Assembly: GCA_016933055.1 (NCBI GenBank)
Contig: JAFGBS010000008.1
Coordinates: 30,001 to 62,000, forward strand
Reading direction: 5' to 3'
From: Promethearchaeota archaeon
GTDB taxonomy: Archaea; Asgardarchaeota; Lokiarchaeia; Sigyniarchaeales; Promethearchaeaceae
DNA: 32,000 bases
Each line of letters begins with the position of its first letter. Positions within the stretch are counted from its first letter, which is position 1. The position numbers and the translations under genes are program-made. The notes beneath the pieces are model-generated. The model worked only from the letters and a program-made list of their open reading frames with translations. It ran no database searches and had not been told where the DNA came from. Of the stretch, positions 1 through 32,000 are shown piece after piece.

Positions 1-66
1 AAACAGCTAAAATAAAATCATCCCTAACATTATTTCAAAAAATTAGCTAGAATCGGTACAAAGAAT

Positions 67-1026
67 ATGGATGAACTTACGAAATCCCCATCAAAGAAGA
101 TGCGTGCCATCATAAGATGCCTTAGACCGCATCAATGGTATAAAAACGGTGTAATCCTATTAGGGATATTCTTTGGGGGTAAAATTTTGGATTATCATCT
201 TTATCTGGAATTATTGGTAGGATTTATCACCTTAGGATTTGTGTCGTCCTTAAATTACCTTTTTAATGATCTTATAGATTATAGAAAAGATCAATCGCAT
301 CCCGAAAAAAAAACTCGTCCTATAGCTGCGGGGAATATTAAAATAGGTAGTGCGGTAGGCATTGCCATAATTTTGATAATATTGATTGGTTTGGGAAACT
401 GGGGAATTTATTTATTGTCATCTAAAGAGATCACCATTAATTTCAGCGCCATTTCACTTCTAATTATTATTCATGGATTATTTTACACTCTCTTATTCAA
501 ACATTATGCAATTATCGATGTGTTGACCCTATCATTGTTTTACATATGGAGAACACTGGCGGGAATCTTTATTGCAGATGTTGTTTTCTCCCCATGGCTT
601 TACCTCATCGTATTTTTAAGTGCATTATTACTCGCTGTAAATAAACGAAAAGCGGATCTACTTTTTTTGGGAAAGGAAAAAGCGATTCTACATAAACCAA
701 TCTATAGTAAATATTCTACGACATTATTGACTCAAGTTTCAACCATAGCTGCAGTTGGTCTTTTTATGACTTATGCATTTTATTGTATTTTGGGTCCTTT
801 GAGTGAATTTACTGGACCTGAATTACAAAATAATCAATATTTTATCTTATGCTCCATACCAATTGCGTTATATATCGTCCTACGTTATCTTTATATCGTC
901 GAAACGAAACTTGAAGTAGCAAGAAAAGCAGAGAAAGCTCTATTTGACGTGGGGATTATAACGGGAGGTATAATATTAGTGATTGTGATTTACATTGCAA
1001 ATTATGTGCCTTTACCATTCTGGTAA
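67..1026 (+). CDS. UbiA-superfamily prenyltransferase, decaprenyl-phosphate phosphoribosyltransferase (DPPR synthase)-like
   Basis: N-terminal RPHQWYKN, Asp-rich NDLIDYRKDQSHPEKKTRPIAAG, IDVLTLSLFYIWRTLAG and KRKAD motifs typical of the DPPR-synthase branch of UbiA; about 8-9 hydrophobic segments. Confidence 0.85.
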   Translation: MDELTKSPSKKMRAIIRCLRPHQWYKNGVILLGIFFGGKILDYHLYLELLVGFITLGFVSSLNYLFNDLIDYRKDQSHPEKKTRPIAAGNIKIGSAVGIAIILIILIGLGNWGIYLLSSKEITINFSAISLLIIIHGLFYTLLFKHYAIIDVLTLSLFYIWRTLAGIFIADVVFSPWLYLIVFLSALLLAVNKRKADLLFLGKEKAILHKPIYSKYSTTLLTQVSTIAAVGLFMTYAFYCILGPLSEFTGPELQNNQYFILCSIPIALYIVLRYLYIVETKLEVARKAEKALFDVGIITGGIILVIVIYIANYVPLPFW

Positions 1027-1049
1027 AATACCAATGATGATGAAAAATC

Positions 1050-2231
1050 ATGAAATCTGCTCAAATATACGTAAAACGAGTAACATCTAATACAATCCTC
1101 CAAGATTATGCAGACTTGATGGATTCGTCCAATTATACCAAATATTTCAAACCTTCAGAAAAAGTAATTGTTAAACTTAATTTATCTTGGTCGAAATATT
1201 TTCCCGCTTGCTCCTCTCCACCTTGGCAAGTGGATGGTGTGCTTGGGAAGTTAAAAGCCGATGGATTTACAGGCAAAGATATCTTTACCGCGGAGAATCG
1301 AACGGTTGTGACTAATATTAAAAAGGGTCTAATTGGAAACAAGTGGGAGCCTATTATTACTCGTCACAATTGTTATTTTGTTCCACTCACGCGTGTTCCC
1401 TTTGTTTCATTTCAATCTAAAATACCATTACTAGCATTGGATTCCAAGATTTTTCCCGAGGGTTTTTCTATTCCTAAATTATATATCGGAAAAAACATCA
1501 TTCATTTGCCAACCATGAAAACTCATGGTCATACAGGCGCACGAGGGGGTTCATTTTCTGACAAAAATCCCGAGATGCAAGGCGGGATAACATGTGCCAT
1601 AAAAAACTCTTTTGGGGGATTATTAACTAAACGAAGACATCATTCCCATGAATATATGAGTGAAGTGTTAGTGGATTTATTAATTATACAACAACAAATC
1701 CATCCAAACATTATGGCCATAGTAGATGGAACAGTAGCGGGGGATGGAGCAGGTCCTCGATGTTTGATTCCTCGAATTAAAAATACTATCCTTGCGGGAT
1801 ATGATCAAGTTGCAGTTGACGCTGTGGTTGCAAAATTAATGGGATTTGATCCCATGAAACTACCTTTCATTAAAATAGCTCATGATATGGGATTAGGCTG
1901 TGGTGATGTAGATCAAATAGAAATAATCGGTGAAGATATTAGAGGAGAAAATTGGGGGTTCAAAGCAAAAAGAAGCCTTGTTATTTGGGCAGATCAACAA
2001 GTTCGTAAAGGTAGACTCCGTTTTCTGAAGGAAATAATGATGTATAATCGCATTGTCTTCAATTTATTAACCGTAAATATGTCCGGGATCTATCATGATG
2101 TGGTATGGTATAACACAATTGGAAAATATCGAATTTTCCGATATAATAAAACTGAATGGGGAAAGCTTTTCAAAAGTTACTCAAGTGTTCCTCTTCCTAA
2201 CCATATCCTCAATACTATTCGTCATGAGTGA
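1050..2231 (+). CDS. DUF362 domain-containing protein
   Basis: VIVKLNLSW, IIHLPTMKTH, CAIKNSFGGL, AIVDGTVAGDGAGP and DQVAVDAVVAKLMGFDP motifs; no ferredoxin CxxCxxC cluster visible. Confidence 0.8.
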   Translation: MKSAQIYVKRVTSNTILQDYADLMDSSNYTKYFKPSEKVIVKLNLSWSKYFPACSSPPWQVDGVLGKLKADGFTGKDIFTAENRTVVTNIKKGLIGNKWEPIITRHNCYFVPLTRVPFVSFQSKIPLLALDSKIFPEGFSIPKLYIGKNIIHLPTMKTHGHTGARGGSFSDKNPEMQGGITCAIKNSFGGLLTKRRHHSHEYMSEVLVDLLIIQQQIHPNIMAIVDGTVAGDGAGPRCLIPRIKNTILAGYDQVAVDAVVAKLMGFDPMKLPFIKIAHDMGLGCGDVDQIEIIGEDIRGENWGFKAKRSLVIWADQQVRKGRLRFLKEIMMYNRIVFNLLTVNMSGIYHDVVWYNTIGKYRIFRYNKTEWGKLFKSYSSVPLPNHILNTIRHE

Positions 2232-2244
2232 AGGAGAAATCCAA

Positions 2245-2793
2245 ATGACTAGTCATATGGCACATAAATCCGAGATGCACAGCTATGTGCAAATAACTCT
2301 CTACTTGGTATTTGCTGGTGGGATGATTGCATTGAATTATTTTATTCAATTTTTTAACATATCGGTGGTTGCTCCGTGGGTAGAATCTAGATGGGGGCAC
2401 ATATTAATTATAAATGGGCTATATTTATCTCAAACTCCCATTAACATGACAGAATTCGTTGGATCAATTATAGCGGTAGGAATCACATATCTTATTAAAT
2501 TTTTCTTGGATAAATTCATAGTGTTTAAAAATCGCGACGCTACCCTTAAAACCACAAGTAAACAGTTTTTGATCTATTTTGTCTTGGCCGTATTTACGAC
2601 CTTAGAAAATGTTGGAATTCAACTTCTGTTTACAAATGTATTTGGAACTCCTCTGGTGGTAAGTGTAATAACTGCGTTAAGTGCGGGTTATATAACGAAA
2701 TATTTTCTTGATAAGAGATTTGTGTTTCCAAATACCACTTTAAATCAAAAAGAACAACCAAAAGTCGATCCTAACAATCAAACTATAACTTAA
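2245..2793 (+). CDS. GtrA-family lipid-linked sugar flippase
   Basis: Four hydrophobic helices with twofold internal repeat (ITYLIKFFLDKFIVF / ITKYFLDKRFVF). Start moved from 2095 to ATG 2245 because AAGGAG at 2231-2236 precedes it and 2095 overlaps DUF362 by 137 nt; ATG 2224 is an alternative. Confidence 0.75.
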   Translation: MTSHMAHKSEMHSYVQITLYLVFAGGMIALNYFIQFFNISVVAPWVESRWGHILIINGLYLSQTPINMTEFVGSIIAVGITYLIKFFLDKFIVFKNRDATLKTTSKQFLIYFVLAVFTTLENVGIQLLFTNVFGTPLVVSVITALSAGYITKYFLDKRFVFPNTTLNQKEQPKVDPNNQTIT

Positions 2794-2888
2794 ATCCACA
2801 TTTGCCCGTTATAAATCATCCTTGATCGATTGGTAAACTATAAGCTTTCATGATGATTTTTATTTAGGAAAAAACAGATGGATACTTA

Positions 2889-5800
2889 ATGAATTATCTT
2901 GGTTTAATTGGGGGAGCCTTTGGATCATATCTATTTGGATCCATTCCTTTGGCTTATATCTCTACATACATAATTAAAAAAGAAAATATTACTGAAATAG
3001 GATCCAAGAGTATAGGAGTTCAAAATGCATTCACCTCGGGTGGTTTAGCTGCGGGAATCATCACTGTCATAGGGGAGATATCCAAAGCCGTAGTACCAAT
3101 ACTAATTGCATTTTTATTCTTTAATACAGGTTTCCTAACCTTTATTGATTTCTTGTTAGGATATCATAATAGGCATATCGCGTTTTTATTTGTTGGATGT
3201 AGTTTTCTAGGAACAAATTTCTCATTATTTATGAAATTCAAAGGTGGGATGGGATTCACTATCACAATTTGGTCCTTACTATTATTAGCACCAATAGCTT
3301 TATTGATAATGGCAGTAACCATACTGAGTTTAACTGCTATTTATCGTAGCTATGCTAAAGCAAACCTAGTTATGGAGAAATCTAAGTATTTGATTTCCTT
3401 ACTGCTTTTGGTTTCCACCATATGGACTCCGTACTGGTGGTCGGCTTTTTTATTTGGGTTAACAATCTCTATCACATATTTCCTTAAACGCAAACAAAAT
3501 TTAGAAGAAATTCGGGTAATTACATCACGAACATTTCAACCAAAATTACGAAAATTAAAGGAATATTATAAAAAAAATCCCCGGTATGTATTTTTTTTAG
3601 AAGATTTAGGTAAGGAAAATAACGTTGGTAACAAAGCAAAAAATATCTCCTTTCTAAACCGCAAGGGTTTTCGTGTTCCAGAATCTATCGTAATCACATA
3701 TACTGCTTTTATTGATTATCAAAAAAACCGGGAGGATCTATTATTTCATTTAAATCAGGAATTGAGGGCATATATTAAAGAGGGGATCAAATATACAGTT
3801 CGTTCTTCAGCGAATTATGAAGATACCATGGAATATTCTTTTGCAGGCCAATATCTAACCTTCTTGAATGTAACAACATTAAAAGAACTGATTCTAAAAG
3901 TCTCTCAAATCTGGGATTCTGCACTCACATCTAATAACAACGTCTATACCCAAATTCTAGTTAAAGATAAGCAAACCATAAAAATGGGAATCGTAATTCA
4001 AGAGATGATAGATCCACAATTTTCTGGAGTTGTTTTTACGAGAGATCCTGTTTACAATCTTAATGAAGTAATTGTGGAAATTGTAGAAGGTTTGGGGGAC
4101 ATTTTAGTACAAGAAGGCGTTACGCCCGAATGTTGGGTATTCAAATGGAATCAATGGTTGAAAGTACCAGATGCAAACAAGGTTGATGTCCTAGAACAAA
4201 TTGTTAAGGAAGCAAAAAAAATCGAAAAGAAGTACGGTAAACCCGTGGATCTGGAGTTTGCGTATGATGGAAAGGAGATTTTCTGGCTACAATTGCGGGA
4301 TATAACCACTATGAAACATGCACGCCTATATTCCAATAAGATTTCAAAAGAATTCCTGCCTGGTATGATAAAACCCCTAGTTTTTTCTGTAAACATACCT
4401 GTTGTGAATTCATCATGGAAGAAAATATTCAGACAACTCATTGGTTTTCCTGCCAGGCAGATTGACGTAGATCATCTCACAAAGTCCTTTTACTATCGTG
4501 CTTATTTTAATATGGGAGTTATTGGAGATATATTCCAAGTTGTAGGAATGCCACGTGATCTTCTGGAAATTCTCGCTGGTATTGATGTCGAGAATGTTGA
4601 AAAACCCAAATTTAAACCAAGTATAATTACCCTTAGGTATTTACCACGAATGATAGTTTTTGGGATCAAACTCTTTCTTTTGTCCAAAAAGATAGAAAAA
4701 CATCTACGGACCTATCAGAAAAAATATAATATACTAGAAAATAGTCTTCACAAATCTGCAAATATCAAAACTTTGTTTTCCCAAGTTGACAAATTGTTCA
4801 AGTTAACTATTCGTTCATCATATCTCGTCATTTTATCTCAGTTACTCAATAGTCTCTACACGGGGATTGTACGGAAACGACTCGAAAAAACGAAATACTC
4901 ATTTGAAAAGATAAATTTCACTCTCCTAAATCCTCGGATTAAATATCAAGATTTTCGAACTTCTATGGAAAAAATTCACAATCATTTCACTACTTTGAGT
5001 CCACATGCTCAAGAAGTCATCAAATCGATGAGTTACGACCAGCTTAGTAACTATTCTGAATATGGAGAATTTTCATCATTGATTTCTGGATTTATGTTAC
5101 GGTTTGGATTTTTGCGAGAAAGTGGTAATGACTTCTCAATCCCTGCTTGGATAGAAATTCCAAATACCGTACTAAAAATGCTAATCAATTTTTCTTCCCC
5201 CAAATCAACAAATTATACTCCTGTAGAAACAGAAAAAATAATCGCTGAAGTATTTAGTTCTCCTCTATCCCGTTTTCTTTTTAATCGATCTCTCAAATAT
5301 CAAGAATATCGTGAATCCGTGAACCAATTGTATATGTATGGATACGGACTATTTCGTCCCTTCTTTCTGCAAATCGCTGAAATTTTTGTAAAAGAAAACA
5401 TGATCAGCGAAATTAATGATATTTTCTATTTAACCTATGATGAAATTCAGGAATTAGCCTCTAATAAAAGCATGGTAGATCACTATCAGCATCAAATCGA
5501 TGAACGCAAAAAAGAAATGGAAAAATACAGAGACATATTTCTCCCCGAAATAATTTATGATGACACTCCTCCAGAACCCTTATCTGCTGAAAGATCAAAT
5601 AAGGTGCTAAAAGGTGTAGCGACTTCTAGAGGAATATATGTTGGTAAAGTTAAAGTCGTAAAAAGCCTAGATGACTATGATAAGATAAAAGAGGGAGATG
5701 TACTTGTTATTCCTTATTCTGATATCAGCTGGACGCCTTTATTTGCAAAAGCTAAAGCCGTGGTATCAGAATCTGGGGGTATTCTCTCTCATTGCTCTAT

Positions 5801-5945
5801 AGTTGCACGGGAATATAAAATCCCTGCCGTTGTATCCGTAAATGGAGCATTGACTCTTAAGGATAATACAATTGTTGTAGTAGATGGTAATTCGGGTATT
5901 ATTTCCGTCGTTAACGAAAACATCACCGAGGAAAAAAACGAATGA
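2889..5945 (+). CDS. Fusion: PlsY-like (G3P acyltransferase fold) membrane domain + PPDK/PEP-synthase ATP-grasp + central substrate domain + C-terminal phospho-His swivel domain (RPH/PigC-type layout)
   Basis: aa 1-210: YLFGSIP, GSKSIGVQNAF, GEISKA, FKGGMG (PlsY pattern). aa ~235-475: GNKAKN, GFRVP, VRSSANYED, SFAGQY, VIQEMI, SGVVFTRDP, VDLEFA, LQLRDIT. C-terminus: SESGGILSHCSIVAREYKIPAV with His968 (CAT 5790-5792). Confidence 0.85.
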   Translation: MNYLGLIGGAFGSYLFGSIPLAYISTYIIKKENITEIGSKSIGVQNAFTSGGLAAGIITVIGEISKAVVPILIAFLFFNTGFLTFIDFLLGYHNRHIAFLFVGCSFLGTNFSLFMKFKGGMGFTITIWSLLLLAPIALLIMAVTILSLTAIYRSYAKANLVMEKSKYLISLLLLVSTIWTPYWWSAFLFGLTISITYFLKRKQNLEEIRVITSRTFQPKLRKLKEYYKKNPRYVFFLEDLGKENNVGNKAKNISFLNRKGFRVPESIVITYTAFIDYQKNREDLLFHLNQELRAYIKEGIKYTVRSSANYEDTMEYSFAGQYLTFLNVTTLKELILKVSQIWDSALTSNNNVYTQILVKDKQTIKMGIVIQEMIDPQFSGVVFTRDPVYNLNEVIVEIVEGLGDILVQEGVTPECWVFKWNQWLKVPDANKVDVLEQIVKEAKKIEKKYGKPVDLEFAYDGKEIFWLQLRDITTMKHARLYSNKISKEFLPGMIKPLVFSVNIPVVNSSWKKIFRQLIGFPARQIDVDHLTKSFYYRAYFNMGVIGDIFQVVGMPRDLLEILAGIDVENVEKPKFKPSIITLRYLPRMIVFGIKLFLLSKKIEKHLRTYQKKYNILENSLHKSANIKTLFSQVDKLFKLTIRSSYLVILSQLLNSLYTGIVRKRLEKTKYSFEKINFTLLNPRIKYQDFRTSMEKIHNHFTTLSPHAQEVIKSMSYDQLSNYSEYGEFSSLISGFMLRFGFLRESGNDFSIPAWIEIPNTVLKMLINFSSPKSTNYTPVETEKIIAEVFSSPLSRFLFNRSLKYQEYRESVNQLYMYGYGLFRPFFLQIAEIFVKENMISEINDIFYLTYDEIQELASNKSMVDHYQHQIDERKKEMEKYRDIFLPEIIYDDTPPEPLSAERSNKVLKGVATSRGIYVGKVKVVKSLDDYDKIKEGDVLVIPYSDISWTPLFAKAKAVVSESGGILSHCSIVAREYKIPAVVSVNGALTLKDNTIVVVDGNSGIISVVNENITEEKNE

Positions 5946-7177
5946 TCATTTTCAGTATAAAAAATGCTTTTCGCAAAAAGGGAACTGCGATTTTGGCTTC
6001 TTTAGGAGTCGCCTTTGGACTAATGTTAGTATTCGTCGTTTCCGCTTTCACTGCAGGACTAAAAGTTCAATTTGAAGATAATTTAACTCGAACTCTGGGT
6101 ATTGTTAACGTCATTGAAACATCTGAAATCGGTCCAGAAAGTAAACTACCTATAGATATCGTAGAAAAAATATATGCTACTGAGGGAATTGGGGGTTCCA
6201 TATTAGGGTATAATGTTGAAACTCAGGCACCATTTCTTTTCACAGTGGAGTATGCAGACAAATTACGAAATACTGGAGATGCAATTGCTCTTTCGGGTTT
6301 AAATGCTAGTATTGATGAAGAATGGGAGGGTTATACAACGAACCTAATAGAGGGAAGATCATTCATCCCAGGGCAAAACGAAACAATAATTGGAACGAAT
6401 TTGAGAGATATAGCCCAATTTCCTGTAGAAATTGGGGATATAATTGAACTTACTTTGAATCCAATCAATGCAACTCGTGTGAACTTGACTATTGTCGGAG
6501 TATATCAAAGTATAAATGATGGTACTCCTGTATTTGTGCCCCAAAATTATTTTATTTACACAGACATCCAATTTATTTGGGATATGTTAGCTGAAGTAAA
6601 TAAGACTATAAATACCTATAGTTTGGTTCAATTTCGCTTCGATGTGAGAAGTAATTTAGAAACCAATCAATTTGTAGAGAAAATTAATAATGCATCTGAA
6701 AACGGGGATTTTAGTCCGACCTATGTATCCGCTTTTGCTTTAGCAACGTTTTATGAAGCTGTAGAGGAAAATCTAAGCGTTATTGATACTTTCACAGCCG
6801 TTCTGGGGGTGATAACTATCTTAGCTGGGGGTATGGCAATCATTGTTACCCAGTTGATGTCGGTCTCTTCACGGATGAAGGAATTTGCCATTCTGAAAGC
6901 AACTGGGTGGAAAAATGTTCATATTTTCGTAAATATAATATTGGAATCATTAACTCTTAGCCTTTTAGGGGCAATAATTGGGATAGGAATCGGATTTGGA
7001 ATGATATTTTTACTGAGTGGGGAATCCAGTCCCTTTGGGGCAGCTCCTGCTATAGTGAATTTTATCGAACTGATAAAAGTGTTTGTTTATGCAATCAGTT
7101 TAGGCATACTAGGGGGTCTATATCCTGGAATTAAAGCAGCAAGAGTGAGACCAGTGGTTGTTTTAAAGAACGAGTAG
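5942..7177 (+). CDS. ABC transporter permease, MacB/FtsX/LolE family
   Basis: One N-terminal TM, large extracytoplasmic domain, then three TMs with SSRMKEFAILKATGW and GGLYPGIKAARVRPV motifs; ATGA overlap with upstream stop. Confidence 0.9.
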   Translation: MIIFSIKNAFRKKGTAILASLGVAFGLMLVFVVSAFTAGLKVQFEDNLTRTLGIVNVIETSEIGPESKLPIDIVEKIYATEGIGGSILGYNVETQAPFLFTVEYADKLRNTGDAIALSGLNASIDEEWEGYTTNLIEGRSFIPGQNETIIGTNLRDIAQFPVEIGDIIELTLNPINATRVNLTIVGVYQSINDGTPVFVPQNYFIYTDIQFIWDMLAEVNKTINTYSLVQFRFDVRSNLETNQFVEKINNASENGDFSPTYVSAFALATFYEAVEENLSVIDTFTAVLGVITILAGGMAIIVTQLMSVSSRMKEFAILKATGWKNVHIFVNIILESLTLSLLGAIIGIGIGFGMIFLLSGESSPFGAAPAIVNFIELIKVFVYAISLGILGGLYPGIKAARVRPVVVLKNE

Positions 7178-7192
7178 GAGTAAAGGTTGATT

Positions 7193-7900
7193 ATGTTAAT
7201 TAAATTAGAGCAAGTAAGCAAAATTTATGGAGAAAAAGAGACAGAAATACGTGCATTAGACGGAGTTGATTTGCAGATCGATTTTGGTGAAGTCGTAACC
7301 ATCATGGGCCCCTCTGGTTCTGGAAAAACAACATTGTTAAACGTTATTGGGGCTATGGATTCTCCTACAAGCGGAAGAGTGCTGATCAATAATCGAAATA
7401 TTGCTAATTTACCAGAAAGAAGTTTATCGGAATATAGGAAGAATATACTTGGTTATATATTTCAAAATTTTTATCTTCTTCCCAATATAGACGTGTTAGG
7501 AAACGTATTGGTTCCATTAGTGCCGTACATAATACGAGAGGAGAGTAAACAACATGCTATCAGCTTGCTAAAAAAAGTTGGATTAGAAGGTCGAGAAAGT
7601 AGTAAAGTAAGTAAATTATCGGGAGGAGAATCCCAACGAGTAGCAATAGCACGCGCTTTAATCAATAATCCACGAATAATTCTTGCAGATGAACCAACAG
7701 GGAATCTTGATTCCAAAACGGGGAGGAATATAATCGATCTTCTTCTAAAATTGTCATATGAAAGGAAAACCGTCATCATTGTTACTCATGATCCTCGGAT
7801 CGCACATACTGTTTCAGAGCACAAAAAAGGTCGAAATATCTGGATAAAAGATGGAAAACTTATCCAGGACCCCGATTTTGATATTTACGAATGGGACTAA
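7193..7900 (+). CDS. ABC transporter ATP-binding protein, LolD/MacB family
   Basis: Walker A GPSGSGKT, Q-loop IFQ, signature LSGGESQR, Walker B ILADEPTGNLD, switch VTHD; ATG 7193 preferred over TTG 7187. Confidence 0.95.
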   Translation: MLIKLEQVSKIYGEKETEIRALDGVDLQIDFGEVVTIMGPSGSGKTTLLNVIGAMDSPTSGRVLINNRNIANLPERSLSEYRKNILGYIFQNFYLLPNIDVLGNVLVPLVPYIIREESKQHAISLLKKVGLEGRESSKVSKLSGGESQRVAIARALINNPRIILADEPTGNLDSKTGRNIIDLLLKLSYERKTVIIVTHDPRIAHTVSEHKKGRNIWIKDGKLIQDPDFDIYEWD

Positions 7901-7915
7901 TTTCCATGATTATTT

Positions 7916-8770
7916 TTATTCATCTTCACAATAATTTTCCCCATCTCCATAAAGAAAGAAATCTCGAGTTAATTTTGCATTTGGAATAATTGAGTATTTC
8001 CCTAAATCACAAATCCCGTTTAGCATTAAAATCTCATCATCTATGAAAAAATTCCCCGTAACTTCATTACTCGGCTGAGTTAGAATGAGATAGGCAGCAT
8101 CCGCTACTATTTCCGGTTTTCGGGATTGTTTCATTATGGCATCTCCCCCTAAAAGGTTTTGAATTGCAGCAGTTCCGATTGCTGTGCGAGGCCATAGTGC
8201 ATTAACTGCAATCTTGTCCTTCTTAAACTCCTCTGCAAGACCTAAAACGCACATAGACATGCCGAATTTACTCATCGTATAGGCTAAACTACTTTGAAAC
8301 CAACGGGAATCCATATGAAGTGGTGGTGAAAGCATCAAAATATGTGGGTTTTCTGCTTTTCTTAAGTAAGGAATAGCTTTTTGAGAACACATAAAAGTAC
8401 CTCGAAGATTCACTGATAACATTAAATCAAATCGTTTCATGGGAGTTTGAAGCGTTGGAGTGAAACTGATAGCAGATGCATTATTAACTAAAATATCAAT
8501 TCCACCAAACTGGTTAATTGTTTCAATGATTGCATACTCAACTTGATCTTCAAACCGTATATCTGTTATTAAAGGAATTGCATCCCCCCCTTCCCGTTTA
8601 ATTTCTTCAACTGCAGTATATACAGTTCCAGGTAACTTAGGATGTGGTTTTGAGGTTTTTCCGATTACAGCGATCTTTGCCCCATCTTGTGCAGCTCGAA
8701 TTGCAATAGCTTTACCAATTCCCCGGCTACTTCCAGTAATGAATAGGACCTTATTCTTTAATGAGTTCAT
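7916..8770 (-). CDS. Short-chain dehydrogenase/reductase, HSDL2-like (no SCP2 domain)
   Basis: TGSSRGIG, KTSKPHPKLPGTV, NNASA, YTMSKFGMS, NALWPRTAI motifs characteristic of the HSDL2 subfamily. Confidence 0.9.
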   Translation of the reverse strand: MNSLKNKVLFITGSSRGIGKAIAIRAAQDGAKIAVIGKTSKPHPKLPGTVYTAVEEIKREGGDAIPLITDIRFEDQVEYAIIETINQFGGIDILVNNASAISFTPTLQTPMKRFDLMLSVNLRGTFMCSQKAIPYLRKAENPHILMLSPPLHMDSRWFQSSLAYTMSKFGMSMCVLGLAEEFKKDKIAVNALWPRTAIGTAAIQNLLGGDAIMKQSRKPEIVADAAYLILTQPSNEVTGNFFIDDEILMLNGICDLGKYSIIPNAKLTRDFFLYGDGENYCEDE

Positions 8771-8792
8771 GTCTCAATTGGAATTTTCACGA

Positions 8793-8800
8793 TTTAAATA
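8793..8800 (-). promoter_or_regulatory. Putative archaeal TATA box for the HSDL2-like SDR
   Basis: TATTTAAA on the minus strand 23-30 nt upstream of ATG 8770, with purine-rich GGATAAAGA just 5' (BRE-like). Confidence 0.5.
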
Positions 8801-8840
8801 TCTTTATCCTAATATCTATAATTGTTTGATGGACCAGACA

Positions 8841-9248
8841 TTATGTTCTGAAAAATAATATAATCGGTATTATTAAAGCAACAATCCCCGTCGCTATAAC
8901 CGCTATTGTGAATAAATTATATCTTGTGTTATAAGTTTGCAAAATCGATCTATCATAATAACCCTCAACATTTTGATCTTTATACATTTTCAGAAGACCA
9001 TTTAAAAGTTTTTCTCGAGTTTTTTTCCCTTTGGATAACCCCACAAGAGAAACCATGTTTACAATGATTATAAGGATAGAGATAATCGTAAAAATTAGTA
9101 TTTCTGCAAAATCCATCATATCTGAAAATATTGAATTGATTCCCAATCCAATGAAATTCAATACTATTGCTGCTAGAACAAATATAGTATCAGTTTTCGT
9201 GTTAGTTTTTAATTCTTCGATGATATGCTCATGAATCTTTTTTATCAT
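8841..9248 (-). CDS. Hypothetical membrane protein (3 TM)
   Basis: 135-aa ORF filling the gap, three hydrophobic segments, TTTTTAA box at 9272-9278 upstream; function not recognised. Confidence 0.7.
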   Translation of the reverse strand: MIKKIHEHIIEELKTNTKTDTIFVLAAIVLNFIGLGINSIFSDMMDFAEILIFTIISILIIIVNMVSLVGLSKGKKTREKLLNGLLKMYKDQNVEGYYDRSILQTYNTRYNLFTIAVIATGIVALIIPIILFFRT

Positions 9249-9287
9249 AATAAGCGTTGGAACTTTAAGGATTAAAAATTTTCTTCA

Positions 9288-9995
9288 TTACCAAGGAATT
9301 TCTTTTCCGTCCCAATTAAGAAATTTTCCCGTTTCTGGAATAGTTTTTCCATCAATTAATCGAATCATAGATGACACAGTTTTTTTCGGATCCAATGGTG
9401 CATGATATCCCCCCATATCAGTTTTACTCCACCCCGGGTGGATTGCCCAAACTCCAATTTTTTGAGATTCTAAATCATTTGCAAGCAATTTTGAAGCCAT
9501 ATTAAGTGCTGCTTTGCTCATACAATAGCTATAGTGGGATTTATCGGTTTTTTCCGTGATGGAACCCATTCGTGATGTAATATTGATTATCTTGGGGTTA
9601 GATCCTTTAACAAGTAAATTCAAGAATCGTTCAGAAATCCACACTGGCGCAATAGAATTTACATTAAAGACATGTAAAAAATCTTCTTGATGCATAGTGC
9701 CCATTCGATATTCCGTCTCTTCATTACCTGAAATTATTCCCGCATTATTGATTAGAATATTAATAGAATTAATTTTTCCTGAAATTTTTTCATATGCTTT
9801 TTGAATCGATTTAAAATTAGATACATCCATTTCAACAATCATCAGTCGATTTTTATATTGTTTTTTTAAATTCTGTAGTTTTCTTGCTGTAGTAGGGGAT
9901 CTACAAGTTGCGATCACTGAGTCGTTTCGTAAAAGATACTGTTTAGTAAATTCCAATCCGATTCCTCGATTTGAACCTGTTATCAAAATATTCAT
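9288..9995 (-). CDS. SDR oxidoreductase, CsgA/C-factor-like
   Basis: TGSNRGIG, INNAG, NITSRMGS, YCMSKAALN, HPGWSKTDMGG and GKFLNWDG motifs. Confidence 0.92.
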   Translation of the reverse strand: MNILITGSNRGIGLEFTKQYLLRNDSVIATCRSPTTARKLQNLKKQYKNRLMIVEMDVSNFKSIQKAYEKISGKINSINILINNAGIISGNEETEYRMGTMHQEDFLHVFNVNSIAPVWISERFLNLLVKGSNPKIINITSRMGSITEKTDKSHYSYCMSKAALNMASKLLANDLESQKIGVWAIHPGWSKTDMGGYHAPLDPKKTVSSMIRLIDGKTIPETGKFLNWDGKEIPW

Positions 9996-10059
9996 AAAAA
10001 AATATAGGCATCAAGGAAATTTGAAATTCAGCTAATAAATAATAGAACGATTAGGGGAC

Positions 10060-10626
10060 TTATTTTAGAAGATCAACAAATTCATGAGCAAATTTTTCTA
10101 TAGAATCCCAGTCTCGAAGGTCATTACAGCCTTGATAGTCAAACTCTAATTCCTTTTTCTCATTTGTCATCCCTTTAGCAGCGGCTTTCAATGCTTCTTT
10201 CTTAATTTTCCCCAAATTCGAATCCTCGGAAAAATCCAAAACACCTGCAAATGCCGCGCTAATTACGGGTGGTGGTAAACCCATCTTCTCAATGAATTTA
10301 TCAATATACAATTCTTTTGCTTTACCCGAATCTACTGAAGAATATGCTGAAGAAACAAAAAGAGCATATTTGATCTTTCCTTTTTTCAATTCATCAGCGA
10401 TTTCTTTCAAATATTTTTTACTCTCTTTTACCCATTGAGATATCTGGATTCCAGAACCAATTACAACACCGTCATAGGCATTAATCATAGGCCAATTTTT
10501 CTTTTTCGTATCTTTCAAGTTAACAAGGTGGGTCTCGATACCTTCCCCATCTATGATGTCTGCAATTCTTTGAGCGATCTCTAAGGTGCAACCATAACGT
10601 GATCCAAAGATGACCAAGGCTTTCAT
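10060..10626 (-). CDS. Flavodoxin-domain protein (HemG/Flavodoxin_5-like)
   Basis: FGSRYGCT FMN-binding loop, YDGVVIGSGI, FAGVLD, DLRDWDSIEKFA. Start moved to ATG 10626 because TTTTATAA at 10651-10658 lies 25-32 nt upstream of it. Confidence 0.85.
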   Translation of the reverse strand: MKALVIFGSRYGCTLEIAQRIADIIDGEGIETHLVNLKDTKKKNWPMINAYDGVVIGSGIQISQWVKESKKYLKEIADELKKGKIKYALFVSSAYSSVDSGKAKELYIDKFIEKMGLPPPVISAAFAGVLDFSEDSNLGKIKKEALKAAAKGMTNEKKELEFDYQGCNDLRDWDSIEKFAHEFVDLLK

Positions 10627-10650
10627 ACCTAAACAAAAAGACAATGAACT

Positions 10651-10658
10651 TTATAAAA
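10651..10658 (-). promoter_or_regulatory. Putative TATA box for the flavodoxin gene
   Basis: TTTTATAA on the minus strand 25-32 nt upstream of ATG 10626. Confidence 0.5.
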
Positions 10659-10779
10659 ATATCTCTATCTACTAAATAATACAATAATTATATTATTTGG
10701 GTAGATGAGAAGAAATTCTTAAGAAGCTCATAATTGGACTCCAGTAGTTTTTAATACATGAGAATTTTGGCATATTAAT

Positions 10780-11352
10780 ATGAAAGATTCAATTAAAGAA
10801 AAATCTAAACCTCAAAATCAAAAAAAAATGCACGCACATAGACCCGATCTAACGGGGGAGCATAAAATATCAGACATTGGACAAATTATCGGCTTAGTGA
10901 GTTTTTTAACTGTATGGATCCTAGATTCGTTCATATTTCATTTCTCAGATTTCTTATCTCGCTATGTTCCCTGGTGGGTTCTAATTCTTATTGCTACTCC
11001 CATATGGTTCACTGGAGGTATTCTGGCTTATAAAGGGATGACTGCGGTATTTGGCGGTGGTCCCAAAGAGCCGGTTATTATCTCGAAGGGTGTATTCAAA
11101 ATTTCTAGACATCCCATCTACTTAGCTTCGTTATTAGTGTATATTGGGTGGATAATCTCGACATTATCCCTTGCTTCGATAATAATACTCTTGTTACTTA
11201 TTCTATTTTATAATTACATAGCAAATTATGAAGAAAAAATATTGATAGAGAAATTTGGAGATTTGTACAGAGATTATCAACAGCAGGTTCCAAAATGGGG
11301 GATAAGAATCCTAAATAGAACGCAAACAAAAAAAAGGAATCGGGTTGATTAG
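10780..11352 (+). CDS. Isoprenylcysteine carboxylmethyltransferase/PEMT family membrane methyltransferase
   Basis: GVFKISRHPIYLASLL, EEKILIEKFGDLYRDYQQQVPKW motifs; 4-5 TM; TTTTTAATA at 10748-10756 upstream. Confidence 0.88.
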   Translation: MKDSIKEKSKPQNQKKMHAHRPDLTGEHKISDIGQIIGLVSFLTVWILDSFIFHFSDFLSRYVPWWVLILIATPIWFTGGILAYKGMTAVFGGGPKEPVIISKGVFKISRHPIYLASLLVYIGWIISTLSLASIIILLLLILFYNYIANYEEKILIEKFGDLYRDYQQQVPKWGIRILNRTQTKKRNRVD

Positions 11353-13157
11353 CTTAGCAAGCTATCTAATCCCAAAACCTCTAGATTGAGTAGTGATAAA
11401 ACGATAATCGTTGTAATCCCCAGAACTATACCCAAACACGCAAGAACTATTTGATAAATCTCCTTTCCGCTCTTTTTTTTGGTTCTGAGTGACTTTACAG
11501 TTATCGCAAGTGAAATACAAGAGAATGGAAAAAAAATCAATCCTGCCCATCCTAAAATCGATGACAATCTAGCTTCTTCTCTGTGAATTGTATCCAATTC
11601 TTGCTCTTTGTTTATCTCATCGAAACTGATCCATTCGGCATTGTAGAATGTTTGTTGCACACTTAATGGTTTCCACCAGGATTTTGTGAATTCCCCCTTT
11701 TTCTTTTTTTCAAGAAATGTTTTCAAAACGCCCGGTAAGACAAGGAATCCAATCATTGCCATCCACCATTCGAGAGAGCCAACATAATCAATTTTTTCCC
11801 ATAAAAGTGTCAATCCGTAAAAGAATAATAAAGTAATGGCTAAAACTGCAAGTGTCCAATACCAACTCAGTAAATCATAAGGTTCAATAGCAGTTACTGT
11901 GACCGCGGGGATAAGATACTTGGTAATAAGGAAAAATATTATAAAATAAATCCATTGCATAGTGTATAGGGTGAAAGCAATAAATCCAAACCTTCGAATG
12001 AACTTACTATTCTTTGCCAGTTTCTCACTTATTCCGCGAAATTCCACGAGACGTACCATAAGTAAGATAACAATCATCGATAATCCGTTGAAAGCCAAAA
12101 ATTGGAACAACCAACCCACGTAGGGAGGTGATATGACTCCCCCTCCATAATCTTGAGTTCCGATGGAGGTATATAATCGATGATCATAAATTTTCCGGAA
12201 TAGTTTGTATACAGGATCGAATCCCGCGGTATCTAAAAGCACATAGAAATTACCTAAAAGACCTACTGTTCCGATTACAAACATAACAATACCAATCCAA
12301 ACTAATACTCTCATCTGTTTCCAAGATTTTTGCTTACGCGGTTTAGATAAATAGATTCCAATGATACTCCCAAGAAAAGAAGCTGCTAAATAAGGAAATA
12401 TTGGTTCCGGATACCCTGCTAATGGTGCAAAAGACACTGATCGTATAATATACCAAATCGAATCAAAACCGATATAGGGATACATTATCCGAATATTTCG
12501 AGGATTTCCGTCTGGTGTAATGATAGTTCTTTGAGAATAGGGATACCCCGGAAGTATTGTATTAATCCATTGCCAGATTATTGGCGTTAATGCCAGAACG
12601 ATCAGTGCTAATGCTCCATAGAGAACCATCATTAAAGTATAGCGTTTCCAATTATTTTTTATCGATAATAACGCCTGTACAATGCCGTTAAGAATCATAC
12701 ACCACGCAATCGTGTGGATAGTTTCCATGTGTACGAATCTGTACCTCCAAATGTCATACTGTACAGCGGATATACCATCTAAATGTTGAAATATTCGTCC
12801 CAAAATCCCATAATTTCCAATAACCGCCTCCATCATCATCGCAAATAATAATAGGATAAGGCCTCTAAGAATTTGTCTGCTTGCTAAACTAGCTATACTT
12901 TTACCCGATTCTAAATGTTTATACATGCTTATCATGTGACTCATAGAAGAGACCATCAGAAACAACCCTGCAAGTCCTCCCAATATCGCTAATTCTATTA
13001 GAAATACAATAACTGCCAGTGGTGTAGTTCCAATATTTTCTTCGTGAAAAAATACGTCAAAATCCATCAAGTTGTTAATAATATGGAGGATATACATGAT
13101 GAATATTGATCCTCCCCGTAAAAAGTCTATACTAACATAGCGTTGATTGGTTCTCAT
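11349..13157 (-). CDS. Multi-pass membrane protein, HGSNAT/DUF1624-like (putative membrane acyltransferase), with a DUF4190-like two-helix tail
   Basis: N-terminal RYVSIDFLRG...MYILH motif, ETIHTIAW segment, more than 12 hydrophobic helices; AGGGAG SD-like sequence upstream. Confidence 0.65.
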   Translation of the reverse strand: MRTNQRYVSIDFLRGGSIFIMYILHIINNLMDFDVFFHEENIGTTPLAVIVFLIELAILGGLAGLFLMVSSMSHMISMYKHLESGKSIASLASRQILRGLILLLFAMMMEAVIGNYGILGRIFQHLDGISAVQYDIWRYRFVHMETIHTIAWCMILNGIVQALLSIKNNWKRYTLMMVLYGALALIVLALTPIIWQWINTILPGYPYSQRTIITPDGNPRNIRIMYPYIGFDSIWYIIRSVSFAPLAGYPEPIFPYLAASFLGSIIGIYLSKPRKQKSWKQMRVLVWIGIVMFVIGTVGLLGNFYVLLDTAGFDPVYKLFRKIYDHRLYTSIGTQDYGGGVISPPYVGWLFQFLAFNGLSMIVILLMVRLVEFRGISEKLAKNSKFIRRFGFIAFTLYTMQWIYFIIFFLITKYLIPAVTVTAIEPYDLLSWYWTLAVLAITLLFFYGLTLLWEKIDYVGSLEWWMAMIGFLVLPGVLKTFLEKKKKGEFTKSWWKPLSVQQTFYNAEWISFDEINKEQELDTIHREEARLSSILGWAGLIFFPFSCISLAITVKSLRTKKKSGKEIYQIVLACLGIVLGITTIIVLSLLNLEVLGLDSLLS

Positions 13158-13384
13158 ATCCTCTCCCTAATCATGTGTGCTATTTATCATGTATTTAATA
13201 ATATCTCAAGTATTTCTCTGGAATAGCTATCAGATTTCTGGAATATAGAATAAACTACCTTGAAGGTAAAATTCGTGAAACAATTCTTTTACGATCAGAT
13301 GTATTATCCCCAAAATATCCCGGTATAGTATTAGATATTCCATTTAACCCAAGCATTGAATAATCCAAATGCCTAACAAATATT

Positions 13385-14239
13385 ATGAAAGAAATTCCTC
13401 TCTATCAAGTCGATGCGTTCACCTCAGAACGCTTTCGAGGTAATCCTGCTGCAATTTGTATTCTGGAATCGAAAGATGATCTAACAGATGCCGAAATGCA
13501 GCAAATTGCCGCTGAAATGAACCTTTCTGAGACCGCATTTATTATCCCAATGTCTGGAGACCATTGTGATAATTTTCAACTCCGTTGGTTCACTCCAAAA
13601 GTGGAAGTTAGTTTATGCGGTCATGCTACTTTGGCAAGTGCACACGTATTATTCAAAGAATTAAAAGTATGCCGTGAGGATATACATTTTCAAACGCAAA
13701 GTGGGGAATTGGTAGTGAATCATTTGGGTGATAGATACCAAATGGATTTCCCCTTGGGAAATCCAACGCCTTCAGAAGTCTCGGATTTATTGTGTAAGAA
13801 CTTAGGGATACAACAGAACCAGATCATTTCCACCTTTAAAAATGAATTCAAAGGAGAATTAGTAGCGGTATTTGAGGTTATTTCTGCCGAAATTGTAAAA
13901 AATTTGAATCCAAATTGGACAGCATTGGTAAACTCGAAATATAATTTGGATTTTGGAGGAGTTTATGTAACTGCTAGAAGTGATAATGAAGATGTAGATT
14001 TCGTTTCCCGATGTTTTTTCCCTTGGGTCGGCATACGGGAAGACCCGGTTACGGGTTCCGCACACACTGTACTAGGACCTTTTTGGCAATCTAAACTGGG
14101 TAAAAATAAGTTATTTGCATATCAAGTTAGTGATAGGTTAGGGGAAATCTGGATGGAAATCCCAACGGACAATCCTAATAATAGAATTTTCATACAAGGA
14201 AAAGCAATAACTGTTTTAAAAGGTACATTAATTATTTGA
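13385..14239 (+). CDS. PhzF-family epimerase/isomerase
   Basis: QVDAFT, GNPAA, EMNLSETAF, LRWFTPKVEVSLCGHATLA, EDPVTGSAH motifs. Confidence 0.95.
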   Translation: MKEIPLYQVDAFTSERFRGNPAAICILESKDDLTDAEMQQIAAEMNLSETAFIIPMSGDHCDNFQLRWFTPKVEVSLCGHATLASAHVLFKELKVCREDIHFQTQSGELVVNHLGDRYQMDFPLGNPTPSEVSDLLCKNLGIQQNQIISTFKNEFKGELVAVFEVISAEIVKNLNPNWTALVNSKYNLDFGGVYVTARSDNEDVDFVSRCFFPWVGIREDPVTGSAHTVLGPFWQSKLGKNKLFAYQVSDRLGEIWMEIPTDNPNNRIFIQGKAITVLKGTLII

Positions 14240-14249
14240 GGAATAAAAT

Positions 14250-14981
14250 ATGATAATTCCATATGTCAATTCTGGGCAAATGCGTGAAATAGATCGAATT
14301 ATGGTGGAAAAATATCATATTACGCTGGAGCAGATGATGGAAAATGCGGGACGCAATCTCGCGATCCTTGCGCGATCACATTTTTTGTCTAAGGATACCC
14401 TTCATAAAAAAGTGCTTGTGTTAGTAGGTTCGGGGGGAAATGGTGGAGGGGGATTAACAGCAGCAAGATTTTTACATAATTGGGGTGCGGATGTTGTTGT
14501 TCTGTTGACAAAATCCATTGATGAATTAGAAGGAGCCGTAAAACATCAAGCTCAAATACTAATCGAATGAGGAGTTCCTTTGCATCTAACCACACCCCTT
14601 ACGGAATTAGAATTCCCCTTCCAGGTAGATCTCATCTTGGATGCAATAATCGGATACAGTTTAAAAGGAGAACCAGAAGGAAACGCTGCAATTCTTATCA
14701 AATCAGCAAATAAAGCTCAAGCTCCAATTGTATCTTTAGATATCCCCTCGGGTATGGATGCTAGCAGTGGTGAGACCTATGGGGACCTTACCATCAAAGC
14801 AACTGCAACGATGACATTAGGTTTTCCAAAAACGGGATTTCAAAATCTGGAAACAAAATATTACACGGGAAGCCTTTTTCTTTCAGATATATCTGTCCCT
14901 GTAAAACTATGTGAGGATTTGGAGTTAGGTTCCATAAGAAAGGGGATATTTCGTCGAGGAAGCATAATAAAAATTCGATGA
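14250..14981 (+). pseudogene. nnrE: NAD(P)H-hydrate epimerase (YjeF N-terminal domain) interrupted by an in-frame TGA at 14568-14570; pseudogene, split gene, readthrough or sequencing error
   Basis: ORFs 14250-14570 and 14580-14981 are in the same frame (offset 330 nt). First half has LEQMMENAG and GSGGNGGGG, second half has DAIIGY, SLDIPSG and TMTLGFPKTG; joined length 243 codons fits a standalone NnrE. Confidence 0.85.
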
Positions 14982-15109
14982 AATGCATCCCTGATATAAC
15001 CATTTAATATAATTATCATTCAATCTATCTCCTTATAGTTCAAGATGACCTCTGATAAATTTCATTCCCATACAACTAAGTTTTTGTTTTTAGTACTCAA
15101 CAATAATGT

Positions 15110-15691
15110 ATGGGAAAGTTAATAGTAGGAATTGTCGGGACTTCTTCGGCTTCGAAGCATGTCATTCAAGTAGCAGAGAAATTGGGAAGGCTTATTGTTG
15201 ATAATGGCTATCGAATTATATCTGGTGGTTTAACAGGAGTAATGGAAGCAGTTTCTCGAGGTGGACAAAAATCGGAAAATCACACTAATGGGGATATTAT
15301 CGGTATTTTACCTGGACTATTAAAAACCGATGCAAATAAATACGTTGATATAATAATTCCAACGGGATTTGGATATGCACGAAACCTTATCATCGTAAAT
15401 ACCGCTGATGTAGTCATTGCTGTTGCGGGAGGTTCTGGTACATTATCAGAAATCGCCTTCGCTTGGCAATTTCAAAAACCCATTATTGCACTCGATTTTG
15501 AACCATCACAATCTCTTGTTGAAAAAATTAAATTGTTATCCCATTCTGATTTTAAGAAATCCAAAGGATGGTCTTCCATCATTGGAGGATTATGTTTGGA
15601 TGAGACTCGAACGGATACAATTTTCTCAGCAGAAAATCCTGAAGAATGTATTTCGATCATTAAAACTATATTTAGAAATGGACTTAAATAG
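15110..15691 (+). CDS. LOG-family protein (TIGR00725-like)
   Basis: SGGLTGVMEAVSRG, IGILPG, TGFGYARN, GGSGTLSEIAFA motifs. Confidence 0.9.
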   Translation: MGKLIVGIVGTSSASKHVIQVAEKLGRLIVDNGYRIISGGLTGVMEAVSRGGQKSENHTNGDIIGILPGLLKTDANKYVDIIIPTGFGYARNLIIVNTADVVIAVAGGSGTLSEIAFAWQFQKPIIALDFEPSQSLVEKIKLLSHSDFKKSKGWSSIIGGLCLDETRTDTIFSAENPEECISIIKTIFRNGLK

Positions 15692-15715
15692 GTTTTAAAA
15701 AAGAAATAACATATT

Positions 15716-17011
15716 TTAACAGAAGAGATATTTTTTCCGTTCCCATTCTGTTTCTTTCCCGTGTTCTACTGCTTCCTTATGTTCTCGGATTTCTTCATGT
15801 TTTGTAGCTATGTAAATATCCATAAACGGTTTTCCTAATACACCCTTCATAAAACTAGATTGTTCAAATGCATCAACAGCTTCTTCCAAAGATTTTGGTA
15901 ATTGGGTGATTCCGAGTTCTTTGCGTTCTTTATCGGTCATGTTATCAACATTCTTGCTGGTTGGTGCGGGTGGTTCGATCTTCTTCTTGATTCCATCAAG
16001 ACCAGCAGCAAGTAGTACTGCATTTCCGAGATAAATATTCATAGATGCGTCACCTGCACGATATTCTACATGAGCTTTATTTTCATAACCTGGAACGCGC
16101 ATTAATGCAGTCCTATTTGCGATACCCCAAGCAGTATAGACTGGAGCTTCATGATCAGGCACTAATCTTTTATATGAATTTGTAGAGGGATTCAAAATTG
16201 CACATAACGCATCGATATGTTTAATCGTTCCGCCAATGAAGTGTCGTAGTATATCTGAAACCCCAGATTCCTCTGAAAATACATTTTCTCCTTTTTCATT
16301 TTCTAAATATTGATGGATATGAAGTCCATTTCCCGCTTGATCTGGAAAGGGCTTCGGCATAAATGTGCCGATGATTTCTTCTTCCAAAGCGACCGTTTTA
16401 ATAATAATTTTACTGGTTTGAACATTATCCGATTGAGAAAGTGCCTCACATTTCATAAGTTCAATCTCGTGCTGCCCAGGACCACATTCATGATGAATTG
16501 TGTGTGGTGCACCTTTTGGAAATGTTAGTATCATGTAATCAGTTATTTGGCGCCTAAGGAAGTGGAAAATGTCCATCGGAACGGTAGCCATATATTTTGC
16601 TTCATCTGCTGGGACCATATTATCCGTGACAAAGTACCACTCTAATTCGGGTCGAGTTAAATACGTAAAACCCATTTCCTGTGCTTGGTTTAATACTCTT
16701 TTAAAAATTGAACGAGGATCTAAGGGATGAGGTGTTCCATCGTTTCCATACATATCACAGATAAAACGAGCCAAACCGTCATCCCAAGGTAAGATTGAGT
16801 AAGTGGAATAATCTGGAATTGCTCTCATATCACTTTGTTCGGTAGCAAGAAAACCTAAGGAACTACCATCAACTCCCGTCCCCTCCCGCATATCCTCCCA
16901 ATTTTTTGCGGGGATTTCCACAGCTTTCAAATCTCCCAGTAAAGTGGTAAATTGGAATTGAATATAATCGATCTCATTCTGGATAAAGAATTCTGGTGTA
17001 AAATTGGTCAT
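15716..17011 (-). CDS. glnA: Glutamine synthetase, type I family
   Basis: DGSS, QSDM (D50-equivalent), PELEWY, HHECGPGQHE, MPKPF...GNGLHIH, SYKRLVPDHEAP (E327-equivalent flap), NRTALMRVP, VEYRAGD; AGGAG SD at 17021-17025. Confidence 0.85.
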   Translation of the reverse strand: MTNFTPEFFIQNEIDYIQFQFTTLLGDLKAVEIPAKNWEDMREGTGVDGSSLGFLATEQSDMRAIPDYSTYSILPWDDGLARFICDMYGNDGTPHPLDPRSIFKRVLNQAQEMGFTYLTRPELEWYFVTDNMVPADEAKYMATVPMDIFHFLRRQITDYMILTFPKGAPHTIHHECGPGQHEIELMKCEALSQSDNVQTSKIIIKTVALEEEIIGTFMPKPFPDQAGNGLHIHQYLENEKGENVFSEESGVSDILRHFIGGTIKHIDALCAILNPSTNSYKRLVPDHEAPVYTAWGIANRTALMRVPGYENKAHVEYRAGDASMNIYLGNAVLLAAGLDGIKKKIEPPAPTSKNVDNMTDKERKELGITQLPKSLEEAVDAFEQSSFMKGVLGKPFMDIYIATKHEEIREHKEAVEHGKETEWERKKYLFC

Positions 17012-17054
17012 TTTGAAACTCTCCTATTCTGGGAAATAAAACTAGAAGATGTGC

Positions 17055-17062
17055 TATAAATA
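17055..17062 (-). promoter_or_regulatory. Putative TATA box for glnA
   Basis: TATTTATA on the minus strand 44-51 nt upstream of ATG 17011, leaving room for a leader with the AGGAG SD. Confidence 0.45.
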
Positions 17063-17266
17063 TCCTACGGATTCCCACTTATTTCCCGATAGTTTTTCAT
17101 CACAATATCAGATACGCAAATCACAAATCTAACCTTTTTATGAATTTTAAGTAAACTAGATTTTCATATTTTTACCCGAGTAGTTAAGCAATAAAGCCAA
17201 ATATCTATATAGTGCAATTAGCATATTAGAAATAAAATCTATCTTACCAATGGGAAGGTATCAAAA

Positions 17267-19192
17267 TTGGCAACAATTCAATTTACAATCTCAAATATTG
17301 ATCTGGAGGATTTTTCCGCAAAAAGAACAATCTTAAAGATGTCTTTAGGCATTATTCTGGTGTTCGATTTGGGAAAACCCGAAACCTTCCAGAACCTTAA
17401 AAACCACATGTTTGAAATCACCCAAAATGCTGGATATATCCCCATCATTCTCATGGGCACAAATAAAGAAATCGAAGAAGAAATGGGAGAACTCATTCCA
17501 AGCATGGATATTGATCAATTCATGTTCAAGTATGGCATTAACCATTTTATCAAAATATCAATGAGTACGGGTGAGGGCATTCGGCGAGCATTTGAGGTGA
17601 TATCGGATGAAATCATTAAAGAAACCATTCGAAAATTAGGTCCCGATGAAATTAAACGAAAAACTCAATTCAGCTATGCAATTGCAATGATCGGGGATAA
17701 AATTATTCGAAAAGATTTAATCTCGGAATATGATTCGGCACGATTTGCCGCTCCAACCTCGACTATGGGTGGTGCGATTTCTCGAAAAACTTTAGATCGT
17801 GATATTCACCACCTAATTCCGGAACCGCGTATGGATAAAGATCTTCCTCCAGCTGTCTCTCCTCAACCCGAAGCAGAACTTGGTAAACCCACCGAATTAA
17901 AAAAAGATATTGAGGAATTAAGTGATGAAATCATCGAAAAAATAGCTATAACGGAAAGATTGCAAGCAGAGATCGACACAGAACAACAGAAACTGGAAGA
18001 AATCGTTCAAATGAAACAAGAGGTAAAAGAACCAAAAAAAGAAACGATTTCTGGTGATGAAATTCGATTAGAAAAACCCAAACCTTTAGCTCCGATGAAA
18101 TTCAAAGAGACCGAGGAGGATATTGAGTTACCCTCGGATTTAAAGGATGCCATCGAAAAAGAAGTCAAACGAGTCCGATCAGAAATTGCCGATGAAGAAA
18201 AAAAGGAAAAGATAATTGGAACATTGACACCATCAAGTGCTCCTCCTCCACCGCCACCAGGGTCTCCTCCTCCGATTGTTTCACTGGAGGAAAAACCAGA
18301 ACCTATATCTCCTCCAAAACCAAGAATTGTGGAAAAACCACGATTAAAAGCGAAAAAGCAACGAAAATTGGCTGAACGGGGAAAAAGTGAAATGGAGTCA
18401 ATGGCTGAAGAATATATTTCAGAACCATCCACAGTACCAGAACCTTTTATGGTAGTTGAAGAAGAAGTAGAAAAGGTGGTTACAGCCGAAAAACCACCGG
18501 AAGATTTCACTTGGGGAGGGGCAGAAAAAGCTCCTCACATGATGGAAATTACTACCGAGAAATTAAAACGGAAAACTACCGTGTTTTATCGAGAACGGAT
18601 GAATCCGGAAACTTTGAATAAGTTGGCGGTAGTATTATCGACAGAAAAAATTTATGAGAAATTAAAAATTACAATTGAGGAAGTCGCTCGAGCCGCGACA
18701 GACAAGATATTGGAGATCGATAAGGATCTTCCAATTGTGGATGTAGTACCAGAATTTCCGGGTTGCGTATGTGTTCCTTCAGTGCAACATATCAATGCAG
18801 AAAAGGAATATGATGTTGCATCCTTTCTAATTACACCGCTTCAGACGGGGGAAATTCCCGATGCCAAGGTGAAGTTGTACCATAAGGGACAATTGATTGA
18901 GACGATTCCAACCCCAACAAAGGTAGTGAAAACTACAAGTGCTAAGATATCGGCAGGTTTTGCAATAATCGTACCACTATTATCTCAATTTCCACTGATA
19001 TCAAATCCCATAAGTAATTTTCTAGGAGGCCTCATACCGTTTTACGAAACTGTTGGAGGAATCGAAGGAATCATATTGATGTTAACTGCATTATTTGCAG
19101 CTTTGAGCGGGTTATTATTTTTATTTAAAAGACCAAAAGATGCAAAACCCGTTGAAACTTTCCCAGAAATTGATGATGTCTTAAACAATTGA
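17267..19192 (+). CDS. Membrane-anchored multidomain protein: degenerate and apparently permuted small-GTPase fold, coiled-coil, Pro/Glu/Lys-rich linker with polyproline, uncharacterised beta domain, C-terminal hydrophobic anchor
   Basis: GIILVFD...ETFQNL, PIILMGTNK, KISMSTGEGIRRAFE (Ras beta4 to alpha5), followed by YAIAMIGD...STMGGAISRKTL (Ras beta1 to beta2); PPPPPPGSPPP at 18242-18274; hydrophobic aa 561-576 and 601-620. TTG start uncertain. Confidence 0.7.
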   Translation: MATIQFTISNIDLEDFSAKRTILKMSLGIILVFDLGKPETFQNLKNHMFEITQNAGYIPIILMGTNKEIEEEMGELIPSMDIDQFMFKYGINHFIKISMSTGEGIRRAFEVISDEIIKETIRKLGPDEIKRKTQFSYAIAMIGDKIIRKDLISEYDSARFAAPTSTMGGAISRKTLDRDIHHLIPEPRMDKDLPPAVSPQPEAELGKPTELKKDIEELSDEIIEKIAITERLQAEIDTEQQKLEEIVQMKQEVKEPKKETISGDEIRLEKPKPLAPMKFKETEEDIELPSDLKDAIEKEVKRVRSEIADEEKKEKIIGTLTPSSAPPPPPPGSPPPIVSLEEKPEPISPPKPRIVEKPRLKAKKQRKLAERGKSEMESMAEEYISEPSTVPEPFMVVEEEVEKVVTAEKPPEDFTWGGAEKAPHMMEITTEKLKRKTTVFYRERMNPETLNKLAVVLSTEKIYEKLKITIEEVARAATDKILEIDKDLPIVDVVPEFPGCVCVPSVQHINAEKEYDVASFLITPLQTGEIPDAKVKLYHKGQLIETIPTPTKVVKTTSAKISAGFAIIVPLLSQFPLISNPISNFLGGLIPFYETVGGIEGIILMLTALFAALSGLLFLFKRPKDAKPVETFPEIDDVLNN

Positions 19193-19205
19193 TAATATAA
19201 TCTTT

Positions 19206-19246
19206 TTTTACCGAAGCTAATCGGTAAAATTTCCCCTTTTTTTCCT
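19206..19246 (+). terminator. Hairpin plus pyrimidine/T tract after the 641-aa gene
   Basis: TTTTACCGA (19206-19214) / TCGGTAAAA (19221-19229) perfect 9-bp stem with 6-nt loop, then TTTCCCCTTTTTTTCCTT. Confidence 0.5.
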
Positions 19247-19511
19247 TTGTACTGTGGGAGCATCTCCCTTCTCTCCAAGAATCCATCCAAAATACGATTT
19301 TTTCATGTTATAATCAAAATTGCTAACCAAACGCACCGCGTACAGTATAGTTACCCCTTTATACATCTGTCATGCAAAAAAAATGGAAAAAAAGCGATTA
19401 GGTTCAACAAATGTAGATTATTCTCTTATTTTCTTTTTTCTTACTTCTCTTTCTGAAACATAACTATGATACTATAAAAAATAAATAGAGTGGGTTCCAT
19501 TTTGACAAATA

Positions 19512-20546
19512 ATGTCGTACAATAAATTATGTAAAATAATTCTCCCCTTTCTACTCTCTGCGATTATTGTGAGTGTTATCTCGATCCCCACTAATTTCAA
19601 CGGGAATCCGAACACCATTATTGCTTTGCATGTATCGGGTCCTAAACCTGTTACAAATGCCTCCCTTATGATTAGCAATGATTCCGGGTTTATAACTTAT
19701 GGATTTCCAGGGAATGGGTCTGCCGAAAATCCATACAGAATTGAGAATTATTCATTAGTGTTTACGTTCAACAGTACAACTGCAGGAATTCTGATAGAAA
19801 ATGTTACAAAACATTTCATCATTCGCAATTTGACACTTACAAACAATAATACTGAATTATTAGGAACCGGAATTCGAATTCTAGCAGATAATGGAGTAAT
19901 TGAGAATGTTACTATTGAAAACACTTTAAATGGAATTCATTTGGAGGGAAATAATCTTCAAGTGAATTACACGGCTATAAATTCACAACAATTTGGATTG
20001 TGGTCCAAAGAGTGCACCAATTTGAACATCACTAGTAATAATATTACGGGAGCCGCCTATGGAGTCTATCTATTATCATGTAATAAAACAATAATTTCGG
20101 ATAATATAATTTTTAATGGTAACAATGGTATTCAAATTTACGGAAGCACCAATTTTGAAATTAAGCATAATATAATATCCCAAAATTCTGAGAAAGGACT
20201 ATTTATCGTAGAAACTCCTCCCAAAAAGGGAGAAATTAATTTAGTCATACGGAATTGGTTTTTCCAAAATGAAATGCAAGCGTTAGTAATTACTGATGAT
20301 ATTAACACTATTTTCTACGATGTTACATCTCAAGAAGGTAATTATTGGTCGGATTGGCGCGGTTGGGGTAACTATAAAATTCAAACTGATGTGTATGATA
20401 TATATCCTCTTGATCAAAATCTCGAGTTAGCTACCCGTTATCCATTCAAGTTTTGGTTTTGGATTTTTGCTCCAATAATTATTGCTCTGGGTGCGGTTAC
20501 CTATTTCTTCTATTGGAAACTTATTATCCAACCTACAAAAGAATAA
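19512..20546 (+). CDS. Secreted/membrane-anchored right-handed beta-helix protein (NosD/CASH, pectin-lyase-like)
   Basis: N-terminal signal/TM, GFPGNGSAENPYRIEN, repeated N..I.NN / GI.L rungs, GNYWSDW motif, C-terminal TM; many N-x-S/T sequons. Confidence 0.85.
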   Translation: MSYNKLCKIILPFLLSAIIVSVISIPTNFNGNPNTIIALHVSGPKPVTNASLMISNDSGFITYGFPGNGSAENPYRIENYSLVFTFNSTTAGILIENVTKHFIIRNLTLTNNNTELLGTGIRILADNGVIENVTIENTLNGIHLEGNNLQVNYTAINSQQFGLWSKECTNLNITSNNITGAAYGVYLLSCNKTIISDNIIFNGNNGIQIYGSTNFEIKHNIISQNSEKGLFIVETPPKKGEINLVIRNWFFQNEMQALVITDDINTIFYDVTSQEGNYWSDWRGWGNYKIQTDVYDIYPLDQNLELATRYPFKFWFWIFAPIIIALGAVTYFFYWKLIIQPTKE

Positions 20547-20547
20547 A

Positions 20548-20566
20548 TTTCTTCTTTTTTTGTTTT
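20548..20566 (+). terminator. Oligo-T archaeal-type terminator
   Basis: TTTCTTCTTTTTTTGTTTT immediately after the stop at 20546. Confidence 0.45.
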
Positions 20567-20943
20567 CGCTAACAATTCTCCTTTTTAACATAACATCCCG
20601 ATCATATCAGTTTAATGTACAGATGACATAGAGATAACAATTCCCTTTTAAACTCAAACTCTGTGATCTTTGATTTGTCGTAAACTTCGAATAGGAAATT
20701 TTGAGAATATATCGATCGAAAAGAAACCACAGTTAGTATATTTAACAATTCAATCTAAAATAGGAGGAGTCAATGCATCTTATACATAAAAATCGTACCC
20801 TATTTTAATGACAGATTATTAAAAAGTAATTTTTAGAATAACTAGCTATGAGTAAATTCACAGTAATACCTAACTAAATCTTTAAATAATCACTTCTCAA
20901 AATTCTAGCGAAAATTACGAAAACTATACTTGGGGAATTATAG

Positions 20944-22083
20944 TTGAGTACAATAAAAAAATATATAGGGGAGTTTGAAAGCAAAACAGAGAAACGTCAT
21001 TTTGGTGTAAGGTTCGCAACCACCGAGGATGCAAAATCTATATCTGAAATTATGAAAGATGCATATGGATATGAGTATTTATATCCAAAAGTTTATTCTG
21101 AAAAAGAACTAGAAAGATCCATCGGGGCAGATACTCAAGTAGATGAAACGAACAGGAAAAAAGGATTGTGGGGGATTGCAGAATCTATTGATGATAAGAG
21201 AGAACCGGCTGCCATTTGTTTAACGGAACGTAGAAATGAGTTCTCTTTATATGCAGGTAAAACCGTGGTTCATAATCGTTTCCGGGGGATGGGTATGGGA
21301 CGTGGATTAGGAGTTAGCAGCCTTATGAGCGTTCTTAATTTACCAGAAAACAAAAATGTGGTAAGATTAGATACCGATGTGCGTTCAAGTCAAATTAATT
21401 CTCAGAAAATGGCGGAAGTAGCTGGATCTATACCTTATGGCTTCATCCCTAATTATAATAATTATGCAGACAAGCGTTTTTATGACCCATCGTGTGGAAA
21501 ACCCTTTACCGAAGGCAGAAAGGAAGCCGTGGTGATGTATGTTGCCCCTATCAATCATTTCTGGAAAATACGATCAAAAACTGTAATCTTATTGGATGAT
21601 GAGGGGATCAAGGATTTCTATCAATCGATAAAAAATCTGTATCGAAAAATGAAAAAAGACGAAATCACTGTGGTAAAATATACTGAATCCAAGCATTTTC
21701 GGGAAAATTATATAGTGGAAGAAGATTTCTACAAAGGAACGGTATTAATTATCGGAATACTTAAGCAACCTACCTTGGTAAAACTTCTAGGGAAATATAA
21801 GGAATGGAATGTCATCGAGTGGAGGATTCCCACAATTGAGTCAGCCGTATCCTCCCAATTTTATGCGGTTCAACATAAATTTGTACTCTCGGGGTACGAT
21901 CCGGGTTCATATAAAATAGGAAATGGGCAGCTTGTAGATACACTAGTGATGTGCAGGTTTCCAAATGGCGTAGAATTATCACAATTTGAATGTATTGAAC
22001 TTACCCAAAATAACAAATTCATTGCATCCAAGGTTATTAATCAACTAACGAAATATTATCCTGCTTGTAAGGATTACCTGTAA
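20944..22083 (+). CDS. GNAT-fold acyltransferase with an additional C-terminal domain
   Basis: VRFATTEDAKSI first strand/helix, VVHNRFRGMGMG acetyl-CoA motif, NSQKMAEVAG...PYGF; TTG start preceded by GGGGAA. Confidence 0.7.
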   Translation: MSTIKKYIGEFESKTEKRHFGVRFATTEDAKSISEIMKDAYGYEYLYPKVYSEKELERSIGADTQVDETNRKKGLWGIAESIDDKREPAAICLTERRNEFSLYAGKTVVHNRFRGMGMGRGLGVSSLMSVLNLPENKNVVRLDTDVRSSQINSQKMAEVAGSIPYGFIPNYNNYADKRFYDPSCGKPFTEGRKEAVVMYVAPINHFWKIRSKTVILLDDEGIKDFYQSIKNLYRKMKKDEITVVKYTESKHFRENYIVEEDFYKGTVLIIGILKQPTLVKLLGKYKEWNVIEWRIPTIESAVSSQFYAVQHKFVLSGYDPGSYKIGNGQLVDTLVMCRFPNGVELSQFECIELTQNNKFIASKVINQLTKYYPACKDYL

Positions 22084-22157
22084 AATTCTTACTCTCTCTA
22101 ATTTTCTTTTAAAATTTAAAGCAAAATTCTATTTTATATTGTTGAGAAGATCAAGTA

Positions 22158-23075
22158 GTGAAAAACTTGAAGAGAAGTTCCAAACTGGTTCTGATAACCT
22201 TCGGATTATTGATCATCATTGGGACCAGTATTTTTTTACCCCCCTATCTCGTTTCACGTCTGAAATATCGAATTCCGGGTGTCTTTAAGACTCCGGATGA
22301 ATGGGAGTTGGTTTTTGAGGATGACTTTCTCGGATCTACTTTGAATTATTCCTATTGGTCAAAAAATTATCATGAGGGATTTCCGCATGGGGGGCATACC
22401 CATAATCATCGAGGTTATATGACAGAGGATAATGTTAATGTTAGTAATGGGATACTGTACATTCGGGCATTAAACGAAACTCATCCCGATGCTCCACCAT
22501 CAGAATATACATACAATCAATGGATGGAGTACAATTTTACTACTGGGGCGATTACATCCTTTGGAAAAATGCAATTTAAGTATGGATATGTTGAGGCGCG
22601 CATGAAAATGCCAAAAAGTAAGGGATTTTGGCCTGCATTTTGGACATTACCAGGTTCTGGTGGGTGGCCACCTGAAATAGATATTCATGAATTCCTCAGT
22701 TCCCATGAAAATAGATTTTCTGGTGCTTATCATTGGGGTGAAAATTCAGAAAACCTGCATTCGTATGGTCAATTCTTTAACGTGGACAACGATCTTTCGC
22801 AAGAATATCATCGATACGGATTAGAATGGAGTTCTGACCATTTGAGCTGGTATTTTGATGGGATTCAAGTTGGCAGGTATTTCTTCGATATAAATGCGAT
22901 CTCGGAACTTGGACCTCAATACCTTTTAATCAATCTTGCAGTTGGAGGCTGGGAGGATGATCCAGACAGCTCAACGATCTGGCCTGCTTTTTATGAGACG
23001 GATTATATTTGTATATGGCAATTCAAACCCGAATTTGCATTGGAGGGTCAAGAAATCACTTTTAATTACTTATAA
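22158..23075 (+). CDS. Glycoside hydrolase family 16 (beta-glucanase/laminarinase-like) with N-terminal signal/anchor
   Basis: WELVFEDDF, KYGYVEARMKMP, WPAFWTL, catalytic EIDIHE, YHRYGLEWS, LINLAVGG; hydrophobic aa 10-28; GTG start. Confidence 0.92.
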   Translation: MKNLKRSSKLVLITFGLLIIIGTSIFLPPYLVSRLKYRIPGVFKTPDEWELVFEDDFLGSTLNYSYWSKNYHEGFPHGGHTHNHRGYMTEDNVNVSNGILYIRALNETHPDAPPSEYTYNQWMEYNFTTGAITSFGKMQFKYGYVEARMKMPKSKGFWPAFWTLPGSGGWPPEIDIHEFLSSHENRFSGAYHWGENSENLHSYGQFFNVDNDLSQEYHRYGLEWSSDHLSWYFDGIQVGRYFFDINAISELGPQYLLINLAVGGWEDDPDSSTIWPAFYETDYICIWQFKPEFALEGQEITFNYL

Positions 23076-23091
23076 AGAGGTAAATAATAAA

Positions 23092-24000
23092 ATGGAAAAT
23101 CGAGTACTCGGTATAACCGGAGCTAATGGATTCATTGGAGCAAATCTAATCGTCGAAGCTAGAAAACAGAACTGGCATGTTAAAGGTATCGTAAGAAGAC
23201 AAGAATCTGCTGATTATATTAAAAAATTAGGTGCGGATCCATTTATCAGCAAGCATCTTGAATATCCTGGATATAGGGAAGCTTTTAAGGACTGTGCTGC
23301 TGTGGTACATTTAATCGGGATTATTGATGGCTCCTCACAAGAGTTTCACAAGATTCATGTGGATGCTACACGGCTTGTATTAGAAAGTGCAGAATCCGTG
23401 GGAGTGTCTCGAGTAATTTTTGTTTCAGGGTTAGGAGTTGATTATTTCGGAAAAGCCGAATGGGCAAATAATGATTACTTTGGATCAAAATGGGAAGCCG
23501 AACAGTTACTACCGAAGTATTCAGTGCCTTTTGTGAGCTTCCGTCCCTCTTACATTTTTGGACCGGAAAGTTATTGGTTTGAATCACTGTTTCGTGGGAT
23601 TCAAAAAGCATATATCAATATTATTGGAGATGGATTAGTTCCCATGCAACCAATCTATGTAAAGGATGTGACTAGCTGTTTTCTTTCTGCAGCACAGGGA
23701 TTAGGTAAAGATAACGCATATTATGACTTAGTAGGTCCAGAAGTCACCAATATGTCAGAAATGGTGAATAAGGTAATTTACTTTTATAATAAGATAAGAA
23801 AAACTAGTCATAAAGTGACTCTCCATCATATTCCCTATACGGAGGTTACAAAAAAATTAAATATCTCAATTGAAAAAGCTTCCGTTTCTCAGTGTGACGT
23901 GCTAGGAGACAACACTCCTTTAAAAACCGAATTAGGTGTAATTATGACCCCGCTTGATTTTGCAATCGATGAAACCATCCAAAATTTCATGCTACTGTGA
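23092..24000 (+). CDS. NAD-dependent epimerase/atypical SDR (NDUFA9-like)
   Basis: GITGANGFIG, VVHLIG, YFGSKWEAE (YxxxK), RPSYIFG, QPIYVKDV. Start moved to ATG 23092; 22936 would overlap GH16. Confidence 0.85.
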   Translation: MENRVLGITGANGFIGANLIVEARKQNWHVKGIVRRQESADYIKKLGADPFISKHLEYPGYREAFKDCAAVVHLIGIIDGSSQEFHKIHVDATRLVLESAESVGVSRVIFVSGLGVDYFGKAEWANNDYFGSKWEAEQLLPKYSVPFVSFRPSYIFGPESYWFESLFRGIQKAYINIIGDGLVPMQPIYVKDVTSCFLSAAQGLGKDNAYYDLVGPEVTNMSEMVNKVIYFYNKIRKTSHKVTLHHIPYTEVTKKLNISIEKASVSQCDVLGDNTPLKTELGVIMTPLDFAIDETIQNFMLL

Positions 24001-25491
24001 TTTTATTTTTAGGGGTTTCCAATTTTTGAGATTAAAATTATTTTGACCTGGTTTGATCTCTAAGATTTCTGACTTGTTTACGATCAAACTATAGGGTAGG
24101 TTTGATTTCACCCGAAATTGATTCTCCTCGTACAAAATATCAGTGTAAATATTTCCAAAATGTAAGTTTTGAATGCCTAATTTTCCCGAATAGTCCTTAT
24201 GGAGATTCCAATGTATTTCGTTTCGCAATGCATCGATTGAATAGAAACCAAGGAGATTTTCAATAAACAAGGAAATAGGAGCTAGAGCTGACCATCCACA
24301 AAATTCCGGACGGACATACCTCGCATTTCTCTTATAGGTTGCAGGTTTAGGTGCTATGGGGCAGTATGCCTCCCATATTGTGTGTGGGGTAAAATCATGG
24401 AAAGTTTGATACATTACTTTAAGCAATTGCTCTGAAGTAGTTCTGGCTACTTCAAAAAAGCCGTATTTCTCTAAAGCTTTAGTTGCCATATAAGATGTTG
24501 GTACCCAAACGCTTCCTCGCCAATACTGACCTTTTTCATCGAAATTTTTATCATTTCGAGCAACTGTTGGCCATGGGAGGAATCCTCCCAGGGTTTCAGG
24601 ATTCTTGATATGTTGAACCATTTTAATAGATTGTTCTCGACTTGGAACCTCCGCGAGCATAGGCCAAAAAGATGCAGGAGTGATAACTTTAATTTGATTT
24701 TGGGGGCAATATCGATTCAAATCATAGTATAGAGTATCTTGTTCATCCCAATAGTAGCGATTAATTAATTTTTTTATTTCAATATACCTTTGCAAAAAAA
24801 TCGATTGGAGATGGGAATTGTGCAAACAACTCGCAATGAGCGATATGTAATATGCAGAAAGTGCTTGTTGTGCAATTAAATCCACCCATAAAATTTTCCA
24901 GTATTTTCCCCTTCCCCGAGGAGTATTATCCATCCCGCTAGAGGTACCGCTCCATACATAGCCATATTTCGTCATTTTTACCATCATGGGAATATTGCAA
25001 CCCGGAATGAATTTGAATCTATGAGCTTTTTCGATAAATTCAAAGTGTTTTTGTAGGTACTGGTTTTCTTCTAATACCCATTTCAATCGCATAAGGTCTC
25101 CTGTAAGCTTTGCATATTCATATTCTACCCATGCAAACAGTGGAGGATTATCGGGATGTTGGACTCGGGCAGGATGGTTTTTGTTGTCGTGTAAAATAAA
25201 GTAAAAATTATTGAGACTTTCAATTCCGGGAAATTCTGTATATCCATACTTGCAAAATAAACTCATGAATAAAGTATCCCAGATCCAGATTGTATCTGGA
25301 GTCATCGCTTCATCGATATAGAATTTCTGGGGAGAATCCTCTCGATACAGAACGTGTTCCCAAGCTAATTCCCATGCTTTCCAATATAATTCAATGAATT
25401 CTGGGATTGCCTCAAAAACTGGGCTGGGGAGTTTGCTCTTATCAAGCTGTTTATCTATTCGGTACCTTATGTACTTAGATTTCGACATCAT
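23992..25491 (-). CDS. (alpha/alpha)6-barrel glycoside hydrolase, GH63/MGH1/trehalase-like
   Basis: WIWDTLF, SSGMDNTPR, YWDEQDTLYYD, YWRGSVW, WEAY motifs of the GH-G clan-like inverting hydrolases. Confidence 0.8.
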   Translation of the reverse strand: MMSKSKYIRYRIDKQLDKSKLPSPVFEAIPEFIELYWKAWELAWEHVLYREDSPQKFYIDEAMTPDTIWIWDTLFMSLFCKYGYTEFPGIESLNNFYFILHDNKNHPARVQHPDNPPLFAWVEYEYAKLTGDLMRLKWVLEENQYLQKHFEFIEKAHRFKFIPGCNIPMMVKMTKYGYVWSGTSSGMDNTPRGRGKYWKILWVDLIAQQALSAYYISLIASCLHNSHLQSIFLQRYIEIKKLINRYYWDEQDTLYYDLNRYCPQNQIKVITPASFWPMLAEVPSREQSIKMVQHIKNPETLGGFLPWPTVARNDKNFDEKGQYWRGSVWVPTSYMATKALEKYGFFEVARTTSEQLLKVMYQTFHDFTPHTIWEAYCPIAPKPATYKRNARYVRPEFCGWSALAPISLFIENLLGFYSIDALRNEIHWNLHKDYSGKLGIQNLHFGNIYTDILYEENQFRVKSNLPYSLIVNKSEILEIKPGQNNFNLKNWKPLKIKSQ

Positions 25492-25528
25492 CTAATGTCG
25501 TCACTAACTGTCTAACAGAGCATTGATA

Positions 25529-26767
25529 TTATTCATAAATTTTTTCATCGGGTGCTTCGCTTTCCTTAGCATCCATTTCTACGTCCCGGATATTCTCCTC
25601 CCTTTTCAGGAGTTCGTTGAAATATTCGTGCTGAATTATTAGATTCATGACTTCACTGGTTCCGGTCCAAATAGTGGATAGACGTATATCTCGAAATATG
25701 CGCTCTATGGGAAATACATTGGTATATCCAATTCCCCCGAGTACTTGCATTGCGTTGGAAATTATTGTCGTAGCGGATTCGGTACTAAATCGCTTTGCTT
25801 CAGATACTAAACGTCTGCAAATCGACCCTGGTTGATCAGAATCAATAGCTTTAGCGGTTTGGTACACCATTGCCCGACTGGCATCTAGTAACATAATCGA
25901 ATCAGCGAGTCGAAATGATACTCCTTGGAAGGATTTGATTGTTTGCCCGAAAGCTTTACGTTTATGTGCGTATTTCGTTGCAATTTCCAAAGCCGATCTA
26001 CTCATTCCTAGCGGTCCCGCTGCAGATGTCATTCGTTCAGGAATCATCATTTGATAAAATATTAATCCCCCTTTTCCTTCGGCTAATACCAAATTTTCTT
26101 CTGGTACTTGAACGTCTTTCATGAACAATCGACCTGCACCTCCTCCTCGAGTCCCCAACAATCCATAGATATACTTACTTTCTACGCCCATATCCCGTTC
26201 CACTATAAAGAGGGAAATGGAATCCCGTGGAGGGGAATTCGGATTTGTTTTAGCATAAACCAAGAAGAAGTCGGCGCCTTCAGCACCGACCACAAACCGT
26301 TTTTGCCCATTGAGAATATAATGATCTCCATCTTTTATGGCAGTTGTGGTGGCACCGAAGAAGTCGGAACCACCTCTTGGTTCCGTGAGTGCTTCAGCAG
26401 TGCTTATTTTTCCCTCCAACATGGGTCTCAAGTATTTTTCTTTTTGTTTATCGGTCCCAAATTTATCCAAGGCTTCCCCACAAATACTTGGTAGAGAATA
26501 TAAACATCCCAATGACATAGGAAGCAGTCCGATCTCTTCTAATACAGCAGTTTCGGTAATCCAACCTAAACCTTGTCCCCCCCACTTTTTTGGAAACCTT
26601 AATCCCAGTAAGTTATATTCGGCTAATTTCTTAACGTATTCCGTCGGATATTGGACTTTATCTTCATCCATATCCAGAATCAACTGACGAGGTACTTCCT
26701 TTTTAACAAATTCTTTTGCTTTGTCTTTCCATTTAACGGATTGTTCATCCAGCATAAAGTCATACAT
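25529..26767 (-). CDS. Acyl-CoA dehydrogenase
   Basis: [52 protein letters not shown] motifs; CTTAAA box at 26792-26797 upstream. Confidence 0.95.
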
Positions 26768-26929
26768 GACTACTAACTCGTTGAAGAATCATTTAAGGTT
26801 TAAGGTTTACCCTTCGAAAATTCGATGGAACAATAAAAACCATCAGGTAAGAATTTTTTGCTGGATTTCTACTAATTTTCCAAATTCGACATACGAAACC
26901 ATTAATAGCTCTTAGGTTCCATTAAGCTT

Positions 26930-28117
26930 ATGAATGCATTAGACAGAGTCCACAAAACCATTGATCACGAAGAACCCGATAGAATTCCGAGTTTTGAAGC
27001 CAGTATTGATAATATTAAAATATGCCAATACTACGGAGAAAATTATGATATGGAAAGTACTGCATCTATGCAAAAGCTTCTTTATAATCTGTGTTTTGGA
27101 AATGCAAGACTTATGAATCGAATAATCAAGCGTATGGAGAAGTCTAAATACTTCACCAACATGATGGTTAGGGGTGCATCAAAATTATATCGGAAAATTG
27201 GATTGGACATCTGCGCGACACCGTTAGCATTATTTCCAACAACCTACACTAGAGAGGGGATCGTGGATGAATATGGAAGACGGATGGATTATAAACTGAA
27301 TCCCTCGGATGGCATGACAATGCTTTATTACATGGGTGGCGCTTTTGATACATTTGAGGAATATCAAGAATATCCCTCCCTGGATCCCGACCTAGAACTC
27401 CGAGAAAGATTGTTTCGAGCGGGAAAACAATTAGAAAAGGAATACGATTATGAAATTTTCATGATTCCCGCTATTATGGGGATGATGGAAGCTACTTGGG
27501 AGGGATTTGGGCTTCAAAACTTCAGTAAATTACTTGCACATCCTTCTCAAGCGAAACGAGTGTTTGATGATCGTGGAAAATTTGCAGTGGAAATGGTAAA
27601 ACGAATTCTAGAGTGGGGTGAGGAGACTGCTTTATTGATATACGACGATTATGGATACAAAAAAGGACTTTTTATGAGACCTCGCAATTATCGGGAATAT
27701 GTAATTCCATGGTTGAAAAGAATTTGTGATACTGCTCATAAAGGTGGAGTAAAAGTATTATTACATTCTTGCGGGGATAACTACAAACTGCTAGATGATA
27801 TTATTAATGCCGGAGTGGATGCATTACACCCTATAGAACCCACAACTGCGAACCCTGAATATGATATTTTCAAATTGAATGAAAAATATGGGGAAAGGTT
27901 GTGTTTTGTCGGAAATGTTAGCCCTCAAGATTTGTCTGACAAAGAACCTGATTATATTCGCGCTTACACAAAAAAGTTGATTAAAAAGGTAGCTCCTGGA
28001 GGAGGATTTATTCTCAGTTCTGGTCATAGCATCAATCCCGCCGTAAAATTAGAAAATTTTCTCGCTATGCGGGAAACGCTTGCAAAATATGGAAACTATC
28101 CCATCACTATGGAATAA
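26930..28117 (+). CDS. Uroporphyrinogen decarboxylase (URO-D)/MtaA-CmuA family protein
   Basis: NALDRV...HEEPDRIP, YDDYG, LLHSCGD, DALHPIEP, GNVSPQ, GGGFILSSGHSI motifs. Confidence 0.88.
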   Translation: MNALDRVHKTIDHEEPDRIPSFEASIDNIKICQYYGENYDMESTASMQKLLYNLCFGNARLMNRIIKRMEKSKYFTNMMVRGASKLYRKIGLDICATPLALFPTTYTREGIVDEYGRRMDYKLNPSDGMTMLYYMGGAFDTFEEYQEYPSLDPDLELRERLFRAGKQLEKEYDYEIFMIPAIMGMMEATWEGFGLQNFSKLLAHPSQAKRVFDDRGKFAVEMVKRILEWGEETALLIYDDYGYKKGLFMRPRNYREYVIPWLKRICDTAHKGGVKVLLHSCGDNYKLLDDIINAGVDALHPIEPTTANPEYDIFKLNEKYGERLCFVGNVSPQDLSDKEPDYIRAYTKKLIKKVAPGGGFILSSGHSINPAVKLENFLAMRETLAKYGNYPITME

Positions 28118-28123
28118 TATTGC

Positions 28124-28609
28124 CTATCTTTTTAAAGTGAATAGGCAACTTACTTTTCCTTGTTTTTCATAATATCGTTGGTGATAGTCTTCAGCTTCCC
28201 AAAAAGTAGTTGCAGGTACAAGTTGTGTAGCTATGGGTTTTTTAAATGCTTCAGATTCTGTCAATCGTTTTATAATTTCTTCAGCTTTTTTTTTTTGTTT
28301 TTCATTATGATAAAATATTACCGATCGATATTGAGTCCCGATATCAACACCTTGACGATTTACTTGAGTCGGATCATGAACTTCAAAGAATATGTTGAGT
28401 AAATCCTCGTAACTTATCAAATCAGGATTATAAGTAATTTCCACTGCTTCTGCGTGACCGGTCTTATCAGTGCAGACTTCTTTATAGGTAGGTTTATCTG
28501 TTCTTCCACCCGTATATCCTACACGCGTGAAGAGCACGCCCTTATATTCTCTAAAACGGGCTTCCACACCCCAGAAGCAGCCACCACCAAATGTTGCTTT
28601 TTCTTCCAT
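28124..28609 (-). CDS. msrA: Peptide methionine-S-sulfoxide reductase
   Basis: GGGCFWG, VGYTGG, TGHAEAV, HDPTQVNRQGVDIGTQYRS, AEDYHQRY, C-terminal Cys. Start moved to ATG 28609; CTTATATAG box at 28636-28644 lies upstream of it. Confidence 0.97.
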   Translation of the reverse strand: MEEKATFGGGCFWGVEARFREYKGVLFTRVGYTGGRTDKPTYKEVCTDKTGHAEAVEITYNPDLISYEDLLNIFFEVHDPTQVNRQGVDIGTQYRSVIFYHNEKQKKKAEEIIKRLTESEAFKKPIATQLVPATTFWEAEDYHQRYYEKQGKVSCLFTLKR

Positions 28610-28711
28610 TATAATCAAATGAATTGAATATACCACTATATAAGATGCTTTGGGCAAACAAATAAAGGAACAACCAAGAGAGAACCTTAAAAAAATAGGT
28701 TAGGTGTGAGA

Positions 28712-29095
28712 TTACGCATATTTCCGTAAATCCTCACCGCAAAGTTCGCAAAAATTGTTTGCGTCTCCTAATATTCCCCCACAATTAGGACAGAATTTTA
28801 ATTCACTATTTGTATTTTTTTCAGAAGTTAATTTAGATTCTTGAGTGGAGGGCTTTGCTTCCGTTTCAATAATGATTCTTTCTGTTTCGTGCACATGTAC
28901 TTGTTGAGGAGGTCCAGTTACGGAAACACGTGAACCACAGATCGTGCATTTATCTTCGGGTTTACTTAGATTCACTAACAAACAGATAACACCCGGAAGT
29001 ACACCGCAACAGAAAGCTAAAATGATAAGTACGATATCCCAATCCCGTTCTGTATACACATATTTTTGGCAATGAGGACAATAACCTTGTGTTAT
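28712..29095 (-). CDS. LITAF-like Zn-knuckle membrane protein with C-terminal double zinc ribbon
   Basis: Frame is open upstream of GTG 29059 and reads TQGYCPHCQKYVYT...hydrophobic...KCTICG, then CPNCG...CELCG. AGGTGG at 29102-29107 precedes ATA 29095; start codon uncertain. Confidence 0.6.
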   Translation of the reverse strand: MTQGYCPHCQKYVYTERDWDIVLIILAFCCGVLPGVICLLVNLSKPEDKCTICGSRVSVTGPPQQVHVHETERIIIETEAKPSTQESKLTSEKNTNSELKFCPNCGGILGDANNFCELCGEDLRKYA

Positions 29096-29234
29096 TTCTA
29101 TCCACCTAGTTTTTCGAGTATTATGAATTATATAGATTTTTTCTATATTATATATACGGCATTCCTATATTTAGTATTATCAGCATAAAGAACATCAAAA
29201 AACCTAATCTAAAAGGAAAAAATAATAAGTGGAT

Positions 29235-30668
29235 TTAATCGTTTTGTACATATTTTCCCGTATATTCTTCCACTTTTTCTTTTGAAATGTTCGCTTCTCC
29301 GCCTTTAATAAAGAATAGGATGATGAATGCGACCATAAGACATAGAAATAGGTATGGGAATAGGATGATAAATCTAAGTTCGGTTTGTGTCGGCCATACA
29401 TATCTTCCGAATAATTGTAAAATCCCACCAACAATAATCGGGCTTAAAGTATAGGCTAGTTGGTTAAATGTATAGTATATCCCCGTATAAGAACCCACCT
29501 GACCTTCTGGTGCTAATGCCCATACCACGGGAAAAGTATTTACTATGACCCCCATCCAAAAAATCCCCACAAGAACAAAATTAATTAATAGATAGACAAA
29601 AGTCCCATCTCTCGCTTGTGGGATAGAAAAAACGATCATAATAATCAATAAGAATAATAGAATTCCCATGTCAATTTTTATGGCTCGTTTTCTCCCGATC
29701 TTTTGACCAATTACGCCATGGAAATACGCGGTGAGAATCATCGAAAGGGAATACGCGATTAAATAAATGGAGTACTCTGCTGGTTCTAATCCCAAGAAAA
29801 ATTCTGCAAATGATGAGAAGAATGTTTCTACACTACCAAATGCAAGATAAGTAAAGAAAACAAACAATAAAGTAAAAACCATACTTTTATCTTTTTGGTT
29901 AAAAATATTTCCAATAGTCTTGAGTACTGGCATTCGCTTCTCTTCTTTTTTATCCTGGGTTAGGTGGAATGTTTCGGGATTTATAGCAAGTTCACTCTTT
30001 GAAAAACTTAAAATCCCCTTACTCGTGGGAGTTTCTTTTATAATAAAAATGAAAAGTATCAGAAAAACTAGCATCAATCCAGCAACTATGGGAAAGCCTA
30101 TTTTATCCAACTGTTCTTCACTAAAACCGAGAAAACTGACCACCATTGGAATTGCAAACCCAATTGCTCCGCCTAGATTTGCAATGAACTGCTGTATTCC
30201 ACTCGCCTTAGCTCGTAATTCTTCGGATGTATAATCGGGTACAATAATTATAGAAGCAGTTCGATACAGAGACATGGCCAGATCAAACAGAAAGATAATA
30301 ACAATTAATCCCCACACTACTTTCATATATGGGAAAAATACAAATAAAACCGCGGAAATCAGCGCTCCTGCAAAAATATAAGGCACTCTCCTCCCAAATC
30401 TGCTTTTCGTACGATCTGAGAGTGCTCCAAAAAAGGGGTGTACCAGTACTGCTAATATATTATCAATAGCCATGATAAAACCAATGGCAATATCTCCTTC
30501 TTCAAAAAATTGATACAGCAATAACGGGACCCGTATATTGAAAAAAGACCATGCCAAAAGAACAATAGTAAATGCAAAAGAGAGCAGAATTGTGCGACCG
30601 TAATTCAATTTTTTCGGAACATTCGGTCGCATACGCGCTACTCCGACAGAATGAGATGAATTTGACAT
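29235..30668 (-). CDS. MFS transporter, SLC45/sucrose-maltose-like GPH subgroup
   Basis: GALSDRTKSRFGRRVPY, DYTSEELRAKASG, GQKIGRKR, GSYTGIYY; about 12 TM; TTTTAAA box at 30691-30697 upstream. Confidence 0.9.
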   Translation of the reverse strand: MSNSSHSVGVARMRPNVPKKLNYGRTILLSFAFTIVLLAWSFFNIRVPLLLYQFFEEGDIAIGFIMAIDNILAVLVHPFFGALSDRTKSRFGRRVPYIFAGALISAVLFVFFPYMKVVWGLIVIIFLFDLAMSLYRTASIIIVPDYTSEELRAKASGIQQFIANLGGAIGFAIPMVVSFLGFSEEQLDKIGFPIVAGLMLVFLILFIFIIKETPTSKGILSFSKSELAINPETFHLTQDKKEEKRMPVLKTIGNIFNQKDKSMVFTLLFVFFTYLAFGSVETFFSSFAEFFLGLEPAEYSIYLIAYSLSMILTAYFHGVIGQKIGRKRAIKIDMGILLFLLIIMIVFSIPQARDGTFVYLLINFVLVGIFWMGVIVNTFPVVWALAPEGQVGSYTGIYYTFNQLAYTLSPIIVGGILQLFGRYVWPTQTELRFIILFPYLFLCLMVAFIILFFIKGGEANISKEKVEEYTGKYVQND

Positions 30669-30721
30669 GAACTATAATTTGTAGTTAATCTTTAAAAGCA
30701 CTCTGTTTCAGATTTATCCCG

Positions 30722-31561
30722 TTAAAGTATAATTTCAGGGGTTTTTAATGTGTCCTTATCGGTCACAATAACATAATCCCGATCACGGATATGAGTAACG
30801 GGATAATCATCCCCAGGTATACCAAATAACGCCAACCTTAAAACTGTGTTAGCCCAATCGAATCCAATTCCGTTTCTGCAATACAATCGAATGTGTCTAG
30901 ATGTCAAAATTTGACGCATTCCTATCGTGTAGGCATGGTGAGGAAAACCTTCTAAATTTCCTCCCACTTGCGCTCGAATCGCGTTAATTGTAACCGTATA
31001 CGCATTCAAATTTGCGAGATGAGGATTGGAATGGATTACTCCCAGACCGGGTTCATTAAATGCAATATGGCCGTGAATACCGATTCCCCCATAACATGTA
31101 TCAATTCCCCCCGATTTAATCCATCCCGCTAAATTCTCTATATTTGTCTCATCCGGAAAATGAATTCGTTTGGGATCTGGTCGTAATTTATTCTCAATCC
31201 GGTCTAAAAATAATTTATGGGCACTACCTTTGAAACTTAATGGATGATCTTGCGGAAGTACTTTTCCTTCATCGTCAGCGTATTCGTCCATGAAAAATAA
31301 TGTGCAGTTATTTAATGATAACTGTTCAGAGTTGATCATTTCTGCTAAAAGGGGGTATTGTTCGGTAGGACCAACAGGTAAAATCAATCGAGTTGAATTT
31401 TTCTTGTCATTATGTTCTTGAATTTCGTTAAACACATCTTTGGCAAACTGTTTGTACAAATTTTCCACGCCATCACACACAATTAGTTTCTCACCCGCTT
31501 TCTCCATTACCTCTTCAACAGTGAGTGTTAATAAATTGTGAATTTCATCTTTGCGATTCAT
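30722..31561 (-). CDS. Glucosamine-6-phosphate deaminase/isomerase (NagB) family protein
   Basis: ILPVGPT, FMDEY, GGIGIHGHIAFNEP (Asp/His/Glu catalytic positions of NagB present), AYTIGM; exact substrate not certain. Confidence 0.82.
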   Translation of the reverse strand: MNRKDEIHNLLTLTVEEVMEKAGEKLIVCDGVENLYKQFAKDVFNEIQEHNDKKNSTRLILPVGPTEQYPLLAEMINSEQLSLNNCTLFFMDEYADDEGKVLPQDHPLSFKGSAHKLFLDRIENKLRPDPKRIHFPDETNIENLAGWIKSGGIDTCYGGIGIHGHIAFNEPGLGVIHSNPHLANLNAYTVTINAIRAQVGGNLEGFPHHAYTIGMRQILTSRHIRLYCRNGIGFDWANTVLRLALFGIPGDDYPVTHIRDRDYVIVTDKDTLKTPEIIL

Positions 31562-31565
31562 AGTT

Positions 31566-32000
31566 TCAGATCCCTAACATCTTTGATATGTTGCCGGAAA
31601 ATATCAGTTTTTGTGTTTTTTCACTTACCTTATATTTCTCCAATCTATTTTTATCTTCCTGCAAAATCTTTGGAATCTTCTCATAATAGACATCGGTTCC
31701 GAATACCACTTTTTTCCATGCATCTTTCCACCACAGATATTTGTCCATACCCTCCACATCCGCTCGAGAGCGCCATCCTTTCGCCTCACCCGTGAGATCT
31801 ACATACACATTGGATCTCATTCGGCATAATTCAGCTGCATCCTTATTCCAATGCACTCCTAAATGAGCAAGTATTATATTAAGATCTGGGAACTCATTTG
31901 CAATTGGTTCCAATCGCATGGGGTGCATATACCATGAGTTGATTAGCTCCCCCCGTGGATTTCCAGTATAGGTAATTACTCCTGTATGGAATAATATCGG
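31566..32000 (-). CDS. Amidohydrolase family 2 protein, 5'-partial (runs off the window)
   Basis: Frame is open to 32000: PILFHTG...MHPMRLEPIANEFPDLNIILAHLG...NVYVDLTG...VVFGTDV; 4-nt gap to the NagB-like start. Confidence 0.88.
   Translation of the reverse strand, partial: PILFHTGVITYTGNPRGELINSWYMHPMRLEPIANEFPDLNIILAHLGVHWNKDAAELCRMRSNVYVDLTGEAKGWRSRADVEGMDKYLWWKDAWKKVVFGTDVYYEKIPKILQEDKNRLEKYKVSEKTQKLIFSGNISKMLGI

Follow-up and report, generated by a model that had tools for sequence, protein, structure and literature searches.

A PlsY-like membrane domain fused to a rifampin phosphotransferase-type dikinase in a Promethearchaeota archaeon, and its putative role in lipid modification

The fusion gene and its immediate surroundings

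The window analysed here, a 32,000-nucleotide stretch of a contig from a Promethearchaeota archaeon, carries a gene (P0001) in which a PlsY-like membrane domain is joined to a dikinase of the rifampin phosphotransferase (RPH) type, followed by the two genes of an ABC transporter. The features are listed with the evidence on which each assignment rests.

2889..5945, + strand: whole fusion gene P0001, PlsY-like domain plus RPH-type dikinase (open reading frame, three Pfam domains, homologues, AF2/Foldseek)
2889..3533, + strand: PlsY-fold membrane domain, aa 1-215, glycerol-3-phosphate (G3P) clamp lost and phosphate-hole loop kept (PF02660, profile, residue census)
3000..3035, + strand: motif-1 loop GSKSIGVQNAFT, aa 38-49, equivalent to PlsY GSGNxGATNxxR, with Thr41 replaced by Gln and Arg45 by Thr (alignments, PMC5700162)
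3237..3260, + strand: loop 3, FKGGMGFT, aa 117-124, backbone "phosphate hole" glycines kept, Lys104 replaced by Met121 (alignments, PMC5700162)
3615..4322, + strand: ATP-grasp domain, aa ~243-478, with Lys249, Arg305, Thr324 and Glu456 (PPDK_N, NF004508 stretch 243-478, RPH-Lm alignment)
4323..5588, + strand: central, mostly helical acceptor domain, aa ~479-900 (DSSP of the model, Foldseek 5HV1, invariant columns, Rph_4th on relatives)
5310..5315, + strand: Arg808-Glu809, counterpart of RPH-Lm Arg666-Glu667, putative second phosphotransfer site (alignment, conservation, PMC4844700)
5589..5918, + strand: phosphohistidine swivel domain, aa ~901-1010 (PEP-utilizers, E 3.5e-21; aligns with RPH-Lm 765-866)
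5790..5792, + strand: codon of His968, predicted phospho-carrier histidine (aligned with RPH-Lm His825)
5942..7177, + strand: MacB/FtsX-type ABC permease, 411 aa (FtsX PF02687 and MacB_PCD PF12704; start overlaps the fusion stop)
7187..7900, + strand: ABC ATPase of MacB/LolD type, 237 aa (ABC_tran PF00005, E 7e-35; travels with the permease)

The fusion is a single frame of 1018 amino acids with no internal stop, in which all three Pfam domains of the expected architecture were matched: G3P_acyltransf (PF02660; aa 13-207, E 3.7e-25, 89 bits against a cut-off of 24), PPDK_N (best stretch aa 292-418, E 1.5e-36) and PEP-utilizers (aa 933-1003). The motif SHCSIVARE, which includes His968, was found in the translation. 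The AF2 model of the protein (pLDDT 82.5, pTM 0.62) matched rifampin phosphotransferase 5HV1 over ~900 columns (Foldseek, E 1.5e-32) and PlsY 5XJ6 with a TM-score by target of 0.71. Domain matches, motif and structural matches thus agree on the four-part architecture proposed in the initial annotation, namely a PlsY fold, an ATP-grasp domain, a helical domain of ~420 residues and a C-terminal swivel domain carrying His968. The fusion is a real, conserved gene and not an artefact of assembly. Forty-five other fused proteins of ~980-1025 residues were found in independent assemblies, four fused relatives being equal in length to P0001 and 56-64% identical to it, and a separate 27.6-kb Logan contig from the probable source run covers positions 2500-8000 with no differences and no gaps; the mis-assembly that had been raised as a concern is therefore excluded. 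No match to this stretch came from the two metatranscriptome runs belonging to the source study, a result that has no bearing on expression.

The ATG of the permease overlaps the TGA of the fusion (ATGA), which indicates translational coupling here. The FtsX permease with a MacB core domain and the separate ATPase have the composition of a type VII (MacB-type) transporter; the NCBIfam matches of the permease to MacB/LolCE were far below cut-offs, and the LolD/MacB-like matches of the ATPase were also below theirs. A complex prediction that paired the permease with aa 1-215, the PlsY-like domain, scored 0.00 and speaks neither for nor against an interaction. An AT-rich gap of 95 nt with TATA-like stretches lies just upstream of the fusion.

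The two halves of the fusion protein

Alignment to RPH-Lm and the Foldseek match to 5HV1 show that the C-terminal 800 residues are, as judged from sequence, a complete RPH-type "water dikinase", with the RPH/PigC-type order anticipated for it (ATP-grasp, helical acceptor domain, C-terminal swivel, no TIM barrel). Mutational data have established Lys22, Arg117, Thr136, Glu297, Arg666, Glu667 and His825 of RPH-Lm as essential (PMC4844700), and since every one of these residues has a conserved counterpart in the alignment the dikinase is predicted to be catalytically intact. Among 46 fused homologues His968 is invariant (46/46), the ATP-grasp residues Lys249, Arg305, Ser/Thr324 and Glu456 are kept in 41, 44, 44 and 45, respectively, and the acceptor-site pair is kept in 42/46 (Arg808) and 38/46 (Glu809). 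The central acceptor domain, counterpart of the rifampin-binding domain and matched in relatives by Pfam Rph_4th, is the most conserved part of the family. Pfam gave no match to the PEP/pyruvate TIM barrel (PF02896) in the fusion, and the His domain sits C-terminally instead. The scores of the named families fell below their cut-offs: 189 bits against 740 for PEP synthase (TIGR01418), 209 against 999 (NF041857) and 149 against 1700 (NF000283) for the RPH equivalogs, and 200.6 and 188.6 against 1300/1350 for the PigC/RedH equivalogs.

For the membrane half, a phmmer search of the PDB with the lone N-terminal domain returned no PlsY and one chance match to a sugar ABC permease. A family profile was therefore needed to reach the PlsY structures, and it matched Aquifex PlsY 5XJ5 over the whole length (E 6e-17); the PlsY model TIGR00023 gave 68.8 bits against a cut-off of 137.2, which is short of equivalog level. 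In PlsY, Ser35, Arg45, Lys104 and Asn180 form the phosphate clamp of the G3P pocket and His177 contacts the 2-OH, while acyl-phosphate is held by the loop-3 backbone Gly102-Gly103-x-Gly105, the His92 side chain and the Thr41 hydroxyl; in the Aquifex enzyme, substitution of Arg45, Asn180 or His177 costs >90% of activity and Lys104Arg leaves 25% (PMC5700162). At the positions of Ser35, Arg45, Lys104, Asn180 and His177, P0001 has Ser39, Thr49, Met121, Asn204 and Arg201, and at that of Arg183 it has Glu, i.e. a charge reversal. The commonest family residues at Arg45, Lys104, His177 and Arg183 are Gly, Gln/Met, Tyr and Asp/Glu, respectively. Across 49 fused domains the Arg45 position is never Arg, the His177 position is never His, Lys104 is Lys in 3 and Asn180 is variable, whereas 36 canonical PlsY sequences keep the clamp residues (two have Arg at Lys104 and one has a gap at His177/Asn180). 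The loop-3 glycines (Gly102, Gly103, Gly105) are kept in 44-48 of the 49 fused domains, as are Asn37/42 and the D/E-x-x-K motif across the set, and roughly half of the positions at which the domain hardly varies fall in the two active-site loops. His92 is replaced by Thr in 32/49 (Thr109 in P0001) and Thr41 by Ala in 44/49 (Gln45 in P0001), and acyl-phosphate may therefore not be the ligand. The residue census thus shows a PlsY-like site that appears to be under selection yet altered, its G3P clamp having been replaced.

Family, neighbourhood and the Asgard PlsY-like genes

The coupling of this kinase to a PlsY-like protein is obligate in the family. Of 28 related bacterial and archaeal loci, 26 have a PlsY-like partner, fused or adjacent, and the other two lie on short contigs (3.9 and 5.3 kb); no such partner accompanies the generic RPH-like genes of Lentzea, Paenibacillus and others. 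The fused PlsY-like domains form a clade of their own apart from canonical PlsY (99% support). The kinase tree contains at least six switches between the fused and the unfused state, and two divergent PlsY-like lineages, the fused type and the separate-gene type, partner interleaved kinase clades. Three Atlas clusters with the fusion (235, 155 and 73 members) are mostly from Cyanobacteriota, which bears out the suggestion in the initial annotation that similar fusions may exist there. The module of kinase, PlsY-like protein and MacB-type transporter is hosted by Asgard archaea, Bathyarchaeota, Methanomassiliicoccales, Chloroflexota, Cyanobacteriota, Planctomycetota, CPR bacteria and others. 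A literature search returned no paper on a PlsY-like/dikinase fusion, co-mentions of PlsY and dikinases being incidental, and no member of the module has been studied.

Neighbouring genes were clustered after removal of the antisense shadow ORFs that dominated a first pass. A MacB-type ABC transporter adjoins the module at 16-17 of the 28 loci, in varying gene orders, and an HlyD-type adaptor is added in bacterial versions; export is not obligatory, however, because no ABC transporter lies near seven of the fused loci. Alpha/beta-hydrolases recur beside the module at six loci, including three Asgard fused loci, and these esterases are compatible with ester-lipid or fatty-acid chemistry. Eight bacterial loci have, in or beside the module, a ferrochelatase/CbiX-like protein that begins with three membrane helices; two of these loci also have PGAP1-like esterases, and a Staygreen (Mg-dechelatase family) gene is adjacent at a Bathyarchaeota locus. 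No chelatase-like homologue was found in the host genome (single query) or beside any Asgard copy. One fused locus adjoins a Vgb-lyase-like gene. On the upstream side in the window the fusion has UbiA, DUF362 and GtrA genes as neighbours, and a Loki relative has a UbiA-DUF362 pair 5-7 kb upstream of the module. These genes were rejected as members of the module, being missing from the relative L010 (63% identical) and from the other loci.

In a census of 400 Asgard genomes, the PF02660 genes were sorted into three classes. These are canonical PlsY whose clamp is intact, restricted to families in which FakB/DegV genes occur as well; a form of 405 aa, present in the order of the window's host; and the kinase-coupled class, which is patchy (17/400 genomes). 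The census thus rejects the notion that the "PlsY" genes of Asgard archaea are always partners of the kinase. A genome of the same genus as the host (G131) has only an unfused version, 46% identical. In the host genome the fusion is the sole PF02660 gene; searches for PlsX and FakB/DegV returned nothing there, and GGGPS and three PlsC-family genes are present. In the literature on the lipid divide, the "PlsY" homologues of Asgard archaea are counted among bacterial-type lipid genes, and Thorarchaeota SMTZ1-83, in which we found a clamp-less PlsY-like gene directly following such a kinase, is among the cited cases. Database names of these proteins are "glycerol-3-phosphate acyltransferase PlsY" or "pyruvate, water dikinase". 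The bearing on the lipid divide that had been suggested for the gene is thus reversed: because the gene is patchy, distinct from canonical-clamp PlsY and widespread in bacteria, it is an accessory module and no sign of bacterial-type phospholipid synthesis. The fusion is no evidence for bacterial-type membrane lipids in the host. The three-class sorting shows which Asgard lineages could really acylate glycerol-phosphate, and the host's Loki-type genome does not belong to them.

Proposed function, alternatives and known systems

Our preferred reading, to which we give a probability of about 0.4, is that the fusion is an enzyme of two modules, integrated in the membrane, which acts together with the downstream MacB-type ABC transporter in the phosphorylation, transfer and export of a lipid. 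The ATP-grasp domain would pass the beta-phosphate of ATP to His968, from where the swivel domain would carry it to the Arg808/Glu809 acceptor site in the central domain. There a hydrophobic, membrane-associated molecule would be phosphorylated, with AMP and Pi as by-products; a membrane-bound, lipid-like substrate had already been suggested, and the analysis supports that suggestion. The product may be an acyl-phosphate, made from a fatty-acid carboxylate, or a lipid phosphate, made from a lipid or prenyl alcohol. We know of no member of the dikinase family that phosphorylates a carboxylate, the known acceptors being hydroxyl or enol groups. The PlsY-like domain would take over the lipid phosphate, held by its glycine-rich loop inside the membrane, and, as PlsY does with acyl-phosphate, would transfer the hydrophobic group to an acceptor other than G3P, probably neutral or cationic, with release of Pi. 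That this domain would transfer the group rather than simply bind it is wholly our inference. The MacB-type transporter may then extract or export the product, the net reaction being an ATP-driven lipidation without CoA or ACP. Spelled out as a CoA/ACP-free lipidation machine, in which a fatty acid or allylic prenol would be converted to its phosphate, a membrane acceptor acylated or prenylated, and the product moved outwards by the MacB-type transporter, the scheme is conceivable though somewhat unlikely.

The fusion may instead be a lipid-alcohol kinase only (for polyprenol, dolichol, phytol, geranylgeraniol or an archaeol-type alcohol), with the PlsY-like domain as an anchor that keeps the lipid or its monophosphate in the retained phosphate hole and transfers nothing. 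In all characterised relatives (RPH and the family names) the phosphate goes to a hydroxyl or enol oxygen; a carbonyl-free ligand and an acceptor-free reaction would suit the loss of Thr41, which binds the carbonyl, and that of the whole G3P site; the module occurs in archaea and bacteria, both of which have polyprenyl-phosphate carriers; and in the window it has UbiA, DUF362 and GtrA genes beside it. We regard this as a serious alternative, though an unlikely one: the second phosphotransfer site Arg808/Glu809 is in the central and not the membrane domain, the conservation of Tyr177 and Asp/Glu183 in their new form suggests a working second site, and L010 and all other loci lack the UbiA/GtrA neighbours. 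A further alternative is a self-contained bacterial-type route from fatty acid through acyl-phosphate to G3P/G1P acylation, lysophosphatidic acid and ester phospholipids. An activating enzyme fused to a PlsY fold is how such a route would be expected to look, the host lacks PlsX/FakB hits yet has PlsC-family genes, and bacterial PlsY tolerates both glycerol-phosphate stereoisomers (PMC13400652). However, of the six residues that bind G3P four have been exchanged, with the charge reversal at Arg183, the TIGR00023 score is half its cut-off, and Asgard canonical-clamp PlsY goes with FakA/FakB and not with this kinase. The PlsX/Fak-replacing route to lysophosphatidic acid of the initial annotation is thus not supported, given the loss of the clamp (Arg45 to Thr, Lys104 to Met, His177 to Arg, Arg183 to Glu), and this route seems hardly probable at all.

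Resistance and efflux are classic roles of MacB-type transporters, and the closest solved relative of the kinase, RPH, is an antibiotic-resistance enzyme. A detoxification module, in which a membrane-partitioning antibiotic or toxin would be phosphorylated, captured from the bilayer by the PlsY-like protein and expelled by the pump, would also suit the Vgb-lyase-like neighbour and the patchy, horizontal-transfer-like spread, including the divergent version in G131. But the score of the RPH model is low, conservation of the central domain between phyla is strong, as it seldom is in a pocket for xenobiotics, and retention of the fusion in hundreds of cyanobacterial species suggests an endogenous substrate. 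Nor does detoxification give a reason for capture by a PlsY fold that has kept its phosphate hole, and we consider it improbable. The chelatase-like proteins, esterases and Staygreen gene could point to tetrapyrrole or pigment handling, in which a tetrapyrrole or isoprenoid tail (e.g. the phytol of chlorophyll) would be activated or re-esterified in concert with a membrane-anchored chelatase-like protein and an esterase, and the product removed by the pump. PigC-type relatives do act on pyrroles, but the chelatase link is bacterial only, and we hold this reading to be very improbable.

Were the preferred reading true, no RPH-type dikinase before this one would have been linked to a membrane enzyme, and no earlier protein of the PlsY fold would have had another acceptor. 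The substrate of the module is probably a membrane molecule that present lipid maps do not include. If the lipidation reading holds, Asgard archaea, cyanobacteria and many uncultured bacteria would own an undetected lipid or lipidated envelope component.

The fusion shares its domain order with RPH-Lm (5FBS/5HV1, NF041857), PigC/RedH/HapC, HpeHI and the PRK06241 "PEP synthase" models. It differs from RPH-Lm and RPH-like dikinases in an identity of only ~19%, in equivalog scores that are all far below cut-off, in a seven-helix PlsY-fold N-terminal membrane domain found in no characterised RPH-type dikinase, and in having a PlsY-like protein and a MacB-type pump as kinase partners. With PlsY of Aquifex aeolicus (5XJ5-5XJ9) it has in common the fold, the phosphate-hole loop 3, the Asn37/Asn42-type loop and D/E-x-x-K; in contrast to PlsY, the fused domains as a family have lost Arg45, Lys104 and His177, vary at Asn180, and have Asp/Glu in place of Arg183, Thr in place of His92 and Ala/Gln in place of Thr41. 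The neighbours resemble MacB/LolCDE/HrtBA type VII transporters in their FtsX and MacB_PCD permease and LolD/MacB-like ATPase, but their equivalog scores are far below cut-offs and their archaeal host has no outer membrane. The FakA/FakB-PlsY pathway shares the logic of an ATP-dependent lipid-phosphate step beside a PlsY-fold membrane enzyme; its kinases, however, are non-homologous (Dak2/DegV there, ATP-grasp/His-swivel in the fusion), it ends in G3P acylation, and the Asgard families with Fak and canonical-clamp PlsY are largely different from those that hold the fusion-type module.

Architecture of the fusion gene

The gene under study encodes P0001, in which a PlsY-like domain is joined to a dikinase of the rifampin phosphotransferase (RPH) type. 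The features of the window are as follows:

67-2793: UbiA prenyltransferase, DUF362 protein and GtrA-family protein, directly upstream of the fusion and separated from it by an AT-rich gap of 95 nt
2889-5945 (+): fusion gene, one stop-free frame of 1018 codons
5942-5945: ATGA, in which the stop codon (TGA) of the fusion and the start codon (ATG) of a MacB/FtsX-type permease overlap; an ABC ATPase gene comes next
13385-14239: PhzF-family gene
17267-19192: 641-aa protein whose N-terminus is the second half only of a Ras-family GTPase domain
25529-26767: acyl-CoA dehydrogenase
26930-28117: URO-D-like gene

The closest relatives of the window's glutamine synthetase are from Candidatus Lokiarchaeum ossiferum (64%), Harpocratesius (62%) and 'Promethearchaeota' MAGs. 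The genome falls in the phylum of Loki-, Thor-, Heimdall-, Hod- and Odinarchaeota, and the host is placed among the Asgard archaea, in the Lokiarchaeum family group.

Pfam places G3P_acyltransf at aa 13-207 of P0001 (E 3.7e-25), PPDK_N, whose best stretch is aa 292-418 (E 1.5e-36), and PEP-utilizers at aa 933-1003 (E 3.5e-21), and the same search returned no PEP/pyruvate TIM barrel. An AlphaFold2 model computed from an alignment of 46 fused homologues (pLDDT 82.5, pTM 0.62) resembles both Listeria RPH (5HV1; ~900 columns, E 1.5e-32) and Aquifex PlsY (5XJ6; TM-score 0.71 by target) in Foldseek. The initial annotation had read the gene as a membrane domain of PlsY pattern followed by ATP-grasp, central and phospho-histidine domains, and Pfam, the model and Foldseek bear out this structural description on every point. 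Mis-assembly, which it had named as a possible origin of the fusion, is ruled out by 45 further fused proteins (~980-1025 aa) from independent assemblies and by a gap-free 27.6-kb Logan contig from a sediment metagenome, probably the source run, which spans window 2500-8000 with 0 differences. The close fused relatives P0002-P0004 are equal in length to P0001 and 56-64% identical to it. Short contigs from a hot-spring metagenome of another study are identical to window 2500-3127, 3788-3916 and 7674-7902; judging from these matches, this second sample contains the strain itself or one nearly identical to it.

Mutagenesis of Listeria RPH assigned Lys22, Arg117 and Thr136 to the first phosphotransfer and Glu297 to Mg coordination; Arg666-Glu667 serve the second phosphotransfer, and His825 is the carrier (PMC4844700). 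In a phmmer alignment these residues correspond to Lys249, Arg305, Thr324, Glu456, Arg808-Glu809 and His968 of P0001, conserved among the 46 fused proteins in 41 (Lys249), 44 (Arg305), 44 (Ser/Thr324), 45 (Glu456), 42 (Arg808), 38 (Glu809) and all 46 (His968). Because the essential residues are conserved, the kinase is predicted to be active and, like RPH, to have its acceptor site in the central domain. Many invariant columns of the fused alignment fall in this central helical domain.

The profile of the other half matches Aquifex PlsY over its full length (E 6e-17). In PlsY, the glycerol-3-phosphate (G3P) pocket consists of a phosphate clamp (Ser35, Arg45, Lys104, Asn180) with Ser142 and His177, and the acyl-phosphate is held in a 'phosphate hole' formed by the backbone of 104-107 and His92, with Thr41 binding the carbonyl (PMC5700162). 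A column-by-column comparison covered 36 sequences of canonical PlsY, 49 of fused domains and 4 of separate partner proteins. The canonical enzymes keep the residues of all three sites, and the fused domains replace many of them:

Active-site positions (Aquifex PlsY numbering) in the fused domains and in P0001
PlsY residue; fused domains (n=49); P0001
G3P side
Ser35; Thr/Ser; Ser39
Arg45; Gly, never Arg; Thr49
Lys104; Gln/Met; Met121
His177; Tyr; Arg201
Asn180; Gln/Ser/Thr; Asn204
Arg183; Asp/Glu; Glu207
Acyl-phosphate side
His92; Thr; Thr109
Thr41; Ala; Gln45

Gly102, Gly103, Gly105, Asn37, Asn42 and a D/E-x-x-K motif persist in the 49 fused domains, and roughly half of the positions that are nearly invariant in the domain fall in the two PlsY active-site loops. 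The kept loops and the replaced clamp residues thus suggest a pocket that is under selection and yet rebuilt: to judge by its residues the G3P site is lost, and a lipid-phosphate site is plausibly retained.

Coupling of kinase and PlsY-like partner

Among the best 120 relatives, 46 are fused and 74 unfused (~780-810 aa). At unfused loci a PF02660 gene of 239-277 aa directly adjoins the kinase, as seen in Thorarchaeota SMTZ1, a Lokiarchaeota MAG, a Bathyarchaeota MAG and a 316-kb bacterial-looking contig. When one genome per species was scanned, at least 587 relatives emerged; 80 loci were kept and, together with 10 fetched earlier, taken further, and a threshold of E < 1e-140 against the kinase-part profile defined a family of 28 distinct loci. 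All but two have a PlsY-like domain, fused to the kinase or next to it (26 of 28), and the remaining two are contigs 3.9 and 5.3 kb long. No such partner accompanies generic RPH-like genes (Lentzea, Paenibacillus, Arthrobacter and others). The permease/ATPase pair lies next to the module at 16-17 of the 28 loci, in varying gene order; the 63%-identical relative L010 and three further Asgard genomes are among these. Genetic coupling of the dikinase and PlsY-like parts is therefore near-obligate, and coupling to a MacB-type transporter is frequent. The UbiA-DUF362-GtrA genes were rejected as members, since they are not conserved with the module: the trio is not found in L010 or the other module loci, and locus L004 has a UbiA-DUF362 pair only, 5-7 kb upstream. 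HlyD adaptors adjoin the module at 6 loci, and 7 fused loci are without the permease/ATPase pair. At three Asgard loci without the ABC pump, a convergent 570-aa alpha/beta-hydrolase gene lies immediately downstream of the fused gene (L006:9956-11674, L015:2869-4587, L134:7170-8888), and two bacterial modules (L008, L039) have PGAP1-like esterases.

The family includes Pirellulales, Anaerolineae/Chloroflexia, Ignavibacteria, Saccharibacteria, Thermotogaceae, Clostridia and Cloacimonadaceae, with Bathyarchaeota, Heimdallarchaeota and Methanomassiliicoccaceae among the archaea; ESM Atlas adds three cyanobacterial clusters (235, 155 and 73 members). FastTree phylogenies were computed for both halves. 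The kinase tree implies at least six switches between fused and unfused states, some of which may be truncated gene calls, and places the P0001 clade (four fused proteins) as sister to 15 unfused Loki-type kinases. In the PlsY tree, all fused domains and 27 short non-canonical PF02660 sequences form one clade (99%), and the separate partner proteins group apart from these in a second, long-branched clade (100%) that falls on the canonical side. One kinase family is thus served by two divergent PlsY-like lineages, a strong argument that the kinase and PlsY-like parts function together. In a Thermotogaceae MAG (L022:5890-8875) they lie in different frames with an overlap of ~135 nt, the result of a frameshift in a fusion or else two genes that overlap.

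PlsY-like genes in Asgard archaea

A census of 400 genomes of the phylum (MAGs of varied completeness, among which related genomes are not independent samples) gave PF02660 matches in 158 and a P0001-like kinase (E <= 1e-60) in only 17. Three classes emerge from the example loci. Class I proteins (~215-260 aa; families f12-f15 and f18) have the complete canonical clamp. Class II comprises frames of 402-425 aa in family f3 of the window's order (77 of 135 f3 genomes), with a PlsY-like PF02660 N-half and a C-half of ~200 aa without Pfam match; as many as four copies share a strand within ~7 kb (e.g. L125:687-7500, in G270:C6; also L126, L127 and L128), and the clamp is partly kept (Thr35, Arg/Lys/His45, Gln/Lys104, His177). 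Class III is the kinase-coupled type, in which the clamp is lost. Most Asgard PF02660 genes belong to classes other than the kinase-coupled one.

DegV/FakB occurs in 71 of the 400 genomes, often in more than six copies, and only in families f12-f18, which also hold the high-scoring, clamp-intact PlsY: all 31 f13, all 12 f15, all 12 f18 and 10 of 22 f16 genomes have it, and none of the 13 f1 or 135 f3 genomes. The ten f16 genomes are those with PF02660, save the one with the kinase. An f18 locus (L130:3778-6560, i.e. G082:C6, ~63.8-66.6 kb) carries co-oriented genes for a FakA-like protein (Dak2 + FakA_M, 330 aa), DegV/FakB (290 aa) and canonical-clamp PlsY (245 aa), then a GT87-like gene. Dak2 is present in the five sampled class I genomes, and PlsX is absent from them. 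Some Asgard lineages thus look to have a complete Fak-PlsY acyl-phosphate route; we found no paper tying Asgard archaea to fatty acid kinase or DegV.

In the window's genome (3.76 Mb, 91% complete) the class III gene is the sole PF02660 gene, beside three PlsC-family genes and GGGP synthase, and neither PlsX nor DegV was found. The same-genus genome G131 has, in place of the fusion, an unfused ATPase-permease-kinase-partner operon (L131, G131:C120), whose kinase shares just 46% identity with P0001 and whose partner comes from the other PlsY-like lineage. Most genomes of the window's family, closed ones included, are without the module. The divergent operon and this patchy occurrence point to an accessory module, exchanged horizontally and not vertically inherited.

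Proposed function and relation to known enzymes

Residue comparison and modelling indicate an intact RPH-type dikinase and a PlsY fold with the phosphate-hole loop and without the G3P clamp. At the Arg808/Glu809 site the kinase would phosphorylate a hydrophobic substrate associated with the membrane; the PlsY-like domain would then bind this lipid phosphate and probably hand the hydrophobic moiety on to a new acceptor, probably neutral or cationic because Arg45 and Lys104 are lost and Asp/Glu183 is gained; and the MacB-type pump would handle the product. We give this three-step reading as a whole a probability of about 0.42. A lipid-alcohol kinase for which the PlsY-like part is a lipid-binding anchor is the leading alternative, and a doubtful one.

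Toxin inactivation with efflux is improbable in our estimation, and we think still less of tetrapyrrole or phytol handling. Eight bacterial loci (L014, L016, L017, L025, L027, L030, L039, L040; e.g. L039:13074-14300) encode a ferrochelatase/CbiX-like protein of ~410-437 aa with three predicted N-terminal membrane helices, inside or beside the module and at times between the kinase and PlsY-like genes, and a Staygreen (Mg-dechelatase family) gene adjoins the module in a Bathyarchaeota MAG (L009:5113-5508); one query found no ferrochelatase/CbiX-like homologue in the window's genome. The canonical route from acyl-phosphate to LPA seems the least probable of all.

We found no paper on the PlsY-like + dikinase architecture, and Asgard lipid papers cite 'PlsY' homologues without separating the kinase-coupled from the canonical type. 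Like RPH-type dikinases, P0001 is predicted to work by their mechanism; its top NCBIfam matches (RPH-like 'PRK06241' models, rifamycin phosphotransferase, PigC/RedH) are all far under the cut-offs. Like PlsY it is predicted to have the PlsY fold; unlike PlsY it scores 68.8 bits against TIGR00023 (cut-off 137) and does not keep the defining G3P residues. Since both equivalog scores and these residues fail, P0001 is best placed outside both functional families, RPH-type and PlsY alike.

Follow-up and report, generated by a model that had tools for sequence, protein, structure and literature searches.

The gene at positions 17267-19192 of the window, i.e. the whole 32,000-nucleotide stretch of Promethearchaeota DNA that was analysed, most probably encodes a membrane-tethered, circularly permuted Rab-like pseudo-GTPase, which on sequence comparison and a fold model would derive from an intact permuted family of Lokiarchaeia. 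The fully degenerate, genus-restricted pseudo-GTPase branch is what is new here.

Gene, start codon and domain layout

The open reading frame lies on the + strand and encodes 641 amino acids, and its coordinates had been given correctly in the preliminary description made from the sequence. The only Pfam family found in the protein was Ras, and NCBIfam gave no family name. The features of the gene and of its upstream region were as follows (positions in the window, all on the + strand).

17206..17239, +: conserved non-coding upstream block, from alignment of four orthologous upstream regions
17206-17212, +: TATA-like TATATAG within this block
17221-17239, +: GCATATTAGAAATAAAATC within this block, overlapping the frame open from 17222
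17267..19192, +: whole gene (641 aa), with a TTG start in line with the ATG of the orthologues L002 and L018
17267..17641, +: segment 1, aa 1-125, beta3-alpha2-beta4-alpha3-beta5-alpha4-beta6-alpha5 (Pfam Ras, structural alignment, motif table)
17294-17314, +: G3 remnant NIDLEDF in segment 1 (motif table)
17456-17473, +: G4 remnant GTNKEI in segment 1 (motif table)
17555-17572, +: G5 remnant ISMSTG in segment 1 (motif table)
17642..17665, +: short alpha5-to-beta1 connector, RKLGPDE resembling PRLGE of intact relatives
17666..17800, +: segment 2, aa 134-178, with beta1, decayed P-loop, short alpha1, switch-I equivalent, G2 remnant and beta2
17693-17716, +: decayed P-loop GDKIIRKD in segment 2
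aa 158-168: switch-I equivalent in segment 2, of low confidence in the model
17756-17776, +: G2 remnant TSTMGGA in segment 2
17795..17827, +: post-beta2 family motif DRDIHHLIPEP from the alignment; intact relatives have D.D..LP.E at the equivalent place
17822..18586, +: variable linker, aa 186-440, rich in Glu, Lys and Pro (composition)
18242-18274, +: PPPPPPGSPPP inside the linker
18587..18946, +: C-terminal module, conserved soluble portion with RKTTVFY..MNP, FPGC and TPTKVV, in common with intact permuted GTPases
18755-18766, +: FPGC inside the C-terminal module
18947..19189, +: hydrophobic segments at aa 561-579 and aa 597-620, then a basic KRPKDAKP tail (hydropathy scan)

The two hydrophobic segments with the basic tail are predicted to form a membrane hairpin anchor. 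No Pfam or NCBIfam family was found for the soluble part of the C-terminal module. When the C-terminal part was looked up in the ESM Atlas, only unnamed Promethearchaeota clusters were returned, and its structural neighbours there were weak and occurred in bacteria in fusion with TIR, kinase or EAD11 domains; since the model of this part was of low confidence (pLDDT 0.53), these neighbours serve as a lead only.

The preliminary description had cautioned that the frame is also open from 17222, with a beta2-like stretch, and that the gene could hold remnants of two tandem GTPase domains. When the four orthologous upstream regions were aligned, the orthologues differed by 10 nt in the distance from the conserved block to the start codon, and in L002 a stop lay one codon 5' of the ATG. 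Together with the overlap of the block, this indicates that the frame open from 17222 (HIRNK...) does not code for protein, and the caveat was dropped. The HIRNKIYLTNGKVSK stretch, considered as a beta2 remnant, was ruled out by the same alignment. No G1 remnant was found in any upstream frame of the window gene. Orthologues had been proposed as a check for an intact upstream G1; none was found in them, so neither a truncation nor a frameshift has to be assumed. The orthologues have the same start residue and share the upstream block and the divergent glutamine synthetase neighbour, and a common start behind a conserved non-coding block again indicates that the window gene is not truncated. 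Their frames are free of disruptions and their heads show 71-78% identity. In two of them (P0005 and P0006) the start annotated by gene callers is an internal Met. Among public runs, no RNA data set was listed as containing the window gene.

Permuted order and fold of the head

The Pfam Ras profile (PF00071) matched the protein only over profile positions 66-161 of 162 (E 8.6e-8, 32.4 bits, cut-off 21.6), indicating that the N-terminal 125 residues correspond to the stretch of the fold from beta3 to alpha5. The reading of aa 1-117 as the second part of a small GTPase was thus upheld, with beta3-alpha5 extending over aa 1-125. The assignment of aa 135-177 to the first part agreed with an alignment in register with beta1, P-loop, alpha1, G2 and beta2 and with shuffle tests, and the boundaries were set at aa 134-178.

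Taken alone, segment 2 carries a statistically weak GTPase signal. It scored 7.4 bits against a canonical small-GTPase HMM, and one of 2000 shuffles scored as high. The six orthologous segment-2 sequences found no GTPase when searched singly against Pfam, nor did a HMMER search of PDB sequences with the profile built from them, in which the best match was a lipoate ligase (E 0.79). Comparison of this profile with segment 2 of the intact relatives by hhalign gave a weak match in the correct register (E 0.021, probability 2.3, 23 columns). The whole head aligned contiguously over aa 19-176 with the HMM of intact permuted relatives at 91.6 bits; segment 1 alone scored 77.8 bits and segment 2 added 13.8 bits. 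Shuffling segment 2 brought the mean to 77.5 (sd 0.9, max 82.5), and none of 500 shuffles reached the native score, indicating that the contribution of segment 2 is more than chance.

The canonical order G1-G2-G3-G4-G5, a criterion of the Ras superfamily, is absent from the head. Re-ordering the sequence, as the preliminary description had suggested, gave a single contiguous match to the canonical GTPase profile (HMM positions 4-175, 104.6 bits). The intact relatives behaved in the same manner, with two matches in swapped order against the canonical HMM and a single match after re-ordering. With the permuted query, about 25 canonical paralogues in the window's own genome each split into two matches of reversed order, and collinear matches were obtained at only two loci, the window gene and an intact paralogue (C17:213426-214007). 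The proposed order G3-G4-G5-G1-G2, with the cut in the beta2-beta3 hairpin, was therefore corroborated by collinear intact relatives and by the model.

An AlphaFold2 model built on the family alignment (pLDDT 88.2, pTM 0.86) placed the elements in the order that the permutation predicts; a single-sequence model of aa -15..198 was useless (pLDDT 39). VIA-align superposed model residues 1..127 on Rab1b 54..180 with a Z of 11.7. Rab and Ras chains aligned with residues 1-125 at Z 11-11.7 and an rmsd of about 2 A, residues 1-12 falling on Rab beta3. Permuted structures of the YlqF, YqeH, RsgA and Nog2 types aligned with model residues 14..177-180 (Z 8.7-10.7, 137-142 residues), YlqF 1puj_A covering 14..177. 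The YlqF-type alignments run over both parts and so place segment 2 at the beta1/alpha1/beta2 position, which had been named beforehand as the packing to look for. The two overlapping structural alignments suggest that segment 2 would pack as beta1, alpha1 and beta2; alpha1 is shortened in the model. The earlier view of a motif-degenerate Ras-like fold is in agreement with a confident model and the loss of five G motifs.

Loss of the nucleotide-binding motifs, ancestry and rival readings

Intact relatives with 25-32% identity have the same order: they begin at WDLGGQ, continue with GNKxD and TSAK and finish with GxxGVGKT and TVGVDF. They are annotated merely as 'GTP-binding protein', and examples are P0012, P0013, P0015, P0156 and the paralogue in the same genome (G000:C17:213411-214730). 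Like the window protein, they run from beta3 to alpha5 and then through beta1, alpha1 and beta2, with a short RLGE-like connector, an acidic post-beta2 motif, a disordered linker and the C-terminal FPGC module with membrane hairpin. The module (MNP...FPGC...TPxKV, two hydrophobic segments, basic tail) was found in the window protein, P0012, P0013, P0015, P0029, P0156 and L003. The intact family retains five G motifs whereas the window clade has none. The loci also differ: the intact genes lie between Fe-ADH_2 and TPR-JAB genes, whereas those of the window clade are divergent to glutamine synthetase and have a NosD-like gene downstream. All relatives with a stated source are from Asgard archaea, and nothing relevant on a permuted small GTPase in these archaea was found in the literature.

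A tree built from the C-terminal module showed the window clade (100/99) as sister to P0029+L019+L021 (99/99), in which G3 alone is weakened or lost, and nested both among intact forms. In the G-domain tree of re-ordered sequences, the permuted clade was sister to an Asgard canonical Rab-like paralogue (SH-aLRT 92); the degenerate clade sat on a long stem (1.36) and was not resolved with the permuted clade, so its ancestry rests on collinearity and the C-terminal module.

All five motifs are lost in the window clade, which reads IDL---E, GTNKE, S[MT][SK] and GDKxIRKD and has no conserved G2 Thr. DxxGQ has a three-residue deletion, NKxD is without its Asp, SAK is missing, the P-loop glycines are replaced by bulky Lys, Ile and Arg, and the Mg-binding Ser/Thr is replaced by Asp. 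As intact G1-G5 are not present, the window protein is a degenerate derivative rather than a working member of the family. The 24-sequence family alignment shows no variation at the first P-loop Gly (G143) or the P-loop Lys (K149). The pN was 0.11-0.15 for segment 1, 0.23-0.26 for segment 2, 0.10-0.14 for the C-terminal module and 0.42-0.47 for the linker, with a saturated pS of 0.7-0.8. A search of 81 species genomes located the degenerate form in no genus other than that of the window. The head thus has the characters of the pseudo-GTPase class, a GTPase fold retained under selection and lost G motifs.

The two invariant residues, with which phosphate or nucleotide contact is conceivable, and the strong purifying selection on the head would suit a nucleotide-binding switch that still works with non-canonical motifs, taking ATP, GTP or another phosphate ligand via the P-loop Gly and Lys. 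Such a switch is decidedly unlikely, given the bulky residues and the Asp in the P-loop, the deletion in DxxGQ, the missing NKxD Asp and SAK and the shortened alpha1; all five motifs failing together is typical of pseudo-GTPases without nucleotide binding. The same loss of motifs and the restriction to one genus could also be expected if the head were a functionless, decaying relic with only the C-terminal membrane module under selection, an explanation we regard as hardly credible because the head pN is close to that of this module and 3-4 times below that of the linker where pS is saturated, and because the head identity and the undisrupted frames are kept across the orthologues and the window head folds confidently in the model.

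It is likewise very improbable that the two segments are unrelated remnants of tandem GTPases, or that the gene is 5'-truncated or frameshifted, with no single permuted domain. The open frame from 17222 speaks for it, as do two natural tandem small GTPases (P0067 and P0093) that align across their junction. The orthologues, however, begin at one residue, with the stop in L002 and the 10-nt difference in spacing in front of it; the upstream frames hold no G1 remnant, and the model is a single domain whose YlqF alignment covers both parts. In the intact relatives both G1 and G2 follow alpha5 and occur nowhere else, which requires that each part supply what the other lacks. Tandem duplication followed by loss of the ends is plausible as the historical route to the permutation, not as the present state.

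A membrane-tethered permuted pseudo-GTPase is therefore retained as the preferred reading. Its ancestor would be an intact Lokiarchaeial permuted Rab-like GTPase with FPGC module and membrane hairpin, and the switch machinery would have been lost stepwise, with G3 first, already impaired in the sister lineage, and then G4, G5, G1 and G2. The head (aa 1-185) would keep the Rab-like G-domain fold in the order beta3...alpha5-beta1-alpha1-beta2 and presumably no longer binds or hydrolyses GTP canonically. We infer that it may act as a scaffold that offers a constitutive interaction surface independent of nucleotide, with the long and flexible linker of Pro, Glu and Lys tying it to the membrane; the intact paralogue in the same genome would still switch beside it. 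It is rather unlikely that this live paralogue has the dead permuted head as its dedicated regulatory partner. If it did, the tethered pseudo-GTPase would pair with the intact switch or compete for its effectors, an archaeal instance of the active/pseudo-enzyme pairing of eukaryotic signalling, and living genomes would record each step from GTPase to pseudo-GTPase, from G3 through G4, G5 and G1 to G2.

Comparison with known permuted GTPases and pseudo-GTPases

The head has the same permutation as the cpRAS domain of the eukaryotic CPRas proteins, in which strand1-helix1-strand2 follows helix5 and the break lies between strands 2 and 3, giving G3-G4-G5-G1-G2 (Elias & Novotny 2008, Biol Direct 3:21, PMC2430557). 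The topology is therefore not new; no published case besides cpRAS was found in the literature. The preliminary description was right that the YlqF/YawG proteins have a different order, and was incomplete as background on permuted GTPases, since cpRAS shares the order (PMC2430557). The cpRAS domain belongs to the RAS family proper, has a 'TIE' G2 motif and intact motifs and occurs in VWA or COG2373-like proteins (PMC2430557). In contrast, G2 is Rab-like (TVGVDF/TIGVDF) in the window protein's intact relatives, which sets them apart from the RAS family, and the partner domain is a membrane module. The 120 best-matching longer relatives of the intact head included no eukaryotic cpRAS, which is weak evidence, and within these 120 the nearest non-permuted matches were all Asgard proteins; the Asgard permuted family likely arose independently of cpRAS. 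Anand and colleagues, as quoted in PMC2430557, held that a broken beta2-beta3 turn should block folding. The Asgard family shows that such a cut is tolerated repeatedly, and in the window gene the permuted fold is under selection even without any nucleotide-binding motif. The window clade and its sister lineages form a natural, phylogenetically ordered series from working switch to pseudo-GTPase, and they belong to the archaeal group most closely related to eukaryotes.

The YlqF/YawG (YRG) members compared were YlqF/RbgA (1PUJ), YqeH (3H2Y), RsgA/YjeQ (2YV5 and 6H4D) and the Nog2/Nug1 type. As in the window head, their alpha5 is followed by beta1-G1-alpha1-G2-beta2. Their order is G4-G5-G1-G2-G3 with beta3 last, whereas beta3 is the first element of the window head: the YlqF-type alignments do not start before model residue 14, and Pfam and the family alignment showed no GTPase-like sequence after beta2 in the window protein. 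YRG proteins are active TRAFAC-class ribosome-assembly GTPases with RNA-binding domains and are not Rab-like.

Pseudo-GTPases are GTPase folds without G motifs that serve as scaffolds or allosteric partners, for example CENP-M and the p190RhoGAP pseudo-GTPase domains. Like them, the window head is a G-domain fold under selection that has lost its nucleotide-binding motifs; it differs in being circularly permuted, archaeal and membrane-tethered, and we know of no described pseudo-GTPase with the G3-G4-G5-G1-G2 permutation. The membrane tether leaves the window-type domain at the interswitch end, whereas in Ras and Rab it leaves at alpha5.

Locus and start of the pseudo-GTPase gene

The pseudo-GTPase gene lies in a window with a GC content of about 36% and is separated by 255 bp from the glutamine synthetase gene. 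Going by the names assigned to relatives (Promethearchaeota, Lokiarchaeota), the genome belongs to the Loki-type Asgard archaea.

Features of the locus
14250-14981, + strand: gene of the YjeF_N type (NAD(P)HX-epimerase-like), interrupted by one in-frame TGA (14568-14570)
15716-17011, opposite strand: glutamine synthetase gene, divergent upstream neighbour
17206-17239: TATA-like element and GCATAYTAGAAATAMAATC, conserved upstream block common to four orthologues
17252-17259: GGGAAGGT stretch, candidate ribosome-binding site for the TTG start
17267 (TTG) to 19192, + strand: pseudo-GTPase gene, 641 aa
19512-20546, + strand: NosD/beta-helix gene, directly 3' of the pseudo-GTPase gene

The sole Pfam match of the window protein was Ras (PF00071; E 8.6e-8, 32.4 bits, cut-off 21.6). 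Since this match was confined to profile positions 66-161 of 162, the protein starts one third into the small-GTPase fold. Truncation had been a concern of the preliminary description. No P-loop remnant was found upstream of the window ORF in any of three frames, and G1 was absent from every frame of the upstream DNA of the orthologues. The six orthologues (71-78% identity) had the same first residues (MATIQFTISNIDLEEF...) or were called from an internal Met25, and at orthologue locus L002 a stop lies one codon 5' of the ATG. As judged from these sequences, the window gene is not truncated.

When four orthologous upstream regions were aligned, the start codons were TTG/TTG/ATG/ATG, with a TATA-like element and a conserved block of 19 nt ahead of them. 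Promoter and transcription start probably lie in the block at 17206-17239, and GGGAAGGT may be the ribosome-binding site of the TTG start. Because the distance from block to start codon varies by 10 nt among orthologues, the stretch under the frame open from 17222 is regulatory, not coding; this frame, once considered as possible coding sequence, overlaps the conserved block and was ruled out.

The divergent glutamine synthetase neighbour was also present on two orthologue contigs, and the downstream NosD-like gene on orthologue contig L001 (3736-4791). The YjeF_N orthologue at L002:386-1114 was uninterrupted, with Asn-Ile at the TGA position. Possible explanations of the TGA are nonsense mutation, sequencing error and read-through; a selenocysteine site is not obvious.

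Permuted family and fold of the head

Relatives were sought by exhaustive phmmer search with window aa 1-200. They shared 25-32% identity, with alignments spanning about residue 20 to about 180 in query and subject. The intact relatives begin with beta3 and intact G3 (WDLGGQ), G4 (GNKxD) and G5 (TSAK), followed by a short connector (PRLGE), beta1, a P-loop GxxGVGKT/S and a Rab-like G2 (TVGVDF). This order was found in at least 21 clusters. Against an HMM from 46 canonical small GTPases, the intact proteins gave two swapped hits (aa 3-119 to HMM 56-170, aa 138-183 to HMM 8-53) and, when re-ordered, one hit at positions 8-170. In the own genome, about 25 canonical paralogues matched the permuted query as two adjacent pieces in reversed order, and only two loci were collinear with it: one on contig 17, an intact paralogue with 61% identity to the intact member P0013, and the window gene (28%). 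By these alignments the arrangement is a circular permutation. Two database proteins, P0067 and P0093, each have a tandem of two complete Rab-like domains, and the permuted head aligns across their domain junction; such proteins would be expected as intermediates of a permutation that came about through duplication and end loss.

In a 24-sequence alignment (A4), the window head could be aligned over its whole length with 16 intact members. An HMM from intact members only gave 91.6 bits in a single alignment (aa 19-176), compared with 77.8 bits for segment 1 (aa 1-125) alone. With segment 2 (aa 134-178) shuffled, the mean was 77.5 bits (sd 0.9, max 82.5), and none of 500 shuffles reached the native score. 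Database searches with segment 2 alone failed, as it is too short and too decayed; against the canonical HMM it scored 7.4 bits, equalled in 1 of 2000 shuffles, in exactly the register proposed in the preliminary description for the first part of a small GTPase. The re-ordered window sequence, a check proposed there, gave a single hit to the canonical profile (positions 4-175, 104.6 bits). On sequence grounds, the head is a member of the permuted Rab-like family.

AlphaFold2 run on A4 returned a confident model (pLDDT 88.2, pTM 0.86), in which only residues 158-168, the switch-I equivalent, were uncertain.

Elements of the AlphaFold2 model (E, strand; H, helix)
Residues 2-89: E2-12, H13-25, E28-34, H38-55, E60-65, H67-73, H79-89
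Residues 93-178: E93-96, H105-124, H127-130, E134-143, H149-154, E171-178

The best Foldseek matches were KRAS, Rab27, Rab11 and Rab1 (about 108 columns, rmsd about 2 A). VIA-align placed model 1..127 on Rab1b 54..180 (Z 11.7), with similar placements for Rab11a, Rab8a and Rab3. A structural search against 48,161 representative chains returned solved YlqF-type permuted GTPases, whose alignments cross the alpha5-beta1 junction of the model.

YlqF-type chains aligned to the model
1puj_A, YlqF: Z 10.7, 142 residues, model 14..177
3h2y_A, YqeH: Z 9.8, 140 residues, model 14..177
8pv1_Cd, pre-60S factor: Z 10.4, 137 residues, model 14..178
3jct_m, pre-60S factor: Z 9.2, 142 residues, model 14..179
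2yv5_A, RsgA/YjeQ: Z 8.8, 121 residues, model 19..177
6h4d_A, RsgA/YjeQ: Z 8.7, 119 residues, model 25..178

Like the model, these proteins run from alpha5 into beta1-G1-alpha1-G2-beta2, and their alignment (14..177 for YlqF) covers segment 2. The two overlapping sequential alignments therefore place segment 2 at the canonical beta1/alpha1/beta2 position in the predicted structure, the packing for which a model had been suggested as a check. The permuted fold of the head is almost certain.

Motif decay, selection and distribution

Motifs in intact members and in the window clade, tabulated together with P0009, a more distant relative
G3: intact WDLGGQE; window clade and P0009 IDL---E (three-residue deletion removing Gly and Gln)
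G4: intact GNKxDL; window clade GTNKE[IAVS]; P0009 GANKDL
G5: intact TSAK; window clade and P0009 S[MTI][SKQ]
G1: intact GxxGVGKT; window clade and P0009 GDKxIRKD (first Gly and Lys retained, Gly replaced by Arg and Thr by Asp)
G2: intact, Thr conserved; window clade and P0009, Thr not conserved

Partially decayed permuted GTPases were also found, as proteins P0023 and P0029 and at loci L019 (G017:C209), L021 (G033:C354) and L020 (G014:C181). G3 was lost with G4, G5 and G1 kept in P0023, L019 and L021; L020 had lost G4 and kept G1, and the sole G3 change in P0029 was Gln to Glu. Such proteins may bind GTP yet lack hydrolysis or guanine selectivity. In a tree built from the C-terminal module that these proteins share, with members bearing another head as the root, the window clade (100/99) was sister to P0029, L019 and L021 (together 99/99), and both groups were nested among intact forms. 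From this tree and the intermediates, motif loss looks stepwise, with G3 lost first.

Synonymous sites between the window gene and three orthologues were saturated (pS 0.69-0.84).

Nonsynonymous differences, window gene vs three orthologues
Segment 1: pN 0.11-0.15
Segment 2: pN 0.23-0.26
C-terminal module: pN 0.10-0.14
Linker: pN 0.42-0.47

By region, the dead head is thus constrained as much as the membrane module; it is under purifying selection.

Among 81 species genomes of the order, own genome included, the degenerate head (E <= 1e-15) occurred only in the window's genus (2 genomes), the intact permuted head in 29 genomes (7 of 19 genera) and the C-terminal module in 15 (11 of 19 genera). 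Both genomes of the genus carry an intact and a degenerate gene. Since the own-genome intact paralogue coexists with the degenerate gene and has the gene neighbourhood seen for intact forms elsewhere (Fe-ADH_2, gene, convergent TPR/JAB protein), the window clade is, by gene order, a distinct paralogue with a locus of its own. At the intact loci L016 (G000:C17:208000-220000), L013, L014 and L015, the convergent TPR protein of 630-730 residues was conserved, with JAB hits at three of the four; Fe-ADH_2 often lies upstream, with an RNase_H_2/PolB-exo gene nearby. The live permuted switch may have a functional partner in this TPR/JAB protein.

Membrane module, proposed role and comparison with cpRAS

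The motif after beta2 is DRDIHHLIPEP in the window protein and D.D..LP.E in the intact family. A Glu/Lys/Pro-rich linker of 255 residues with a polyproline run follows, then a conserved module (MNP, FPGC, TPTKVV; about 120 residues) and finally a pair of hydrophobic segments with a basic tail. The module matched no family in Pfam or NCBIfam. Because it follows a non-GTPase head in other genera, it behaves as a general membrane-anchoring unit and looks like an anchor for exchangeable heads. At L022-L026, in other Lokiarchaeial genera (G009:C1, G010:C1, G013:C280, G022:C1 and G005:C20, respectively), FPGC and the two-helix module stand behind a Pro-rich linker and another, unnamed head, about 100 residues long and without a Pfam match.

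Our data show a permuted Rab-like fold with all G motifs lost, purifying selection, a membrane module and a coexisting intact paralogue. Canonical GTP binding would be absent; going by the motifs, nucleotide binding has probably been lost. The head would then be a constitutive surface for interactions, joined to the membrane through the long flexible linker, which would exit the GTPase domain at its interswitch end. The head and the intact switch may have partners in common; that the two paralogues pair directly in function is unlikely.

The order G3-G4-G5-G1-G2 had been described beforehand as unlike that of known permuted GTPases. The order itself was borne out, and the background was incomplete: Elias & Novotny 2008 (PMC2430557) describe exactly this order, with the break between strands 2 and 3, for cpRAS of a few eukaryotes, an arrangement that, as they note, was earlier expected not to fold. 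The topology has thus been published before. Our literature searches found no paper on the archaeal permuted GTPase family, whose nearest longer relatives are all Asgard proteins (best 120). What is new is the branch with fully degenerate motifs, together with its apparently stepwise origin and the evidence of selection on it. Although the archaeal family shares order and break with cpRAS, its G2 motif is Rab-like instead of the RAS 'TIE', its G domain is sister to an Asgard Rab-like paralogue, unlike the RAS-type cpRAS, and its partner is a membrane module where cpRAS has a VWA domain.
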